Positions 1-64,000 of a stretch of 64,000 nucleotides of DNA are shown here, piece by piece; the first letter of the stretch is position 1; every line of letters starts with the position of its first letter. The DNA lies in NCBI GenBank assembly GCA_944323395.1, contig CALUSI010000010.1, positions 9,359-73,358 of the forward strand, in the 5' to 3' direction. Under the pieces are notes generated by a model. That model worked only from the letters and a program-made list of their open reading frames with translations, was not told the DNA's origin and did not search any database. This DNA is from Candidatus Gastranaerophilales bacterium (GTDB taxonomy: Bacteria; Cyanobacteriota; Vampirovibrionia; Gastranaerophilales; Gastranaerophilaceae). Made by a program: the position numbers and the translations under genes.

Positions 1-25
1 TCGTAGAACTGTATTGCTTTCATTT

Positions 26-1036
26 TCATAGTTGAATATATGCTTTCATAATTTTATTTGAAAGAGTATCATCTAGTGCATCATTAATTCCTTCAATTGG
101 GTATACTGAAGATAAACCTGCAACTTTAACTCTTCCTTCTTCAATTAATCTCATAGAATCTTCTAAATCCATTGGTGAAGGTGAATAGCTTCCAAGTATT
201 GTTAGTTCTCTATAATAAATATCATTATTTTTAAATCCGTTGTTATCTTTTATACTTGAGAAAACAACAATTGTAGCACCATCTCTTGCTGCCTTGACTG
301 CAAAATCCAATGATAGTGAAGCTCCTGCTGTTAAAAATATTGTATCAAAGCCGTTTGGTGCGACTTTTTTCATTTCCTTTAAGGTTGATTCTTCATCTTT
401 TAATAAGAAAGATTTATCAAATCCAAACTTTTCAGAAAGGCAAATTCTTTCATATAATAAATCACATCCGTAAATTGGGTTGCCAAATGCCTTTACGGCT
501 TCACCCATGAGAATACCTATTGAACCGAGACCTAAAATCAGACTTTTTGTATTATCTTTTATTCGAGCTCTTTTAACTGCTCTAATGCAACATCCGAGTG
601 GTTCTAAAAAAGATGCTTCAATATCTGATAAGTTTAAGTTTACATGAAAAACTGTATTGTTTAAATGTTCTTCGGATACGAAAATATATTCGGCAAATCC
701 TCCGGGGAAAATGTTTGTAGACTTGAAATGTCTGCACATTGAATAATTTCCGCCCCAGCAATATTGGCAGTTAAAACAAGGTACATGGTGTCCTAAGGCT
801 ACTTTATCTCCGACTTCAAAATTAGTCTTTGAATTAATTTCAACAATTTCACCTACAACTTCATGACCAAGTACAGCTCCGTTTTTAACTTTACCTGTTC
901 TCATTTTTACTATATCAGATCCGCATAATCCGCATCCTGATACTTTTACTATTGCACCTTCTCCATATTCATCAAGTATTGGTTTAGGTATATCCGTAAT
1001 TATAAATCTATTGTTTTCTAAAACAGCAGCTTTCAT
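26..1036 (-). CDS. Zn-dependent alcohol/polyol dehydrogenase (medium-chain dehydrogenase/reductase family)
   Basis: GCGLCGSD and GHEVVGEIVE catalytic-Zn motifs, structural-Zn Cys cluster CFNCQYCWGGNYSMC, and a Rossmann motif GLGSIG. Substrate not assignable. Confidence 0.8.
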   Translation of the reverse strand: MKAAVLENNRFIITDIPKPILDEYGEGAIVKVSGCGLCGSDIVKMRTGKVKNGAVLGHEVVGEIVEINSKTNFEVGDKVALGHHVPCFNCQYCWGGNYSMCRHFKSTNIFPGGFAEYIFVSEEHLNNTVFHVNLNLSDIEASFLEPLGCCIRAVKRARIKDNTKSLILGLGSIGILMGEAVKAFGNPIYGCDLLYERICLSEKFGFDKSFLLKDEESTLKEMKKVAPNGFDTIFLTAGASLSLDFAVKAARDGATIVVFSSIKDNNGFKNNDIYYRELTILGSYSPSPMDLEDSMRLIEEGRVKVAGLSSVYPIEGINDALDDTLSNKIMKAYIQL

Positions 1037-1083
1037 AAAAAAATCCTTAATATCACTGCTATTATAGTTTAAATAAAATAAAA

Positions 1084-1818
1084 TTAAAATAAATTGTTTT
1101 TCTTAAGTATTTTTTTATCATATTCTGATAAATTTGAGTTTAAAAATTTTAGGAATAAATCAGGTCTTTTCTTTTTTGTTACTAAAAACTGTTGCAATCT
1201 TCGCCATTCTCTTATCTTTTCATGATTGCCGCTTAGTAATATTTCAGGAACATTTAAGTTTTCATATTCTCTTGGTTTTGTATAATGCGGATGTTCTAAT
1301 AGTCCATCATAGTGAGAGTCATATTCTGCTGATTCATCATCACCAAGAACGCCTTTTAATAATCTTGTTACACTATCTATAATGCATAAAGCAGGAAATT
1401 CACCACCTGTTAATACAAAATCGCCTATTGATATTTCCTGTGCGTTTGATTTTTCTATAATTCTTTCATCAAAACCTTCATAATGTCCGCAAATCATTAT
1501 TAGTTGTTCTTCATTTGCAAAATTTTTTGCCATCTCTTGATTAAAAATTTCACCTTGTGGTGACATTATTATTGTTTTTGTTTTATTCTCTTTTTTTATT
1601 GAACTAAGTGCATCTAAATATGGCTGGCATGATAATAACATACCTGCGCCGCCACCATATGGTGTATCATCAACTTTTTTATGTTTATCTTTTGAAAAAT
1701 CACGCGGATTAATTGTATTTATTTCTATTCTTTTTTCTGTTAAAGCTCTTTTTATAATGCTGAAATCACAAGCATTATTAATGGTTTCAGGAAATAAAGT
1801 GAGTACATCAAACTTCAA
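1084..1818 (-). CDS. trmD: tRNA (guanine37-N1)-methyltransferase
   Basis: N-terminus MKFDVLTLFPE, central GGGAGM and ICGHYEGFDERI motifs. Overlaps the rimM stop by 4 nt, the classic rimM-trmD arrangement. Confidence 0.93.
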   Translation of the reverse strand: MKFDVLTLFPETINNACDFSIIKRALTEKRIEINTINPRDFSKDKHKKVDDTPYGGGAGMLLSCQPYLDALSSIKKENKTKTIIMSPQGEIFNQEMAKNFANEEQLIMICGHYEGFDERIIEKSNAQEISIGDFVLTGGEFPALCIIDSVTRLLKGVLGDDESAEYDSHYDGLLEHPHYTKPREYENLNVPEILLSGNHEKIREWRRLQQFLVTKKKRPDLFLKFLNSNLSEYDKKILKKNNLF

Positions 1819-2330
1819 TTTATCAAACCTTCTATGTTGTTTAAAACAACTTTTCTTCCTTTTAAATCAACTATAGGAACAAGTTCTTTTACGAATGGAA
1901 CAAGATGCTCTTTACCGTTGCCATCTTTTACGGAAAGCAAATTATTAGCCATATTTTCACCAATGGCAGTAATTGTTCCAACACAACTTCCATCTTCATC
2001 AAATACATCCATTCCAATTAAATCGCTAATAAGATATTCATCATCATCAAGATTGTTTTCAACTTCTTCTTTTGTAAGATAAATATCACAACCTTTGAAT
2101 TCTTCAACATCATTTACGGTTTTGAATTCTTTGAACTTTATAATTGCAAATTGTTTATGGAATCTTACTGAAACAACATTTAATTCGGAAAAGTTATTTT
2201 CTTTTTTTATATACACTTTTTTTAAAGCTTCAATCTGTTTTTCCCTTCCTTTAGAAAAACCGACTTTTGCTTCACCTTTAATACCGTGGAAATTAAGAAC
2301 TTTTGCTATGGATATTAAATCGTTACTCAT
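1815..2330 (-). CDS. rimM: 16S rRNA processing protein RimM
   Basis: Typical size (171 aa), IAKVLNFHGIKGEAKV start and a PRC-barrel-like C-terminus. Lies immediately upstream of trmD. Confidence 0.85.
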   Translation of the reverse strand: MSNDLISIAKVLNFHGIKGEAKVGFSKGREKQIEALKKVYIKKENNFSELNVVSVRFHKQFAIIKFKEFKTVNDVEEFKGCDIYLTKEEVENNLDDDEYLISDLIGMDVFDEDGSCVGTITAIGENMANNLLSVKDGNGKEHLVPFVKELVPIVDLKGRKVVLNNIEGLIN

Positions 2331-2332
2331 AG

Positions 2333-3205
2333 TTATTTAGTCTTTTTATATTCTTCAGGTGCATCTTCTCTTTCTTGATTCCACCTGTCAAGTCCCATTT
2401 GTTTTCTTATTAAACCAATACCTACGTGGACTCTCCATTCATCCATTCTTAATTGTGCTGCTATGATTTTATGACAACCTATTGGAGGTAAAGGTAATAA
2501 TGGTTCATATAAGTTCTTTATTGCAAACAATTGATCAGGAGATACTGCAAGCTTTCTCTTTGGGAAAGGCAGTTTTGGAAGCATTAATTTTTGTCTTACC
2601 AAATTAATCCCAAAGAAAACTTTTCTTGGTTCCAAACCTATAGCTTGACCTATAACTTCATGCACATCCGGATTTGGTAAAGGCAAAGCCTTTTTATAAA
2701 GAATTTCAATTTGTTCTATTTGTTCTTTACTAACTAACAGTTGTTTTTGTCTTTGAGGTTTTGGTCTTCCTGCATTTGGACGAGGTCTTGAAAAACCACC
2801 CGGTCTATTGTTATTAAAATTATTTCGTTGCGGTCTCTGGTTTCTTTGTTGTCCGTCATTTCTAAATTTATTATAATTCCTTTGATAGTTGCCGCCATTT
2901 TGATTTCTGTTATCTCTTTGACGGTCATTGTATCTTGAATTGTTATTTCTGTTATATTGTTGGCGATCGGGGCGAGAGTTTCTGTCGTATGGTCTGAAAG
3001 ACTTTTCTTCTCCCTGATTGTCATTACCAAATGAGTATGAGTTCATTTGCGGAGCATCTTTTTGAGTAGAGGATGCGTTAGCGGCTTCTTGTGAAAGTTC
3101 TTCCGTATATTTTTTATCTGAATATAAACAATTCGGACAAATAACTCTCTTTGGATTTTTTGTCTCAAACTCTGCGCCGCACTTAATACACTTATTTACA
3201 TACAT
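2333..3205 (-). CDS. hypothetical protein: N-terminal zinc ribbon, N/Q/R-rich low-complexity linker, tandem duplicated C-terminal helical module
   Basis: CIKCG...CPNC ribbon and about 100 aa of N/Q/R-rich sequence. Two roughly 55-aa repeats are present (LYKKALPLPNPDVHEVIGQAIGLEPRKVFFGINLVRQKL and LYEPLLPLPPIGCHKIIAAQLRMDEWRVHVGIGLIRKQM). Its stop lies 3 nt from the rimM start. Confidence 0.6.
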   Translation of the reverse strand: MYVNKCIKCGAEFETKNPKRVICPNCLYSDKKYTEELSQEAANASSTQKDAPQMNSYSFGNDNQGEEKSFRPYDRNSRPDRQQYNRNNNSRYNDRQRDNRNQNGGNYQRNYNKFRNDGQQRNQRPQRNNFNNNRPGGFSRPRPNAGRPKPQRQKQLLVSKEQIEQIEILYKKALPLPNPDVHEVIGQAIGLEPRKVFFGINLVRQKLMLPKLPFPKRKLAVSPDQLFAIKNLYEPLLPLPPIGCHKIIAAQLRMDEWRVHVGIGLIRKQMGLDRWNQEREDAPEEYKKTK

Positions 3206-3416
3206 CGAATATGCCCCTTTATTTTAAAGCAATTACTTTATCTCTCTCCAAGTGTCAGGATGTTTCTTGCTTATCTTAAATACTCATGTTGATTAGAAAA
3301 TTACCGTACCTAATTAAATTGTAATGTAACTAAGATGATTTATAACTAAATAAAAGCATGTATAAATCTCAATTATTATTTTAACCACAAAAATATAATA
3401 TGACAAGAGTTTTACA

Positions 3417-4448
3417 TTATTTTTTCATTTTTGAGCTTAATTGACCGCAAGCTGCATCAATATCTGCTCCTCTTTCAAGCCTTATTGTTACTTTCTTCCC
3501 TGAAGCTTCAAGTATGTATTTGAATTTTTGTATTGCTTCTTTTGTTGGTTTCTTGTAAGGGCTTTTCTCATTTTGATTATATATAATCAAGTTTACATTA
3601 CTTTTTAATTTAAGAATTGAAAGAGCAAGTTCTTTCGCATCGTTAATAGAGTCATTTATATCTTTCATTAAAACATATTCAACAGTTACTCTTCTTCCTG
3701 TTTTTTCAGTATATCTTTTTAATGTTGAAATAAGTTCATCAAATTTATATTTCTTTGCGACAGGCATGATTTCTGCTCTTTTTTCTTGGTTTGGTGCATG
3801 AAGAGAAATAGCTAATGTTGATTGAAAATCCAGTTCTGCTAATTTGTTTATTTGAGGAATTATTCCGCAGGTTGATACTGTTATTCTTCTTGCTCCTACT
3901 TGGAATTGCTCTCTGAATATTTTTATTGAATTAATTAAATTATCAAAATTTAAGAGTGGTTCACCTTGTCCCATATATACAATATTTGTGACTTTTAATC
4001 CTGTATCGGCTTGAATTAAAAATATTTGTTGTATTATTTCATCAGTGTCTAAGTTTCTTACAAATCCCAGTTTTGCTGTAGCGCAAAAACTGCATCCCAT
4101 AGGACATCCTACTTGAGTACTTATACAGGCTGTTAAATTAGCACGGTTATCAAAACGCATTAAGACTGCTTCTGCAAAATTTCCGTCTTTTAATTCAAAC
4201 AAAAATTTCATCGTTCCGTCTTTGCTTATTTGCTTTTCTTTAATTGAAATGCTGCAAAGCTCTGTCTTTTGTTTCAGAAGCTCTCTCGTTGATAAAGATA
4301 AATCTGTCATTGAATCGATATCTTTTACCGATTTTAAATATAACCAATTATATATCTGTTTGGCGCGGAACTTTGACTGCTCATTATTGAGCATAAATTC
4401 TTCAATTTCTTTTAGCGATTTGCCTACAAGTATAAATTTCTCACTCAT
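3417..4448 (-). CDS. rlmN: 23S rRNA/tRNA (adenine-C2)-methyltransferase, radical SAM
   Basis: CPMGCSFCAT radical-SAM CxxxCxxC motif, FRAKQIYNWLY N-terminal motif, and a conserved C-terminal Cys in DAACGQL. Confidence 0.92.
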   Translation of the reverse strand: MSEKFILVGKSLKEIEEFMLNNEQSKFRAKQIYNWLYLKSVKDIDSMTDLSLSTRELLKQKTELCSISIKEKQISKDGTMKFLFELKDGNFAEAVLMRFDNRANLTACISTQVGCPMGCSFCATAKLGFVRNLDTDEIIQQIFLIQADTGLKVTNIVYMGQGEPLLNFDNLINSIKIFREQFQVGARRITVSTCGIIPQINKLAELDFQSTLAISLHAPNQEKRAEIMPVAKKYKFDELISTLKRYTEKTGRRVTVEYVLMKDINDSINDAKELALSILKLKSNVNLIIYNQNEKSPYKKPTKEAIQKFKYILEASGKKVTIRLERGADIDAACGQLSSKMKK

Positions 4449-4571
4449 AATATATTTTTCTTTGTACTCTTTCTAAGAAATATTAACATAAAAACACTAA
4501 CTATTTGTATTTAAAAATGTTCGTGTTAACATGTTTCTTGAAATATAATGTATAAGTCAAGGAGAATTAAA

Positions 4572-4868
4572 TTGAGAAATTACGAATTATTATCAATAAT
4601 TAAACCTAATATCGATTCTGAAGAATTTGATAAATTGGTTGTTAAAATTGAAGAAGCAATTGTTGCTCTTGATGGTAAAGTTACATCAACAGACAAAATG
4701 GGCAGAAAAAAATTATCATATGATATTAAAGATTTCAGAGATGGCTATTTTGTAGTTCACAACTTTGAAATGGATCCTGCTCAAGTAGCTAAATTCAACA
4801 GACAATTAAGATTAAATGAAAATGTTTTGAGAATTATGCTTCTTGAAACTTCTGAAGTAAAAGCGTAA
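4572..4868 (+). CDS. rpsF: 30S ribosomal protein S6
   Basis: S6-like sequence. The ORF track starts at ATG 4548. An in-frame TTG at 4572, preceded by AAGGAG (4559-4564), gives the canonical S6 N-terminus M-RNYELL. Confidence 0.88.
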   Translation: MRNYELLSIIKPNIDSEEFDKLVVKIEEAIVALDGKVTSTDKMGRKKLSYDIKDFRDGYFVVHNFEMDPAQVAKFNRQLRLNENVLRIMLLETSEVKA

Positions 4869-4882
4869 TTACGGAGAATAAA

Positions 4883-5290
4883 ATGTCAATAGCAAAAGCA
4901 GTTATATCAGGTACAGTATACAGAAATCCCGAAAAAAGATTTACCGGGAATAATATTCCTGTAACAACTTTCACTTTAAATATTGACGAAAAGGAACAAT
5001 CATTAGTTAGAATAGTTGCTCGTGGCAATAACGCCGAAACAATTGAGCAATCGGTTTCTAAAGGTGATAAGGTTGTTGTAGAAGGCAGACTTCAAATCTC
5101 TAGTGTTCAAGGTGAAGACGGAACAGATAAAAAGGTTATGGAAATAGATTTATCTAGTTTTGAAGTCATTTCTTCTTCCCAATCGGTATCATCATCTTCT
5201 TCTTCAAAAAATTCATCTGATGAGGTTGTTAAATTCTCTGAAGTTGAAATGGATGATGTTTTAATCGGTGAAGAAGAGATTCCGTTTTAG
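4883..5290 (+). CDS. ssb: single-stranded DNA-binding protein
   Basis: OB-fold N-terminal half, Ser-rich linker, acidic C-terminal tip EEEIPF. Located between rpsF and rpsR. Confidence 0.9.
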
Positions 5291-5316
5291 AAAGACTAGT
5301 AAAGGAAAAATTAAAA

Positions 5317-5550
5317 ATGGCAAAAGAACAATTAGACAAGAAAAAACGTAAAAACTGCAGCTTTTGTGCTGATAAAGTTACATCTATTGATTACAAAGAT
5401 GCTCAAAAATTAAGAAAATATTTAACAGAAGCAGGTAAAATTCTTCCAAGAAGAATTACAGGTACTTGTGCTGAACATCAAAGAATGCTAGCTAAAGCTG
5501 TTAAAAAAGCAAGAGAAGCCTCTTTATTATGCTATGTTTTTGAGTCTTAA
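5317..5550 (+). CDS. rpsR: 30S ribosomal protein S18
   Basis: CSFC...IDYKD...[25 protein letters not shown] is a typical S18 sequence. Confidence 0.93.
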
Positions 5551-5575
5551 TTTATAATCAAAAATAATTTATTTA

Positions 5576-5603
5576 AAAGAGAGAACTATGTTCTCTCTTT
5601 TTT
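5576..5603. terminator. bidirectional rho-independent terminator between rpsR and the convergent minus-strand gene
   Basis: AAAGAGAGAAC-tat-GTTCTCTCTTT hairpin flanked by A-run and T-run; overlaps the stop of the 5602-6300 gene. Confidence 0.75.
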
Positions 5604-6300
5604 AGTCTCTGATAATTTGAACGGATGACCTTGTTGATACATTGGGTGGCAACCAATATGAGCTTCTTTGAATTCTGTTATGTGGATAATGACCTGGTCT
5701 GTGTGGATGTCGTCCATAGTAATGTCTGCTTGGATTATATCCGTTGTTAAAATATCTGTTGTTTAATCCTGAATTAATGAAGTTATTGTTGTTGTAAAAA
5801 GGATTGTGAATATAGCGATTATGATTATGGTATCTATTATGATATGGGCAGTAATTATTATAACCATTCATAAAATTTAAAAATTCGTTTCCATAAGTGT
5901 TTGTTGAATAACCATAGCCTGATGTTGTCATAGATGGTGTAAAGCCTGTCATTGTTCCCGTTGTATCAAAAGTAGAGGTTACATTATCCCAAAATCTTCT
6001 TATGGCACTTCTCTTTTGACCAGGGTAGTAATTTTCTCTCGGGTTTATAATTGCACTTTGTCTTGAGTTTCCTGAGATATGTTTTAACATATCTATTCTT
6101 GAATCTAAATCACCTGATTGTGCCATACCGAAAAAATCTGTTTCCAGACGATTTAGTCTTTCTGCTATACTTTCATTAGCATAGCTTTCTCCATATTTTG
6201 ATAATTCTATATTTGTTATTTCATCTTCTGAAAAACAAAAGCCTATTATTGCTGTAAATAAAAATATTATTTTTATAATAAATAATTTTTTCAACATCAT
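5602..6300 (-). CDS. hypothetical secreted protein with N/Y/H-rich low-complexity C-terminus
   Basis: Hydrophobic N-terminal signal-like segment (KKLFIIKIIFLFTAIIGFCFS). The C-terminal half is dominated by N, Y, H, R and P. Confidence 0.5.
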   Translation of the reverse strand: MMLKKLFIIKIIFLFTAIIGFCFSEDEITNIELSKYGESYANESIAERLNRLETDFFGMAQSGDLDSRIDMLKHISGNSRQSAIINPRENYYPGQKRSAIRRFWDNVTSTFDTTGTMTGFTPSMTTSGYGYSTNTYGNEFLNFMNGYNNYCPYHNRYHNHNRYIHNPFYNNNNFINSGLNNRYFNNGYNPSRHYYGRHPHRPGHYPHNRIQRSSYWLPPNVSTRSSVQIIRD

Positions 6301-6371
6301 TTATCTCCCTATTATATATAGGATTAAAAATAATATTTTATAAACAGACACTAAGCTATAATAAAGTATAA

Positions 6372-6983
6372 TTATTCCAAATTCTTTAATATAAAAATAG
6401 TTTCATTCACATTTACAAGAAGTTTTTCTAATTTAGACTCTAAATTTTCTTTAGTATATATATTATTTGTTGAATTGTATGGCAAATATTTCTGTGAAAC
6501 TAGACCTTGAGTTCTAAAAGTAGCAGTTTCTCTTGCTTGCTGAGAAATAGTTATTAATCTATTATAGGAAAGATAATTGCTTTCTGGTTTGTCTTTATAT
6601 TCGGCCCTTATATATTCAACATTATCAATTAAATTGCTGACTATTGCGTTAAACATCTGTATATCTTGATTTGTATTTAGGCATTTTCTTAACTTTTCAA
6701 GAATAATAATGACGCTGTTAACATCTTTAAGATATTGTGTAGTTTTATCCTTCTTTACAATTATATCTACATAGTTGTCATTGTCTCTCGGAATTGGTTT
6801 TAGTTTTGCTTCGTTTTGTTTATCCAGTTCTTCAACAGAAAATGGAGCCATTGCTTTTTCATCGTGCTGTTTTCTTAAATAAGAAAATTCAGCATCAATA
6901 TTTGGTAATGTGCCTATATATCCCGCTCCTGTTGTTGTTATGACTATTATAAATAGTAAGATTATTGTTAGAAACTTATTCAT
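6372..6983 (-). CDS. hypothetical membrane-anchored/secreted protein
   Basis: N-terminal hydrophobic helix (FLTIILLFIIVITTTGAG). No recognisable catalytic motifs. Confidence 0.5.
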   Translation of the reverse strand: MNKFLTIILLFIIVITTTGAGYIGTLPNIDAEFSYLRKQHDEKAMAPFSVEELDKQNEAKLKPIPRDNDNYVDIIVKKDKTTQYLKDVNSVIIILEKLRKCLNTNQDIQMFNAIVSNLIDNVEYIRAEYKDKPESNYLSYNRLITISQQARETATFRTQGLVSQKYLPYNSTNNIYTKENLESKLEKLLVNVNETIFILKNLE

Positions 6984-7080
6984 AATTTATATTATACTGA
7001 TATTTTTTACAAAGTGAATAATTATTAAAAATAGACCTTTTTTATCCTTTAATGATATTCTTAAAAAAACAGGAGAAAGT

Positions 7081-10000
7081 ATGAAAAATATAGTTAATAA
7101 AATAGGACCTCTTTCAAATATAGAATTTGATAAATTATTTCTAAGCCAATTATTATCGCATTTTGCAGATGCTGTTGTGCAGTTTACATTGGTTGCGATA
7201 TTGCTGGATAAGTTGCCAAATGCAGGAAAAGCCATTGCAATAACATTTTTTGCATTTCTTCTTCCACAATTTTTCTTTAGTCCATATTCAGGTGCATTTT
7301 GTGATAAGTTCAAAAGAAAAAATATATTGGCATTTAGTTTGTTTTATAGAGCTTTAATATTATTTGGGGCCACTTATTTAATATTTAATAAAAGTATAAT
7401 AGAGCCTCAATATATATATTTAATTTCTTTTCTTTTAGGTTGCGGAAGTGCATTTTTCTATCCTGCGAAAATGGCGATTTTGCCAAATTTGGTAGAGAGT
7501 TCTCAGTTGAAATTTGCAAATGCGATGAATTCATCTATTGGTGCTATTGCTGTTTTGTTTGGTGCATTTATTTCTAATTTTATAATTAGCCATACAAGCT
7601 ATATTACTGCTTTAAATATTATTGCTTTAAGTTATCTGATTTCTGCTTGTTTGTGTTTGACTATAAAATTGAAATTTAAACAATCATTTTTCAAAATTTC
7701 AAACAATCTTGTTAATGATATGAATATAGCCATAAAATACATAAAAAACCATAAAAAAGCATTATATTTGGTTATGCTTTCATTCTGCATTCAATTTATA
7801 GTGGCTATGTTTTCTAACAACTTAAATACACTTATAACTGATTATTATGGTTTAGCGTTTTCAGATTTGACATATCTCAGAACAATTTTGGGCTTTGGCA
7901 TAATATTGGGTATGTTTTTAACTATATATTTTGCCAGATTGTTAAAAGTGGTACATTTATTTTCTTTAGGTTTTATTATTTTATGTCTAACTCTTTTTAC
8001 TGCTAATTTCTGTAATTCAATTGGTATTGCTTGGAAGTGGTTAATTCCTATCGGTATAGCTGATGCTATGGTCGTTATTACTTTAGATACGATATTACAA
8101 AAAGTTACTCCTGATAGAGTGAGAGGTAAAATATTCGGATTAAATTTGACCTTAAATACTTTTAGTTTTTTGCTTGGAACTATCATTATTGCATTTTCTG
8201 CAGAATATATTCAACCGTTAAATACATTTAAAATTATTGCAGGAATTTCATTTATACTCGCAATTTCAGTTCTTTTATTTGATAAAGCCTTTAGGTATTT
8301 TTTATTAAAGGCAACTTTAGGACAAATATTCTTGTTATTGTTCAGATACAGAGTTGAAGGAATAGAAAATTTGCCCAAAAAAGGGAAAGTCATACTTGCA
8401 GGTAATCATACAGGGCATTTAGATCCATTTATTCTTCAGATGGCAACAAAACGTCAGTTATGGTTTGTAACCGGACCGGCTGCGTTTAAAGTTCCTATCG
8501 TAAGGTATCTTTTAAAATTTTATAATGTTTTACCGTTAAATTTTGGGAAGGGACTTGAAGCAATTGACTCGGCTGTTACAGAATTAAAAAAAGGCGAGGC
8601 TGTTATAATTTTTCCGGAAGGAAAGTTTACACCGAATGGTGAACTTTGTAAATTCAACAGAGGTGTGGGGATAATGGCAAAAAATGCCGATTGTCCTATA
8701 GTCCCATTTTGTATTCAAGGAGGCTTTGAAACTTGGAATAAACAGAGGAAACTTCCTAAATTTTTTAATACTATTGTTATTCAATTTGGTCAGCCAGTTA
8801 AAGATTTAACAAAAAGCGAAAAAGAAATTGCTCATGAACTCCAATTAAGAGTTAATTTTATGAAAAAAGCATTGGAAAGACGTTCATTCTACCAAATCTC
8901 TCAACATTATTATTCTAATTTTCTAGATTTAATGAGGGATAAAGGTGATATTTTTGCACCTGTTAATGCTGTTTCAATGAAAACAAAAGACGGTTATGAG
9001 TCGATTACCTATATAGAACTTTCCAGAAATGCAAAGAAATTTGCTAATTATTTAATTGAAACTGTTGGTGTGAACAGGGGTGATAGAATTGCGATTTTGT
9101 CTGAGTCTCGTCCTGAATTTGCTATTGGAATTTTTGCTTCTATTCAAACAGGTGCAATTACAGTCCCATTGGATGTAAAATTGACCGTATCGGAACATAC
9201 AAATATATTGTCTGATTGTAATCCAAGAATATTAATCTGTTCTTCTCATTACCTAAATCATGCAATAGAAGTAAAGCAAAATGTAAAATCAATAGAGCAA
9301 ATTTTTGTTTTGGATAAAGATGAAGAAACTTCCTATATGAATGTCTTTGATATTGAAGCGGATGTTGATAAAGATTTAGGGCGTCCCCGTTCTTTGGATG
9401 AAACCGCTTTAATTGTTTATACATCTGGTACAACTGGTAATCCCAAAGGTGTTATGATAAGTTTTGGTAATGTATATTCTCAATTCAAAGATTTTGAGAA
9501 AATTTTTAAATTATCATCAAAAAACAGGCTTCTTTCTTTATTACCTTTAAATCATCTTTTAGAGCTGACAGATGGATTTTTCGCAATGCTTTATATGGGT
9601 GCTCAAATTGTTTATATAAAAAGTTTGAGTCCTAAAGAGCTTACTGAAACAATGAAAGAAAAAGGTATAACAAATATGATTGTTGTTCCTTTAGTTGCCA
9701 AAATGCTTAAAAATAGTATAGATAAGCAATTAAAGAAACAGAGCAAAAAAGTTCAGTCTTTATTCAATTTAATGTATAAAGTGGCAAAATATATGCCTCT
9801 AAGTATAAGAAGAATTATGTTTAAGTCTATAATTGACGAACTTGGCGGAAAGTTTGAATGTTTTATTTCAGGCGGTGCTCCTTTAGAACCAAGTATTGCG
9901 GAATTCTTTGATAGAATTGGTATTCCTGTATTTCAAGGGTATGGTTTAACAGAAACAAGTCCTACAGTTTCTACAAATTATTATGACAATAATAAAATAG

Positions 10001-10566
10001 GTACTGTAGGAAAGCCGCTTCCTTCTGTCAGAGTGAAAATAGCTGATAATGGAGAACTTCTTGTTACAGGTCAGAATGTTATGCAAGGGTATTATGGTAA
10101 GCCAGAAATGACTGCTGAAGTTATAGATGAAGATGGCTGGTTCCATACGGGAGATATTGCTGAACTTGATAAAGACGGTTATATAAAAATTACAGGCAGA
10201 ATTAAAAATATGATAGTATTAGGTGGGGGTAAAAAAATATTCCCGGAAGAAGTTGAGGCAGTATTAGAACAATCTGATAAAATAAAAGAGGTATGTGTGC
10301 TTTCATTAAAGATAAAATCCGGAAATAAAGCAGGTACAGAAGAAGTTGGTGCCATTGTGGTTCCTGCTGATAATATTCTGAACGATGAAAATGTTTTACA
10401 AATAATAGAGGAAGAAATAAAAAATCTTGCTCAGAAAAATCTTGCACCATACAAAATACCAACGGTAATTGTTATTCATAAAGATGAACTTCCAAAAACA
10501 TCTACAAAAAAAGTAAAGAGAAATGAGTTGGTTAAATGGTATGAGTCTGATAGTGTTAATGTTTAG
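7081..10566 (+). CDS. triple fusion: MFS lysophospholipid transporter (LplT-like) + 1-acylglycerol-phosphate-type acyltransferase + acyl-ACP/acyl-CoA synthetase (Aas-like)
   Basis: About 400 aa of multi-span MFS-like N-terminus. PlsC HX4D motif NHTGHLDP with FPEGK. AMP-binding motifs YTSGTTGNPKGV, GYGLTETS and TGDIAELDKDGY. Confidence 0.85.
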   Translation: MKNIVNKIGPLSNIEFDKLFLSQLLSHFADAVVQFTLVAILLDKLPNAGKAIAITFFAFLLPQFFFSPYSGAFCDKFKRKNILAFSLFYRALILFGATYLIFNKSIIEPQYIYLISFLLGCGSAFFYPAKMAILPNLVESSQLKFANAMNSSIGAIAVLFGAFISNFIISHTSYITALNIIALSYLISACLCLTIKLKFKQSFFKISNNLVNDMNIAIKYIKNHKKALYLVMLSFCIQFIVAMFSNNLNTLITDYYGLAFSDLTYLRTILGFGIILGMFLTIYFARLLKVVHLFSLGFIILCLTLFTANFCNSIGIAWKWLIPIGIADAMVVITLDTILQKVTPDRVRGKIFGLNLTLNTFSFLLGTIIIAFSAEYIQPLNTFKIIAGISFILAISVLLFDKAFRYFLLKATLGQIFLLLFRYRVEGIENLPKKGKVILAGNHTGHLDPFILQMATKRQLWFVTGPAAFKVPIVRYLLKFYNVLPLNFGKGLEAIDSAVTELKKGEAVIIFPEGKFTPNGELCKFNRGVGIMAKNADCPIVPFCIQGGFETWNKQRKLPKFFNTIVIQFGQPVKDLTKSEKEIAHELQLRVNFMKKALERRSFYQISQHYYSNFLDLMRDKGDIFAPVNAVSMKTKDGYESITYIELSRNAKKFANYLIETVGVNRGDRIAILSESRPEFAIGIFASIQTGAITVPLDVKLTVSEHTNILSDCNPRILICSSHYLNHAIEVKQNVKSIEQIFVLDKDEETSYMNVFDIEADVDKDLGRPRSLDETALIVYTSGTTGNPKGVMISFGNVYSQFKDFEKIFKLSSKNRLLSLLPLNHLLELTDGFFAMLYMGAQIVYIKSLSPKELTETMKEKGITNMIVVPLVAKMLKNSIDKQLKKQSKKVQSLFNLMYKVAKYMPLSIRRIMFKSIIDELGGKFECFISGGAPLEPSIAEFFDRIGIPVFQGYGLTETSPTVSTNYYDNNKIGTVGKPLPSVRVKIADNGELLVTGQNVMQGYYGKPEMTAEVIDEDGWFHTGDIAELDKDGYIKITGRIKNMIVLGGGKKIFPEEVEAVLEQSDKIKEVCVLSLKIKSGNKAGTEEVGAIVVPADNILNDENVLQIIEEEIKNLAQKNLAPYKIPTVIVIHKDELPKTSTKKVKRNELVKWYESDSVNV

Positions 10567-10699
10567 AAATTATTAATTGATTTTTCGCTGATTAAATAAG
10601 ATAATTAATATTATCAAGAGGGAGGATAGTGCCATTAACATTAAGTCTATAATAACGGGAATTATAATTGTTTCGGGGTTAACTTCTTATTCTTTTGCA

Positions 10700-12655
10700 A
10701 TGACTCCTGAAGCAAATCAGTATTATCATAAAGCTTGTTCTTTATCTGATGAATCAAAATATGAAGAAGCTGTTGAACAATTGAATATTGCTATTCAATT
10801 GTCTCCGGATGATGCTTTATTGTATACAAAACTTGCCGGCATGTATTCTGAACTCTCTGATTGGGATAATGCAGTTGAAGCTTATAAAAAAGCTTTAAAG
10901 TTAAGACCTAATGATGCTTTTATTTATATAAGTCTTGGCAATATATTTGAACAAATGCAAGATTATAAAAATGCGTATACTGCATATAACCATGCTATGA
11001 AAATTTTCCCCGAATATAAATATAACTATCTAAATCTTGCAAGTGTAAAGACTCATTTAAAAGAGGATGAAGAAGCAATTAAATATTATCAAATGTTTCT
11101 TTCTTATTACCCAGATGCACTCGATGCAAGGGAAAATATGGCATCTATATACCTAAGAATGAATAAACCACAAGATGCTGTTGAGATATATAATGATATT
11201 TATTTGAAAGATCCTGCTACTTTTAAAGATTTTTCTAATTATGGTCTTGCATTATATAGAATTTCTGATTATGAAAATGCACAAAATATTCTTTTAAAAG
11301 CAATAAAAAAAGATGATAACGATTATGTTGCAAGAGCAAATTTGGCTTATGTATATTTAGCACAAAATAAAGACGATTTAGCAATGAATGAATTTGCAAA
11401 GGTTTTGGAATTACAACCTGAGATGACTTCAATCCGTTTTGATTATGCTAATTTGCTTGCAGATAAAGAAAAATATGATGAAGCTATTATTCAATATAAA
11501 GAATACATAAAAGAAAATAAGGATAATCCAGTTGCATATAGAAATGCCGGAATTATATATGAAAAAAAAGGCGATTATGAAAATGCAATAAAAACTTTAG
11601 AAGAGGGTATTATTGCAGCTCCTAAGGATGTTGAACTTAAAAAAGAACTAGCAAAATCTTATCATTTGGCAAAACAGTATGATAAAGCTATTGCTATGTA
11701 TGATTCATTGTTAGAACAAGATTCAGAAAATACTGAACTGATTTTGAATAAAGGTATTGCATATCATGCTCAAAAGAAATATTCCGAAGCAATTGCATTA
11801 TATAAATCTGTATTATTGAAAGATGCGGAGGATAAGACGACTAAAGATTATTTGCTGAAAGCATATATAGCGCAAGGTGACTCGTTATGTTCAGAGGGGA
11901 ATTATAAAAAAGCTATTAATAGTTATGAGTATGCTATTCAAATGGATTCAAATAATCCCGCTTTATATTTAAGTGTAGCTGATGCATATGAAAAAATTGG
12001 TTCTAAATCTAAAGTTATAGAATATTATGAAAAAGCAATGGAAATAGCACCGGAAAATAGTGAAGTTTTGTTTTCATATGCAAAATCTTTAACGAAGATG
12101 GATAAAACGGAAGATGCCAAGCTTGTTTATGAAAAGGCACTGTCTGTTAATAGTGCCACTTCTGATGATAAATATAATTATTATATAGATATTGCTGATA
12201 CATATTACAAAAATAAAAACTATCCGATGGCATTGGCTGAATATAAAAAAGCATTAGAAATAAAACCAAAAGATGAATATCTAAATATAAAATTAGGTAA
12301 TACCTATAAAGGAATGTCAAATTTAAGCAGCGCAATTGATTATTATAATAAAGCTATAGAAATTAATCCAAATAATCCTGATTCATATTTTAATAGTGGA
12401 TTATGTCTTGCTGAATTAAATAATTTGACTGTTGCAAAAGAAAAATTTTCTAAGGTAATTGAGCTTAAATCAGATTATGCATATGCATATTATGCCTTAG
12501 GTCTTGCTTATGAAAAAGAAGATAATATTGCAGATGCAGTTAAGAACTATGAATATTTTATTGAGTATACCCAGGATAAAAATTTGAAGAATAATATACA
12601 AAACAAGGTAAATAAATTAAAAAAGAATTTACCTCAACCTGTGGATGTTGAATGA
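10700..12655 (+). CDS. TPR-repeat protein (probably secreted; true start may be an upstream AUU at 10634)
   Basis: More than 15 consecutive 34-aa TPR units with repeated A..Y.KAL...P patterns. See the finding on the upstream in-frame signal peptide. Confidence 0.8.
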   Translation: MTPEANQYYHKACSLSDESKYEEAVEQLNIAIQLSPDDALLYTKLAGMYSELSDWDNAVEAYKKALKLRPNDAFIYISLGNIFEQMQDYKNAYTAYNHAMKIFPEYKYNYLNLASVKTHLKEDEEAIKYYQMFLSYYPDALDARENMASIYLRMNKPQDAVEIYNDIYLKDPATFKDFSNYGLALYRISDYENAQNILLKAIKKDDNDYVARANLAYVYLAQNKDDLAMNEFAKVLELQPEMTSIRFDYANLLADKEKYDEAIIQYKEYIKENKDNPVAYRNAGIIYEKKGDYENAIKTLEEGIIAAPKDVELKKELAKSYHLAKQYDKAIAMYDSLLEQDSENTELILNKGIAYHAQKKYSEAIALYKSVLLKDAEDKTTKDYLLKAYIAQGDSLCSEGNYKKAINSYEYAIQMDSNNPALYLSVADAYEKIGSKSKVIEYYEKAMEIAPENSEVLFSYAKSLTKMDKTEDAKLVYEKALSVNSATSDDKYNYYIDIADTYYKNKNYPMALAEYKKALEIKPKDEYLNIKLGNTYKGMSNLSSAIDYYNKAIEINPNNPDSYFNSGLCLAELNNLTVAKEKFSKVIELKSDYAYAYYALGLAYEKEDNIADAVKNYEYFIEYTQDKNLKNNIQNKVNKLKKNLPQPVDVE

Positions 12656-13056
12656 AAAAAATAATTACAATAATACTAATACTTCCGTTATTGTTTTTAT
12701 GTTCATTTAAAATAAAAGCAAAGCCTTATGTTCTTTTATCGTCGGGAACGATTTCTACTGAGACTACGAGTAGAATGGAAAGAATTTTTTTATCTGGTCA
12801 GAGAATAAATTATGCCCTAATTGCACCTGACGGATTTAAAAAACCCGGAGTCCGTCTTCAAATTTCGAAGCAGGATGATAAAACTTCTAATTGGGGGTTT
12901 TCTATTATACAAACTCGTGATTTTTATTTGGATTTATCTCAAAAAGCTTATCGAGATTATATCTATATTCAAAGACCTGGACGATATTATATACAATTTT
13001 TTTATCTTAGTAACAAAGATTATCCTTTTGCACGTTCGGAATTTTTGGTTCAATAA
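12652..13056 (+). CDS. hypothetical small secreted protein or lipoprotein
   Basis: Signal-like N-terminus MKKIITIILILPLLFLCSF with a possible lipobox LFLC. ATGA start/stop overlap with the TPR gene. Confidence 0.5.
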   Translation: MKKIITIILILPLLFLCSFKIKAKPYVLLSSGTISTETTSRMERIFLSGQRINYALIAPDGFKKPGVRLQISKQDDKTSNWGFSIIQTRDFYLDLSQKAYRDYIYIQRPGRYYIQFFYLSNKDYPFARSEFLVQ

Positions 13057-13473
13057 ATGTTTAATTTGTATAAATATATAGAATTTTACTTTAATAAATT
13101 AAATTCATCTAAATATATAAGAAAAGGAAAGTGTAACAGATGCGGCAACTGTTGCAGAAATATATTACTTTATGTAGAAGAAGAACCAATCGAAAATGAA
13201 GAACAATTTGAAAAAGTAAAAGAATGGGAGAAACATTATAATAATTTCTATGTTTCAGGCAGAGCAGAAAATGGTGCTTTATTATTCACTTGTAAAGAAA
13301 TAGATGACAATAATAATTGTAAAGTATATTTTTTTCGTGGCTTAGGCTGCCGTATGTACCCTAAAAAAGATACAAAATTTTTAATAAATGGCGGTAAACC
13401 ATTAGATGGGTGCGGATATTACTTTGAAACTAATAAAAGTTTTAAATCATATTTTATAGATAGATCTAAATAA
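13057..13473 (+). CDS. YkgJ-family cysteine-cluster protein (CxxCxxCC motif)
   Basis: CNRCGNCC motif plus downstream Cys residues (C..C..C), typical of the UPF0153/YkgJ putative metal-binding family. Confidence 0.65.
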   Translation: MFNLYKYIEFYFNKLNSSKYIRKGKCNRCGNCCRNILLYVEEEPIENEEQFEKVKEWEKHYNNFYVSGRAENGALLFTCKEIDDNNNCKVYFFRGLGCRMYPKKDTKFLINGGKPLDGCGYYFETNKSFKSYFIDRSK

Positions 13474-14797
13474 GATTGGAAGCTATTTTTTTTATTGTTT
13501 CAAGAGAACGTTTTGCTAAAAGTTCATTCTTTAGTTTTTTATTTTTACGAGTTTTTTTATCCATTTCCATTTCAGCCAGAATGCCCCAATTTGAGTTTAT
13601 TGGTTGAAATGAAGTATGTCCTTCGAAAGAAATGTAATGTGTAAGTGCGCCTAAAATGGTTTCTTGAGGAAGTTCTAATAGCTTTTCACCATTTAAATAT
13701 TTATACATATTTATACCTGCAAGAAGCCCTGTAGCTATTGATTCTGTATATCCTTCAGTACCTGTAATTTGTCCTGCAAAAAAGATATCTGAATTTTTTC
13801 TAGATTGAAGTGTCGGATTTAACACTTTGGGACTGTTAATAAAAGTGTTTCTGTGCATTACCCCATATCTTATAATGTTTGCATTTTCAAGACCTGGTAT
13901 AGAATGTATAAGTTCTTTTTGGCTTCCCCATTTTAAATTTGTTTGGAAACCTACCAAATTATATAAACTTGCTGATTTGTTATCTTGTCTTAATTGTACA
14001 ACCGCATAATTTTCTAAACCTGTTCTTTCATCAACTAATCCAACAGGTTTTAAAGGTCCATATCTAAGTGTATCTGTACCTCTTGATGCTAAAACTTCAA
14101 TTGGAAGACAGGATTCAAAAAATTTTGCATTTTTTTCAAATGATTTTAATTCAATTTTTGGGGCATTAATTAAAATATTATAAAAAATTTCATATTCATC
14201 TTTATTCATCGGACAATTTATATAATCTGCATCACCTTTGTTATATCTGTTTAAATAGAATGCTTTTTCAAAGTTAATAGAATCTTTTTCTACTATTGGG
14301 GCTATTGCATCAAAAAAGTGTAAATATTCTTCGCCTAAGAATATTTTTATGTTGTTTGATAATGCTTCAGAAGTTAATGGTCCTGATGCAATTATTACAG
14401 GTATATCTTGAGGAATTTGTGTTAATTCTTCTCTTATAACCTTAATATTTTTATTATTGTTAATTTTTTCTGTTACTTTCTCTGAAAAAAGTTCTCTATC
14501 TATAGCTAAAGCACCGCCTGCCGGAACTTGTGAGTCAAATATAATCGGCATTAATTCGCTTCCAAGTTCTTCCATTTCGTGTTTTAATAGACCCGATGCA
14601 TTTGTAGTGTCATAAGAACCAAGGCTGTTTGAACACACAAATTCTGCGAATTTATCTGTTTTGTGTGCGCCTGTTTGCTTTTGTGGTCTCATTTCATATA
14701 ATTCTACTTCTATTTCGCGTTTTGCTAATTGCAAAGCAGCTTCACTTCCGGCTAATCCCGCTCCAATAACTATTACTTTATTCATTTTAATCCTCAT
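13466..14797 (-). CDS. trmFO: methylenetetrahydrofolate-dependent tRNA (uracil54-C5)-methyltransferase
   Basis: FAD motif VIVIGAGLAGSEAA, the CSNSLG motif, and the right length (443 aa). Confidence 0.92.
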   Translation of the reverse strand: MRIKMNKVIVIGAGLAGSEAALQLAKREIEVELYEMRPQKQTGAHKTDKFAEFVCSNSLGSYDTTNASGLLKHEMEELGSELMPIIFDSQVPAGGALAIDRELFSEKVTEKINNNKNIKVIREELTQIPQDIPVIIASGPLTSEALSNNIKIFLGEEYLHFFDAIAPIVEKDSINFEKAFYLNRYNKGDADYINCPMNKDEYEIFYNILINAPKIELKSFEKNAKFFESCLPIEVLASRGTDTLRYGPLKPVGLVDERTGLENYAVVQLRQDNKSASLYNLVGFQTNLKWGSQKELIHSIPGLENANIIRYGVMHRNTFINSPKVLNPTLQSRKNSDIFFAGQITGTEGYTESIATGLLAGINMYKYLNGEKLLELPQETILGALTHYISFEGHTSFQPINSNWGILAEMEMDKKTRKNKKLKNELLAKRSLETIKKIASNLI

Positions 14798-14857
14798 TTT
14801 ATATGATTATCACATAAATATATAGCCAATGTATATAAAATGTTGTAAGATTAAGTA

Positions 14858-15970
14858 ATGGATGAATTAAGAATATTTGTATTTGATGATGAAGAATTAA
14901 CTAGAACACTTATTGAAAGTTATTTAAAAGAACTGACGTTTCCTTACACTTTGGAAAAATATAACGATTTTGATGAGAGTTTTATTAGTGATGAAAATTT
15001 TAATAAAGTTATTATTGTTAATATTAATAAATATAATATTTCAGTGTTGGAAGCGATTTCTAAGTTATCGCAGTTCAAAAATAATAAGTTTGTTGTAGTA
15101 TCTAATGATAATTCGACAGACTTGAATGTGAAATCGTTAAGAGCGGGTGCTCAGGATTTTTTGCCGAAACCATTAGTAAAATCAGATTTTGTTTACGTAA
15201 TACGAAAAATATATAAGAAGGAATTTATGGAATTTAATAAAAATTTGAATGGTAAAGTGTATACTGCTGTATCGGTAGAAAAAGGAATGGGCAAAACTAC
15301 GTTTCTGATTAATTTGGCAAAAGAAATAGCAGATGCAAGTGGTGAAAAAGTTTTATTAATTGATTTTAATAATGACATCAATGATCTTTCTTTTTTATTA
15401 AATATTGATATTTTTTACAATACTATTCATTATATGAATAATTTGACAGAAGAAAATGTAGATCAACTATTATCGAAAGTACCTTCATATAAAAGTTCAT
15501 CTCTTTATGTTATGGCAAATGGTTTTCTTCGAAAAGGCGGAGAGAAAATAAATGTAAGAAAAATTGATGATGTTCTGAATATATTAAAAAGACATTATAA
15601 GTACATATTTTTGGATATAGACCCAACTGATGATACTGTAGAACGTGAGTTAGTCAGATTGTCGGATTATGTTTTTGTTATGATGAATTCAATGATAAGT
15701 TCCTTGGAAAAATTAAAGAATTTTCTGGAAATTATGTACAAAAGTAAAAATGTAAAACTTATACTAAATAAATATGAGGCAAAAAATGTCGAGAAATTAG
15801 AAGAAATACAAACTTTTTTAAGTAAAGAAATTTATTGGGTAATTCCTAAAAACTTTATGGCAACGGGTACTGCATTAAATAATTCTAAGACATTAAAAGA
15901 GGTATCACCAAAATTAGATATTGTTCAAGCATATATTCAATTGGCTCAAAGGATAATAAGCAGAGATTAA
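14858..15970 (+). CDS. TadZ/CpaE-like protein: pseudo-receiver domain + MinD/ParA-type ATPase
   Basis: REC-like N-terminus in which the phospho-acceptor position reads VIIVNINK (Asn, not Asp). Deviant Walker A in VSVEKGMGKTTFLINLA, followed by LIDFN and FLDIDP Walker-B-like strands. Confidence 0.6.
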   Translation: MDELRIFVFDDEELTRTLIESYLKELTFPYTLEKYNDFDESFISDENFNKVIIVNINKYNISVLEAISKLSQFKNNKFVVVSNDNSTDLNVKSLRAGAQDFLPKPLVKSDFVYVIRKIYKKEFMEFNKNLNGKVYTAVSVEKGMGKTTFLINLAKEIADASGEKVLLIDFNNDINDLSFLLNIDIFYNTIHYMNNLTEENVDQLLSKVPSYKSSSLYVMANGFLRKGGEKINVRKIDDVLNILKRHYKYIFLDIDPTDDTVERELVRLSDYVFVMMNSMISSLEKLKNFLEIMYKSKNVKLILNKYEAKNVEKLEEIQTFLSKEIYWVIPKNFMATGTALNNSKTLKEVSPKLDIVQAYIQLAQRIISRD

Positions 15971-15972
15971 AA

Positions 15973-16884
15973 ATGAATTTAAAAGACAGACTTGATAATA
16001 TTAAAAATACTAATCAAATTTCTATTAAAGAAGAGATAAGCACAGATACTTATTTTGATATTAATAATATTTTTGTTAATTATGATAAAATAAGTGGTAT
16101 TCTTTTTTCTATTATTAATCAAAAGAAAAATATTATTTTTATATCTGATAATTCTGTTGATAAAAATATTATTGTTTCATTAATGCAGTCTGTATTAGGA
16201 AGTTATGATATAGAGATATTGAATTCTATAGATGAAAATATTTATAATTTATGCACAAAGATAAAGTTTATTTCTGATTCGTCTATAATACAAATTGTAA
16301 AAATATTTGAATATATTATATATGGATATAGTTCTTTTATTTCTTTATTTAATTTGGCAAATGATGAAAATATAATAAATAAATTGAAAACAGTTATTGC
16401 TGTCAATTTTAGAAATTTAACAGAAGAAAATATTAATACTTTGATAGGATGTTCTGATTCTTTTTTTGTTTCGATTGAAAAAGATGAAGACGGCTTATTT
16501 TTAGTTTCTAAAGTTCAAAAAATAAATTATATTGAAAATATTATCTCATTGGATGTTATATATGATTATAAAAATGCAGATAAGAATGTCGAACAAAAAT
16601 TTGTGGAAGAAGCTAAACCGGAAAATTCGGAAGAAGATAATTCATATATCGAAACTGAAAAAAACATATTAAATAATGATATTCAATACCAAGAAACTGA
16701 TTTTATTGAATCTGAAGATGCTGATTCCGTTATTCAAAAAGAGCAAATAGCAATTGATATCAATGAAGAAAGAAACGAAGAAAATTTAATAGACTCTACA
16801 GATAATGTCGAAGAAAAACCTATAATTAAAGTAAATAAGTATAGATTATTAAAAGAAAAAATTAAAAACAAACGAAATAAATGA
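15973..16884 (+). CDS. hypothetical protein, possibly a degenerate (Walker-A-less) CpaF/TadA-like secretion-ATPase core with an acidic C-terminal tail
   Basis: By eye, NIIFISDNSVDKNIIVSLMQSVL aligns with the CpaF region ILISGGTGSGKTTLLNAL. SLFNLANDENIINKLKTVIAV...LFLVSKVQKI resembles the CpaF C-terminal STIHANS...RL...V block. No P-loop anywhere. Confidence 0.4.
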   Translation: MNLKDRLDNIKNTNQISIKEEISTDTYFDINNIFVNYDKISGILFSIINQKKNIIFISDNSVDKNIIVSLMQSVLGSYDIEILNSIDENIYNLCTKIKFISDSSIIQIVKIFEYIIYGYSSFISLFNLANDENIINKLKTVIAVNFRNLTEENINTLIGCSDSFFVSIEKDEDGLFLVSKVQKINYIENIISLDVIYDYKNADKNVEQKFVEEAKPENSEEDNSYIETEKNILNNDIQYQETDFIESEDADSVIQKEQIAIDINEERNEENLIDSTDNVEEKPIIKVNKYRLLKEKIKNKRNK

Positions 16885-17129
16885 TATTTTTAATATAAAT
16901 CATATAAAAAATTTAGAAAATAAAAGAAAAGGATGGTTTATATACCTTTTTAGTTGCACGCTGAAACAATTGTTATATTTGGTATTTATTTTGTTGTTGA
17001 TCTAAAGATTTAGATTTTATATAGATCTTTTTGTATAGAAAAATTCATCGTTTTGTGGATGAGCCCCCATGCTTATACATGTATATTAATAGTATAAACG
17101 ACGTATTTACAGGGGGTTCAGGTGTGTAT

Positions 17130-17840
17130 ATGAGAAGAACAATGGATTTTAACAAAAAAACAAAAATTATTTTGGTAGATGACAATTTTGATCATTTATT
17201 AGGTATAAGAGAATTAATTAATCTTGAAACAAATTTTGAAGTTATAGCTACTGCTACAAATGCGAATATTGCAATAAATTTGGTAAAAAAATATCAACCG
17301 GATGTAGTTTTGATGGATATAAATATGCCGGAGAAAGACGGCTTAACTGCAATAAGTGAAATCGAAAGATTGGGATTAGGGGTAAAAATCATCGCATTAA
17401 CAGGATATGATGATCCTGATTTGATTTTTAGAGCAATGAAGATAGGCGCAAAGGGTTATATCTTGAAAACAATGGCTTCAGCTCAATTGATTTATGCTAT
17501 CGAAGAAGTTGTACAAGGAAAAATTTATTTACCTTCAGGCCTATCTTCAAGATTTTTTGATTACTTCCAAAAAACATTTAAAGAAGAATCTAATAATTCC
17601 GTTAATGAAGAAAACTTACTTCAATATTTAACTCAAAGAGAAGAAGAAGTTTTAGAATTATTGACTCAAGGTGTAACTTATAAAGGTGTTGCACAACAAT
17701 TATTTATCAGTGAAACAACAGTTAAAACTCACGTAAATAACATATTCCAAAAATTGCAAGTTAATGATAGAACACAAGCTGTTTTATATGCAATAAATAA
17801 TGGATTTTTGAATAGAAAAAAATTGAAAATTGCTATATAA
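17130..17840 (+). CDS. NarL/LuxR-family response regulator
   Basis: REC domain (ILVDD, VVLMDINMPEKDG, KGYILK) plus a LuxR HTH (LTQREEEVLELL...ISETTVKTHVNNIFQKL). The track ORF begins at TTG 17031; ATG 17130 (or 17142) fits the domain boundary. Confidence 0.88.
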   Translation: MRRTMDFNKKTKIILVDDNFDHLLGIRELINLETNFEVIATATNANIAINLVKKYQPDVVLMDINMPEKDGLTAISEIERLGLGVKIIALTGYDDPDLIFRAMKIGAKGYILKTMASAQLIYAIEEVVQGKIYLPSGLSSRFFDYFQKTFKEESNNSVNEENLLQYLTQREEEVLELLTQGVTYKGVAQQLFISETTVKTHVNNIFQKLQVNDRTQAVLYAINNGFLNRKKLKIAI

Positions 17841-17847
17841 TTAGCTT

Positions 17848-19110
17848 ATGAAAAATAAATATAACACACTTCACAAATACATATATGAACATTCTGTAAA
17901 AGAATATAGAAAAGAGACCATTAATGGTCTCTTTCGTTCGATTTTACAACCGTTGATTTCAAATCAAAAGATTGAATCTTGTATATTAATGCGGTTAAAT
18001 GATTTTGATGATAAAAATGCTATTATAAAAAGGTTAAATTTTTCAGGGGCAAATATATTATATTATAGTGATAATTTAAAAGAATTAAAATATGCAAATC
18101 AAGAAGTTCAGGAAATATGGGGTGACACAGAATTTCTTATTGTATTATCTCAAAGATATTCTGCTGCTTTGATTTGGGATTATACACTTTCTGAAGTTCG
18201 TTCTTATTCTCCTGTATGTATGTTTTATAACTCTAAAATTATCACTGATATATCAAAAAAAATTCTTGAAAATTCAAAATATGATTATAAAGATTTATTG
18301 GTTAAATATGCTCCCGATAGGCGTGAAAATATAGTTCTTAACCAATCAATAGGTATGATTGCTTCTCTTTTAAATGAAAAAAATGAAGATATTATTTTTG
18401 GAGAGAAGGAAAAAGAAAATCTTGTTCCTGCAGATGACACAATTAAAACTGCTGAAATAGTTTCCAATAATGCTAGATTTATTTCCCATGAAATTAAAAA
18501 TAATCTTTCTATTATTAATTTATATTCAAAAATTTTAGAAAAAAGAATAGAGAATATAAAAGAATCAGAAGAAATAATGCAGTCTTTAAATAATGCAATT
18601 AGAAATATAACAACAGCATCAGAAAATGTTTCATCATTAATTTCAGACTTGAGATGTATAGCATCTCCATATAAAACGGAAATAAGTGTTAAGAAAATCA
18701 TTTTAAATACAATTGCAATGTGCCAAGAAAAGGCGAATAATGCAGGTGTTAATATTGTTGTTGATGATTTTGAAGATTGTATAACGACTACAGATAAAAC
18801 AAAACTTCAATGTGCTTTAATTAATTTGATTTATAACGCAATTGAAGCGTGTAAGGCATCTTGTCTGGTAAATATTAGTTGTCGAGTACAAAAAGATATA
18901 ATAAAAATAAGTCTTAAAAATAATGGTGAAATGATTTTACCTGAAAATCAATCAAAGATTTTTGAAAAGGATTATACAACAAAGAAAAAAGGTAATGGAC
19001 TTGGTCTTGCTATTTGTAAAGAGCAGATGAAGTTAGTAGGAGCTGATATAAATTTGGTAAATTCTGACGAAAAGATTACTGAGTTTGAAATTGTATTGCC
19101 TAAGGTTTGA
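17848..19110 (+). CDS. cytoplasmic sensor histidine kinase
   Basis: H-box FISHEIKNNLSII, N-box LINLIYNAIEA, G-box GNGLGLAICK. No predicted transmembrane helices; the roughly 200-aa N-terminal sensor domain is of unknown type. Confidence 0.85.
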   Translation: MKNKYNTLHKYIYEHSVKEYRKETINGLFRSILQPLISNQKIESCILMRLNDFDDKNAIIKRLNFSGANILYYSDNLKELKYANQEVQEIWGDTEFLIVLSQRYSAALIWDYTLSEVRSYSPVCMFYNSKIITDISKKILENSKYDYKDLLVKYAPDRRENIVLNQSIGMIASLLNEKNEDIIFGEKEKENLVPADDTIKTAEIVSNNARFISHEIKNNLSIINLYSKILEKRIENIKESEEIMQSLNNAIRNITTASENVSSLISDLRCIASPYKTEISVKKIILNTIAMCQEKANNAGVNIVVDDFEDCITTTDKTKLQCALINLIYNAIEACKASCLVNISCRVQKDIIKISLKNNGEMILPENQSKIFEKDYTTKKKGNGLGLAICKEQMKLVGADINLVNSDEKITEFEIVLPKV

Positions 19111-19176
19111 TTTTTAATATAAATATTTTCCTTGTATTTTCTTTTCAGTTGATAATTTAAATCGTATAATATTCAT

Positions 19177-21141
19177 ATGGAAAATTTAACCGTAAAAAAA
19201 TATACTTTAAAAAAAATTTCTTCAGAAGTTATATATAAGGTAGATTATGAAAAGGAATTAAATCCACCTCAATTAGAAGCCGTTAAACAAAAAGAAGGTT
19301 CGGTTTTGGTTATCGCTGGTGCTGGCAGCGGTAAGACAAAAACCCTTACTTATCGTGTTGCAAGATTAATTGAAGATGGTATAAATCCAAAAAATATTTT
19401 ATTGTTAACTTTCACAAAAAAAGCGGCACGAGAAATGTTGTCTCGTGCTGCTATAGTTTTAGATTCTCGTTGTGAACAAGTTGCAGGCGGAACATTTCAC
19501 TCTTTTGCAAATGTTATTTTAAGGAAATATTCTTCATTATTAGAATTAAATAACAATTTTACAATCACCGACAGAGCCGACAGTGAAGATATTATAAATC
19601 ATATAAGGTCGAATATTATTGGAAAACAAGAAAAACGTTTCCCAAAAAAAGGAACTATTTTAGATATATATTCTAAGGCCGTTAATAAAAATATTCCATC
19701 AGAAGATATTATACTTTGTGAATATAAACAGTTTGAACACTGTATCGAAAAGATAAATGAAATTATATGTGAATATAATAACTATAAACATAAAAATTCG
19801 ATTTTGGATTATGATGACTTATTATTATATCTAAAGACTCTTCTTGAGTGTAACCCAGACGTAAGAAAAAAGTTATCAAATCAATATAAATATATAATGG
19901 TTGATGAATATCAGGATACCAATACTATTCAGGCACAAATTGTAAAGCTTTTGGCAAGCGAGCATAATAATGTTATGGCAGTTGGTGATGATTCTCAAAG
20001 TATATATTCATTTAGAGGTGCAAATTTTAAGAATATTCTTGAATTTCCTCAGTTATTTGATAATACAAAAATTATAAAATTGGAACAGAATTATAGGAGT
20101 TCTCAAAATATATTATCATTGGCAAATGAAATATTATTGAAGGCAAAAGAAAAGTATACAAAAACATTATTTTCAGATATTGTATCACCAATAAAACCAG
20201 CGTTAATCAGTGCAAATGATATGAAGATGGAAGCTGAGTTTATATCTCAAAGAGTGTTGGAATTGGTTGAAGAAGAAAATTTATCTTTAAATGATATTTG
20301 TGTTCTAGCCAGAAGTGCAAGAATGACATATAACTTAGAAATAGAGCTTGCAAAAAGAAATATTCCATACAAAAAGTTTGGTGGTATGAAATTTATTGAA
20401 GCTGCTCATATTAAAGATATAATTGCACATTTAAGAGTTATTTTAAATCCGTCAGATATTATAAGTTATACAAGAATTTTACTTTTACTTGATGGAATAG
20501 GTAATCAAAGTGCAAATAAACTATTGCCGATTTTAGTTAATGATAGTGAAATAAAAAATAAAAATCTTCCGGTAAAAAATCCTGAAGCTGTAATAAAACT
20601 TACCGATTTAATTAATAATAATCAAAAGGATATTTTTAATCCCAAAAAAGTTGTTCAAAATGTATTGAAATATTATGAAAATATTCTACGTGATAAATAT
20701 GATGACTATACCAAAAGAGAAAAGGATTTAGAACATTTTCTTGCTTTGAGTGAAAAATATACAAGTTTAGAAGATTTTCTAAGTGACTTGGCGTTAGAAC
20801 CGCCAGATACATCTGTTACTGATATTGATTCCGGAGTACAAAAAGATGAATTTTTGACGCTTTCTACTATACATAGTGCTAAAGGTCTTGAATATAAAGC
20901 TGTTTTTATTATAGGTGCTGTGGATGGACGTTTCCCTTCTTTATATTCATTTAATTCTCCTGATGATTTAGACGAAGAATTAAGACTTATGTATGTCGCT
21001 GTAACTAGAGCCAAAACTCACCTTGCAATAACATATCCGATAGATATGTTTGATTATTCAACAAATATGGTCCTTTCTAAACCATCCAGATTTTTAGACG
21101 GAATCAATCAAGATATATTAGAAAGATGGGTAATTGAATAA
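19177..21141 (+). CDS. UvrD/PcrA/Rep-family ATP-dependent DNA helicase
   Basis: Walker A AGAGSGKTKTLTYR, DEYQDTN, SFRGA, QNYRSS, TIHSAKGLEY and YVAVTRAK helicase motifs. Confidence 0.9.
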   Translation: MENLTVKKYTLKKISSEVIYKVDYEKELNPPQLEAVKQKEGSVLVIAGAGSGKTKTLTYRVARLIEDGINPKNILLLTFTKKAAREMLSRAAIVLDSRCEQVAGGTFHSFANVILRKYSSLLELNNNFTITDRADSEDIINHIRSNIIGKQEKRFPKKGTILDIYSKAVNKNIPSEDIILCEYKQFEHCIEKINEIICEYNNYKHKNSILDYDDLLLYLKTLLECNPDVRKKLSNQYKYIMVDEYQDTNTIQAQIVKLLASEHNNVMAVGDDSQSIYSFRGANFKNILEFPQLFDNTKIIKLEQNYRSSQNILSLANEILLKAKEKYTKTLFSDIVSPIKPALISANDMKMEAEFISQRVLELVEEENLSLNDICVLARSARMTYNLEIELAKRNIPYKKFGGMKFIEAAHIKDIIAHLRVILNPSDIISYTRILLLLDGIGNQSANKLLPILVNDSEIKNKNLPVKNPEAVIKLTDLINNNQKDIFNPKKVVQNVLKYYENILRDKYDDYTKREKDLEHFLALSEKYTSLEDFLSDLALEPPDTSVTDIDSGVQKDEFLTLSTIHSAKGLEYKAVFIIGAVDGRFPSLYSFNSPDDLDEELRLMYVAVTRAKTHLAITYPIDMFDYSTNMVLSKPSRFLDGINQDILERWVIE

Positions 21142-22347
21142 TTATTGTTCAAAAGAAGTAATCTTGTAACCTTTTGCAATTAATGCTTTTTGAATTTCTT
21201 CAAAATGTTGTGCATTTCTTGTTTCCATAGAAATTTTTAAGAAACAATCGTTTATATCGGTATTTTCTCCGCCTTGATTGTGTCTTACTCTAATAACGTT
21301 AGCACCATATTCCGCAATAATTGTTGATACTTCTCTTAATTGTCCGGGTTTATCAAGCAACTCAATTGTTAGATGGCATAGTCTTCCTTCTTTTAAAAGA
21401 CCTCTGTTGATAACCCTTGAAAGGATATTAACATCTATGTTTCCGCCTGAAACAATACAAGCAGTTTTTTTATTAGCTAAAGGAAGTTTGTTAAACATAG
21501 CAGCAGCTACACTTAAAGCTCCTGCTCCTTCTGCTACAAGTTTTTGCTTTTCCATAAGTGCAAGTATAGCAGAAGCAACTTCATCATCAGTAACTGTAAC
21601 AATATCGTCAACATATTTCATACAACATTCAAATGTTAATTCGCCAGGTTTTTTAACTGCAGTACCATCAGCAAAAGTATGAACTACAGGCAATTCAAGA
21701 ATCTTTTTGTTTATGTAGGATTGATACATACTTCCTGCACCTTGAGCTTGAACACCATATACTTTGCAGTTCGGTTTTAATTGTTTGATTGTATATGCAA
21801 TACCTGCAATTAATCCCCCACCTCCAATAGGAACTATAACTGCATCAATGTCTGGAAGTTGTTGTATAAGTTCAAGCGCAATAGTACCTTGTCCTGCTAT
21901 AACATCTTCATCATTAAACGGGTGAATGAATTCCCCGCCTGTTTCTTGTTGAAATTTACAAGCAGCATTGTAAGCATCATCATATACCCCGTCAATCAGT
22001 TTTATTTCTGCGCCGTATTTTCTTGTTGCTTCTACTTTTGAGATTGGAGCTGTAGCCGGAATAAAAATAGTTGCTTTAATATTATTTTTCTGAGCGGCTA
22101 ATGCAACACCTTGCGCGTGATTGCCAGCACTACAAGCAATAATGCCTTTTTGTTTTTGTTCTTCTGTTAATTTTGATATTTTATAATATGCACCCCTTAA
22201 TTTAAAAGAACCTGTAAGTTGTAAATTTTCAGATTTTAAATAAATTTCATGCCCCTCTAATAATGTTTTAGAAAGAATTAAATCTGTTTTTCTTGCCACT
22301 TCACTTAAAATTTTTGAAGCATCGTAAATTTTTGCAATGTTTAACAC
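21142..22347 (-). CDS. ilvA: threonine ammonia-lyase (short form with one ACT-like regulatory domain)
   Basis: PLP-lysine motif SFKLRGA, SAGNHAQG, the GGGGL loop, and a C-terminal ACT-like domain. Confidence 0.88.
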   Translation of the reverse strand: MLNIAKIYDASKILSEVARKTDLILSKTLLEGHEIYLKSENLQLTGSFKLRGAYYKISKLTEEQKQKGIIACSAGNHAQGVALAAQKNNIKATIFIPATAPISKVEATRKYGAEIKLIDGVYDDAYNAACKFQQETGGEFIHPFNDEDVIAGQGTIALELIQQLPDIDAVIVPIGGGGLIAGIAYTIKQLKPNCKVYGVQAQGAGSMYQSYINKKILELPVVHTFADGTAVKKPGELTFECCMKYVDDIVTVTDDEVASAILALMEKQKLVAEGAGALSVAAAMFNKLPLANKKTACIVSGGNIDVNILSRVINRGLLKEGRLCHLTIELLDKPGQLREVSTIIAEYGANVIRVRHNQGGENTDINDCFLKISMETRNAQHFEEIQKALIAKGYKITSFEQ

Positions 22348-22489
22348 GGCTATCCCCTCTTTTTTATTATTCTACACTAAAAAGCGATAAAGGATAATAT
22401 AATAATTTTATTTAACAATGTAACTTAACTTATATGTATTTGAAAATCTGATATAATATAATTTGTTTCTAGGTTAAAGGATATATTGA

Positions 22490-24373
22490 ATGAAAAAGAT
22501 TATTTTACTTTTTTTTGCATTTATTATTAATGCTGTCTTTTCGCTTTCTGCATTTGCTGAGAATTTTTATATAACGAGTTATGATGTAGATTTAACAGTA
22601 CATAAAAATAAAGATGTCGATGTTATAGAAAATATAGGTGTATATTTTACCAGGCCATCTCATGGAATTTATAGAAATATTCCAACAAAAGTTAATTTAC
22701 ATTATGGAGATGGCGGTAGAAGCTTTTTGAACGCAAGAATATCAAATGTTCAAATTAATGAGCCTTTTTCAGTTCAGAAAGATATTTCCTCTACTGTATT
22801 TAAGATTGGAGATGCTTCAAAATTAGTATCAGGTCCAAAACATTACCAAATAAAGTATAAATATTCGATGGGTAAAGATTTATTAAAAGCAGGTGATGAT
22901 TTTTATTTCAATATTATTGGTACGAAATGGGACACAACTATTGATAATATAAAATTCAAAATTACCATGCCTTTACCATATTCAAATTTGCGAAATACAA
23001 CGGGTTTTTCCATTGGTGGACTTGATTCATCCGGATATAATATTAAAGATTTAAATTATTTTATAGAAAATAATAAAATAATAACAGGCAGAGTTAATAG
23101 AGTTTTAGAACCTTTAGAAGGACTAACAGTACGTATTTTACTTCCAAATAACTATTTTGTGCCTGATGTAAAGTTTTTGGATAAAGATTTTATATATGTA
23201 TTAGTATCGGTTCTTACTTTAATTGCTTTCATTATGTGGTTTATTTTTGGACGAGATGAAAAAGTTATACCGGTGGTTAATTTTTATCCGCCAAAGAATA
23301 GAAATAGTGCCGAAGTTGGTGTTGAATATAAAGGAGTTGCTTCACAGAAAGAAATAGTATCTTTAATTATGTATTTGGCAAATAAAGGGTATTTGGAAAT
23401 CGAAGATGATGGGGTTAGTTATAGTCTGCATAAACTTAAAGATTACGATGGAAAAAATTCCTGTGAGAGAAGATTGATGTCTGTTTTATTCAAAACTTCT
23501 GATATTGTTACAGCAGAAGATTTGCAGTTTTCAAGAAGTTTCTATCGTAACTGTGAATCTATAATTGCATCTTTGAATAATATTAGAAAATTTATTTTTG
23601 ATAAGAATGCAAACAGTCCTGAAAAAATGGTTCTTCTTTTCATATGTATATTGGGAATATTACTAAGTATACTATATGTCTTAGGTGATTATTCATTTTC
23701 ATTGTTCTTTTCACCAGAAGCGTTTCTATTATTATTTCCTATAGTTGGAGCACTTGTTGTCTTTTCTGTTGTATACGGAATGATGAAATCTAATGAGTCC
23801 GGTGCAGCCAAAATTTCAAAAGGAATTTTTATTACCATTTGGGGCAGTATGTTTATGGGTATTCCTACTTTAATAATTTTAACAAAAGTATATAATTCCG
23901 TAATTGAAAATATTCCAATTTTGGTATATTCTTTCATTTGCATTATTGTTTCGATTTTTTGTTTGATTAACATGCCAAAAAGAAATAAACAAGGTAGAAT
24001 GCTTTTAGGTCATATTGAAGGCTTTAAAAAGTTTTTAGAGGTTGCTGAAAAAAGAAGATTAGAATCTTTAATTGCAGAAAATAGAAATTATGCATCAGAT
24101 ATACTTCCATTTGCTTATGTTCTTGATATATCTGATAAAATCTTGCCAGTGTTAGAAAGTTTATCATTATATACACAGCCAAATTGGTATAAAGGAAAAA
24201 TGTCAGGTAGAACATTTTATACGTTCGTTTCTACGATGGAAAAAGCAACGGCACCATCTGTTGAAAATGGTGGTATAAGTCGTTCTTCTGGTTCAGGTGG
24301 AGGTGGTAGAGGATTTAGTGGTGGCGGTTTCTCGGGAAGAGGAGGCGGCGGAGGGGGCGGTGGCTCTTGGTAG
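22490..24373 (+). CDS. DUF2207-family membrane protein with Gly-rich C-terminal tail
   Basis: Signal peptide, extracellular N-domain, several TM helices, and a terminal GSGGGGRGFSGGGFSGRGGGGGGGGSW tail typical of this family. Confidence 0.75.
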   Translation: MKKIILLFFAFIINAVFSLSAFAENFYITSYDVDLTVHKNKDVDVIENIGVYFTRPSHGIYRNIPTKVNLHYGDGGRSFLNARISNVQINEPFSVQKDISSTVFKIGDASKLVSGPKHYQIKYKYSMGKDLLKAGDDFYFNIIGTKWDTTIDNIKFKITMPLPYSNLRNTTGFSIGGLDSSGYNIKDLNYFIENNKIITGRVNRVLEPLEGLTVRILLPNNYFVPDVKFLDKDFIYVLVSVLTLIAFIMWFIFGRDEKVIPVVNFYPPKNRNSAEVGVEYKGVASQKEIVSLIMYLANKGYLEIEDDGVSYSLHKLKDYDGKNSCERRLMSVLFKTSDIVTAEDLQFSRSFYRNCESIIASLNNIRKFIFDKNANSPEKMVLLFICILGILLSILYVLGDYSFSLFFSPEAFLLLFPIVGALVVFSVVYGMMKSNESGAAKISKGIFITIWGSMFMGIPTLIILTKVYNSVIENIPILVYSFICIIVSIFCLINMPKRNKQGRMLLGHIEGFKKFLEVAEKRRLESLIAENRNYASDILPFAYVLDISDKILPVLESLSLYTQPNWYKGKMSGRTFYTFVSTMEKATAPSVENGGISRSSGSGGGGRGFSGGGFSGRGGGGGGGGSW

Positions 24374-24380
24374 ATTAAAA

Positions 24381-24407
24381 AGACACCTTTTGGGGTGTCT
24401 TTTTTTC
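24381..24407 (+). terminator. rho-independent terminator after the DUF2207 gene
   Basis: AGACACC-ttttgg-GGTGTCT hairpin followed by a T7 run. Confidence 0.8.
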
Positions 24408-24432
24408 TAAAATTTATGTTAATATGTAAAGT

Positions 24433-24900
24433 ATGAATAATGAACCTCATATTCCTTATACAAATTCAATTGTTTTTGCGGCTGAGTATATTAGCCGTGC
24501 AAGTAAAGAGTATGTTAGAAAAATAATTAAGGATTATGGTTTCCCTATTGGATATGAAGAACATATTATATTAGATACAGTGTTTTTTACTCCTGGGTGT
24601 ATACAAATGGAAATTGCCAAAAAAGTTTGTATGCAGCGTTCTTACTTGTGCAAAATTTTAACAAAATTAGAAGAAGATGGTTTGATAAAAAGAGAAAAGA
24701 AAATTAAAGCTAAAAGACAAATAGTTATGTCTGTTTATATTACTCCAAAAGGCGAAGAACTATATAAAAGAATGCATTCTGTATTTAAAAAAGAAATTTT
24801 AAATAAACAAATTGTTGATACAGAAAAAATTAGAGAAATAACCCTTGAGCTTTTTAAAATGGGTGATAACCTTGTTAATACCTTCAATTTGAAGCTTTGA
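24433..24900 (+). CDS. MarR-family transcriptional regulator
   Basis: Winged-helix region (MEIAKKVCMQRSYLCKILTKLEEDGLIKREK) and a size of 155 aa. Confidence 0.8.
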   Translation: MNNEPHIPYTNSIVFAAEYISRASKEYVRKIIKDYGFPIGYEEHIILDTVFFTPGCIQMEIAKKVCMQRSYLCKILTKLEEDGLIKREKKIKAKRQIVMSVYITPKGEELYKRMHSVFKKEILNKQIVDTEKIREITLELFKMGDNLVNTFNLKL

Positions 24901-24901
24901 C

Positions 24902-24930
24902 TTGACAAATAAATTTTTTTAAATTAAACT
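24902..24930 (+). promoter_or_regulatory. candidate sigma70-type promoter (TTGACA-17 nt-TAAACT)
   Basis: Consensus -35 TTGACA at 24902-24907, a 17-nt spacer, and TAAACT at 24925-24930. Lies directly after the marR stop. Confidence 0.35.
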
Positions 24931-24946
24931 TGTTGAATATTCAACA
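24931..24946. promoter_or_regulatory. perfect 16-bp palindrome TGTTGAATATTCAACA (candidate MarR-type operator)
   Basis: Read directly from the sequence. Overlaps the predicted +1 of the candidate promoter. Confidence 0.35.
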
Positions 24947-25016
24947 GTTGAAAAATAAACATTGTATAAATGCAACTCTCAATTATATCTCTTAACTTAA
25001 ATATGACCATACTTTT

Positions 25017-25039
25017 GAAGCTAGAAATAGCTTCTTTTT
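25017..25039 (+). terminator. rho-independent terminator-like hairpin
   Basis: GAAGCTA-gaaa-TAGCTTC followed by TTTTTATTTT. Confidence 0.6.
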
Positions 25040-25144
25040 ATTTTAGTTTCTAAATTATATATATCTATTGTAATTTTTGTAATTTCAAAAAAAATAATGT
25101 TTAAAACTTTTTATAAAAAAATTTTTTGAGTTATTATAAATATT

Positions 25145-25486
25145 ATGTATAGACAATTTTTACCAATAATACTTTTAATAATATCAAATGTATTTATGAC
25201 TTTTGCTTGGTATGGGCATTTAAAGTTTAAAGGTACTGCATTGTGGATTGTGATTCTTGTTAGCTGGGGTATCGCTTTTTTAGAGTATTGTTTTCAAGTC
25301 CCTGCAAATAGAATCGGGCATGAGTTTTATTCTGCAGCCCAGTTAAAAACAATACAAGAAGTTATTACATTGATTGTGTTTAGTATTTTTTCAATTCTAT
25401 ATTTGAAAGAAGAATTTAGGTGGAACTATTTAGTTGGTTTTGCTTTTATAATTTTGGCTGTGTTCTTTATTTTTAAGAAGTGGTAA
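25145..25486 (+). CDS. small DMT-superfamily membrane protein (DUF486-like)
   Basis: 113 aa with four hydrophobic helices. The motif NVFMTFAWYGHLKF is characteristic of this family. Confidence 0.7.
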   Translation: MYRQFLPIILLIISNVFMTFAWYGHLKFKGTALWIVILVSWGIAFLEYCFQVPANRIGHEFYSAAQLKTIQEVITLIVFSIFSILYLKEEFRWNYLVGFAFIILAVFFIFKKW

Positions 25487-25514
25487 TAAATCAACTGTTT
25501 AACAGATTGCTGTT

Positions 25515-28076
25515 GTGGAATTATATTGTAATATGATAGGTATGGATTATAATTTCATAAAAGATATATATAAGACAGTTATAGACGGGCTAAAAGCCGA
25601 TAATTCTATTTTGGAAAGTTTTATTTCAGATAGAGAAAACAGCTTTATTTTAAAGCATAATATTGTTGCGCTTTCTCAGATTTTAAAATTTCTAAATTCT
25701 TCTGATAATATTTTTATACTTAATGGATTTATGGGGTCTGGTAAAACATATGTTGTTGACTGTTTGCTTGATTTTGTTGATGAAGATGTTTTAATATTCA
25801 GAAATTCATATCAAGAAGCTATAAATCTTGATGATGTTTTACTTTCTGTGTTTAGGGATTTTTCTATATATCATAATGAAAAAAAGATTATACTCCCAAA
25901 AATTGAATCTAATATTTTTTCAGAAAAAATAAATGCTTATGTAAAATACAGCAATGCTCCTATGCTTTTTGTGTTTGATTCTTTTGAAATAAATATGAGA
26001 AGTAAGGACACACAAAAAGATATTTTAGGTTTTATAAATTATCTTTCTCACTTTGCGAAGGTTAAAATTATTATTTGTTCACGATCTTTCAAACAGAATG
26101 ATTTAATATCTTCTGATTCTTCTGTTAGTTGTTCATTAACTTCCTTATCTAATGACGAAATGTATTTATATTTAGAAGAAAATAATATAAATGGAAATAA
26201 ATATGAATGTGAAGAACTTTATAAGGTTACAAGAGGTCATTATTTGTTATTAGAACTTTCTGTTTTAATAATGCAGATCTTAGATATTTCATTAACTATA
26301 TTTCTCTCAGAATATAAGAAATCATCAAAAAATTATTTGGAATTTTTAATATCAAAGATTTTATATATTTCATCTGATAAATTTTTAAAATTACTTTTAT
26401 TTTTAGCGGTAATAAGACATGGTGTTGATATTGATTTTCTTATTAATCAGAAACTTTCCTCTGTAGAAGATATAGATTTCTTAATTCAAAAACATGTTAT
26501 TTCCAAAAAATTAGGTAAATACTATTTAAAAGACTATGTGAAATCGGAATTTATAAAAACTATAAATACAAGAACAAAAATAAAAGTTCATAAATATCTT
26601 CTTGATATATATGAAGCAGAATTGCCGTTAAAACCTTTTGAACGTGAATTATTTTTATCGCGTATAACAATGAGACAGGAAATTGCATTCCATACAAAAA
26701 GTATAGAAAACTTAGAAGAAGAACTGGAAAAATCAGGAAAGCCAAAGTTAGCAGAAACGCAAGGTCTGACTTATTTAAGTTATGTTAGAACAAGTGGATA
26801 TGAACAGAGTAATGGAAATAAGCCATCTTCTGCAAAACGCTATATAAAAAATATAAAACCAAGAAACGATAAAAATAGAAGATTTGAACTTTCTAATGAA
26901 GATTCATTGCTTTTAAATGCTTCAAAACCGGTTGATATTATTGAAAAAAATTTTGAAGATATTTCAAATATTCAAATTAATAAAGATAATGAAGATATAA
27001 AGCCAAACGAATTTAATGATGTTCCAGATTGTTTAGATGATTATATTGAAATTGCCCAAACATATGAGGATGCTTATAATTTTTCGTCTGCAATAATGTA
27101 TTACAAAAAAGCTCTTACTTATACAGATGATGAAATGTTTTCTGTAAAAGAACCTATTATATATACTAAATTAGCAATATGTTATAAAAGAATTCAAGAT
27201 ATTGATGAAGCAATAAAACTTTATGAAAAAGTTTATCAGTTATATGTTGAAAATTATCCGGATAAAGCAAATGAAATTCTTTTAAGTATTGCCCAAATTT
27301 ATTCGGAAGTTTATAAATTTGATAAAGCGAAAGATGTATATAAAAGAATTTTATACTCCTCAACTGGTGTTTCAAATGATATGGTGGTAAGAGTATACTT
27401 GGATTTATCAGAACTGGAAGATAACAATTCTGATATAGAATCTGCTGTAAAATATGCCCAAAAGGCTTTATCTATGGCAGAGAAAATGAATGATACTTCA
27501 TTGTTATGTGAATGCTATTTTAAGTATGCATTATTACTTGATGATACTAATAACACAGATTTAGCATTGAAATATTATTTAAGATGTGTACAAACATCCG
27601 CTGATGTTGAAGTTAATTTGTATCTTGCATCTGCATATTCTAATTTAGCTGAAATTTCAACAGATAGTAAAAATTTATCTGCCGCAAAAATGTATTATGA
27701 ACTATCTATAGATGCGGATAAGAAACAAAATAATTTTGAAGGGCTTTATTATTCTTACTCTAAATTAGCAGAAATATATAAAAATGAAAATACCGAAAAA
27801 ATGTATGAATATTTGATTAATGCTTTATCTGCTGCTAAAAAACTTGATGATATAACATATTCGGTATCTGTATACATTGAAATTGCTGATTACTATTTTG
27901 ATACGGATGATTATAAACAGTCTTTAAAATCTTATATCTTGGCGCAATCTTTGCTTCCTCAGCACGGGGCTGAAGATATATATTCTAAAATAAATGCTAA
28001 AATAAATAAAATAAAGCTTAAAGTAGGCGAATCAGAATTTTATATATTGATGGATGAAATAAAAAAGAAAAAATAA
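25515..28076 (+). CDS. P-loop NTPase fused to C-terminal TPR array (STAND-like)
   Basis: Walker A LNGFMGSGKTY, a Walker-B-like LFVFDSFE, and roughly 300 aa of TPR-like repeats at the C-terminus. Start uncertain (GTG 25515 or ATG 25533/25542). Confidence 0.65.
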   Translation: MELYCNMIGMDYNFIKDIYKTVIDGLKADNSILESFISDRENSFILKHNIVALSQILKFLNSSDNIFILNGFMGSGKTYVVDCLLDFVDEDVLIFRNSYQEAINLDDVLLSVFRDFSIYHNEKKIILPKIESNIFSEKINAYVKYSNAPMLFVFDSFEINMRSKDTQKDILGFINYLSHFAKVKIIICSRSFKQNDLISSDSSVSCSLTSLSNDEMYLYLEENNINGNKYECEELYKVTRGHYLLLELSVLIMQILDISLTIFLSEYKKSSKNYLEFLISKILYISSDKFLKLLLFLAVIRHGVDIDFLINQKLSSVEDIDFLIQKHVISKKLGKYYLKDYVKSEFIKTINTRTKIKVHKYLLDIYEAELPLKPFERELFLSRITMRQEIAFHTKSIENLEEELEKSGKPKLAETQGLTYLSYVRTSGYEQSNGNKPSSAKRYIKNIKPRNDKNRRFELSNEDSLLLNASKPVDIIEKNFEDISNIQINKDNEDIKPNEFNDVPDCLDDYIEIAQTYEDAYNFSSAIMYYKKALTYTDDEMFSVKEPIIYTKLAICYKRIQDIDEAIKLYEKVYQLYVENYPDKANEILLSIAQIYSEVYKFDKAKDVYKRILYSSTGVSNDMVVRVYLDLSELEDNNSDIESAVKYAQKALSMAEKMNDTSLLCECYFKYALLLDDTNNTDLALKYYLRCVQTSADVEVNLYLASAYSNLAEISTDSKNLSAAKMYYELSIDADKKQNNFEGLYYSYSKLAEIYKNENTEKMYEYLINALSAAKKLDDITYSVSVYIEIADYYFDTDDYKQSLKSYILAQSLLPQHGAEDIYSKINAKINKIKLKVGESEFYILMDEIKKKK

Positions 28077-28780
28077 TGTACAATAAACTTCAACAATTAG
28101 GAATAAATATTGATGAAAAACAGAAAATATTATTTTCTTCTTTTTCTGATTTGTTTATTGAATATAATTCAAAGGTTAATTTGATAAGTAAGAATGATAT
28201 CAATTTTTTATTTCAAAAACATATATATGATAGTCTTGCATTTAATTTATTTTATAAAAAATATATTTGTGAAAAATTCATAAAAGTAATGGATATAGGA
28301 ACAGGTGGCGGATTTCCATCTATTCCTATTTCATTGTTATATGAAAATATTGAAGTAACAGCATTAGATTCAATAAATAAAAAAATTAATTTTATAAAAA
28401 CAGCTGCAGATAAATTAAATATAAAAAATATAAATCCGATATGTTCAAGAGCCGAAGAGTTACCTGTATCGATGAAAAATTCTTTTGATGTTATTGTTTC
28501 AAGAGCAATGGCTGATTTGAGAATTATTTTAGAATATGCTATTCCTTACTTGAAAACAGGCGGTTTCTTTGTCGCTTATAAGTCTCAAAAAGCAGAAGAA
28601 GAAATTTGTAATGCGAAAAATGCTTTGTTAAAGCTTAATTCTGTTGTTATTGACAGGTTAGAATATTCTCTTCCGATTGACGAGGAAAATAAACGAGTTC
28701 TGCTTGTTATAAAAAAAGAAAAAGATATTTCTTCTATTTATCCGCGAAAAAACGGGCAAATTAAAAAGAATCCGTTATAG
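28076..28780 (+). CDS. rsmG: 16S rRNA (guanine527-N7)-methyltransferase
   Basis: SAM motif MDIGTGGGFPSIPISL and VVSRA. Size and N-terminal helix are typical of GidB/RsmG. Confidence 0.88.
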   Translation: MYNKLQQLGINIDEKQKILFSSFSDLFIEYNSKVNLISKNDINFLFQKHIYDSLAFNLFYKKYICEKFIKVMDIGTGGGFPSIPISLLYENIEVTALDSINKKINFIKTAADKLNIKNINPICSRAEELPVSMKNSFDVIVSRAMADLRIILEYAIPYLKTGGFFVAYKSQKAEEEICNAKNALLKLNSVVIDRLEYSLPIDEENKRVLLVIKKEKDISSIYPRKNGQIKKNPL

Positions 28781-29423
28781 GTTTAAATGCTTCTAAAATA
28801 TTCTTATTATCTATTTCTTTTATAGTACCTATTATATTTATATCTGTGTATCTTTTTAGTTCGTCAATGAAATTTTTTGTTGCTAAATCTTCAGTTTTGT
28901 TTGGAATTTTATTTACAATAATACCTTTAATTGGTATGTTATTAGTTTTTGCATAATGTATAGTTAATAGTGTATGATTTAACCTTCCTAAAAATGGTAC
29001 TGTGACTACAATAATAGGTATGATTAATTCTTTTATCAAATCCGCACAAAGAAAATTATCTGTAGCAGGAGCTAATAGTCCACCTGCACCTTCAACAAAA
29101 GTTATATCATTTTCTTTTGAAAAAGATTTAAAATCTTCTTTGATTTTATCTATATCAATTCTAACGCCCGATAATCTTGCCGCTAACGCCGGAGAAACTT
29201 CTCCTTTCAACAGATAGGAACATTTTGTTTTTATATTCTGTGAAAGTTCTTTTATTGCTTCTAAGTCAGGAGCTAATAATCCTTTATCAGATTCTATCGC
29301 ACCTGATTGCAATGGTTTAAAAACACCTACCTTTTTACCGCAGTTTTCAAATGCTAATGCTAATCCTTTAGTAATAAAAGTTTTTCCTATATCTGTGTCA
29401 ATTCCGGTTATAAAATATTCCAT
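28761..29423 (-). CDS. bioD: dethiobiotin synthetase
   Basis: P-loop GIDTDIGKT, VEGAGG, and position immediately downstream of bioA. Confidence 0.88.
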   Translation of the reverse strand: MEYFITGIDTDIGKTFITKGLALAFENCGKKVGVFKPLQSGAIESDKGLLAPDLEAIKELSQNIKTKCSYLLKGEVSPALAARLSGVRIDIDKIKEDFKSFSKENDITFVEGAGGLLAPATDNFLCADLIKELIIPIIVVTVPFLGRLNHTLLTIHYAKTNNIPIKGIIVNKIPNKTEDLATKNFIDELKRYTDINIIGTIKEIDNKNILEAFKPITDSF

Positions 29424-29425
29424 TT

Positions 29426-30799
29426 TTACTCCTTATAAGGTAGAACCTTGTTTAAAGCTTTGTAGGCTATATCTGTTAGTTTTTCTATTTCTTTTTCAGT
29501 AATAATATAAGGTGTTATAAAATAGATACAGTTCCACATCGGTCTTAGAATTGCACCAAGTTTTAATCCTTCATTATAAATCTTTTTGCCAATGCCCTCT
29601 TCATATTTAAAAGGTTCTTTTGTCTCTTTATTTTTTACAAGTTCAACTGCGCATATCATACCTGTTTGTCTTATATCACCAACATTTGGATGATTCCTGA
29701 ATTTTTCAAGTTCTTTCGAAAATTTTGCAATTTTGGGTTTCAAATACTCTTCAATGTTCATTTCTTCAAGAATTTTAAGGTTTTCAAGAGCAACAGCAAG
29801 TGCCAGTGGATAGGCAGTATAACTGTGACCGTGATAGAAAGTTTTATAACCGTCTAAATCATCATCATAAAAGGCATTATATATTTCATCCGTTGTAACT
29901 GTTACGGATAAAGGCATATAGCCTGCTGTTATACCTTTTGCAGCACATATGATATCAGGTACAATACCGGCATGTTCATATGCAAATAATTTACCTGTTC
30001 TGTAAAAGCCCATTGCAACTTCGTCATCAATTAAAAGAATGTTATATTTATCACAAATATCCCTTAGTTTTGTAATGTATTTGGGCGGATACATAATCAT
30101 TCCGCCTGCAGCTTGAACTAATGGTTCAATTATAATACCTGCAATTTTATCTGCTTCTTCTTTTAATATATTTTCTACAGAACTTAAACATTCACAATTA
30201 CAGTTTTCTTTATTGCAATTCATAGGACATCTGTAACAGTATGGGCTTTCAGCTTGTCTTATTTCAAAAAGCAGTGGCTTATATAATTTATGATACATGT
30301 CAATACCGCCAACAGAAATGGCTCCCAGTGTGTCACCGTGGTATGAATTCTTTAATGCGATGAATTTTTTCTTCTCCGGATGCCCTTTTAAAACTTGGTA
30401 TTGATATGCCATTTTTAATGCTACTTCAACAGCTGTAGAACCATTATCAGAATAAAAAACGTGTTTCAATTTATTATTTAACATTGAAATTAATTTTTTA
30501 GAAAATTTTATTACTGGTTCATGCGAAAATCCCCCAAAGATAACATGTTCTATCTTTTTAGATTGTTTGTATATTGTTTTATTTATTCTTTTATTTGAGT
30601 GTCCAAGTGTATTTACCCACCAAGAAGAAACAGCATCAATGTATTTATTTCCGTCAATATCTTCTAAATATATACCTTTACCCCTTTTTATGATAATCGG
30701 CTTATTATTAACATCTTCTAATGATTTCATTTGTGTAAAAGGACGCCATATATATTTAAAATCATCGTCTAAGAGTTGCTGTTTATTCATTTTTAACAC
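29426..30799 (-). CDS. bioA: adenosylmethionine-8-amino-7-oxononanoate aminotransferase
   Basis: Class-III aminotransferase motifs: SWWVNTLGH, DNGSTAVE, LIDDEVAMGFYRTG, and PLP-Lys in AAKGITAGY. Confidence 0.9.
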   Translation of the reverse strand: MLKMNKQQLLDDDFKYIWRPFTQMKSLEDVNNKPIIIKRGKGIYLEDIDGNKYIDAVSSWWVNTLGHSNKRINKTIYKQSKKIEHVIFGGFSHEPVIKFSKKLISMLNNKLKHVFYSDNGSTAVEVALKMAYQYQVLKGHPEKKKFIALKNSYHGDTLGAISVGGIDMYHKLYKPLLFEIRQAESPYCYRCPMNCNKENCNCECLSSVENILKEEADKIAGIIIEPLVQAAGGMIMYPPKYITKLRDICDKYNILLIDDEVAMGFYRTGKLFAYEHAGIVPDIICAAKGITAGYMPLSVTVTTDEIYNAFYDDDLDGYKTFYHGHSYTAYPLALAVALENLKILEEMNIEEYLKPKIAKFSKELEKFRNHPNVGDIRQTGMICAVELVKNKETKEPFKYEEGIGKKIYNEGLKLGAILRPMWNCIYFITPYIITEKEIEKLTDIAYKALNKVLPYKE

Positions 30800-30858
30800 C
30801 CTTTCTTCATACCATTTTAATTATAGTACGAAGAAAAAAGTTCAAATAAATTAATTTA

Positions 30859-31344
30859 TCATATTCCCAAATCGGCTCTATTTGTTTTTGAAAGCAAGTC
30901 CATTGCACTTAATAGTGATGATTCTCCTGTTGTTATATTTTTAAATTCATTTTCTAATATTTCAAGTTCTGACCTTAAAACATTAATATTTGAATTGTTA
31001 TTATTTTCTTCTAATGCTTTCAGTTTTTCATCTATTTTAGTAAATATAGCTTCTATATTCTCGTTTTTACTTACATCTATTCCAATTTTTCCGGCAAGAT
31101 TCTTTATTCGATTATAAAGTTTTTCTTCTTGACTGCCTGCTTCTGCTTGTTTTGTTTTTGTTTTTTCTGATTTTTTTGCTTCCTCTTCTGCAATTATTCG
31201 TTTAGCTTCAGTTTCGGAAGTTACACTTGATACATCAATATTAAGTGCTTTCAGTTTCTTTTTTGTAGCTTCAGAAAGTTCCTCTTTTTTATTTATTGAA
31301 CTATTGTTTGAATTTAATGACGATACTGAATAAATAAAAGACAT
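30859..31344 (-). CDS. hypothetical helical, K/E-rich protein
   Basis: ORF only; no recognisable motifs. Confidence 0.45.
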   Translation of the reverse strand: MSFIYSVSSLNSNNSSINKKEELSEATKKKLKALNIDVSSVTSETEAKRIIAEEEAKKSEKTKTKQAEAGSQEEKLYNRIKNLAGKIGIDVSKNENIEAIFTKIDEKLKALEENNNNSNINVLRSELEILENEFKNITTGESSLLSAMDLLSKTNRADLGI

Positions 31345-31491
31345 GGCAATTCCTCGTGTATAAGTATATACATTGTATATATCGTCATTGTTTTTCCATA
31401 CTTTAGTTTTATTTACAAAAGTTTACACATTGTTTTTTTTAAATCAATTTTGAATTTTTTTTTATTTTATACTAATGGGTAAGGACTTTTT

Positions 31492-33213
31492 ATGAATCTT
31501 AATGGTATAAAATCTTCAATAGAAAATGTAGGTATTCGTGGTAATTATGGATTACAAAAGAAAAATAATTATAGTGAAATCAGTAATCCAATAGCAGAAA
31601 AGAACCTAAGTACATATAGTGTTGAAAATTTAAAAGCCAATTATGCTCCTGTATCATTTAAAGGTAATGCGCCAAGAATTACAAATGCTTACATAATTAC
31701 AGGAGAAAAAGAAGATTTGCCTTTACTTGTAACAAAGAAAAACGAATCTTATGTAATAGATTTTGACTCACAAACAGAAATTATATATGGTATAGATGCA
31801 ATAAAGTATCTTAATGAAGCAAAAAGTTTTCATTATGATACACAAGTTATTTTTCCAAAAAAATCCGAAGGTATATTGCACATAAAAGGGAAAGATATAC
31901 CATTACCGGAAAATTCAGCAGTTATGATAAATGCTGATACAGAAGCCAGAATTGAAGTAACAAAAGGCTTTCCAATGATGATAATTTCTAAAAAAGATTA
32001 TGATTGGTATGAGCGATATGGTAAAAATGCACAAGATGCAAATATAAGAAACAAATTCCTAGAACTAATGTATTATAATTCACATTTATATAATGGTGAA
32101 TTTACTCCAAATGTTCTATTACCAGAAAAATTTAGAGATGAAGCATTCTTAAAAACTATATCAATAGATAAGTGGGCAATAAGAAATAATCTAATAAATG
32201 AATTATATTCAAAGAAGGATCTTTTGAACGAAGAAGATAGATGTATAGTAAAACAAACAAAAAAATTACTGGATACACTATTTGAAAAGCAAATTATAAC
32301 ACAGAAAGATGATGGCTATGTAAGATTCTCTGTTATGTACAACAGAGACTACATGAGAAAATATTTAAAAGAAAAGGGTTTTACAGATGAAGAAATAAGA
32401 TTATTGGAACCTGTATATAACCAAGCAAGACAAGTTCATATAGATTCTAAATTTTCACACAAAAATCCTGTAGAAGGATATAGGACCGAATTAATCGAAA
32501 AAATGAAAGCAAAAGGAATTTTACATTCAAATAAAAAAGATGCCGATAAATGGATATATTGGCAAGAATGTTTTGGAAACGAAGAATCTTTAAGAAAAAG
32601 ACTTACTCAAGAAGACTTCAGTGCAGAAGAACAAGATGAAATTGTCAGAAATTGGCATTCTGCAAATAATACAGGTTTTGATATAAGTGGTTTAAAATTT
32701 ATTGATGAAAATGTTGCTGTATATAATCTTAATGATAAATTAAATAATTGGACTCACGAAAAAACAAATTGGGTTACTAATTCAACAGCAATAGCATCAA
32801 CTGAAGGAAAGACTCCTTTTATAGGTGTTTCTATGGTTCAGACTGATGAAAATAGACCAATTAAAATGTCTGAATTACGTAGGGAAGAAAAATTACACGC
32901 GCATCCAAATCTAGAAGAAAAACGACAGACAGAAATATATGTTATTACCAGTGGTGCTGCAGCTTTAAATGTTGTAAAGGAAGGTAAAAGCTGTGTAAAA
33001 ATTTTAAAAGAAGGAGAACTGGCTGTTGTTGGTCCAGGCGTTGCTCATTGTGTGAATTCAATATTAGGAGAATATGAACATATCGTGGCACAAGTCCCTT
33101 CAGCTTTTCAATATGGTTTTAGTTTTAAATCTATTGTAGATAAACCCAATGATTATGACGAAGAATTATTACAAAAAAAAGCGCTTGAGGAACTAGATAA
33201 AATCAAAAAATAG
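31492..33213 (+). CDS. hypothetical protein with C-terminal cupin-like domain
   Basis: The C-terminal HAHPNLEE...EIYVITSG...GELAVVGPGVAHCV pattern resembles the cupin two-motif signature. The rest is unassignable. Confidence 0.5.
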   Translation: MNLNGIKSSIENVGIRGNYGLQKKNNYSEISNPIAEKNLSTYSVENLKANYAPVSFKGNAPRITNAYIITGEKEDLPLLVTKKNESYVIDFDSQTEIIYGIDAIKYLNEAKSFHYDTQVIFPKKSEGILHIKGKDIPLPENSAVMINADTEARIEVTKGFPMMIISKKDYDWYERYGKNAQDANIRNKFLELMYYNSHLYNGEFTPNVLLPEKFRDEAFLKTISIDKWAIRNNLINELYSKKDLLNEEDRCIVKQTKKLLDTLFEKQIITQKDDGYVRFSVMYNRDYMRKYLKEKGFTDEEIRLLEPVYNQARQVHIDSKFSHKNPVEGYRTELIEKMKAKGILHSNKKDADKWIYWQECFGNEESLRKRLTQEDFSAEEQDEIVRNWHSANNTGFDISGLKFIDENVAVYNLNDKLNNWTHEKTNWVTNSTAIASTEGKTPFIGVSMVQTDENRPIKMSELRREEKLHAHPNLEEKRQTEIYVITSGAAALNVVKEGKSCVKILKEGELAVVGPGVAHCVNSILGEYEHIVAQVPSAFQYGFSFKSIVDKPNDYDEELLQKKALEELDKIKK

Positions 33214-33323
33214 TTAAGTGAGACTAATCAAGTATTTTATTGTTTTTCCTTTATTTTTATCTAATAATAATATATTGTAGTAAACATCATTTATTAAATT
33301 TTACAAAATCAATCAGTAATTAT

Positions 33324-34283
33324 ATGTTGAAAGAAAAATCTTTATTAGCAAAAATAGAAGAAGTTAAGTTTTCTGGTAAGGTAGAGAACCCAAAGATATC
33401 TATTATCGTACCAGTTTACAATGCAGAAACTTATATTGAAAGATGTTTATATTACCTGATATTACAAACAATAAAAGAAATAGAAATTATTTTAGTCAAT
33501 GATGGTTCTACAGATAATACTATGTCTATTATAAGAGAAATTGCTCAGAAAGACAGCCGTATTATAATTTTAGAACAAGAAAATAAACTTCAAGGAGCAG
33601 CAAGAAACAAAGGTTTATCAATCGCAACAGGAGAATATATAGGATTTTGCGATGCAGACGATTATATAGATTTTGAATATTATGAAAAATTATATAATAC
33701 AGCTAAAAAGTATGATGCAGATATTGCTCTTGCTGCAAATGTAAGAGTTAGTAAAACAAAATATAAACCTCGCTTGAATATAAAAAATGAAGAAGTTTTT
33801 GTTGATATTCTTGATAAGTTTAATGTATGTAATCAAAAAAAGAATGAATGTCCTACAAACAAAATATATAAAAGTTCATATCTTAAGAAAAATAATATTC
33901 TGTTCCCAGAAGGAGTATACTGCGAAGACAAATTATTTTCAGTGAAATCAGTATATTATTCAAATAAAATTGTTACAGTTCCTAATGTACATTATTATTA
34001 CTGGGAAAATCCAAATTCTACAGTTAATTCACGAAAGACAAAAAAACATATAAAAGATAGATGTATTGCCAAAAAGGCGGTATTGGATTTTGTAAAAGAA
34101 AAGGAAATTCCTGTGGAAAATTGGTATTTTAAAGCAGAAAAGAAAAGGATAGGATTCTACTATTTTCCTATTTTTGTAATACAAGAAAGTACAGAGTCTG
34201 AAAAATGGTTTTTATTTGGTATCTTTTGTGTATATGAAAAGAAGTTTTTAAAACAAAAAAACGAGGACGATATTATATCTTAA
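33324..34283 (+). CDS. family-2 glycosyltransferase
   Basis: ISIIVPVYNAETYIERCL, NDGSTD, and the DADD DxD region. The track ORF starts at TTG 33240; ATG 33324 fits the GT2 N-terminus. Confidence 0.85.
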   Translation: MLKEKSLLAKIEEVKFSGKVENPKISIIVPVYNAETYIERCLYYLILQTIKEIEIILVNDGSTDNTMSIIREIAQKDSRIIILEQENKLQGAARNKGLSIATGEYIGFCDADDYIDFEYYEKLYNTAKKYDADIALAANVRVSKTKYKPRLNIKNEEVFVDILDKFNVCNQKKNECPTNKIYKSSYLKKNNILFPEGVYCEDKLFSVKSVYYSNKIVTVPNVHYYYWENPNSTVNSRKTKKHIKDRCIAKKAVLDFVKEKEIPVENWYFKAEKKRIGFYYFPIFVIQESTESEKWFLFGIFCVYEKKFLKQKNEDDIIS

Positions 34284-34302
34284 AAAATATTTGAGGTCTT
34301 TT

Positions 34303-35424
34303 ATGGCAGATTCTTTAAACACAGAAAGTAATATTGTTGTAGGGTGTGGTATTTCAGGTGCTGTTATTGCAAATCTAATAGCCACAAAGTTTAATGAAAA
34401 AGTCATAATAATTGAAAAGAAAAGCCATATAGCAGGAAGCTGTTTTGATTATAGAGATAACAACGGAATTTGTATTCATAAATATGGTTCACATATTTTT
34501 CATACTAATAGTGAAATTGTCTGGGATTATTTATCACAATTTACCAAATTCAACAACTATAAACACAAGGTTATTGCTATTGTAGATGGTATTGAAACTA
34601 ATATTCCATTTAATTTTAATTCTTTGTATCAGGTTTTTCCTAAAAATATAGCATTGAAATTACAAAATAAATTAATAGAAAATTATGGACAAGATTCCAA
34701 AATTCCAATTTTGGAACTAAAAAAAGAAAAAGATAAAGATTTAAATTTTCTTGCTGATTTCATATATAAAAAAATATTTCTTGAATATACAAAAAAACAA
34801 TGGGGGATACCTCCTGAAAAAATAGACTCAACAGTTACAGCAAGAGTTCCTATATATATCTGTAAAGACAACAGATATTTTCACGATAAATATCAAGGAA
34901 TACCAATAAATGGCTATACAGAATTAATAAAGAAAATGATTTCTCATCCCAATATAACTGTAAAGTTGAATACAGATTATAAGAATGTAAAATTAAAATA
35001 TAAAAGATTATTTTACACTGGTTCAATTGACGAATTTTTTGATTATAAGTATGGGAAATTGCCATATCGAAGTTTAAGATTTGAATTTGAAGAATATAAT
35101 TACGCTTACTATCAAAAATCAGCGGTTGTTAATTATACAACAAGCGAAGACTTTACAAGAATTCATGAATATAAATATTATCTTAATGATAAGTCTGATA
35201 AAACAGTAATTGTTAAAGAATATTCTGAAAATTTTGAAGAAGGAAAAAATGAAAGATATTATCCAATTGTTAACGAGGAAAATCTTTCATTATATAACAA
35301 GTATTTAGAGGAGGCAAAACATATAAAAAATCTTTGGTTTTTTGGGCGTCTAGGTGATTATAAATATTATGATATTGATAAAGCAATTATTAGGGCAATT
35401 AATTTAATTAAAACAATTCAATAA
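34303..35424 (+). CDS. glf: UDP-galactopyranose mutase
   Basis: FAD motif VGCGISGAVIANLIA, YGSHIFHT, YTKKQWG, and the C-terminal FFGRLGDYKYYDIDKAI characteristic of Glf. Confidence 0.88.
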   Translation: MADSLNTESNIVVGCGISGAVIANLIATKFNEKVIIIEKKSHIAGSCFDYRDNNGICIHKYGSHIFHTNSEIVWDYLSQFTKFNNYKHKVIAIVDGIETNIPFNFNSLYQVFPKNIALKLQNKLIENYGQDSKIPILELKKEKDKDLNFLADFIYKKIFLEYTKKQWGIPPEKIDSTVTARVPIYICKDNRYFHDKYQGIPINGYTELIKKMISHPNITVKLNTDYKNVKLKYKRLFYTGSIDEFFDYKYGKLPYRSLRFEFEEYNYAYYQKSAVVNYTTSEDFTRIHEYKYYLNDKSDKTVIVKEYSENFEEGKNERYYPIVNEENLSLYNKYLEEAKHIKNLWFFGRLGDYKYYDIDKAIIRAINLIKTIQ

Positions 35425-35585
35425 AATAGTAAAGGATTTAATAAATAGTACAAAAATAAACATCATGTTTTTCAATATTTTTCTTTAAAAAAATATTCAA
35501 CAAAAGCAACAAAAAAATATTTTGTTATATAATAAAAATCAAAGATATATAAGAAAATGAATAGTTTTTTATAGTCTTGAGTGGT

Positions 35586-35647
35586 TAGGTGATTATAAAT
35601 ATTACGATATAGACAAAACAATTATTAGGGCAATCAGTCTAATTTAG
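35586..35647 (+). pseudogene. remnant of a second glf 3' end (last ~20 codons)
   Basis: TTAGGTGATTATAAATATTACGATATAGACAAAACAATTATTAGGGCAATCAGTCTAATTTAG translates to LGDYKYYDIDKTIIRAISLI*. The intact glf has LGDYKYYDIDKAIIRAINLI at 35350-35409, roughly 85% nt identity by eye. Confidence 0.65.
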
Positions 35648-35660
35648 GAAAATCAAGAAA

Positions 35661-36734
35661 ATGATAAAAGTTTCAATAATAGTTCCAATCTATAACGTAG
35701 AAAGATATTTAAAAACTTGCATTGAAAGTATTCTTAATCAAACATTAACAGAAATAGAAATTATTTGTATAAATGATGGTTCTACTGATTCTTCTTTAGA
35801 TATTTTGCATTCGTTTTCTGAAAAAGATAAACGTATAAGAATAATAAATAAATCAAACAGTGGTTATGGTTCAACTATGAATATGGGACTTTCTGCTGCA
35901 GAAGGCGAGTATATTGGGATAGTCGAGCCTGATGATTTTATCAAAAACAATATGTTTGAAGAATTATATAATCTTGCAAAAAATAACTTTGCAGATATAG
36001 TAAAATCTGATTTCTATTATTATTTTGGTGAAAATAATCAGGCCAGAAAAACCGGAAAAATTAGCCGCTATTTTGCAAATAAAGTAACAAGTATAAAAGA
36101 GCACCCTGAAGTATTAAAAATTCAACCCTCTATTTGGAGTGCAATATACAAAAAAGAACTTATAGATAAACATAAAATTAAGTTTTTGGAAACACCCGGA
36201 GCCAGTTATCAAGATACATCTTTTGCTTTTAAATGTTTATCTTTGGCACAAAGACTCTATTTTACTACTAATGCTTATTTATATTATCGTTTGGATAATG
36301 AGAATTCATCTGTTAATTCCCATTCAAAAGTTTTTGCTATTTGCAGAGAATTTGAAGAGATAACAGATTTTTTAAATGCTAATAAAACATTAAAAGAATA
36401 CACAAATACTATAAAACTTATAAAACAATACCAAACTTATTTTTGGAATTTAAAGAGAATCGATTCTTCATTTAGAAACGAATTTATAGATAAATTTTCA
36501 GATACTTTTAAAGAGTACTATATGAATGGTGAAATAGATGAAAACTTTTATAAAAAAATAAGCAAAAAAGAATTCAATAGTTTGATAAAAAATAAAAAAA
36601 ATTATATTTCAAAAATTCAATCAACACTCGATAAAGAAACTATAAAAATAAAAAGAAGAAAATTATTTTCAATAAGAATAAATCCATCAAGAATAAGCAT
36701 AGTCCTTTTTGGAAGACAGGTTGTTGAAGTCTGA
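35661..36734 (+). CDS. family-2 glycosyltransferase
   Basis: VSIIVPIYNVERYL, NDGSTD, and the EPDD DxD region. Paralogous to the next gene. Confidence 0.85.
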   Translation: MIKVSIIVPIYNVERYLKTCIESILNQTLTEIEIICINDGSTDSSLDILHSFSEKDKRIRIINKSNSGYGSTMNMGLSAAEGEYIGIVEPDDFIKNNMFEELYNLAKNNFADIVKSDFYYYFGENNQARKTGKISRYFANKVTSIKEHPEVLKIQPSIWSAIYKKELIDKHKIKFLETPGASYQDTSFAFKCLSLAQRLYFTTNAYLYYRLDNENSSVNSHSKVFAICREFEEITDFLNANKTLKEYTNTIKLIKQYQTYFWNLKRIDSSFRNEFIDKFSDTFKEYYMNGEIDENFYKKISKKEFNSLIKNKKNYISKIQSTLDKETIKIKRRKLFSIRINPSRISIVLFGRQVVEV

Positions 36735-36781
36735 ATTCAAATGTTTTATGTATAGAGATTTATTTTGAAGAAAGAAATTTA

Positions 36782-37831
36782 ATGTATAAAGTATCAATAA
36801 TAATTCCCATATATAATGTTGAAGCCTATTTAGAACAGTGCTTGCTTAGTGCTATAAATCAATCTTTAAATGATATTGAAATTATTTGTATAAATAATGG
36901 AGCCTCTGGTATAGAACAAAACATATTAAAAAAATACGCAAATAAAAATTCTAAAATAAAAATTATAAATTTTGAGAATAATCAAGGTTATGGAAAGGCT
37001 GTTAATGAAGGTATAAAATCTGCACAAGGTGAATATATTTCAATATTGGAGAGTGATGATTATATTGATAAAAATATGTTGGAAGTTCTTTATAATAAAG
37101 CAAAAGAAAACGATGTTGATATAATAAAATCCGCATATATAGCTTTTAATGACTTTTCTGAAAAATCTTATTTGAATAATTTGAATATTCCAGAAGATAG
37201 AATATTTAATATAAATGATTATCCGGTGTTATTATCAAAACATCCAAGTATATGGTCTTGTTTGTATAAACGCAGTTTTCTTACAGAAAAGAATATATTT
37301 TTTATTGAGGAACAAGGTACCGGATGGGTAGATAATCACTTTTCCGTAAAATCTTTGGTTTTAGCAAAAAAGATTCAATATATAAAAGGTGCATTTTACC
37401 ATTATAGAGTGGAACAAAAAAATTCAAGCTCATCGTTAAGAGACGGTCTTGATATACCTTATAATGCTTCATTGCAGGTTCATAAGTTCTTAAATGAGAG
37501 AAGTATAAAAAATAAAGAAATATATAAAAATCTAGCAATACGAGAGTGGGCATATATAAAAGATGTTATCAACATAAGTTCTTATTCAGATATAAATATT
37601 TCAGAAGATATAATTAATAAGCTTTTTGATTTGATTGGAAACTCATTAGATTGTAATAAAAAATTTATAAAATTCAAAAAAAGAACATATGGGAAATCAA
37701 TATATTATTTATTGTTAAAAAGGGACATAAAAAGCTTTATAAAAAGATTATTTTGTATAAAAATTAGGTATAATGGTCTAGCTTTTTGTTTATTTGGTAA
37801 CAGATGGCTGGTAGCACTAGGAAGGAAATAA
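36782..37831 (+). CDS. family-2 glycosyltransferase
   Basis: VSIIIPIYNVEAYL and the ESDD DxD region. Same architecture as 35661-36734. Confidence 0.85.
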   Translation: MYKVSIIIPIYNVEAYLEQCLLSAINQSLNDIEIICINNGASGIEQNILKKYANKNSKIKIINFENNQGYGKAVNEGIKSAQGEYISILESDDYIDKNMLEVLYNKAKENDVDIIKSAYIAFNDFSEKSYLNNLNIPEDRIFNINDYPVLLSKHPSIWSCLYKRSFLTEKNIFFIEEQGTGWVDNHFSVKSLVLAKKIQYIKGAFYHYRVEQKNSSSSLRDGLDIPYNASLQVHKFLNERSIKNKEIYKNLAIREWAYIKDVINISSYSDINISEDIINKLFDLIGNSLDCNKKFIKFKKRTYGKSIYYLLLKRDIKSFIKRLFCIKIRYNGLAFCLFGNRWLVALGRK

Positions 37832-37832
37832 T

Positions 37833-38648
37833 ATGAAAGTCTTGATTTTGGCAGGTGGTTTAGGTACTAGACTCGGAGAAGAAACAGTCTCAAAACCGAA
37901 ACCAATGGTTGAAATTGGTGGATATCCTATTTTATGGCATATAATGAAAATATATTCTCATTATGGTTTTAATGACTTTGTAATTTTAACTGGCTATAAA
38001 TCACATATGATAAAAGATTATTTTGTTCATTATTATCAAAGATATTCGGATATAACCGTTGATTTACGAACAAATACCGTTGAACTTCACAAAATGCGAA
38101 CCGAACCTTGGAAAGTTACAATGTTATATACTGGTCAAAATACAATGACAGGAGGCCGAATAAAGAAAGCTCAAGATTATGTTGGAAATGAGCCTTTTAT
38201 GTTAACATATGGTGATGGTGTTAGCGACGTAAATATTTCAGAACTATTAGAAACACATAAAAAATCAGGCAAACTAATGACTATGACAGCAGTACAGCCA
38301 TCAGGTCGTTTTGGAGCATTAAATATTAACGAACATAATATGATTACATCGTTTAAGGAAAAACCACAGGGGGATGGAGCTTGGATTAATGGTGGTTTCT
38401 TTGTTTGTGAACCTGAAGTATTTGACTTTATTGAAGCAAATAATCCGGACGAAATATTTGAACGTAAACCACTTGAAAGTATAGCAACACATGGTCAGTT
38501 AAATGCATATAAACATTCAGGATTCTGGAGACCAATGGATACATTAAGAGATAAATTAGATTTAGAAAGTATGTGGGAAACAAATAGTGCGCCTTGGAAA
38601 GTTTGGGATAAACAAAATGCATATGTAAGCTTGGTAGGAAGAGTTTAA
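37833..38648 (+). CDS. rfbF: glucose-1-phosphate cytidylyltransferase
   Basis: MKVLILAGGLGTRL...KPKPMVEIGGYPILWHIMK...GFWRPMDTLRDK is the RfbF/DdhA signature. Confidence 0.9.
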   Translation: MKVLILAGGLGTRLGEETVSKPKPMVEIGGYPILWHIMKIYSHYGFNDFVILTGYKSHMIKDYFVHYYQRYSDITVDLRTNTVELHKMRTEPWKVTMLYTGQNTMTGGRIKKAQDYVGNEPFMLTYGDGVSDVNISELLETHKKSGKLMTMTAVQPSGRFGALNINEHNMITSFKEKPQGDGAWINGGFFVCEPEVFDFIEANNPDEIFERKPLESIATHGQLNAYKHSGFWRPMDTLRDKLDLESMWETNSAPWKVWDKQNAYVSLVGRV

Positions 38649-39548
38649 ATGAATAAAAAAGTTTTAATTACAGGTGGTACCGGTTTTATTGGTAGAAATG
38701 TTGTTAATGAGTTACTAATAAAAGGTTATGAAGTACATTCATTGGTATTTCCGCCTTTTGCACCGGAACAAAAAAACTTAGTTCAGTATGAAATGAATTT
38801 AATGGATGAAAAAGTTGTATCAGCATTCATAAAAGAAAATAATTTTGAAAATTTAATTCATCTTGCATGGTATGTTGGCAAAGGTTGTCAAACTTCGGAA
38901 GTTAATTTGGATTGGGTCAGAGTTTCTCTTAATTTATTGCAAAACTTTGTTGCTAATGGTGGCAAACGGGTTCTATTTACAGGTTCAGTATCCGAATATG
39001 ATTACAGATATGGTTATATGACAGAAGATTTAACACCATTAAATAACGAATATTTGTATGGCAAATCAAAAGCAGCTTTGTACAATGTAGCAAAAGAATT
39101 TTGTTCAAGAAATAATATAGATTTTAAATGGGCAAGACTATTCAATGTATATGGACCCAACGAAAGAGATGCAAGATTAGTCCCATCTGTAATAAAATCA
39201 ATGTTAAATGTAGAAAGTGTAAAAGTATCTACTTGCACAAAATACCAAGATTATTTACATGTAGAAGATATGGCTGGTGGCATCGTAGCTCTTTTTGAAA
39301 GTAAGGTTCAAAATGCCGTTAATATATGTTCCGGCGAACCGATAAAATTAAGGACAATAGTAGAAAAGATTGCGGAATATACAAACTTCACAGGAGAAAT
39401 ATTATGGGGTGCTGTTCCTACTTATTTTGATGAACCACTTGTTGTAGGAAATAATTCCAGATTGAAAAATGAGGTTAAATTTATTCCTAAATATACATTA
39501 GAAGAAGGTTTAATAAATACAATAAACTGGTGGAAAAACAAACAATAA
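38649..39548 (+). CDS. NAD(P)-dependent sugar epimerase/4-ketoreductase (extended SDR)
   Basis: VLITGGTGFIGRNV Rossmann motif and the YGKSK catalytic YxxxK. Located between rfbF and rfbG. Confidence 0.78.
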   Translation: MNKKVLITGGTGFIGRNVVNELLIKGYEVHSLVFPPFAPEQKNLVQYEMNLMDEKVVSAFIKENNFENLIHLAWYVGKGCQTSEVNLDWVRVSLNLLQNFVANGGKRVLFTGSVSEYDYRYGYMTEDLTPLNNEYLYGKSKAALYNVAKEFCSRNNIDFKWARLFNVYGPNERDARLVPSVIKSMLNVESVKVSTCTKYQDYLHVEDMAGGIVALFESKVQNAVNICSGEPIKLRTIVEKIAEYTNFTGEILWGAVPTYFDEPLVVGNNSRLKNEVKFIPKYTLEEGLINTINWWKNKQ

Positions 39549-39581
39549 GATTAAATATAAACAGGAAGAGAGTAAAAATTA

Positions 39582-40655
39582 ATGTTTAACAATATATATA
39601 AAGGGAAAAAAATATTTTTAACGGGTCATACAGGTTTCAAAGGAAGTTGGCTTTGTTTATGGTTAACTAAATTGGGGGCTGAAGTATGTGGATACTCATT
39701 GTCTCCAAATACAACACCTTCAATGTATAAAGAGTTAAACATTGATGAAAAAATTACAAAATCGATAATTGGTGATATTTTAGACGAAAATTTATTAAAT
39801 AATTCAATTAATGATTTTCAACCTGATATAATATTTCATCTTGCGGCGCAACCATTAGTCAGATTGTCATATCATGAGCCTGTTTTAACATATAAAACAA
39901 ATGTTATTGGCTCTTTGAATGTTCTTGAAGCAGCGAGACATTGCAAATCTGTAAAAGCATTTGTAAATGTTACTACAGATAAATGTTACGAAAATAAAGA
40001 AGTAAACAGAGGTTATAAAGAAGATGAACCTATGGGTGGTTACGATATGTATTCTTCTTCAAAAGGTTGTGTTGAAATATTATCATCATCATTTCGCCGT
40101 TCTTTTCTTCAAAAAGAGGGTGCTATGGCAATGGCAACAGCAAGAGCCGGTAATGTTATAGGCGGGGGAGATTGGGCATTAGACAGGTTAGTACCTGATT
40201 GTATTCGTGCAATTAATTCAAATAATGATATTGAAATTAGGAATCCTATAGCAGTAAGACCTTGGCAGCACGTGTTAGAACCATTGTCAGGGTATTTATT
40301 GCTGGGTCAAAAATTGTTGGAAGAAGGGTCTAAATATGCGGATGGATTTAATTTTGGACCAAATGAAGATAGTGTGTTAACAGTTGCAGAAGTAGCAAAG
40401 AAAGTAACAGAATTTTATTCCAAAGGAAAAGTTATTGTCGGAGAAGCAAGCCCCTTGCATGAGGCAGGTTTATTAATGTTGAATATTGAAAAGGCAAGAA
40501 ATATACTTGGTTGGATACCTACAAATAAAGCAGAAGAATCAATAAAAACAACTGTTGATTGGTATAAACATTTTTATGAAAAAGATGTTAACATTTATGA
40601 TTATACAATGAAACAAATAAGTGATTATGAGGAAAAAATTAAATGGATACAGTAA
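39582..40655 (+). CDS. rfbG: CDP-glucose 4,6-dehydratase
   Basis: KKIFLTGHTGFKGSWLCLWL, TTDKCYEN, YSSSK, and RAGNVIGGGDWA, all typical of RfbG/DdhB. Confidence 0.9.
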   Translation: MFNNIYKGKKIFLTGHTGFKGSWLCLWLTKLGAEVCGYSLSPNTTPSMYKELNIDEKITKSIIGDILDENLLNNSINDFQPDIIFHLAAQPLVRLSYHEPVLTYKTNVIGSLNVLEAARHCKSVKAFVNVTTDKCYENKEVNRGYKEDEPMGGYDMYSSSKGCVEILSSSFRRSFLQKEGAMAMATARAGNVIGGGDWALDRLVPDCIRAINSNNDIEIRNPIAVRPWQHVLEPLSGYLLLGQKLLEEGSKYADGFNFGPNEDSVLTVAEVAKKVTEFYSKGKVIVGEASPLHEAGLLMLNIEKARNILGWIPTNKAEESIKTTVDWYKHFYEKDVNIYDYTMKQISDYEEKIKWIQ

Positions 40656-41920
40656 TTATAGGTAGCGGAATATCCGGTATTTCAGCAGGCTATCATCTTC
40701 AAAAGGGAGGAGAAAAAGTTGTAATATACGAGAAAGACAATAATTGGGGTGGCCTTTGTGGTAATTTTACTATAGATGGCTTTAGATTTGATAGGTTTGT
40801 ACATTTCACTTTTGCTGATAATGAATATATTAGAAATTTATTTGAAGAATCTTCTCCTACTTATGCACATCCGAGTATATCAAGTAATTACTATAAGGGG
40901 TATTGGCTTAAACATCCTGCGCAAAATAATATTGCACCATTAACGGTAGATGAGAAAGTTGATATTATAAAAGGTTTTATAAACAGAAAAACTAAACCTT
41001 TTGAAGAAATAAAAGATTATGATGAATGGTTAAGGGTTCAATATGGCGATTATTTTGCAGAAAACTTTCCATTTAAATACACTCGTAAATATTGGGGATT
41101 AGAACCCAAAGAACTTGAAACAAAGTGGGTTGGAAATAGAATGCATACCCCTAATATAGATGAAGTTTTAAAAGGTTCATATGAAACTCAAGAAAAAATA
41201 TTCTATTATACATCGCATATGAAATATCCTAAAAAAGGCGGATTTAGAAGTATTTTAAATAAATGCCGAGAAGGTTTAGATATTCGATTTAATAAAGAAG
41301 TTGTTGAAATTAATCCTTTAGAAAAATATATAAAATTTAGTGATGGAACAAAAGAGAACTATAAAAGATTAATTTCAAGTTTGCCTTTGCCTGAAATTGT
41401 AAAAATGATAAAAAGTTGTCCAGAGGAAGTTATAAATTGCGCAGATAAATTACATAATACCTGCGGATATATGGTTTCATTAGGTTTCAAAAGACCTGAT
41501 GTCCCAAAGCATTTATGGTTTTATATTTATGATGAAGATATTCTTGCTTCAAGGGTATATTCTCCAAGTATGAAATCTTTAGATAATGTGCCAAATGGAT
41601 GCAGTTCTTTACAAGCTGAAATATTCTTCGATTGTAAATCTGAAATTCCAAGTAAAGAGGTTGTAATGAAAAATACTATTGAAAAATTAGTATCTATGGG
41701 ATTATTTAAAGAAGATGAAATTATAGTAAAAGATATTCGTTTTGAAAAATATGCAAATATCACTTTCGATAAAAATATTTATACAAATAGAAAAGTAGTA
41801 TTGGATTATTTGAAAAATCAAAATATAGAAACAATTGGCAGATTTGGGAAATGGGAATATTATTGGACACATCAGGCTTTTAAAAGCGGTATGGATACTG
41901 TTAAAAATGAGGAAAAATAA
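40643..41920 (+). CDS. FAD-dependent oxidoreductase, candidate nucleotide-sugar pyranose/furanose mutase
   Basis: GSGISGISAGYHL...VIYEKDNNWGGLC dinucleotide-binding motif. Overlaps the rfbG stop by 13 nt. The mutase role is inferred from context only. Confidence 0.6.
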   Translation: MDTVIIGSGISGISAGYHLQKGGEKVVIYEKDNNWGGLCGNFTIDGFRFDRFVHFTFADNEYIRNLFEESSPTYAHPSISSNYYKGYWLKHPAQNNIAPLTVDEKVDIIKGFINRKTKPFEEIKDYDEWLRVQYGDYFAENFPFKYTRKYWGLEPKELETKWVGNRMHTPNIDEVLKGSYETQEKIFYYTSHMKYPKKGGFRSILNKCREGLDIRFNKEVVEINPLEKYIKFSDGTKENYKRLISSLPLPEIVKMIKSCPEEVINCADKLHNTCGYMVSLGFKRPDVPKHLWFYIYDEDILASRVYSPSMKSLDNVPNGCSSLQAEIFFDCKSEIPSKEVVMKNTIEKLVSMGLFKEDEIIVKDIRFEKYANITFDKNIYTNRKVVLDYLKNQNIETIGRFGKWEYYWTHQAFKSGMDTVKNEEK

Positions 41921-42146
41921 AAAGCAAGTTATATTAATTATATCTATGTAATTATTTATTGCTTCATTTAAATATTTTATAGAAAAAGTATTTTCAAGAA
42001 AGGTTATTTAACAAGAACTTTCTGTTGTACATGATGAACTTAACTAGAAGATATTATAAGTTTACACTGAAATTACTAGCTATTAAATTAAACAGATAAA
42101 ACTATAAAAAATACTAGAATACTTATTTAATATGTGTAAATAAAGC

Positions 42147-44879
42147 TCAATATTTATATAATATATTGTTATTTTTCATAACTGATAATAAATACCTTGA
42201 CTCCAAATCAAAATTATGACAAAAACTTTTTTGCTTTGCCTCTTCTATTGTTCTATCATTAAAATAATGAGAAGAATAATCATCTACACTTTCTTGCAGA
42301 AATGAAAAACCATAAGCACTAATTTTCTTACAAGAACATTCTTTTAACAAAAAGTTTAAAATATTAAATCCCGTAGTTGGAAAAAATACACCACTTTCCA
42401 TCTTTAAATTTCTCATAAAGTTTTTATCTAAGGACAGAGAAAGTATTTTATTCACATTAATATCCCTATGCATTATATCAAGGAAATTATATAAAATAGG
42501 AAATTGTGAATAGTCTGTAGCCCAAACACAAGCTTGATAAAAATTATCTTTAGTCATATCCTTTACATCTACTGAGCCCATACCCCTAACCCAAATATCA
42601 GTCTTTTGTCCATAATCTTCTATATAATTTTGTGTATCATAGTTATTAACTCTGATTACTAAATCATGAGAATCAATTTCATTTCCTTTTCTTTTTCCAA
42701 TTTCAGATGGTCCATTTCCGACAACAGAAACGGATTTATCTTTTACTAGATTTTTGAATGTAATAATATTTCTCAACAACTGTTCATATACAATAGTAGC
42801 TTTTTCAATATCTACATTATTATATCCGTTTTCAACTGCAAATTTAGATACAATGAAATATTTATTAATATTAACCAATCCCCAACGTTTAATATATTCT
42901 AATAGTACAGCTTTAGCTGTAACATAATCTTCATTCTCAATTAGAGTTGCAATGTATATCAATAAATCATCATTTGACAAATCTTTTAGTTTAGTATTTT
43001 GTATATATTTCTTACAAATTATTAGCATTTCTTTAGAGTTTATATGTTTAATAAATGCGTCTAATAATGATGTTGCAAAAATATATTGGCCATTTTGCAC
43101 ACTACAAAAAGTCTGAATTTGTAATCGATTTTGAAGAATTTCAATTTTTTTATTTAAATAAATGAATCTAGCTTCTGCCATTCTTAAACGTTCAGATGTC
43201 CTACATTTTTTTACTTGAAAACCTAAAATAAAATATATAGAATGTCCATCTGAAGCAGATTTATGAAATATTTTCTTTTTTATACGAATAATATTATTTT
43301 TAAAATTATTTATAAAATTATTATAAAAGGGGGTTTGTTTGTAATAATTAAAATATAAATCTTTATATGGACCGACATAATCTTTATTCCAAGGTTTTAT
43401 ATTTCCAACAAAATGTATAATTGAAGGATGTTTTTGAGCATAATTATAATCTCTAATATCATCAGGAATAAATCTTTCTCTTTTACTGTGGAACCAATGA
43501 TGAACATTCCATCTTGTTGATAATACTTTTATATTTCCTCTAAAAATATCATTTATTAAATCTTGATCCCCTAATTGATATTTATCAATAAAGTTACAAA
43601 TGTAATCATTTAATTTCTGAATATAGTTTGTATTACGCAATTTCTGTAAATCAAGTAATAAAACACCCGCATTAATATATTTAGATGTAAGCATATTATG
43701 TCCCAAACTTTTACCTAACACAATACCATTTACATCTTCACAGCCAGCAATAGGGCATTCATCCATATCTATTGAATAAAGTTTTGAAATATCATCTAAA
43801 ACAAGAGTATCCGAATCAATATATATAACCTTATCTTCATTAGGAAGAAGATGTGGTAATAATAATCTCAAAAAAGTAATATTATTTATATGTTTAGGCA
43901 CTTTTATATGTTGAAAAATATCAATTTGTTTATTAGAAACATCAATAAAACTAATTTTATAATTATTACCTTTCTTTAAATTAGTTATTTTTTTCTTTAA
44001 TTTTTGAGATATTTTCTTATTTGTTAAAATATAAAAACATAAGTAAAAATTTTTATCTACATTATTTAACATCGACAACATAGTCGTAGCACAATAAGGC
44101 AAGTATTCATTACTTGAGGATAAAACAACCGGGATTTTCTGTAATTCATTATATCTATACAAAGAGATTTCTTTTATTTTTAGTTCATTTTGGTGTTTAA
44201 ATACATATACATTTAACAAAATTTCACCAAAGAACCCTTTTATTCTTTTTTGTTCAATACAATCATTGATATTAAAATTTAGAATACTAAATAACCAATT
44301 AGAATAATCAAAAAATTGTTCTTTTTTCATTATAAATATATTGTACCAATGTATTTTATCTGTTTTTAATACTGTATCAAATGCATTTTTATATTCAGGA
44401 TAAAGATCTATTACTCTTTTGTATATATAATTAATATCGACAATATTATGTTCAACAGTCCAATGATCGATAATACTATTTTTATACTTTTTCTCTTGAT
44501 TTGAATAAGCACAAATTTTTTTAGAGACGATAATATCAAAATTTTTAATAATACTAAATATATGCTTTTTTGAAAAATTGAGTTCACTAAAATCTACAGA
44601 TTTTTCACGATTAAAATCAAATAACCGTCTATAATGCATGAATCCAACATAATTAGGAGCTCCAATTTCATTGTAATTTTTCCATACCCAATATTGTGCA
44701 GTTAGTTCACAATAAGTATCATTTTCAGAGGAAATATTATCTCCTGTATTATCGCCAATCATGTCTTGAAAAACTTCGTCTGAAATAGCTCTACCTGTCT
44801 GAATGGGAATAACAACATTTGAACTTATTAATTTATGCTTATTTTTATAACTGACAAAAATTTTTACTTGATTATTCAT
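42147..44879 (-). CDS. three-module glycosyltransferase: DUF4422-type + GT8 + C-terminal Cst/GT42-like module (paralog A)
   Basis: N-terminus IFVSYK..PIQTGRA..DNISSEN..YCELTAQYWVWKN..VGFMHYRR. GT8 with YIDSDTLVLDD and HFVG..KPW. C-terminal VSVVGNGPSEIG..IDSHDLVIRVNNY and ISAYGFSF resemble the sialyltransferase (Cst-II/GT29 L-motif) pattern. Confidence 0.75.
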   Translation of the reverse strand: MNNQVKIFVSYKNKHKLISSNVVIPIQTGRAISDEVFQDMIGDNTGDNISSENDTYCELTAQYWVWKNYNEIGAPNYVGFMHYRRLFDFNREKSVDFSELNFSKKHIFSIIKNFDIIVSKKICAYSNQEKKYKNSIIDHWTVEHNIVDINYIYKRVIDLYPEYKNAFDTVLKTDKIHWYNIFIMKKEQFFDYSNWLFSILNFNINDCIEQKRIKGFFGEILLNVYVFKHQNELKIKEISLYRYNELQKIPVVLSSSNEYLPYCATTMLSMLNNVDKNFYLCFYILTNKKISQKLKKKITNLKKGNNYKISFIDVSNKQIDIFQHIKVPKHINNITFLRLLLPHLLPNEDKVIYIDSDTLVLDDISKLYSIDMDECPIAGCEDVNGIVLGKSLGHNMLTSKYINAGVLLLDLQKLRNTNYIQKLNDYICNFIDKYQLGDQDLINDIFRGNIKVLSTRWNVHHWFHSKRERFIPDDIRDYNYAQKHPSIIHFVGNIKPWNKDYVGPYKDLYFNYYKQTPFYNNFINNFKNNIIRIKKKIFHKSASDGHSIYFILGFQVKKCRTSERLRMAEARFIYLNKKIEILQNRLQIQTFCSVQNGQYIFATSLLDAFIKHINSKEMLIICKKYIQNTKLKDLSNDDLLIYIATLIENEDYVTAKAVLLEYIKRWGLVNINKYFIVSKFAVENGYNNVDIEKATIVYEQLLRNIITFKNLVKDKSVSVVGNGPSEIGKRKGNEIDSHDLVIRVNNYDTQNYIEDYGQKTDIWVRGMGSVDVKDMTKDNFYQACVWATDYSQFPILYNFLDIMHRDINVNKILSLSLDKNFMRNLKMESGVFFPTTGFNILNFLLKECSCKKISAYGFSFLQESVDDYSSHYFNDRTIEEAKQKSFCHNFDLESRYLLSVMKNNNILYKY

Positions 44880-44938
44880 TATAAATTACCATTCTAAAAC
44901 GTATTCAAATATAATATTTACACTTTTTTTTATATTTT

Positions 44939-44966
44939 ATACAACAAATTGTATATTTTGTTGTAT
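44939..44966. repeat. left lox/dif-like dyad site (IRL): ATACAACAAA-TTGTATAT-TTTGTTGTAT
   Basis: Perfect 10-bp inverted arms around an 8-bp spacer, 17 nt upstream of the recombinase start. Its reverse complement shares a perfect 14-nt run with 45562-45575. Confidence 0.7.
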
Positions 44967-44982
44967 TGAAAGGAGCTTAAAT

Positions 44983-45525
44983 ATGTCTGTTGTCGAACCA
45001 ATAAGAAACAAAATGGTAATTAAAAACATTGAAGAATTTTTAAAAAAAAGGAAATTAAGAGATTATGTTCTATTTTGTCTGGGAATCAATTCGGGATTAA
45101 GAATTTCTGATATTTTAAATTTAAATGTGTCTGACGTAAAAAATAAGAATTATTTAAAATTATGCGAGAAGAAGACAGGTAAGTATAAAATAGTTCCTTT
45201 AAATAAAAAATTAAAAAATATTTTAAACATTTACACTCGAAATAGAGCGTTAGACGAACCTTTATTTTTAACGAAATTCAATAATAGAATGGATAGGATA
45301 ACAGCATACAGAATTATAAACAATGCTTGCAAAGAAAAAAATTTAAAAACAAATATAGGCACACATACTCTAAGAAAAACCTTCGGTTACCATTTTTATA
45401 AGGAATACAAAGACATTGCAATGTTACAAAAAATATTAAATCATTCAACACCTAGAATTACTATGAGATATATAGGAATAGATGATGAAGAAATTTGGAA
45501 TTGTTGTAAAAAATTTATTTTATAA
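44983..45525 (+). CDS. small tyrosine site-specific recombinase (catalytic domain only, FimB/FimE-like size)
   Basis: Catalytic residues are recognisable: R in GLRISD, K in KTGKYKIVPL, HxxR in HTLRKTF, H in LNHS, Y in MRYIG. At 180 aa it lacks an N-terminal core-binding domain. Confidence 0.85.
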   Translation: MSVVEPIRNKMVIKNIEEFLKKRKLRDYVLFCLGINSGLRISDILNLNVSDVKNKNYLKLCEKKTGKYKIVPLNKKLKNILNIYTRNRALDEPLFLTKFNNRMDRITAYRIINNACKEKNLKTNIGTHTLRKTFGYHFYKEYKDIAMLQKILNHSTPRITMRYIGIDDEEIWNCCKKFIL

Positions 45526-45554
45526 TTGTAAGCATGTTAGGTTTATAGTATACT
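45526..45554 (+). promoter_or_regulatory. candidate sigma70-type promoter TTGTAA-17 nt-TATACT inside the right end of the putative invertible segment
   Basis: -35 at 45526-45531, a 17-nt spacer, and -10 at 45549-45554. The predicted +1 falls at the start of IRR. Confidence 0.4.
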
Positions 45555-45558
45555 TTTT

Positions 45559-45586
45559 TTGCAACAAAATATACATAATGTTGCGT
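45559..45586. repeat. right lox/dif-like site (IRR): TTGCAACAAAATATACATAATGTTGCGT
   Basis: Dyad GCAACA...TGTTGC. Matches the reverse complement of IRL at 20/28 positions, including the perfect run CAACAAAATATACA (45562-45575). Confidence 0.7.
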
Positions 45587-45760
45587 TGAGAGTAAACAAT
45601 TTTAAAAGGTAAGTAGTATTGGATATTTTAATAAGTAAAAAGGCATCATAGCATAATCCATAGTTATAAGAGGATTCTGTTATTTTTTTTATTTATAGTG
45701 TAGTTTTATACAATGCAGTAATTGAGAGAAAAATCAATTTATTTGTGAGAGGAAATGTTA

Positions 45761-47746
45761 ATGGGAAATGATGTAAAAATTTTTGTGAGTTATAAAGAAA
45801 AACATAAAATTCTTGAAACTGGTATTATAAAACCAATTCAGACTGGACGTGCAATTGCTGATGAAGCTTTTGAAGGTATGATTGGCGATAATACAGGAGA
45901 TAATATTTCATCTGAAAACAATAAATATTGTGAGTTATCAGCACAATATTGGGTTTGGAAGCATTATGAAGAGATTGGGAATCCTGATTATGTTGGCTTT
46001 ATGCATTACCGTAGACATTTTCTTTTTAATGATAACTATCCGAAAAGTGAGAAAACTTGGTTAAACAAATCAAAGTATTATTTGTATGAGAATATAACAA
46101 ATGAATATATTCAGGAAAATTTTCAGGATGAATTAATAGAAAATTCTATAAACGGATACGATATAATTTTATGTGAACAATTCAATTTTTCAAATCATTT
46201 TGCAAAAACAATAAGAGAAAATTATTCGAAACTGTTAGGTCAAAATGTTGAAAATTATGATTTATTAATGACATTAGTAAAAAATATGTTTCCTGAATAT
46301 GAAGCTGCTGTTGAAAAGTTTAAAAAAACAAAAACAATGTGGTTATGTAATATGTTTATTATGAAAAAAGAGTTATTTTTTGAGTATAATAATTTTCTTT
46401 TCCCAATGTTGAAAAAAATTGATGAATTAGTTGATTCAAGTCATTTTACATATAATGGATTGAGATTTCTTGGCTATTTAAGCGAGTTTTTACTGAATAT
46501 ATTTATTTTACATAAAAGCTTGAATAATAATATAAATATAAATAATTTAGATATGGCTGTTTTTAACGAAGTATCAGATGAAGAATTTATTGAACCAATA
46601 TATAAAGAAAATTTTGTTCCAATAGTAATACCTTGTAGTAATCTATATGCACCATATTTAAGTGTTTGGCTTCAATCAATAATTGATAATTCTTCCAGCA
46701 ACAATAATTATGACATCATTGTTCTTCAAGATGATATTTCTATTCAAAATCAAGAAAAATTATCTTATATGCTGAAAGATCTAAATAACTTTTCATTGAG
46801 ATTTTATAATCCTAGTAAATATTTAGATAAATCAAAAATAAAAGTTGAGAAAAATTATTTAAGTTCTGTATCTTCTTATAGAATTCTTATAGATAAATTT
46901 ATGAAAGGTTATGATAAAGCAATTATATCTGAAGTTGATATGATTTTTAAGTCAGACATTATGGATTTATATAAAATAGATATAAAGAATTATCCAATAG
47001 CTGCGATTATCGACCCACATTTCATCAGAGGATATAACATTACGCCAAATAGAGAATATTATGCAATTGAAGAACTAAAACTAAAAGATAAATATAAATA
47101 TGTAAATACAGGTTTAATGATTTTAAACATTACTGAATTTTCTAAAAATAACTATTCAGATAAGTTGGTAGAATTGTTGTCTTCAGGAACATATATTTGT
47201 CTTGAGCAAGATGCGATGAATGAATTGTTTAATGGGAACATTTACATATTAGACTTAAAATGGAATTTTCTTGTCACAGACGAACAAAGAGAACAACTTG
47301 TAAAAAGTATGCCTAAAGATCTTTATGATAGCTGGATTGCAGCAAAATCTTCCTATTATGTGATACATTGGTGCGGTTCAAGAAAGCCTTGGATCAATCC
47401 AGATGAGTATTATGCATATAAGTGGTGGGAAATTGCAAAAAGGACGCCATTCTATGAAGAAATAATATATCAAAAAATAAATACAAATATTTCAAATTCA
47501 AAATCTGCTCCAATTCAAAATACAGAAAAGGTTATTAAACAGTTTATACAAAATCCTGTTGATTATTCTTTATTAACCAGTGTTTTATTCCAAAGAAAAA
47601 TATATTTAAAGTATTGGAAATATAAAATTTTGCAAAATTTTGTGTTTGGAAAGAAACGTGATGAATATAGAGCTAAAAAGTATAAATATAAAAATAGATG
47701 TTTACAAGTTAAAGATTTCATTAATAGGTATAAAAATGCTTACTAG
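45761..47746 (+). CDS. DUF4422-type + GT8 two-module glycosyltransferase (paralog B)
   Basis: Same N-terminal signature as paralog A. The GT8 region carries an E-V-D variant of the DxD motif. ATG 45761 has better spacing from GAGAGG (45747-45752) than ATG 45755. Confidence 0.82.
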   Translation: MGNDVKIFVSYKEKHKILETGIIKPIQTGRAIADEAFEGMIGDNTGDNISSENNKYCELSAQYWVWKHYEEIGNPDYVGFMHYRRHFLFNDNYPKSEKTWLNKSKYYLYENITNEYIQENFQDELIENSINGYDIILCEQFNFSNHFAKTIRENYSKLLGQNVENYDLLMTLVKNMFPEYEAAVEKFKKTKTMWLCNMFIMKKELFFEYNNFLFPMLKKIDELVDSSHFTYNGLRFLGYLSEFLLNIFILHKSLNNNININNLDMAVFNEVSDEEFIEPIYKENFVPIVIPCSNLYAPYLSVWLQSIIDNSSSNNNYDIIVLQDDISIQNQEKLSYMLKDLNNFSLRFYNPSKYLDKSKIKVEKNYLSSVSSYRILIDKFMKGYDKAIISEVDMIFKSDIMDLYKIDIKNYPIAAIIDPHFIRGYNITPNREYYAIEELKLKDKYKYVNTGLMILNITEFSKNNYSDKLVELLSSGTYICLEQDAMNELFNGNIYILDLKWNFLVTDEQREQLVKSMPKDLYDSWIAAKSSYYVIHWCGSRKPWINPDEYYAYKWWEIAKRTPFYEEIIYQKINTNISNSKSAPIQNTEKVIKQFIQNPVDYSLLTSVLFQRKIYLKYWKYKILQNFVFGKKRDEYRAKKYKYKNRCLQVKDFINRYKNAY

Positions 47747-48854
47747 TTTTATTTATAGAAAAAAAGATGATGGTATAAATAAAAAAGTTTATATTTTAGG
47801 GTTGCCAATATATTCAAAAAGAAGAAAAGACGGATATATCAAACGTTCTTATTTCTTTTCATTGTTGCAAATAAGAGAATATGACTATGAAAAAGTATAT
47901 TATTTTTGTAAATTAAAAGTATATAAAAATTTGAATATAACCAAATTACTTATTGATTTTCAAAATAAGAATGAACTTATTACAAAACTAGAAAATAACA
48001 TACTTATAAAAAATAATAATGAAATACTTAAAAAGAATAAAAATGATATTCTAGCAATTATAAAAAATGAAATAAAGGAGAATTTTTCTTTACTGGAAAA
48101 TAGTTTGTATGGTAAGGTTAAAACTTTAATTCAGTGTCAAAATGTCCATAAAGAAACATTCGGACCATACAAGAATGCTTTTCTCGGCAGTGATGTTGTT
48201 CTGGTTGCTTCAGGACCTACAGCAAAATTTCATATTCCAAAAGATGGAGTAATATATGTTGGCGTAAATAATGCTTGTTTGCTGGATAATGTCAAATTGG
48301 ATTATCTTTTCTGTCAGGATTTTTATATGGATGAAGAAAAAAGGAATGCTATTGTTAATTATAGACCAGATAAATGCAAGAAATTTTTTGGAAGAATACC
48401 TGATGAGAGAATTGCTGAATGTAGAAAAAGTGCTCAAGATGCTCATGTTACAAGATGTCCCAAGTGCTTTATAGAAAGAGCAAATGCGAAAGAATATTAT
48501 GTTGATGAAAAAATGAAATTTACGTTATGCATGGATATTGAGAATGAGCCGTTAAGTGCTTGGGGAATAGTTTTTCCTGCAATGCAGTTTATTTTACATG
48601 CACATCCCAAAAGAATATATTTGGTAGGCTGTGATTGTTCCTCCGGTTTCTTTTATAAATCAGAAGTAACTTTTGATAATTCGCCAATGAAACGAGGCTG
48701 GAAAATTTTAGCAGAACATATAAAAGAATTTTATCCAGATATAGAAGTAATTTCTTTAAATCCTGTTGGGTTAAGAGGATTATTTAAAGATGAATATTCT
48801 GAAGACTATCTTGCTAGCTTAAGTGAAGAAGAGAGGTCTTGTATAAGTGTATAA
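47736..48854 (+). CDS. hypothetical protein with C-terminal Cst/DUF115(MptE)-like nucleotide-sugar transferase-like module
   Basis: VVLVASGPTAKF...VGVNNA...LFCQD and IYLVGCDCS resemble the GNGPS/SGID pattern of Cst-type transferases. The track start (47640) lies inside the upstream gene; ATG 47736 overlaps its stop by 11 nt. Confidence 0.5.
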   Translation: MLTSFIYRKKDDGINKKVYILGLPIYSKRRKDGYIKRSYFFSLLQIREYDYEKVYYFCKLKVYKNLNITKLLIDFQNKNELITKLENNILIKNNNEILKKNKNDILAIIKNEIKENFSLLENSLYGKVKTLIQCQNVHKETFGPYKNAFLGSDVVLVASGPTAKFHIPKDGVIYVGVNNACLLDNVKLDYLFCQDFYMDEEKRNAIVNYRPDKCKKFFGRIPDERIAECRKSAQDAHVTRCPKCFIERANAKEYYVDEKMKFTLCMDIENEPLSAWGIVFPAMQFILHAHPKRIYLVGCDCSSGFFYKSEVTFDNSPMKRGWKILAEHIKEFYPDIEVISLNPVGLRGLFKDEYSEDYLASLSEEERSCISV

Positions 48855-49563
48855 AATTATATTCTCTGATTTTGACGGAGTATTGTTTGATTCTGTAAAA
48901 GAAGCATATATATTATCTAGATATGCGTATGATAATATAGACTTCAAGTCAGAAATAAATGAAATAGAATATCAGCTTTTTAAAAAATATAGATATTTAA
49001 TTACTCATAGTTGGCAGTTCTATATAATTTTTAAGTTAATCAAACAAAAGATAAATGATGAAGAGTTTGAATTACATTATAATAATCTTATTTCGGCCAA
49101 AATAAAGAAAGAAGCATCAAAATTTGATGAAAAATATGTACAAGGAAGAGAATTATTATTAAAAACGGATTATAAATTTTGGGATAGCTTAGATATTCCA
49201 TTTGATTTTTTTTATGAATTAAAAAAAATAGTTGATAAAAAAGATAATAAGATTTTTATTCTTACAAATAAAAAAAAGTTACCAGTATCGAATAAATTAA
49301 AAAAATATGGTGCAGATAAGTTTAATATATTTGCGCAAGAAGATTTAACAAAATATAAAAATAAAGCCGAATTTATAAACGAATATATGTATATAAATAA
49401 GCTTAAAAATGCTATTCTAATTGAAGATAGTATAGATAACATAAATGAATGTAATAAATATCAAAATATAAAAACGATTCTGGTAGACTGGGGATATATT
49501 TCTCCCAAAGAGAAAGGCAAAAGTCTAAAAGATGTATTAAAAATAATACAGGAGGTTATATGA
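48847..49563 (+). CDS. HAD-superfamily hydrolase (probable sugar-phosphate phosphatase)
   Basis: Motif I FSDFDGVLFDS, motif II ILTNK, and a C-terminal EDS acidic motif. GTG start overlaps the upstream stop by 8 nt. Confidence 0.7.
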   Translation: MYKIIFSDFDGVLFDSVKEAYILSRYAYDNIDFKSEINEIEYQLFKKYRYLITHSWQFYIIFKLIKQKINDEEFELHYNNLISAKIKKEASKFDEKYVQGRELLLKTDYKFWDSLDIPFDFFYELKKIVDKKDNKIFILTNKKKLPVSNKLKKYGADKFNIFAQEDLTKYKNKAEFINEYMYINKLKNAILIEDSIDNINECNKYQNIKTILVDWGYISPKEKGKSLKDVLKIIQEVI

Positions 49564-50306
49564 AAATAATAGGTATAATACCAGCAAGATATCAGTCAAG
49601 CCGATTTGAAGGAAAACCACTTGCCGATATATTAGGGAAACCTATGATATGGTGGGTTTATCAGCAAGCAATAAAAGTGAAATATTTAGATGAAGTTTAC
49701 GTAGCTACAGATGATGTAAGAATAGAAAAAGCCTGTAAAGATAATAATATTAATGTTATTATGACCTCCTCTGAACATAAGACAGGAACTGACAGAATTG
49801 GTGAAGTTGCTCGAAAAATAAAAGCTGATTTATATGTTAATATTCAAGGCGATGAACCAATGATTGAGCCTGAAACAATATCAAAGGCCATTATTCCTTT
49901 TCTTGAAAATAAAAATTTGCAAGTATCTAATTTAATGACTAAAATTAAAGATCCTGTTGATGTTGTTAACTTCACAGTTCCAAAAGTAATTACAAATAAA
50001 GATAATATAGGAATATATTTAACTAGAAGTACAACTCCATATCCAAAAGGCAGTATAGATTATTCATATTATAAGCAAGTATGTGTATATGGGTTTACTC
50101 CTGAAGCATTAGAGTTTTATTGTAATAATCCAAGAGGAAAAATAGAACAAATAGAAGATATAGAAATATTGAGATTTATAGAGGCCGGTTATAAGGTTCA
50201 ATATATAGAAGTAGATAGTGATACAGTAGCAGTTGATACAAAAAAAGATTTAGAAAAAGTAAGATTCTTAATGAAAGAAAAATATAATAGAGGAATAAAT
50301 GAATAA
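49560..50306 (+). CDS. kdsB: 3-deoxy-manno-octulosonate (or related ulosonic acid) cytidylyltransferase
   Basis: IIPARYQSSRFEGKPLADILGKPMIWWV...TGTDRIGEVA...NIQGDEPMIEPETI closely parallels E. coli KdsB motifs as recalled. Confidence 0.85.
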   Translation: MKIIGIIPARYQSSRFEGKPLADILGKPMIWWVYQQAIKVKYLDEVYVATDDVRIEKACKDNNINVIMTSSEHKTGTDRIGEVARKIKADLYVNIQGDEPMIEPETISKAIIPFLENKNLQVSNLMTKIKDPVDVVNFTVPKVITNKDNIGIYLTRSTTPYPKGSIDYSYYKQVCVYGFTPEALEFYCNNPRGKIEQIEDIEILRFIEAGYKVQYIEVDSDTVAVDTKKDLEKVRFLMKEKYNRGINE

Positions 50307-51852
50307 TATTAGAATTTTAGACTGTACCCTAAGAGACGGTGGATACGTCAATAACTGGAATTTTAAAGAAAATAATATAAAATTTATAATAGAACATTTA
50401 GTTCAATCAGGATGTGACTATATTGAGTGCGGTTTTCTAAAAAAAATACCTTATGATAAAGATAAATCATTATTTAACTGTTTTCAACAATTAGACAATA
50501 TACTACCAAATACATCTAAAACAAAATTTACCCTTATGATTAACTATGGAGAAATTCCAATAGAGGATATTCCTTCTTGTAATACTAAAATAAATCTTAG
50601 AATAGTATTTAAAAAAGAGAAAAGAAATGAGGCTGTTGAATATTGTAAGAAACTAGTGGCAAAGGGATATAGCATATTTGTAAATCCAATGAGTTCAAAT
50701 ACATATTCAAGTGCAGAGTTTTTAGATTTAATAAATAAAGTAAATGAGATAAATCCTGTAGGATTCACAATTGTAGATACAACAGGCGCAATGAGCAAAA
50801 AAGATACGTTAGCTTTATATTATTTAATTGAAAATAACTTGAATAAAAATATTGCTCTATGCTTTCATTCGCATAATAATTTACAGCTATCTTTTTCAAA
50901 TGCACAAATATTGATGGAACAAAATACAAATAGGACAATTATTATTGATTCAACTGTTTTTGGAATGGGGCGTGGAGCGGGAAATCTTTGTACCGAACTT
51001 TTAGTAAAATATATTAATGATAATCATAATGGTAATTATGAATTAATTCCAATACTAAAAATAATAGATGAACAAATTGCAAAAATATTTGCTGTTTCGC
51101 CTTGGGGTTATTCTGTTCCGTATTATATAGCAGCGTCTATGCATTGTCACCCAAACTATGCAAAGTATTTAATAGACAAACAAACTGTTCCTGTCGAACT
51201 TATAACCCAAATATTAAATAAAATTCCATATGATAAGAGAGGAACATATGATGTAAATGTAGTTGAAGATTTATACTATTCAACATTAAATTGTTTGGTC
51301 GATGATGCTGAATCCTTAGAAAAATTAACAAAATTATTAAAAGATAAGAAAATTCTTGTTCTTGCATCTGGCAAAAGTATTGTTGATGAAGAAGAAAAAA
51401 TTAATAATTTTATTGAGAATGAAAAACCTTTTATTATTTCATTAAATTATATTCCAAAAAACTATAATCCGAATGTTGTTTTTATAACAAATATAAAAAG
51501 ATACAATAGTATAGGCAAAATTAATATACCTTGTATTACAACATCTAACGTTAAACAAGATTCAGACTATAAATTAAATTATTTATCTTATGTTGATGAA
51601 AGTAGTGTTGGAGACAATGTAGCTTTAATTTTGTTCCGTCTTCTTATAAAAATAGGCATTAGAAGTATTTCAATTGCTGGATTTGATGGATATTCTGAAA
51701 ATTCTCAAGAAAACTATGCAGATACGGATTTAATCAATCTTGAATCAATTAATGATATTTATATAAAAAATCAGAAAATAAAGAACTATTTGAATAGTAT
51801 AGAAGGTAAATTGGAAATTAATTTTATAACAAAGTCCATATATATAAATTAA
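50299..51852 (+). CDS. DRE-TIM metallolyase (HMGL-like, DmpG-type pyruvate aldolase) fused to a C-terminal Cst/DUF115-like module
   Basis: N-terminal ILDCTLRDGGY, FHSHNNLQLS, and the DSTVFGMGRGAGN metal/substrate motifs of HMGL-like aldolases. The C-terminal 170 aa carries ILVLASGKS and ISIAGFDGYS. Confidence 0.65.
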   Translation: MNNIRILDCTLRDGGYVNNWNFKENNIKFIIEHLVQSGCDYIECGFLKKIPYDKDKSLFNCFQQLDNILPNTSKTKFTLMINYGEIPIEDIPSCNTKINLRIVFKKEKRNEAVEYCKKLVAKGYSIFVNPMSSNTYSSAEFLDLINKVNEINPVGFTIVDTTGAMSKKDTLALYYLIENNLNKNIALCFHSHNNLQLSFSNAQILMEQNTNRTIIIDSTVFGMGRGAGNLCTELLVKYINDNHNGNYELIPILKIIDEQIAKIFAVSPWGYSVPYYIAASMHCHPNYAKYLIDKQTVPVELITQILNKIPYDKRGTYDVNVVEDLYYSTLNCLVDDAESLEKLTKLLKDKKILVLASGKSIVDEEEKINNFIENEKPFIISLNYIPKNYNPNVVFITNIKRYNSIGKINIPCITTSNVKQDSDYKLNYLSYVDESSVGDNVALILFRLLIKIGIRSISIAGFDGYSENSQENYADTDLINLESINDIYIKNQKIKNYLNSIEGKLEINFITKSIYIN

Positions 51853-51880
51853 AAGTCATATTACTATAAAATAGACAAAT

Positions 51881-51894
51881 TTTATTATACAATT
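51881..51894 (+). promoter_or_regulatory. conserved box TTTATTATACAATT upstream of paralog C (candidate extended -10)
   Basis: An identical 14-mer recurs at 53081-53094. A related TTTTATACAAT lies at 45704-45714, and ATATACAAT lies on the minus strand within IRL. Confidence 0.3.
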
Positions 51895-51970
51895 TGATAA
51901 ATAAAAAGAATTATAGATTTATATATAATTCTAGTATTTTATGGAATATAAAACAACAAGAGAGTATAAA

Positions 51971-53011
51971 ATGCAGAAGATAAAACTTTTTGTTTCTTAT
52001 AAAGACGAACATAGAATAATAAAATCAGATATTATTACCCCTATCCAGACTGGGCGAGCAAGTGCAAACTCCGTTTTTAAGGGAATGCTTGGTGATGATA
52101 CAGGAGAAAATATTTCGATTGAAAATAATAAATATTGTGAATTAACTGCACAATACTGGGTATGGAAAAATTATGAAAAAATTGGCAATCCTGAGTATGT
52201 AGGATTTATGCACTATCGCAGGCATTTTATATTTGATAAAAAATTTGATATATCGAGCAAAGAAAGATGGCTTCCAGGTATTGATATCTTTATGACTGAA
52301 ACTTTTGATGAAGAATGTAATAAAAACCTTATAGATGAAAATATAATAAAGGTTATAAATGAAAATGCCGATTGTTATGCAATAAAACCTTATGATGTCC
52401 GTTTATATTTCAATAATAATTTATATATGAAGGAACACTATATTTCCACTATTAATGGTGCAAAACGTATCATATATGATACTCTTTACAATGTAGTTAT
52501 AGAATTATATCCAGAATATAAGACTATCATAGATAAATTTACTTATGGTTCAAAAATGAATTGTTGCAACATGTTTATTATGAAAAAAGATTTATTTTTT
52601 GAATACTCAGATTTCTGTTTTAAAATTTTAAAAGAAATTGACAAACGAATTAATTGTTATTTATGTAGTGATGAAAAACAACGTTATCTTGGATATATAG
52701 GTGAGTATCTATTAACGCTTTACATAATTCATCTTGAAGAGCAAAAGAAAAATGTAAAATATTTAAATACACTATTAATAAAAGATATTGATGAAAAAAA
52801 AGTAAGAAAATTTTTTAGTATTCAAAAGACGCCTAGACATTATATTTATAGTATTGGTGGAATAAAAATTAGAATAAAACGCGCATATCAAAAAGCAAAA
52901 TTAGATTTAATATTAGAAAAACTGGAACTACAGCAAAATTATATTAATAGACTTGAAAATAAGATAACAGAGCTACAAGAAGAGTTAATTGTAAAAAAAC
53001 ATAGAAATTAA
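51971..53011 (+). CDS. DUF4422-type glycosyltransferase-like protein with coiled-coil tail (paralog C)
   Basis: Same N-terminal signature (LFVSYK..PIQTGRA..ENISIENNKYCELTAQYWVWKN..VGFMHYRR). ATG 51971 is preceded by AGAGAG. Confidence 0.8.
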   Translation: MQKIKLFVSYKDEHRIIKSDIITPIQTGRASANSVFKGMLGDDTGENISIENNKYCELTAQYWVWKNYEKIGNPEYVGFMHYRRHFIFDKKFDISSKERWLPGIDIFMTETFDEECNKNLIDENIIKVINENADCYAIKPYDVRLYFNNNLYMKEHYISTINGAKRIIYDTLYNVVIELYPEYKTIIDKFTYGSKMNCCNMFIMKKDLFFEYSDFCFKILKEIDKRINCYLCSDEKQRYLGYIGEYLLTLYIIHLEEQKKNVKYLNTLLIKDIDEKKVRKFFSIQKTPRHYIYSIGGIKIRIKRAYQKAKLDLILEKLELQQNYINRLENKITELQEELIVKKHRN

Positions 53012-53080
53012 TTATAAATATGGATTTATATTAATTTGCATTATAGAAATAGATGACTGGTTACTTTTAAATACAATAAG

Positions 53081-53094
53081 TTTATTATACAATT
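53081..53094 (+). promoter_or_regulatory. conserved box TTTATTATACAATT upstream of paralog D
   Basis: Identical to 51881-51894, exactly 1200 bp away. Confidence 0.3.
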
Positions 53095-53152
53095 AAGCAT
53101 ACGTAAAAATTCATAGATAAAGATAAAAATAAAATAAGCAAGAAAGAGTTTG

Positions 53153-55036
53153 ATGCCAAAAATTAAGATATTTGTTTCTTATAAAGATAAGCATAAAATA
53201 ATAAAGTCAGATATTATTACTCCAATTCAAACAGGTCGTGCTATAGCTGAAGAAGTTTTTGAAGGGATGATTGGTGATGATACAGGTGATAATATTTCAG
53301 TTTTAAATAACAGATTTTGTGAAACAACAGCAATATATTGGGTTTGGAAAAATTATGAACAAATCGAGAATCCAGATTATGTTGGATTTATGCATTATCG
53401 CAGGCATTTTTTGTATGGAGAAAAAAATTATAACACTAACTATTATGGATTAGTAAAATATGAAAAACTAAATCAAGAATATTTAGAAGAGAATATAACT
53501 GATGAGAATATAAAAAATATAGTAGAGAAATATGATGTAATTATTCCAAGACGTATTACAAATTTTGAAATTAATGGTTTAAAGAATAATTATAAACAAT
53601 ATAAAAAATCTCATAATATTGATGATTTGGACAAAGCACTTAATATTCTTACAGATAAATATCCTGAATATAAAAAATATGTAGAAGAATATAAAAATAG
53701 CAATTATGCATATTACTTAAATATGTTCATAATGAGAAAAGATATATTTTTTGAATATTGTAATTGGCTATTTTCTATATTATTTGAATTGCGTTATACT
53801 ATTATTCCAACCTCTGACAATTATCAAAATAGAGTTATTGGCTTTATTTCAGAGAGATTGACAGATATATTTTTTAGGAAGCTGTATGATGACAAATACA
53901 GAATGAAAGAATTACCAATCAGTTATATAGAGTGTGTAGAAGAAAATTCCGACATTGAAAAATCAAATCTTGGGGAAAACAATATTATACCAATTGTTTT
54001 TTCAACCGATTTTAAGTTCTTCCCATATTTAAGTGTATGTTTACAATCTATTAAAGATAATATAAATTCTAACTATAAATATGAAATAAATATTTTAGAA
54101 AGAGGGCTTACTCCTAATAATAAAAATTTTTTAAAGAATCAAATGAGCTCTGATAACTTTGTTATTAAATTTTATAATGTTGAAAAGTTATTAGAGAAGT
54201 TTTCTTCACCACAAAATTTACAACATATTTCTGTTGACACATATTCCAGATTTTTTATCCCATCAATACTAAACGCTTATGAAAAATGCATTTATTTAGA
54301 TGGAGATACAATAGTTAGGGATGATTTAGCAAAGTTATATCAGACTCCTTTAAACGGAAAAACAATTGGGGCCTCTGTTTGCGCAGTAATTTCAGCTTGG
54401 ACTAATATAGATAAAGAAATAAAAGATTATATAAATAAAACAATTGGCATAAGCGATAATTCAAAATATTTTCAAGCCGGTGTACTAATTCTCAATTTAA
54501 AGAAAATGAGAGAAAATAATTCACAAGAAAAACTTATAGAACTAGCTAGTAAAAAAAAGTGGAAATTTGCTGATCAAGATATTCTGAATAAACTATATAA
54601 AGATGATGTTCAGTATATAGATATGGCTTGGAATTATGAATATGAACACAGTGATATGCGAAAAGCGCAATATAAGGAAATGATGCCGCTAAGTATATTA
54701 CAGGAATATATTAACGCTAAAAAGAATCCTAAAATTATACATTTTCAAGGGCAAAGAAAACCATGGCTGTGGCAAGATGAAGAATTTGCTTCAATATGGT
54801 GGAATTATGCAAGAAAATCAAGTTTATATGAGCAATTTATAGTAAACATGATAGATAATCGAAAAAATTATCAAATGGAAAATATTAAACTTTATAAAAA
54901 ATATAAATTTAAGTTTTTAAAATATAAAATACTACGAAATGTTTTTTGGGGAAAGATTCGTAAAAAGTATATAATAAAAAAGAATGTGTATAAAGATAAA
55001 TTAATAGAGATAAAAAGATTAATAGGAAATTTATAA
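53153..55036 (+). CDS. DUF4422-type + GT8 two-module glycosyltransferase (paralog D)
   Basis: N-terminal signature as in A-C. GT8 with YLDGDTIVRDD and IHFQGQRKPW. Basic amphipathic C-terminal tail like paralog B. Confidence 0.82.
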   Translation: MPKIKIFVSYKDKHKIIKSDIITPIQTGRAIAEEVFEGMIGDDTGDNISVLNNRFCETTAIYWVWKNYEQIENPDYVGFMHYRRHFLYGEKNYNTNYYGLVKYEKLNQEYLEENITDENIKNIVEKYDVIIPRRITNFEINGLKNNYKQYKKSHNIDDLDKALNILTDKYPEYKKYVEEYKNSNYAYYLNMFIMRKDIFFEYCNWLFSILFELRYTIIPTSDNYQNRVIGFISERLTDIFFRKLYDDKYRMKELPISYIECVEENSDIEKSNLGENNIIPIVFSTDFKFFPYLSVCLQSIKDNINSNYKYEINILERGLTPNNKNFLKNQMSSDNFVIKFYNVEKLLEKFSSPQNLQHISVDTYSRFFIPSILNAYEKCIYLDGDTIVRDDLAKLYQTPLNGKTIGASVCAVISAWTNIDKEIKDYINKTIGISDNSKYFQAGVLILNLKKMRENNSQEKLIELASKKKWKFADQDILNKLYKDDVQYIDMAWNYEYEHSDMRKAQYKEMMPLSILQEYINAKKNPKIIHFQGQRKPWLWQDEEFASIWWNYARKSSLYEQFIVNMIDNRKNYQMENIKLYKKYKFKFLKYKILRNVFWGKIRKKYIIKKNVYKDKLIEIKRLIGNL

Positions 55037-55042
55037 AAGAGA

Positions 55043-56827
55043 ATGAGAATTAGTCAATTTCTAAGTTTTATAAAAAACAGTCGCGCTTATATAAATTACA
55101 TGAGAATGTGGCCATACGTTAAACCCATTTGGTTTAGAGCAATGTTATCTATGTTGATTTGTATTCCAATTGGTTCATTGGATGCAGTAATTGCTTTAGC
55201 GCTAAAGCCATATATGGATTTAGTAATGGTAGAAAAGAATTTGTATTCACCTTGGTATATTCCACTTGGTATAGTTGCCTTCACATCTATTCAAGGGGTT
55301 TTAAAATATTTATCATCATATCTGTCTACTTGGGTTGGAATGAAGATAACAAATGGACTAAAATTCGATTTATATAAAAAGCTTCTAACACTTCCGACTT
55401 CATTTTATGATAAGCGTAACTCTGGTGATATAGTATTTCAATTTAATAATATGGCAGATAGTGCTTGTTCCGGTTTATTATCAAATTTAAGCATTTTTAT
55501 TCAAAGGATTTTTTCTTCAATTTCACTTGTTGCTGTTCTTTTCTATAATTCTTGGCAATTGGCACTAATAGCTATATTTGTATTAGGTTGTGCATTTGCT
55601 CCTGTTGCAAAATTACAAAAATTAATTAAAGAAGTTATGGAAAAGTCTGTTGTTGCCGATGCTTCAATAATAACAGCTTATAATGAAACATATGCAGGAA
55701 ATAAAACTATAATTTCTTATAACTTAGAAAATACCGAAATTAATAAATTTGATTGGATTTTAAAAAATATCTTTAAACTTAGAATAAAAATGGTACAAAA
55801 GACTCAGTGGTTGTCACCATTTATGCATGTAATAGTTTCTATTGGAATAGCTGCTGCAATAGGTTATGGTAGTCATTTGATTTTAACAGAACAAATTACA
55901 GCAGGTAACTTTGTTTCATTCATAACTGCATTAATTCTTTTGTATACTCCTGTAAAGAATATTGGCAACAATTTAAATGCAGTCCAAATGTCATTTTTTG
56001 CAATCGAACAAATTTTTGAAAAATTAGCAATAATCCCTTCTATAAGAAATAAAGAAAATGCAAAAATTCTTTCACCTGACTATTCAAAAATTATATTTAA
56101 AAATGTAAATTTTGAATATGTTTCTCAAAGACCTGTTTTGAAAAATATAAATTTAGAAATAAAAAAAGGTGAAACTATAGCATTAGTTGGAAATTCTGGT
56201 GGTGGAAAAACAACAATAGTAAATTTATTGCCACGTTTTTATGATGTCGTTAGTGGTAATATATATATTGATGATATAGATATTAGAGATTATACATTGG
56301 AAAGTCTTAGAAATAATATTTCAGTAGTCTTTCAAGATAACTTTTTATTCTCAGGCACTATTAAAGAAAATATTTTATTTGGTAAACTAAATGCAACAGA
56401 TGAGGAAATTCAAAATGCAGTAAAAATGGCATATTTGGATGATTTTCTAATAACACTAAAAGATGGAATAAATACGCAAATTGGCGAACGAGGCATTCTA
56501 CTATCAGGAGGTCAAAAACAACGTGTTGCAATAGCTAGAGCATTCATAAAAAATGCTCCTATAGTAATTTTAGATGAAGCAACATCCGCCTTGGACAATA
56601 AATCTGAAGCCATTGTTCAAAAGGCAATAGATAATTTGATGAAAGATAAAACAGTCTTTGTAATCGCACACAGGTTATCGACAATTCAAAATGCCGACAG
56701 AATTGCTGTAATAAATGAAGGTTCTTTAGTTGAACTTGGCAGTCATGAAGAATTAATGAAAATTCCAAACGGTAAATATAAAACATTATATGAAATGCAG
56801 TTCAAGAAACAAGCTGTAAAATCTTAG
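55043..56827 (+). CDS. ABC exporter, fused permease-ATPase (MsbA/PglK-like lipid or lipid-linked glycan flippase)
   Basis: Six-TM N-terminal half, Walker A GNSGGGKTT, signature LSGGQKQR, Walker B ILDEATSALD. Confidence 0.88.
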   Translation: MRISQFLSFIKNSRAYINYMRMWPYVKPIWFRAMLSMLICIPIGSLDAVIALALKPYMDLVMVEKNLYSPWYIPLGIVAFTSIQGVLKYLSSYLSTWVGMKITNGLKFDLYKKLLTLPTSFYDKRNSGDIVFQFNNMADSACSGLLSNLSIFIQRIFSSISLVAVLFYNSWQLALIAIFVLGCAFAPVAKLQKLIKEVMEKSVVADASIITAYNETYAGNKTIISYNLENTEINKFDWILKNIFKLRIKMVQKTQWLSPFMHVIVSIGIAAAIGYGSHLILTEQITAGNFVSFITALILLYTPVKNIGNNLNAVQMSFFAIEQIFEKLAIIPSIRNKENAKILSPDYSKIIFKNVNFEYVSQRPVLKNINLEIKKGETIALVGNSGGGKTTIVNLLPRFYDVVSGNIYIDDIDIRDYTLESLRNNISVVFQDNFLFSGTIKENILFGKLNATDEEIQNAVKMAYLDDFLITLKDGINTQIGERGILLSGGQKQRVAIARAFIKNAPIVILDEATSALDNKSEAIVQKAIDNLMKDKTVFVIAHRLSTIQNADRIAVINEGSLVELGSHEELMKIPNGKYKTLYEMQFKKQAVKS

Positions 56828-56851
56828 TTATAAATAGAAATATATAATAAA

Positions 56852-56869
56852 ACTTCCTGATAAGGAAGT
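56852..56869 (-). terminator. hairpin terminator downstream of tRNA-Arg
   Basis: ACTTCC-tgataa-GGAAGT. On the minus strand it is followed by TTTATTATATA. Confidence 0.45.
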
Positions 56870-56872
56870 CAG

Positions 56873-56949
56873 TGGCGTGCCTGGAGGGATTCGAACCCCC
56901 GACCTTTTGGTTCGTAGCCAAACACTCTATCCAGCTGAGCTACAGGCAC
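56873..56949 (-). tRNA. tRNA-Arg (anticodon ACG), CCA encoded
   Basis: Folded by hand: acceptor GTGCCTG/CAGGCAC, D-arm GCTC-AGCTGGATA-GAGT, anticodon arm TTTGG-CTACGAA-CCAAA, T-arm GGGGG-TTCGAAT-CCCTC, discriminator G plus CCA. Confidence 0.9.
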
Positions 56950-56965
56950 AAGGTTATTACTATAT

Positions 56966-56993
56966 ATATTACATCATAAATTTATATTATCAA
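56966..56993 (-). promoter_or_regulatory. candidate promoter for tRNA-Arg (TTGATA-16 nt-TAATAT, TG-extended)
   Basis: Minus strand reads cTTGATAatataaatttatgaTGTAATATatatagtaataacctt, followed by the tRNA 5' end. Confidence 0.4.
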
Positions 56994-57014
56994 GTACAAT
57001 TTCAATTAATATGC

Positions 57015-57037
57015 AAAAAAAAAGCTGCCTTGCAGCT
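57015..57037 (-). terminator. strong minus-strand rho-independent terminator (AGCTGC-aag-GCAGCT + T9) with no annotated gene upstream
   Basis: The plus strand shows A9 followed by AGCTGCCTTGCAGCT. This is a hairpin + U9 only when read on the minus strand. Confidence 0.55.
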
Positions 57038-57220
57038 AATACTTAATAATCTTGGGAGGAGATTTGGGGATTTGTTACAACTATAATAATTCACTTTTAT
57101 AAAAAAGTTTATATTTTTATTTATGATTTTAATAAAAATTTACATTGTATTGATTTTATTTTTATTTCTTTACTGGAAAAAAATATCTTTTTTATATAAA
57201 ATCATGTAGAGAGGTGGGAC

Positions 57221-58786
57221 ATGTTAAACAATATATCGTTTTTTTTGTTATTAATATTTTTTCTTTATGTTGCAGTTTTTACAATTTACTTTTCAATAAT
57301 AGTTGCAGCTAGTTTTATTAACTTTAAAAAGAAACAGAAAACACCATTAAAAAGAGAATATAAAAATCTGATTGTTATTATATATTCACACAATAATGAA
57401 AAAACAATTGTAAATCTTTTAGAACAATTAAACAAACAAGATTATCCAAAAGGAAACTACCAAATTCATATTATATTAGATAATTGTACAGATGATTCAT
57501 CCAATAGACTTGAGTTTGTTGGAGGAGCAAAGTTATGGCGCCTTTCAGACGATATGCCTTTAGGTCGAGATAAAGCCATTTCATGGTTATTAGAAAATCT
57601 AATGTCTTTTAAAAAAGTAGACGGTTATGTCTTTTTAAACGCAAATAGAATTGTAAAGACAGACTTTTTATCAACAATAAATGAATCATTACAAGAAAAT
57701 AAAGTTGTTGTAGGTTCAACAGAAATATTCTTAGAAGATGCTGATTATTATGAAAAAGTTTGGTCTAATGTGAATACATATAATTCCAATATAATGAAAC
57801 TTGGACGTTCACGTCTTGGTTTAGCAGTCCCAATAGACTCAGATATTACAGCAATTACACATGATGTACTAGAAAAAGTTCAATGTATTGATTTTAAAGA
57901 TGCTAACTCTGAATTAAAGTACTCATTTCTTTTAACTAGTGTAAATTATCCGCCGAAATTCGTACCGGAAATTAAAACTTATGTATCATCAATGGACTAT
58001 GAATTAAGAAGACCAGATTTTACATTTAAAATGAATTTATTTTATCATTGCTTCAACATTAAAGCGATTTTTAACATAAAATTTGCCGAGTTTTTATTTT
58101 CACTATTCAAACCAAACCCAATAATCCTAATAGCAATGCTTGTAATAATTGGAACATATTCATTTAACTATTACTTTTTATTTGATTTTCCATGGTCGGT
58201 ATTCTTAGCTATAGTCTTAGCAATCGCATTTGGTTTGTCGATATATAAGACAAATTTATATATTAAACCATTGTTTTATCTATTAGCCTGCCCATTCTAT
58301 ACTTTATCTGACACAATTTGCGGACTTACTATTTTTAAGAAAATATTTAAATTCAAGAAGAAAAAACAAGAAATTGATATAGAAAAGATAACAGTTCCAG
58401 TAAGTGTTACAAATGGAAGAAATGTTTTTTCTTGTACAATGGATTTAATATCAGAAGGTGGATTTAAAAAAGCTATTTTTAGGTACAAAAATAAAAAACA
58501 AGAAACTGTTCAAAGTTATGTAAGAATGTGTGATGCAGTCAAAAATATTTCAGATATTCTTGAGCAACATGGCTTTAGAATGAAAATTTGTCAATCTTGT
58601 GCTTATTTTTCTCCCAAAATCGATGGTACAAACAACATGGTAAAAGGATATTGCAATCAAAAAGCAGTAGAAGATGCAAATTGCGCAGAATTTCCGGAAA
58701 CACTTCTTTGGTCATCTTGCCAGTATTATATACCTCAAGAAGTTAATAATGTTATAGATATATCAAGTTATATTAAGAATCGCTAA
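57221..58786 (+). CDS. membrane-embedded family-2 glycosyltransferase (synthase-like) with PilZ-like and Cys-rich C-terminal extension
   Basis: N-terminal TM helix, GT2 core (IVIIYSHNNE...ILDNCTDDS), a TM bundle around residues 290-370, then VSVTNGRNVFSCTMDLISEGG and CQSC...C...C...C. Confidence 0.72.
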   Translation: MLNNISFFLLLIFFLYVAVFTIYFSIIVAASFINFKKKQKTPLKREYKNLIVIIYSHNNEKTIVNLLEQLNKQDYPKGNYQIHIILDNCTDDSSNRLEFVGGAKLWRLSDDMPLGRDKAISWLLENLMSFKKVDGYVFLNANRIVKTDFLSTINESLQENKVVVGSTEIFLEDADYYEKVWSNVNTYNSNIMKLGRSRLGLAVPIDSDITAITHDVLEKVQCIDFKDANSELKYSFLLTSVNYPPKFVPEIKTYVSSMDYELRRPDFTFKMNLFYHCFNIKAIFNIKFAEFLFSLFKPNPIILIAMLVIIGTYSFNYYFLFDFPWSVFLAIVLAIAFGLSIYKTNLYIKPLFYLLACPFYTLSDTICGLTIFKKIFKFKKKKQEIDIEKITVPVSVTNGRNVFSCTMDLISEGGFKKAIFRYKNKKQETVQSYVRMCDAVKNISDILEQHGFRMKICQSCAYFSPKIDGTNNMVKGYCNQKAVEDANCAEFPETLLWSSCQYYIPQEVNNVIDISSYIKNR

Positions 58787-58882
58787 TTGTTAAGAAATCT
58801 CAATATAATTATTCTCTAGTTCAAGTTTATAAGACAAAATGTCGATATTTATTAATGTATAAATGTAGATTGGAGAAAAAAA

Positions 58883-59626
58883 ATGGGATTATCTTCTTCA
58901 CAAGCCAGACTCTTAATGTTGACATCAAGACTAAGTGATATTGAACTTGGTGAAGTATTGATTTCTCAAAAGCAAAATACTTTGGCTTGGGAAAGTGAAA
59001 AAGCAGCAAAAGAATATCAAGATGCTATTAGTAATTATAAGCTTCAAATCAAAGTTACGGATGGAACAGAAGATAAAGGATATAGGAAAGAAGATGTTAC
59101 ATTTGAAAATATGACATCTATGGGGTATCTTGTTACAAATGCAAACAAGCAGATTTACTTACAAAAAGATGAAAATGGAGAGTGGATTATCCCAAAAGAT
59201 TTAGACGGGAAAGCTCTTCTTAGTATAAATTCTGATGGGAAGGCTACAATTGGAGAAGATACAGAGACTACATATGATATCTTAGATGGAGGAACATATC
59301 TATCTAATAAAACTGTTTTACAAGATGCTATAATGAATGGCCTTTTATTCGTACTTAATACTGCAAATCAAAAGAGCGGAATATCACTAACAACTTTACA
59401 ATCTGAAACACAAATGGAATACATTCTTGATACAACAGATGATGCTGAAGCTCAAAGCAAGTATGAATGTGAAACGGCCAGAATTTCAAGACAAGATAAT
59501 CAACTCGACATGGAATTGCAACAACTCGAAACGCAGCATGAGGCAATAATGAAAGAGTATGATTCTGTCAAAGAAGTAATTAGTAGTAATGTTGATAGAA
59601 CATTTAACTTATTCTCAGATGGTTAA
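58883..59626 (+). CDS. hypothetical protein with helical N- and C-terminal segments
   Basis: ORF with a GGAGAAAAAAA RBS-like sequence upstream. Coiled-coil-like termini (SSSQARLLMLTSRLSDIELGE... and ...QLDMELQQLETQHEAIMKEYD). Confidence 0.5.
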   Translation: MGLSSSQARLLMLTSRLSDIELGEVLISQKQNTLAWESEKAAKEYQDAISNYKLQIKVTDGTEDKGYRKEDVTFENMTSMGYLVTNANKQIYLQKDENGEWIIPKDLDGKALLSINSDGKATIGEDTETTYDILDGGTYLSNKTVLQDAIMNGLLFVLNTANQKSGISLTTLQSETQMEYILDTTDDAEAQSKYECETARISRQDNQLDMELQQLETQHEAIMKEYDSVKEVISSNVDRTFNLFSDG

Positions 59627-59627
59627 A

Positions 59628-59653
59628 AAGACTGAATAAAATCAGTCTTTTTT
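59628..59653 (+). terminator. rho-independent terminator
   Basis: AAGACTGA-ataaaa-TCAGTCTT followed by TTTTT. Confidence 0.8.
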
Positions 59654-59739
59654 ATATATTGTTACTAAATTTATTTTTAAGAAAAAGCAATTATTTTTTT
59701 TATCTGTTTTTATTATCATGTATAAGTAAGGTTTTATAT

Positions 59740-61881
59740 ATGGTAAATGGTATAAATTCTTTTAATGGAACATCGATATTAAACCAAGAGAATGTTCAAA
59801 ACAGATTAGAAAAATCAAAGCAAGTTGTTTCTGATAATTTTGAAAGTAACTCAGCAATAAAAACTTTAAGTGGAGCTACTGGTGAATCAGGATCAATGCG
59901 TAATTCCATTAGTTTAGTTCCCTTATTATATATTTTAGATAAATTTGCTGATAAAAAGATGGGCGGAGAAGTAGAAAAGAGTACCCTTGGGAAAGTAGCA
60001 AAACTAGGTGATAAAATATCTGATTTTTTCCATTTAGGCAATATTTTTTCAGAAGAAAGAGTTGGAAAATTTTCAGAATTTTTGAAAAAGAATCGATTTA
60101 CGAAGTATTTTTCAAACGAATACAAAGCTATACCAAAGTCAACATTAGCACAAAGCCAAACTATAGCAGAAAAATATTCAAGAGAATTAAACGATCTTGT
60201 ACAAAAATTAATTCCGGATTTTACTGAAATGAAATATAATCCGGAAATAATGAAGCAGTTAGATGGTGTAATATCCCCTCAAAGTATAAAATTTATACAA
60301 GATATGGGACCATTAAATAACAGATTAACTCAAAACTATTTAAACTCTGTATCTAAAACATTAACAGAACTTGCAGGAGTTGCAGAAAAACACTTTGGAG
60401 CTATTGGTACAAAAGATAAAGAAATGATTGATGTATTGAAAGCAAATATATCAAAATTTTTATCAGGTGCTGATGATATTTCAGAAAGGGCATTATCCGA
60501 ACAAATTGCAGGTTTACTTTCTCAATTTAGCGATAAAGCACATAGTAATTTACTAAAAAGCAATTCTGTAAACCTTTCAAAAGAAACATTAGATGTTTTA
60601 TCATCAGTATCCAAAAAAAGCTTTTCAAAAGAGCAAATACTATCAGTCGTTGACGATTTTGCAAAACAAGGAATTGAACTTGGCGGTACTGATAAAATCT
60701 CAATTGCAAGGAATAAATTTAGTGCCGCAAATTCAAAGATTGGAAATAGCTTATTAGGTAAAATATTTTCAAAAGGACTACTCAAAACAAAAGATACTAT
60801 AACCTATGGCGGTGGACTTATCTCTATGTTTTTTATGGCAAGTGCCATATATAACTCAGTAAAAGCAGCTAAAGAAGCACCAAAAGGTGAGAAAAAAGCT
60901 ACATTTATGCATGTTTTATCTGAACAATATTTAGGTATGATTCTTTTCCAACCTAGTATTAGCTTGATGTATAAATTAGGTGGAAATAAATATAGAGGCA
61001 TGACCGTTGAAGCAAGAGAAGCACTAAAAAATTTAGTAAAAAACACAAATGCAGACGAAACATTAACCAAAGAAGCATTAAAGGTAGCTAAACTTCAAAG
61101 AAATTTATTAATTAAAGGTGTAGATAAAGATAAAGTTGCCGATTTAGCAGGAAAAAGTATAACAGAGGCAAAGGCCTTAGCTAAATCTTTAAATAAAGAA
61201 GGTGCAAAATTGAAGTTTTGGGAAAAACCTCTAAAATTAATGGGCAGTATATTATCTACCGGTTTAGATAAAATGCAAAAACCCAAATTCATCAATCTTC
61301 CAAAACTTGGAAGAAAGAAATTGCCACAACCAACATTCAAAGGATTCCTTGGTGGTTTAGGTAGGTTTGCATTAATTATGTTTGTTATTCAACCAATCAT
61401 ACAAAAACCAATTACCAAACTGTTCCATAAAATTTTTGGTGAGCCTAAAACCTATCTCGCAAAACAGAATCAACAATCAAATACAAATCAACCAACAAAA
61501 GATACCATGAACCAACAACAAGTGGATAACCAAACAGAAACTAATTTAATCAAGAAATGGACACAACTTCCACAGCAAAATAATAATGGCATTTCAAATC
61601 AAAATATGAATATAAATAATAGCAATCCTGTAATTAATGCTTCGACTCCAATTAGCAAACAAGAACAATCAGATTCACAACCGTTAAAACCCCAACAAAA
61701 TGAGAATATTCCTGCTTTGAATCTATTTAATAAAAATAAAAAAGAATCAGATTCTTCAAGATATATTCCGTCTATTGAACCAGTTCAAGTTCCTGATAAT
61801 TCAGCGGAAATTAAAGCAAAAGTTGATGCAATATTAAAAAGTACTGATAGAGTAATTCAATCTTCAAAGAAGTATTTATAA
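59740..61881 (+). CDS. hypothetical large membrane protein with Q/N-rich C-terminal region
   Basis: Three or four hydrophobic segments (GGLISMFFMASAIY, LGMILFQPSISLMY, LGRFALIMFVIQPII). ATG 59740 is preferred over the track's TTG 59659. Confidence 0.5.
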   Translation: MVNGINSFNGTSILNQENVQNRLEKSKQVVSDNFESNSAIKTLSGATGESGSMRNSISLVPLLYILDKFADKKMGGEVEKSTLGKVAKLGDKISDFFHLGNIFSEERVGKFSEFLKKNRFTKYFSNEYKAIPKSTLAQSQTIAEKYSRELNDLVQKLIPDFTEMKYNPEIMKQLDGVISPQSIKFIQDMGPLNNRLTQNYLNSVSKTLTELAGVAEKHFGAIGTKDKEMIDVLKANISKFLSGADDISERALSEQIAGLLSQFSDKAHSNLLKSNSVNLSKETLDVLSSVSKKSFSKEQILSVVDDFAKQGIELGGTDKISIARNKFSAANSKIGNSLLGKIFSKGLLKTKDTITYGGGLISMFFMASAIYNSVKAAKEAPKGEKKATFMHVLSEQYLGMILFQPSISLMYKLGGNKYRGMTVEAREALKNLVKNTNADETLTKEALKVAKLQRNLLIKGVDKDKVADLAGKSITEAKALAKSLNKEGAKLKFWEKPLKLMGSILSTGLDKMQKPKFINLPKLGRKKLPQPTFKGFLGGLGRFALIMFVIQPIIQKPITKLFHKIFGEPKTYLAKQNQQSNTNQPTKDTMNQQQVDNQTETNLIKKWTQLPQQNNNGISNQNMNINNSNPVINASTPISKQEQSDSQPLKPQQNENIPALNLFNKNKKESDSSRYIPSIEPVQVPDNSAEIKAKVDAILKSTDRVIQSSKKYL

Positions 61882-61916
61882 TTAACATTTTATAAAATAA
61901 ATGATAAAATTTTTTT

Positions 61917-62783
61917 ATGTTGATTCATTATATTTCTCAGTATATTGAATATTTGGAGATTGAATGCGGATTGGCATTAAATACCATTCTTGCATATAGA
62001 AGTGATCTTTATTCATTAGCCAATTTTCTTCAGGAACTTGGCATTAATAATTTCAGTGAAATTCAAAGATTACATATAAATCTATATATAAAGAGACTTT
62101 ATGATAGAAAATATACTCCAAGAAGTATTACAAGAGAGATTGCATCTATAAAAGGTTTCTTTAAATGGTTAAGTATAAATGAATTGATAAAACATAACCC
62201 TGCATTATCAATAGAACAACCAAAACTTCCCAAAAGGTTGCCAAAGGTTTTATCTATGAAAGAAATATCTGAACTTCTAGATACAAACATGACTGTATTA
62301 GATAAAGCAATACTTGAACTATTATATGCTGCAGGTCTAAGAGTTTCAGAACTGGCTGATATTCAAAATAACAACATAGACTTAAATTCTAAATATATAA
62401 GATGTATAGGAAAAGGTTCAAAAGAAAGAATCGTTCCAATTGGTAATAAAGCATGCATTGCAATAAAAAAATATTTAAAAGAACGGGAATATATAGTAAA
62501 AAAATTTAATTTAAATACAAAATATTTATTTATAAAAGACAATGGAAAAAAAATAACAAGACAAGATATATATGTTTTTATTAGAGAACTTGGTAAAAAT
62601 ATCAATAAAGAAATATCACCACATACAATAAGACACTCTTTTGCAACACATCTATTGGAGAATGGTGCTGATTTAAGAGTAGTACAAGAACTTCTTGGTC
62701 ATAGTGATGTTTCTACAACACAACTATATACGCATATTAGCAAAAAAAGACTCAAAGATATCTATTTTTCTATTAATAAATGA
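61917..62783 (+). CDS. XerC/XerD-type tyrosine recombinase (chromosome dimer resolution)
   Basis: Full two-domain architecture. Has ARSDLYSL-like [53 protein letters not shown]. Confidence 0.88.
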
Positions 62784-62860
62784 TAAGAAATATTATAAAA
62801 TTAGCAAACTTTTTATTTACCAATTTTATAACAACTGTAAGATAAAAAACAGGTTAAACA

Positions 62861-63313
62861 ATGAAAATTTCAGCATTAAATCATTCAAATTTTGGTAATA
62901 TAAATAAATTACAAAACTTTCAAGGTCTATGGGGGAAGACATCCAGAAATTCGGATTTTGACCAAGCATTAGGCATACCAAAAGTAGAAGAGGTATGTTA
63001 TTACTATCCTTTCCAAGATGAAACAAGGGAAGAAATTCAATCAGTAGTTGAAAAAAATACAGAAGCATATATTGATGAATCAGAAGATACACCAAAATAT
63101 AAGATAAGAGATTGCAGAGTTTGTACTACTTTGCCTTTCCCGAAAGATTATTATTTAAATTATGTAGCATTATCTTCAAAATCAAAATTACAAGATAAAA
63201 TGAAAGTAGTGCATACATACGTAAAAGATAAGTATACGACAAGTGAATACGGACCTAAACAGTCTTCTGCAGTAAATGAAAATCTTGTGCAAAAATTGAA
63301 TATTAATTGTTGA
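62861..63313 (+). CDS. hypothetical protein
   Basis: ORF only. Confidence 0.4.
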   Translation: MKISALNHSNFGNINKLQNFQGLWGKTSRNSDFDQALGIPKVEEVCYYYPFQDETREEIQSVVEKNTEAYIDESEDTPKYKIRDCRVCTTLPFPKDYYLNYVALSSKSKLQDKMKVVHTYVKDKYTTSEYGPKQSSAVNENLVQKLNINC

Positions 63314-63315
63314 TA

Positions 63316-64000
63316 TTATATTAACATTGCAGCCATACAGGCAGAAATGTATGATGTTATGGTTCCGGCGATTAATGCTCTAACTCCCATTCTTGCAAGA
63401 TTTTTTCTTTGATTAGGTGCAATTTCTCCTATACCTGAAATTTGAATTGCAACAGAAGAAAAATTTGCAAATCCTGATAGAGCAAAAGTGGTAATAATAA
63501 AGCTTTTTTCTGATAAAACTTCTCTAATTGCTGTCAAATCTGTGAATGCGATTGCTTCGTTTAATACAAATTTTGTTCCAAGAAGAGAACCAACAGTAGT
63601 AATCTCATTTAGAGGTATACCTATTAATAAAGCAAATACAGAAAATATTTTTCCAAAAATCATTTTTATAGATAAATGTTCGATATCCATACCTATACAA
63701 TTTAAATTAACATGCAATATATTGTGTAAAAAGATTCCAAATTTGCATAAAAAATAATCTATTAAAGCGATTAGTGCAATTAAAGCAATCAGCATTGCAA
63801 GTACATTTAACCCTACCTTCATGCCATCAGAAGCTCCTTTTGAAATAGCATCAAGGACGTTAACATCGGTTCTTCTTCTTCTGATTTTAAAGTCTTTCAT
63901 CGTTTGAGGTTCTAGTGTCTCAGGATATATTATTTTAGATACAACTAAAGCCCCAGGAGCTGCCATTATACAAGCGGCTAACATATATTGAGCAGGAATT
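63316..64000 (-). CDS. concentrative nucleoside transporter (NupC family), C-terminal part; 5' end beyond window
   Basis: The C-terminal sequence (GFANFSSVAIQISGIGEIAPNQRKNLARMGVRALIAGTITSYISACMAAM) is typical of the NupC/CNT family. The reading frame is open to the window edge. Confidence 0.78.
   Translation of the reverse strand, partial: IPAQYMLAACIMAAPGALVVSKIIYPETLEPQTMKDFKIRRRRTDVNVLDAISKGASDGMKVGLNVLAMLIALIALIALIDYFLCKFGIFLHNILHVNLNCIGMDIEHLSIKMIFGKIFSVFALLIGIPLNEITTVGSLLGTKFVLNEAIAFTDLTAIREVLSEKSFIITTFALSGFANFSSVAIQISGIGEIAPNQRKNLARMGVRALIAGTITSYISACMAAMLI

Follow-up and report, generated by a model that had tools for sequence, protein, structure and literature searches.

This study found that a 648-bp segment of Gastranaerophilales DNA (44939-45586), lying between two oppositely oriented glycosyltransferase genes in the 64-kb stretch that was analyzed (hereafter the window), is a candidate invertible cassette. 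Very probably, it is a genuine switch that controls surface-sugar genes by flipping. Judging from naturally flipped forms of sister loci, it is highly likely that the segment inverts by site-specific recombination at its two terminal sites, IRL and IRR. The invertible cassette as such is well supported, and a function as a two-way selector is plausible.

Results

Genes flanking the segment

The segment lies in a glycan cluster that extends from 31.5 to 63 kb of the window and encodes GT2 enzymes, UDP-galactopyranose mutase, a nucleotidyltransferase, dehydratases, epimerases, a cytidylyltransferase, two more DUF4422 proteins, and an ABC exporter. Gene A, on the left of the segment, is the sole minus-strand gene in this cluster. 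The flanking features are as follows:

42147-44879, minus strand: gene A, a 910-aa glycosyltransferase with DUF4422, GT8, and GT29-like domains; its ATG lies 59 nt outside IRL
45761-47746, plus strand: gene B, with DUF4422 and GT8 domains
45761-51852, plus strand: B operon, comprising gene B and then four overlapping genes; faced by the outward promoter-like motif in the window orientation

Domain matches confirmed the first-pass annotation of this DNA, which had described A (minus) and B (plus) as divergent DUF4422-GT8 genes around a recombinase, and they added the GT29-like domain to A. The four genes after B encode a 372-aa and a 238-aa protein of unknown family, a CTP_transf_3 cytidylyltransferase, and an HMGL-like enzyme. 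This cytidylyltransferase is the only one detected in the glycan cluster; for the GT29-like (sialyltransferase-like) domain of A, a CMP-sugar donor may be necessary. Between A and B there is an inverted repeat of 198 nt at 77% identity, which includes a 32-nt exact stretch (44731-44762 and 45878-45909). Contigs assembled at k=31 in Logan end there because A and B have this stretch in common. The 32-nt repeat was considered as a crossover site and rejected, since it encodes the peptide MIGDNTGDNIS and 28-29 of its 32 positions are kept in two other DUF4422 paralogs.

The segment and its two sites

The features of the segment and its immediate surroundings are listed from left to right:

44886-44915, plus strand: promoter-like TTACCA-18-TATAAT (10/12 match) on the left flank, reading into the segment
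44939-44966: recombination site IRL, ATACAACAAATTGTATATTTTGTTGTAT, with 10-bp inverted arms ATACAACAAA and TTTGTTGTAT flanking the spacer TTGTATAT; core at 44950-44963
44970-44975, plus strand: Shine-Dalgarno sequence AAGGAG of the recombinase gene, 7 nt before its ATG and a few bases inside IRL
44983-45525, plus strand: tyrosine recombinase gene, 180 aa, catalytic domain only
45526-45554, plus strand: outward promoter-like motif TTGTAA-17-TATACT, beginning at the first base after the stop codon and ending 4 nt before IRR
45559-45586: recombination site IRR, TTGCAACAAAATATACATAATGTTGCGT; core at 45562-45575
45606-45625, plus strand: conserved leader element AAGGTAAGTAGTATTGGATA, 20 nt outside IRR

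When the sequence was re-read, IRL, IRR, their coordinates, and the 14-nt core that they share were found exactly as first written. The core, CAACAAAATATACA, has exactly two zero-mismatch matches in the 64-kb window, at 44950-44963 on the minus strand and at 45562-45575 on the plus strand. The reverse complement of IRR is identical to IRL at 20 of 28 positions, and the 7-bp spacer stretch TGTATAT of IRL recurs in IRR as its reverse complement. Each site is also a dyad in itself. A repeat search of the window returned the IRL/IRR pair as a 31-nt repeat with 77% complementarity. Among 1000 dinucleotide-type shuffles, 2 produced an exact inverted match of at least 14 nt between the two intergenic regions; among 200 shuffles, 8 produced a 28-mer match equal to the observed one. 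Judged by composition, the repeat has only moderate significance, so the weight of the case comes from the comparison with related loci.

In those loci, the junction of one flipped form (contig L006) maps to IRL, and that of another (contig L105) maps to the site homologous to IRR. The segment is bounded by inverted repeats and has a recombinase gene between them. The repeat search found no partner of IRR within the B leader, where the small downstream element typical of distant relatives would lie. Neither a terminator-like site nor an Rfam match was found in 44800-45850. A scan of JGI metagenomes with the site pattern CAACAWWNTGTATATTTTGTTG gave 28 matches; none adjoined a recombinase homologue, and they were dismissed as chance matches.

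The recombinase and its family

The recombinase matches PF00589 (Phage_integrase) over residues 13-169 with E=3e-29 (102 bits against a cut-off of 27.1). Residues R40, K64/K67, H128, R131, H154, and Y163 are invariant across 33 homologues and form a complete R-K-HxxR-H-Y set that aligns to the catalytic residues of the XerC-like protein 4a8e. Structure alignment covered only the catalytic domain of XerC-like and XerA proteins, corresponding to residues 118-275 of the 292-aa XerC-like protein. These results agree with the initial description of a 180-aa, catalytic-domain-only tyrosine recombinase with identifiable R, K, HxxR, H, and Y residues. The likeness to FimB/FimE that had been proposed along with it held for size, the protein being small and without a separate N-terminal core-binding domain. 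It did not extend to family membership: the FimB and FimE profiles (NF007371 and NF007370) scored 56.9 and 45.3 bits, below their family cut-offs of 222 and 221. Among the Xer profiles (XerC/D/A/S/H), the best was XerA, with 93.9 bits against a cut-off of 220 and in the catalytic domain only. The protein matches Phage_integrase families alone and is not a serine invertase of the Hin/Gin/Cin kind. Candidate promoters for the recombinase gene were seen on both flanks, and none was kept across loci; the best promoter-like match in the region, 44886-44915, may serve as one in the window orientation.

A search for homologues of the recombinase gave 7817 matches. Nearly all of the best 120 of these are about 180 aa long, and the few named ones among them are called Candidatus Gastranaerophilaceae. 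A scan of species-representative genomes yielded 80 loci, almost all in Gastranaerophilales/Melainabacteria metagenome assemblies and often several per genome; the family is present in several copies per Gastranaerophilales genome, adjoining glycan genes. Of 65 genome loci, 31 have their best inverted repeat shortly after the recombinase gene, with its first arm 20-70 nt and its second arm 150-390 nt after the stop codon. In loci with this classical layout, a divergent second paralog of the recombinase often comes next, and genes for sugar nucleotides and glycosyltransferases come after it. At the P0105 locus, a 173-bp element adjoining the recombinase gene is inverted in three contigs (L017, L021, L022) relative to five others (L015, L016, L018, L019, L020) at 99% identity. 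The presence of this element in both orientations indicates that the family consists of working DNA invertases at glycan loci.

The window belongs to a subclade (at least 63% identity) in which the recombinase gene lies inside the element, together with L103/L104, L107/L110, L112, L146, L154, and L023. In this subclade, the left site has moved upstream of the recombinase gene. The layout with the recombinase inside and divergent glycosyltransferases outside recurs at 89, 81, 78, 71, and 63% identity: all relatives examined at 71-89% identity, as well as L023 (63%), have the recombinase gene by itself, with glycosyltransferase operons diverging on either side. Flank families vary by locus and include GT2, LicD, GT8, acyltransferase, cytidylyltransferase, NeuB, and TOD1-like proteins. 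Paralogy of the A and B type is not essential, since in several relatives the flanking operons belong to unrelated glycosyltransferase families. In L154 (66% identity), the left neighbour is co-directional and the divergent layout is missing, which leaves the cassette there no role other than that of an ON/OFF switch.

Tyrosine recombinases can exchange strands only where the spacers match. Within each locus, the two sites have the same asymmetric spacer, which reads TGTATAT in most loci and TGTATGA in both sites of L112. At the P0008 locus (71% identity), the two flanking operons have an identical leader, ribosome-binding site, and first 16 codons, with about 38 nt from site to ATG; these symmetric flanks would fit two outputs served by one movable promoter.

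Flipped forms in sister loci

An exact-protein look-up of the recombinase returned 10 gut-metagenome contigs. Three of them (L005, L007, L008) carry the left side of the window, with A and the recombinase gene, joined to another right flank (X) that diverges from the window from 45625. A fourth, L004, has the same left side in the window orientation and an X-type right flank, and ends 30 nt past IRR. In L006, from another sample, the reverse complement of the X flank runs through the core into the recombinase gene at its 5' end; the contig stops exactly at the start of IRR. Relative to L006, the order in L005, L007, and L008 is unflipped, with an identical recombinase protein and the X flank in common. 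L006 reads as the junction expected from inversion between IRL and IRR; its sole difference from the expected product is a 5-nt deletion (TATTG) at the inner arm.

Two further lineages gave similar results. L105 carries the P0002 recombinase (89% identical) and runs from the recombinase 3' end through the promoter motif and GCAACAAAATATACA|ATTTGTTGTATTAAGG into the reverse complement of the L104 left flank. Compared with L104, this junction is exactly conservative, and the crossover lies inside a 13-nt stretch common to both sites. At the P0008 locus, L149 and L153 represent both flipped junctions relative to L146, L147, L148, and L150-L152. The inverted repeat at this locus is perfect over 116 nt, which makes homologous recombination or assembly ambiguity harder to exclude and the locus a weaker case when taken alone. 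Both orientations, with breakpoints in the repeats, were thus seen at sister loci whose recombinases are identical to, 89% identical to, and 71% identical to that of the window. Flips were observed independently in these three lineages of the recombinase-inside layout and in a fourth lineage of the small-element type.

The initial expectation that IRL and IRR, lying in inverted orientation, would give inversion is therefore matched by flipped natural forms in sister loci. The search of relatives for both orientations, which had been proposed as a check, succeeded for those loci (L006, L105, L149/L153) and not for the exact arrangement of A, recombinase, and B: no flipped form was present among 12 aligned contig placements, all 12 of which have the window orientation. 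Look-ups with the exact proteins A and B and with the 99%-identical recombinase P0001, which in part brought up contigs already counted, gave the window orientation throughout, with no flipped arrangement of these genes. Flipped and unflipped contigs came from different samples, so they record inversion in strain history rather than switching within one population. The 14-nt core is too short to join contigs at the k-mer sizes of the assemblies (k=87, k=141, SPAdes), so the flipped joins cannot be chimeras formed through it.

The outward promoter motif and the leaders

The motif TTGTAA-17-TATACT had been reported at 45526-45554, just inside IRR, and is present there in sequence and coordinates. 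A promoter scan found 14 sites where 11.5 were expected; in DNA this AT-rich (25% G+C) there was no excess over chance, so the motif alone proves nothing. Relatives at 71-89% identity keep it in the same place: the best -35/-10 match starts from the first base past the stop codon and has a 17-nt spacer in the window, L103, L107, L112, and L146. The variants in these five loci are TTGTAA, TTGCAA, or TTGAAT followed by TATACT or TATGAT; the spacer varies in sequence, and 3-8 nt separate the end of the motif from the site. In L023, the corresponding TTGTCT-17-TAATAT lies two bases further on than in the other loci. Based on this comparison, 45526-45554 is probably a functional outward promoter.

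The leader of B is 175 nt long, and right leaders in the window and its relatives range from 175 to 360 nt. Strains with a different right-hand operon diverge from the window immediately after the leader element at 45606-45625. In most loci, 28-110 nt separate the site from the start of the left-hand gene (about 150 nt in L104 by gene calls). These short leaders leave little or no room for a promoter belonging to the left-hand genes themselves. A symmetric leader element on the left flanks was also considered and discarded, as only vague (A/G)AGTAG-like resemblances were seen and these were unconvincing.

Discussion

Proposed mechanism

We consider it probable that, as an explanation of the whole locus, a self-contained invertible promoter cassette selects the glycosyltransferase output. 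The cassette would consist of IRL, a ribosome-binding site, the 180-aa recombinase gene lacking an N-terminal DNA-binding domain, an outward sigma-70-type promoter, and the inverted IRR. Recombinase monomers are predicted to occupy the CAACA-type arms of both sites, and strand exchange inside the asymmetric TGTATAT spacer would flip the whole segment. In the window orientation, the promoter, with any read-through from the recombinase gene, would be directed toward B and its translationally coupled operon. In the flipped orientation, transcription from the same promoter would begin inside the site and reach gene A through a short leader of about 85-90 nt from predicted start to ATG; gene A appears to have no room for a good promoter of its own. 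A population would thereby alternate the glycosyltransferases that it makes, and its surface polysaccharide structure would vary. Whichever way the segment lies, the operon faced by the promoter motif has the recombinase gene upstream of it and reading in the same direction.

How strictly the two outputs are separated is a different matter. That A and B are expressed in a strictly mutually exclusive way is somewhat doubtful, because the long B leader could hold a promoter of its own. A state with A on and the B operon fully off is also questionable, because the B operon has the only detected cytidylyltransferase and the GT29-like domain of A may need a CMP-sugar. Only tentatively, then, may the cassette be viewed as a true two-state selector, in which a 0.65-kb module makes divergent glycan operons mutually exclusive and keeps the recombinase gene co-oriented with the operon that is on, as one member of a large family of domain-minimal tyrosine invertases with one dedicated switch per Gastranaerophilales (Melainabacteria) glycan locus.

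Alternative explanations

The segment may instead invert as a one-sided ON/OFF switch, in which A needs the flipped promoter while the B operon is always on from a promoter in its own leader, or the reverse. The length of the right leaders and the conserved element inside them would suit such a switch, as would the cytidylyltransferase of the B operon, which the GT29-like domain of A possibly needs, and L154 provides a recombinase-inside element with a co-directional left neighbour. Against this, the P0008 flanks, identical for 116 nt and with their short distance from site to ATG, point to symmetric dependence on an internal promoter, and the divergent layout recurs in most close relatives examined. 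One-sided switching is unlikely, though less so than the other alternatives.

The other explanations dispense with the recombinase as a promoter invertase, and all of them are very improbable. Inversion by RecA-type homologous recombination, acting on the paralogous 5' regions of A and B much like the sap system of C. fetus and leaving the recombinase incidental, could draw on the inverted repeat between A and B (198 nt at 77% identity, 32 nt exact) and on the long perfect repeat at P0008. It is hardly credible given that the breakpoints of L006 and L105 fall in the 13-14-nt core beside the recombinase gene and not in gene homology, that in L103, L104, L107, and L112 the genes on the two sides are not paralogous, and that the 32-nt stretch is a conserved protein motif found at 28-29 of 32 positions in two other DUF4422 paralogs. 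The enzyme might also be an integrase or Xer-type recombinase of a small mobile cassette, or one of glycosyltransferase-cassette exchange, with the dyads as attachment or dif-like sites. Its best profile matches are indeed Xer-type catalytic domains, and identical or nearly identical recombinases occur beside different flanks (B and X, L103 and L104, L107 and L110). All Xer profile scores are far below family cut-offs, however; the sites are inverted, and the rearrangements observed are inversions. Moreover, the flanks do not begin to differ at the site edge; the window parts from other strains at 45625, and L103 from L104 within the 5' region of the recombinase gene. This pattern fits ordinary homologous replacement, and this explanation too has a very small chance of being correct. 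Finally, the dyads could be operators or RNA hairpins for the recombinase gene, with the flipped contigs as assembly chimeras. The dyad structure of each site and the moderate significance of the repeat alone are compatible with this; the inability of the 14-nt core to join contigs at the k-mer sizes used (k87, k141, SPAdes), the independent flips in three lineages and a fourth of the small-element type, and the lack of a terminator-like site in the region make it highly implausible.

Significance

Gastranaerophilales are uncultured non-photosynthetic relatives of cyanobacteria that inhabit human and animal guts. If the invertible promoter cassette works as proposed, it would be the first evidence that these bacteria vary their surface glycans by programmed DNA inversion, which bears on immune evasion, phage evasion, and strain persistence in the gut. 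Inversion at such loci also explains why Gastranaerophilales assemblies break there. The recombinases form a large, domain-minimal family with identifiable short sites, and the recombinase-inside cassette is a compact module that could in principle be tried out as a genetic toggle part.

Comparison with known systems

The invertible H segment of Salmonella encloses the gene for its own recombinase, Hin, and has a promoter at one end that reads outward. Hin belongs to the serine invertases and depends on an enhancer bound by Fis; the promoter of the segment serves genes on one side only, and the alternative flagellin is regulated indirectly by way of a repressor. The segment in the window, with its putative outward promoter, resembles this layout and differs in having a tyrosine recombinase and target genes on both sides. 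In the sap system of C. fetus, a single promoter on an invertible segment selects between oppositely oriented homologous genes; inversion is RecA-dependent, proceeds through long conserved 5' gene regions, and involves no dedicated site-specific recombinase. Breakpoints of the sap type lie in long 5' homology, whereas those of L006 and L105 lie in a 13-14-nt core.

Polysaccharide loci under invertible promoters are also known from other gut bacteria, such as Bacteroides, with its capsular polysaccharide promoters (Mpi) and Tsr tyrosine invertases, and Akkermansia, with the invertible element of cps1. Bacteroides uses one global serine invertase for many loci; in Gastranaerophilales, each locus has a dedicated small tyrosine recombinase, whose gene lies within the element in the subclade of the window. 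That an invertible region can enclose a recombinase gene is known from other systems (PMC9881135). At type I restriction-modification hsdS loci, for example, a tyrosine recombinase gene lies between inverted repeats and is carried along in the inversion (PMC7672463, PMC9881135). The hsdS loci reshuffle coding sequence, namely target-recognition domains, whereas the sites of the window are intergenic and it is the promoter that would move. In the literature collection that was searched, no relevant paper was found on invertible elements of Gastranaerophilales or Melainabacteria, on their promoters, on divergent operons served by a two-way invertible promoter, or on the arrangement seen here.

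The closest functional parallels are tyrosine recombinase switches. The T1 antigen of Salmonella is a surface polysaccharide whose gene cluster is controlled by a switch with the FimB-like recombinase STM0716 (PMC11294581). Like the segment in the window, whose promoter is putative, this switch and fimS of E. coli (FimB/FimE) combine a small tyrosine recombinase (about 180-200 aa) with a promoter segment between short inverted repeats. Their layout is that of the distant relatives of the window recombinase, in which the gene is followed by a 150-350-bp invertible element. In fimS and the STM0716 switch, the recombinase gene lies outside an element of about 270-314 bp and one operon is turned ON or OFF; in the window, the gene lies inside, between divergent operons, and the enzyme, unlike those of fimS, is not a member of the FimB/FimE family. 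By analogy, the cassette would function as an invertible promoter switch of the fimS or T1-antigen type, and its combination of a Hin-like layout with a tyrosine recombinase in Gastranaerophilales appears to be new.

Operons flanking the switch

Sequence comparison among strains suggests that the glycosyltransferase operons on either side of the switch are frequently replaced. Different operons surround identical or near-identical recombinases in L103 and L104 (loci of the ~89%-identical recombinase), in L107 and L110 (further close relatives), and in the window and L005, which carries the same recombinase protein. The right-hand operon has in its leader, 20 nt outside IRR, a conserved 20-mer, AAGGTAAGTAGTATTGGATA (45606-45625), which is also found in L005, L103, L104, L107, and L110. 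It is retained even in loci with a wholly different downstream operon, and the strains diverge directly after it. The 20-mer may serve as a leader element or a processivity element, or it may mark a hotspot at which flanks are replaced.

Each of the window's four DUF4422 genes contains a 32-nt stretch that is nearly identical among them and encodes M(I/L)GD(N/D)TG(D/E)NIS:

44731-44762, copy in A, the left-hand glycosyltransferase gene
45878-45909, copy in B, the first gene of the right-hand operon, matching that of A exactly
52084-52115, third copy
53266-53297, fourth copy

This stretch is what makes the k=31 Logan contigs end there.

A (42147-44879, minus strand) contains a GT29 (sialyltransferase-like) domain. 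The sole cytidylyltransferase detected in the window's glycan cluster (49560-50306) lies, however, in the operon of B; in relatives, a separate CTP_transf_3 gene is often present on each side of the switch.

Sequence changes at the switch in related loci

The locus of the 71% relative (L146) has a long inverted repeat:

L146 2885-3000 and 3574-3689, perfect 116-nt inverted repeat

This repeat covers the site, leader, and ribosome-binding site and reaches 16 codons into each of the flanking GT8 genes; beyond it, identity is 86% across ~400 nt. This pattern points to gene conversion across the switch. In L006, the flipped contig from another sample, TATTG (5 nt) is missing from the inner arm of the site adjoining the ribosome-binding site of the recombinase gene (L006 3690-3725, homologous to window 44955-44975). 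Given this deletion, L006 could be a naturally phase-locked variant.

Related recombinases

A second tyrosine recombinase ORF is located at the far end of the window's glycan cluster:

61917-62783, plus strand, 288-aa tyrosine recombinase ORF

Its product shows 25% identity with the 180-aa switch recombinase over residues 11-167; the length of 288 aa points to a two-domain enzyme, of Xer or integrase type.

The switch recombinase family is restricted to Gastranaerophilales except for one member in Helicobacter sp. 13S00401-1 (NZ_MLAR01000003.1), which shows 56% identity and has an inverted repeat downstream. Its presence in Helicobacter may reflect horizontal transfer.

Many distant relatives have a further recombinase gene beyond the small invertible element. 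This second paralog is divergent, 150-180 aa long and 27-38% identical, and the glycan operon comes after it:

L011 4891-5346, second divergent recombinase paralog
L015 4773-5315, second divergent recombinase paralog
L030, L034, L038, L053, and L070-L072, second divergent recombinase paralog also present

With this arrangement, expression of the second recombinase would be limited to one orientation of the element, a prediction that recalls the orientation-dependent control of FimE.

Follow-up and report, generated by a model that had tools for sequence, protein, structure and literature searches.

Two kinds of pathway are known to supply bacteria with CMP-activated 3-deoxy-2-ulosonic acids such as those considered here. 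The Kdo pathway comprises KdsD, KdsA, KdsC, and KdsB, with KpsU and KpsF as capsule-type counterparts. The pathways for sialic acid, Kdn, and other nonulosonic acids combine NeuB, NANS, or a Kdn-9-P synthase with a HAD phosphatase and with NeuA or CMAS. A cassette of four overlapping genes from a Candidatus Gastranaerophilales bacterium, contained within the 64-kb stretch of DNA that we analyzed (hereafter called the window), has features of both kinds.

Like the Kdo pathway, the cassette ends in a KdsB-type cytidylyltransferase (CT), includes a HAD-superfamily phosphatase comparable with KdsC, and presumably yields a CMP-activated 3-deoxy-2-ulosonic acid for a surface glycan. Unlike that pathway, neither KdsA, the PEP-dependent synthase of the DAHP_synth_1 fold, nor an SIS-type isomerase is present in the window or in the neighborhoods examined, and the candidate for carbon–carbon bond formation is instead a DRE-TIM metal aldolase. 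The phosphatase is a capped HAD_2-like enzyme, whereas KdsC belongs to a different, cap-less HAD type. In addition, the window CT lacks the conserved His181, and the transferases linked to the cassette fall outside the Kdo-transferase families.

The sialic acid pathways resemble the cassette in their order of events, which is condensation with a three-carbon keto acid, dephosphorylation by a HAD enzyme, and activation with CMP. Of the loci that have a CT, half pair this aldolase with a NeuA-like enzyme, and GT29-, GT38-, and GT52-like and DUF115 transferases are found close by. However, the cassette has no NeuB-family synthase, its presumed donor is pyruvate rather than PEP, and genes for UDP-GlcNAc-derived precursors are not consistently present among 144 sampled neighbors.

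The best characterized structural matches for the aldolase are the class II DRE-TIM enzymes DmpG, BphI, and HsaF, with which it shares a TIM barrel and a trailing helical subdomain as well as an Asp/His/His metal site whose Asp is flanked by an Arg. In contrast to these enzymes of aromatic catabolism, the protein encoded here occurs in a context of glycan biosynthesis, scores far below the family cut-offs, carries a unique DUF115-like C-terminal domain, and has no DmpF-type partner. A closer match is PDB entry 3DXI, the N-terminal domain of BVU_2661 from Bacteroides vulgatus, which belongs to the same subfamily and has the motifs CTLRDGGY and GMGRGAGN in common with the barrel. This structural-genomics entry is labeled "putative aldolase," and a literature search found no publication on it or on the fusion family described below.

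A four-gene cassette in a surface-polysaccharide island

The cassette (47736-51852) is an overlapping string of genes within a surface-polysaccharide island. The original prediction described four coupled genes with overlaps of 11, 8, 4, and 8 nt, and the ORF coordinates bear this out. The 11-nt overlap joins the first of the four to the upstream gene that begins the string, called paralog B (45755-47746, forward strand), whose 663-aa product has Pfam matches to DUF4422 and a GT8 glycosyltransferase; the remaining overlaps run from gene to gene. This layout is not due to chance, because the adjacency of CT and aldolase genes is seen again in 64 of 80 species-level loci.

The first gene (47736-48854, forward strand) encodes a 372-aa protein whose ATG start at 47736 agrees with the 372-aa gene called in a 97%-identical relative and is also backed by homologs that cover its full length. 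Searched directly against Pfam, this protein gives no match. Many of its homologs nevertheless carry PF01973 (MptE-like/DUF115), frequently in one polypeptide with a GT8 or GT2 domain; among these PF01973 carriers are dozens that match the 372-aa protein at E values from 1e-35 to 1e-63. The DUF115/MptE-like group also includes the Maf flagellin glycosylation factors, the pterin pyrophosphokinase MptE, and SteA. The designation "Cst/DUF115-like" in the original prediction is thus tentative, with a basis in the homologs and no direct match. A 38%-identical homolog occurs in another cassette locus (L004). We regard the 372-aa protein as a candidate for the enzyme that transfers the activated sugar acid.

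A second candidate for a transferase acting on the acceptor side is the 910-aa product of a gene on the reverse strand (42147-44879), which combines DUF4422, GT8, and GT29 domains (PF00777, E 5.7e-20; PF14393; PF01501), GT29 being a sialyltransferase family. A recombinase gene (44983-45525) is located between the 910-aa gene and paralog B.

The second gene of the cassette (48847-49563, forward strand) was expected to encode a HAD phosphatase. Its 238-aa product is below threshold for PF00702 (E 2.5e-3; 18.7 against a gathering score of 26.4), and the assignment was upheld by profile alignment. Compared by hhalign with the HAD_2 phosphatases encoded after the aldolase in other loci, it is related with 97% probability (E 8.8e-11), and motifs I-IV (DxD, T, K, DS) are aligned. 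Homologs of this protein hold the equivalent position in four other loci (L003, L004, L007, and L008). This "type 1" HAD is a putative sugar-acid-phosphate phosphatase.

A KdsB-type cytidylyltransferase with an altered sugar-contact residue

The third gene (49560-50306, forward strand) encodes a 248-aa protein that matches CTP_transf_3 with an E value of 1.8e-50 and exceeds the NCBIfam cut-offs for KdsB (NF009905, 294 against 255; NF003952, 273.9 against 193; TIGR00466, 168.1 against 155.2), which confirms its original description as KdsB-type. Its best PDB match is the E. coli enzyme K-CKS (1GQ9; 40.6% identity, E 2.8e-52). Both the N-terminal CTP-binding motif IPARYQSSRFEGKPL and the metal/sugar motif NIQGDEP align with those of four solved KdsB structures. 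We therefore describe the protein as a putative CMP-ulosonate synthetase.

In KdsB, residues Gln98 and Tyr185 (E. coli numbering) contact O5 of Kdo (PMC12199768). These two residues are kept in the window CT. His181, which is conserved across all four solved KdsB enzymes, is replaced by Gln, giving Gln/Gln/Tyr rather than Gln/His/Tyr. Moreover, the complete triad is found in none of 29 aldolase-linked KdsB-like CTs, and the supply of ordinary LPS Kdo is therefore an unlikely role for them. The altered contact residue suggests a sugar acid other than ordinary Kdo, although the window CT retains Gln98 and Tyr185 and passes the KdsB cut-offs, and so Kdo itself could still be the substrate at this locus. 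Enzymes of the same subtype (72-84% identical) adjoin the aldolase in Clostridia, including Proteocatella and Acutalibacteraceae, and the CT beside the aldolase in Proteocatella sphenisci is 83% identical to that of the window.

A putative aldolase barrel fused to a DUF115-like domain

The last gene (50299-51852, forward strand) encodes a 517-aa fusion. Its residues 1-334 (50299-51300) form a DRE-TIM metallolyase barrel with a helical subdomain, are assigned by Pfam to the HMGL-like family (E 1.3e-20), and carry the motifs ILDCTLRDGGY, FHSHNN, and GMGRGAGN. Among PDB profiles, 3DXI ranks first (E 1.9e-28 over residues 3-281) and DmpG-type aldolases follow, with 4LRS (E 7e-8) ahead of the synthase entry 3EEG (E 2e-5). 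The AlphaFold model of the barrel (pLDDT 85.5) has 3DXI, 4LRS, 4JN6, 8IH7, and 1NVM as its top Foldseek matches. NCBIfam models give 69 bits for the DmpG type and 37 bits for the isopropylmalate/homocitrate type. Clustering with the latter synthases, which had been named as the outcome that would speak against an aldolase, was thus not seen in any of the three comparisons, although the lead over Claisen-type synthases is modest in each.

The barrel is nearer to DmpG than to isopropylmalate (IPMS) or homocitrate synthases, but it misses all of the curated DmpG cut-offs (NF006049, 69.4 against 229; TIGR03217, 60.9 against 286). Among 81 sequences, Arg12, Asp13, His190, and His192 are at least 95% conserved, corresponding to the Asp/His/His metal site and the Arg beside the Asp. 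Tyr16, within TLRDGGY, is equally conserved (at least 95%), and it occupies what we take, from the DmpG motif TLRDGSH, to be the position of the catalytic His. Membership in the isopropylmalate, homocitrate, or citramalate synthases receives at best 37 bits against cut-offs of 413-950. The fusion has no LeuA-type regulatory domain, its C-terminal domain being DUF115-like instead, and no gene for an acylating aldehyde dehydrogenase of the DmpF type is present nearby in the annotated neighborhood. We consider the barrel to be a putative class II pyruvate aldolase.

Residues 335-517 (51301-51852) form an alpha/beta domain (model pLDDT 88) that is a remote relative of the DUF115, MptE, and GT42 families. 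Unlike the members of these groups, including the GT42 Cst sialyltransferases, it falls below every threshold for direct membership; PF01973, for example, matches with an E value of 1.1e-3 and 19.3 bits, against a gathering score of 34.6. Its best Foldseek match is SteA (E 9e-3, TM 0.44), and the PDB profile matches are weak (E 0.14-0.9) and include SteA, MptE, and Cst enzymes. The clearest relationship is to the family of the 372-aa protein (hhalign probability 91.5%, E 8.8e-7). The original prediction assigned the transfer step to "Cst-like modules"; the kinship of this domain with DUF115/MptE is only distant, and none of these results marks it as a transferase. In full-length matches it always corresponds to approximately residues 325-528 of aldolase fusions and occurs only there, and 13 of its positions are at least 95% conserved in the 81 sequences. 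It is probably an integral, nucleotide-binding part of the synthase, and may serve in aldose delivery, aldose phosphorylation, or sensing of the CMP product.

Distribution and genomic neighborhoods of the fusion

The fusion family comprises 6,610 protein clusters, all of approximately 520-530 aa, and occurs in the genomes of at least 593 species. Gastranaerophilales harbor the closest relatives of the window aldolase, and other carriers include Bacillus, Gottfriedia, Paenibacillus, Proteocatella, Lachnospiraceae, Ruminococcaceae, and Acholeplasmataceae. Carriers of the Bacillus, Clostridia, and Acholeplasma types are not known to have LPS. The spread of the CT-aldolase pair across phyla that include such presumably LPS-less bacteria argues against the view that this kdsB is merely the only copy serving LPS Kdo.

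The sugar-acid CTs directly beside the fusion are KdsB-like in 32 loci and NeuA-like in another 32, and KdsB-like and NeuA/PseF-like enzymes swap within single aldolase clades. Where gene order was assessed, a CTP_transf_3 gene is immediately upstream of the fusion in 58 of 73 loci. In the remaining 16 of the 80 loci the fusion lacks a CT neighbor, and one of these has a TPP enzyme instead. Taken together, the CT and the aldolase fusion probably produce an activated sugar resembling sialic acid or Kdo, through an undescribed route.

Partners other than the CT are more variable. An adjoining HAD phosphatase gene is present in 29 of the 80 species loci. In six others its place is taken by a gene resembling 2-keto-3-deoxygluconate (KDG) kinase, which overlaps or closely trails the aldolase gene. 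The six KdgK-like kinases score 500-550 bits against the kinase half of NF041633, and enzymes of this kind take a 3-deoxy-2-ulosonic acid as substrate. They come from various families but from two aldolase clades only; the window clade is not among these and has the phosphatase. The expectation that transferases for a CMP-sugar acid would be encoded nearby held true, since sialyltransferase-like families are found near the fusion: GT29 (in the window), the GT38-like A-2_8-polyST (6 of 144 random neighbors), DUF115, and GT52.

The absence of a PEP-dependent synthase, which was central to the original prediction, also stands for the window ORFs scanned and for the sampled neighbors. NeuB (PF03102) and KdsA/DAHP synthase (PF00793) models have no match in any window ORF of 244-401 aa or in the island genes scanned. 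The scan took in ten ORFs at 31.5-45.5 kb, of which nine are island genes (31.5-41.9 kb) and one is the recombinase gene, eight around the cassette, and ten more of 244-401 aa from other parts of the window. Genes for KdsA, KdsC, and KdsD are likewise absent from the 64-kb window. In the Pfam-annotated neighborhoods of related loci there is no NeuB or DAHP_synth_1 domain, nor does either appear in the list of the 25 most frequent families among 144 random neighbors of fusion genes.

A proposed route and its alternatives

On balance, we favor by a little the interpretation that the last two cassette genes and the preceding HAD gene form a portable module for making a CMP-activated 3-deoxy-2-ulosonic acid with a pyruvate aldolase in place of a PEP synthase. 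In such a route, deduced from gene content, the TIM barrel of the fusion would form the enolate of pyruvate on its Asp/His/His metal site and add it to a sugar aldehyde, which would probably be phosphorylated. The HAD enzyme would then strip the terminal phosphate, thereby also drawing the reversible aldol reaction forward, and the KdsB-type CT would join the anomeric hydroxyl to CMP. Finally, two sialyltransferase-like enzymes of the island could place the sugar acid on a polysaccharide, namely the 372-aa DUF115-like protein and, through its GT29 domain, the 910-aa protein. The sugar acid may have six, eight, or nine carbons. The PEP-independent scheme gains from the conserved CT-aldolase pair and from the missing PEP synthase, but as a linear series it is incomplete because the HAD phosphatase is not universal and the KDG-kinase-like gene replaces it in some loci. 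A simple progression from sugar phosphate to ulosonate phosphate to ulosonate leaves this exchange of kinase for phosphatase unexplained.

It is unlikely, in our estimation, that the cassette merely provides ordinary CMP-Kdo, with a KdsB of the capsule type, comparable to KpsU of E. coli, drawing on Kdo from housekeeping KdsA, KdsC, and KdsD encoded elsewhere in the genome and with the fusion serving an unrelated function in the operon. Gastranaerophilales possess an outer membrane and the genome is probably LPS-bearing, the aldolase has its nearest kin in this order, and the CT passes the KdsB cut-offs, matches K-CKS best, and keeps QGDEP and the Tyr185 equivalent. Against this stand the Gln at the position of His181, the 8-nt overlap of the CT and fusion genes, the presence of the same CT subtype beside the aldolase in Clostridia, and the persistence of CT-aldolase adjacency while NeuA-like CTs freely substitute.

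Two further alternatives concern the aldolase itself, and we consider each of them improbable. The barrel might be a Claisen-type, acetyl-CoA-dependent enzyme or some other non-sugar synthase whose product is a small citramalate-like acid, either CMP-activated or used as a nonglycosidic decoration. The HMGL-like family does include many acetyl-CoA-dependent synthases, models for IPMS, homocitrate synthase, and citramalate synthase give E values of 1e-9 to 1e-7, homocitrate synthases appear in Foldseek at approximately 1e-10, and HSHNN is presumably intermediate between the DmpG and IPMS patterns. However, DmpG-type models are ahead in every comparison, cyclic 2-ulosonic acids are the only known substrates of both partner CT families, the linked transferases are sialyltransferase-like, and the KdgK-like and HAD partners indicate phosphates of sugar acids. 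The aldolase could instead rework an existing 2-keto-3-deoxy acid, for example by epimerizing KDPG at C4 to KDPGal through a retro-aldol and a subsequent aldol step, or as a pool-balancing lyase, with KDG salvaged from uronate catabolism leading to a CMP-hexulosonic acid. Pyruvate aldolases are reversible and run both ways, and canonical KdgK-like kinases adjoin the aldolase gene in different families. Yet the kinase is confined to six of the 80 loci and to clades other than that of the window, where a phosphatase is found, and it would consume rather than provide the presumed substrate of the CT.

Implications for surface glycan biosynthesis

If the aldolase-based route is correct, the candidate products would vary with the sugar phosphate used; ribose-5-P, for example, could give an epimer of Kdo, glyceraldehyde-3-P could give a hexulosonic acid, and Man-6-P could give Kdn. 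More broadly, and more tentatively, since we hold this wider proposal to be somewhat less than an even prospect, a PEP-independent route may be widespread among bacteria of the gut and the environment, some of them from lineages that lack LPS. The fusion would condense pyruvate with a common sugar phosphate to give a sugar acid distinct both from standard Kdo and from the nonulosonic acids made by NeuB, and sialyltransferase-like enzymes would install this sugar acid on surface polysaccharides.

A candidate core for CMP-activated sugar acids

The 517-aa fusion protein and the cytidylyltransferase (CT) encoded next to it appear, on a modest balance of probability, to constitute a portable two-gene core for the synthesis of a CMP-3-deoxy-2-ulosonic acid, extended here by a HAD phosphatase, with the barrel of the fusion presumed to condense pyruvate with an aldehyde. 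They belong to a cassette of four genes located at 47736-48854 (a 372-aa DUF115-like protein), 48847-49563 (a 238-aa HAD protein), 49560-50306 (the 248-aa CT), and 50299-51852 (the fusion). The coordinates agree with the original prediction both in gene placement and in start/stop overlaps of 11, 8, 4, and 8 nt. Placing the start of the 372-aa gene at ATG 47736 matches the gene call in L001, a homologous cassette locus from a 97%-identical relative, and homolog coverage that begins at the first residue of the protein is consistent with this choice.

The CT matches CTP_transf_3 (E 1.8e-50) and passes three curated KdsB models, which upholds its description as a KdsB-type enzyme. Its best solved relative is 1GQ9, the E. 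coli capsule CMP-Kdo synthetase (E 2.8e-52, 40.6% identity). The 238-aa HAD protein is divergent, with a Pfam score below threshold. Profile-profile comparison with HAD_2 phosphatases found downstream from the aldolase elsewhere (97% probability, E 8.8e-11) aligns all four catalytic motifs and supports its assignment as a phosphatase. A Pfam search with the 372-aa protein gave no direct match. PF01973 (MptE-like/DUF115) is found in its homologs, frequently in fusion with GT8 or GT2 domains, which supports the DUF115-like call and a putative glycosyltransferase role.

The cassette resides in a surface-polysaccharide island that spans 31.5-57 kb of the window, whose G+C content is ~27%. This island encodes three GT2 glycosyltransferases, a sugar-1-phosphate nucleotidyltransferase, an epimerase, a 4,6-dehydratase, and a bona fide UDP-galactopyranose mutase (34291-35424). 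The gene for an amine-oxidase/NAD_binding_8 flavoprotein (40643-41920) overlaps that for the dehydratase, which is of the CDP-hexose type, and the flavoprotein may be an additional enzyme resembling a pyranose/furanose mutase. There are also four DUF4422 paralogs, three of which carry a GT8 domain, and past these an ABC exporter assigned from its homolog in L001. One of the three GT8-bearing paralogs, a 910-aa protein encoded on the reverse strand (42147-44879), additionally contains a domain of GT29 (E 5.7e-20), a family of sialyltransferases found chiefly in eukaryotes and seldom in bacteria.

A gene for a 180-aa tyrosine recombinase (44983-45525) is situated between 31-nt imperfect inverted repeats (44942-44972 and 45553-45583) and separates two divergent paralogous DUF4422-GT8 genes. 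Together, the 5' ends of these two genes make up a 38-nt inverted repeat (44844-44881 and 45759-45796). This region (44842-45800) looks like an invertible phase-variation switch, and similar small integrase genes adjoin the cassette at L003, L004, and L086-L094 in other genomes. The DUF4422 gene at 53150-55036 encodes 628 aa (DUF4422 plus GT8), whereas its L001 counterpart (L001:12855-13898) encodes 347 aa (DUF4422 alone) despite cassette proteins that are 97-100% identical. This difference is a strain-level variation of the transferase set.

An HMGL-like barrel with an integral C-terminal domain

The N terminus of the fusion is an HMGL-like barrel (E 1.3e-20) whose nearest solved relative is 3DXI (E 1.9e-28), a “putative aldolase” deposited by structural genomics without an assigned function. 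Residues R12, D13, H190, and H192, which comprise the metal ligands and a neighboring Arg, are at least 95% conserved among 81 sequences sharing 36-65% identity. Equally conserved is a Tyr at the position of the catalytic His of the DmpG motif. The barrel also scores below the cut-offs for DmpG-type aldolases and lacks their dehydrogenase partner. Thus, although a DmpG-type mode of action is ascribed to the barrel, we do not count it as a member of that family. Our literature search found no publication on the fusion family, and the SugarBase preprint on new CMP-sugars does not mention it.

Residues ~335-517 form a separate alpha/beta domain (pLDDT 88 when modeled alone). Several signals, each of them weak, point in the same direction, toward DUF115/MptE. 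These include a Pfam match to MptE-like (E 1.1e-3), a best fold match to SteA, which contains an MptE-like domain (E 9e-3, TM 0.44), and profile matches in the PDB to SteA, two GT42 sialyltransferases, and MptE (E 0.14-0.9). When aligned by hhalign with the family of the 372-aa protein (91.5% probability, E 8.8e-7), the domain places its loops opposite those of its partner as LAPGKS/VATGPS, SVN/GVN, and AGFDG/VGCD. At 13 positions, all of them polar or glycine, conservation reaches at least 95% among the 81 sequences, from which we predict a genuine ligand-binding or active site.

Among 1.84 billion representative proteins searched, the domain was recovered in 721 clusters. In full-length matches it invariably occupies residues ~325-528 within aldolase fusions of ~520-540 aa (672 aa in one case), and shorter matches resemble gene fragments. 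For this reason we conclude that the domain is an integral part of the fusion enzyme. It could act as a kinase or pyrophosphokinase, hydrolyze a nucleotide-sugar to supply the barrel, sense the CMP product, or serve as a transferase. The “GKS” loop also prompted consideration of a SIS-type sugar-phosphate isomerase, analogous to KdsD. This reading was not adopted, as Foldseek matches to SIS domains were weak (probability 0.4-0.5, TM ~0.26) and the DUF115/MptE signals were consistently better.

Recurrence of the aldolase-cytidylyltransferase pair

The fusion family comprises 6,610 clusters (E ≤ 1e-3) of proteins uniformly ~520-530 aa long and is present in at least 593 species-representative genomes. 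Among the matches listed, the closest relatives are from Candidatus Gastranaerophilales, the probable source lineage of the window, and others come from Lachnospiraceae, Ruminococcaceae, other Clostridia, Bacillus, Gottfriedia, Paenibacillus, Acholeplasmataceae, Bacteroidales, Treponema, Helicobacteraceae, and Alphaproteobacteria. A CT gene directly adjoins the fusion gene in 64 of 80 species-level loci. Half of these CTs are KdsB-like and half are shorter NeuA/PseF-like proteins. Since both types are found within single aldolase clades, as defined by identity clustering, they appear to be interchangeable. The CT from the window is 83% identical to one from Proteocatella sphenisci that likewise directly precedes an aldolase fusion.

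The type of accessory gene correlates with aldolase clade. In the window, a clade-12 aldolase is accompanied by a “type 1” HAD and by a KdsB-like CT of subtype Q/Q/Y. A HAD phosphatase is detectable at 29 of the 80 loci. At six others (L021, L029, L030, L045, L078, and L082; e.g., L021:11590-12612), none of which has a detectable HAD, a PfkB kinase gene of the KdgK-like type overlaps or closely follows the fusion gene. We attempted a single scheme that accommodates this kinase and arrived at no satisfactory model.

At L045, a 614-aa thiamine-diphosphate enzyme (L045:8130-9971) precedes the fusion in place of the CT, with the KdgK-like kinase after it, which suggests that the 2-oxo acid product has a different fate in some lineages, possibly decarboxylation. 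In L096-L105, which are Gastranaerophilales-type Wzx/Wzy loci, a gene for a 508-aa protein with a weak match to Asn_synthase (e.g., L096:5092-6618) lies directly before the HAD-CT-aldolase trio. Its product may amidate the carboxylate of the sugar acid.

Absence of PEP-dependent synthases

To our knowledge, PEP-dependent synthases are common to every route so far described to Kdo, sialic, pseudaminic, and legionaminic acids for glycoconjugates. For this reason, NeuB and KdsA serve as markers when genomes are mined for “sialic-acid-like” surface sugars. The island had been proposed to lack such an enzyme, and indeed neither NeuB nor DAHP_synth_1 (KdsA) was found among its genes, in any window ORF of 244-401 aa, or in the Pfam-annotated neighborhoods of homologs. 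Both were also absent from the 25 commonest families among 144 randomly sampled neighbors (255-400 aa, 80 loci), a list from which one or two NeuB genes could be missing.

Sialyltransferase-like genes do occur nearby. A-2_8-polyST (GT38) was found in six of the 144 sampled neighbors, and other candidates are GT29 (in the window), GT52, and DUF115 proteins (20/80 loci). All four families use CMP-linked ulosonic acids or resemble families that do.

Alternative explanations

One alternative is that the CT provides plain CMP-Kdo and the aldolase beside it is unrelated. In E. coli KdsB, the C5 hydroxyl of Kdo forms hydrogen bonds with Gln98 and Tyr185 (PMC12199768). All four solved KdsBs in our alignment have the Gln98/His181/Tyr185 triad, which is missing from every one of 29 aldolase-linked KdsB-like CTs. 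These CTs fall into groups Q/Q/Y (the window type), N/H/L, N/Y/E, and N/F/Q. Because the window subtype keeps Gln98 and Tyr185 and only His is changed, a Kdo-like eight-carbon acid is possible at this locus. A plain LPS KdsB is argued against by the loss of the triad, by the 8-nt overlap between the CT and fusion genes, and by recurrence of the CT-aldolase pair in lineages some of which, as far as we know, have no LPS. Housekeeping KdsB function is therefore unlikely for this protein, and we assign a low probability to simple CMP-Kdo supply. The literature on LPS in Gastranaerophilales offered nothing useful. The CT residues were too few to name the sugar, as published work allowed us to place just Q98, H181, and Y185.

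We consider a Claisen-type reaction or a non-sugar product quite improbable. DmpG aldolases rank second to 3DXI as relatives of the barrel and isopropylmalate/homocitrate synthases score lower, in keeping with its original assignment to the DmpG/HMGL type, and fold matches of the AlphaFold model (pLDDT 85.5) rank as the sequence matches do. Equally doubtful is salvage or epimerization of a pre-existing keto-deoxy acid such as KDG or KDPG. In favor of this salvage reading, the KdgK-like kinases reach 500-550 bits with the kinase half of a KHG/KDPG-aldolase/sugar-kinase model, and KDG/KDGal kinases are their next-best match.

A predicted route and its product

In the pyruvate condensation route that we favor, the DmpG-like barrel would stand in for the PEP-dependent synthase, the donor would be pyruvate, and the acceptor would be a sugar aldehyde in phosphorylated form. 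The HAD would then dephosphorylate the product and thereby pull the reversible aldol reaction forward, the CT would add CMP at the anomeric hydroxyl, and the DUF115 and GT29 proteins would transfer the activated sugar acid. Since hosts of very different kinds manage with two or three genes, we speculate that the acceptor is probably some widely available metabolite, such as glyceraldehyde-3-phosphate, ribose-5-phosphate, or Man-6-P. The lines of evidence disagree on the carbon number of the acid. KdgK-like kinases point to six carbons, KdsB-like CTs to eight, and NeuA-like CTs together with the sialyltransferase-like transferases to nine.

The module shares with the Kdo and sialic acid/Kdn pathways the logic of condensation, HAD phosphatase, and CT, and its last enzyme belongs to their CT families. 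However, their defining synthase is missing and an enzyme from a different superfamily is present instead, so the module falls outside both pathways as they are defined. Comparative genomics thus suggests that the cassette encodes a variant pathway rather than a known Kdo or sialic acid/Kdn system.

If the cassette does make a CMP-ulosonic acid by way of a pyruvate aldolase, acidic sugars overlooked by present annotation would be displayed by hundreds of species. Gut commensals account for many of these species, which include Gastranaerophilales, Lachnospiraceae, Ruminococcaceae, Bacteroidales, Bacillus, and Paenibacillus. The large “putative aldolase” family represented by PDB 3DXI would gain a function, as would a new DUF115-like domain, and a compact two- or three-gene module would become available for enzymatic synthesis of activated sugar acids. 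Acidic surface sugars of this kind are relevant to immune recognition, phage receptors, and glycoengineering.
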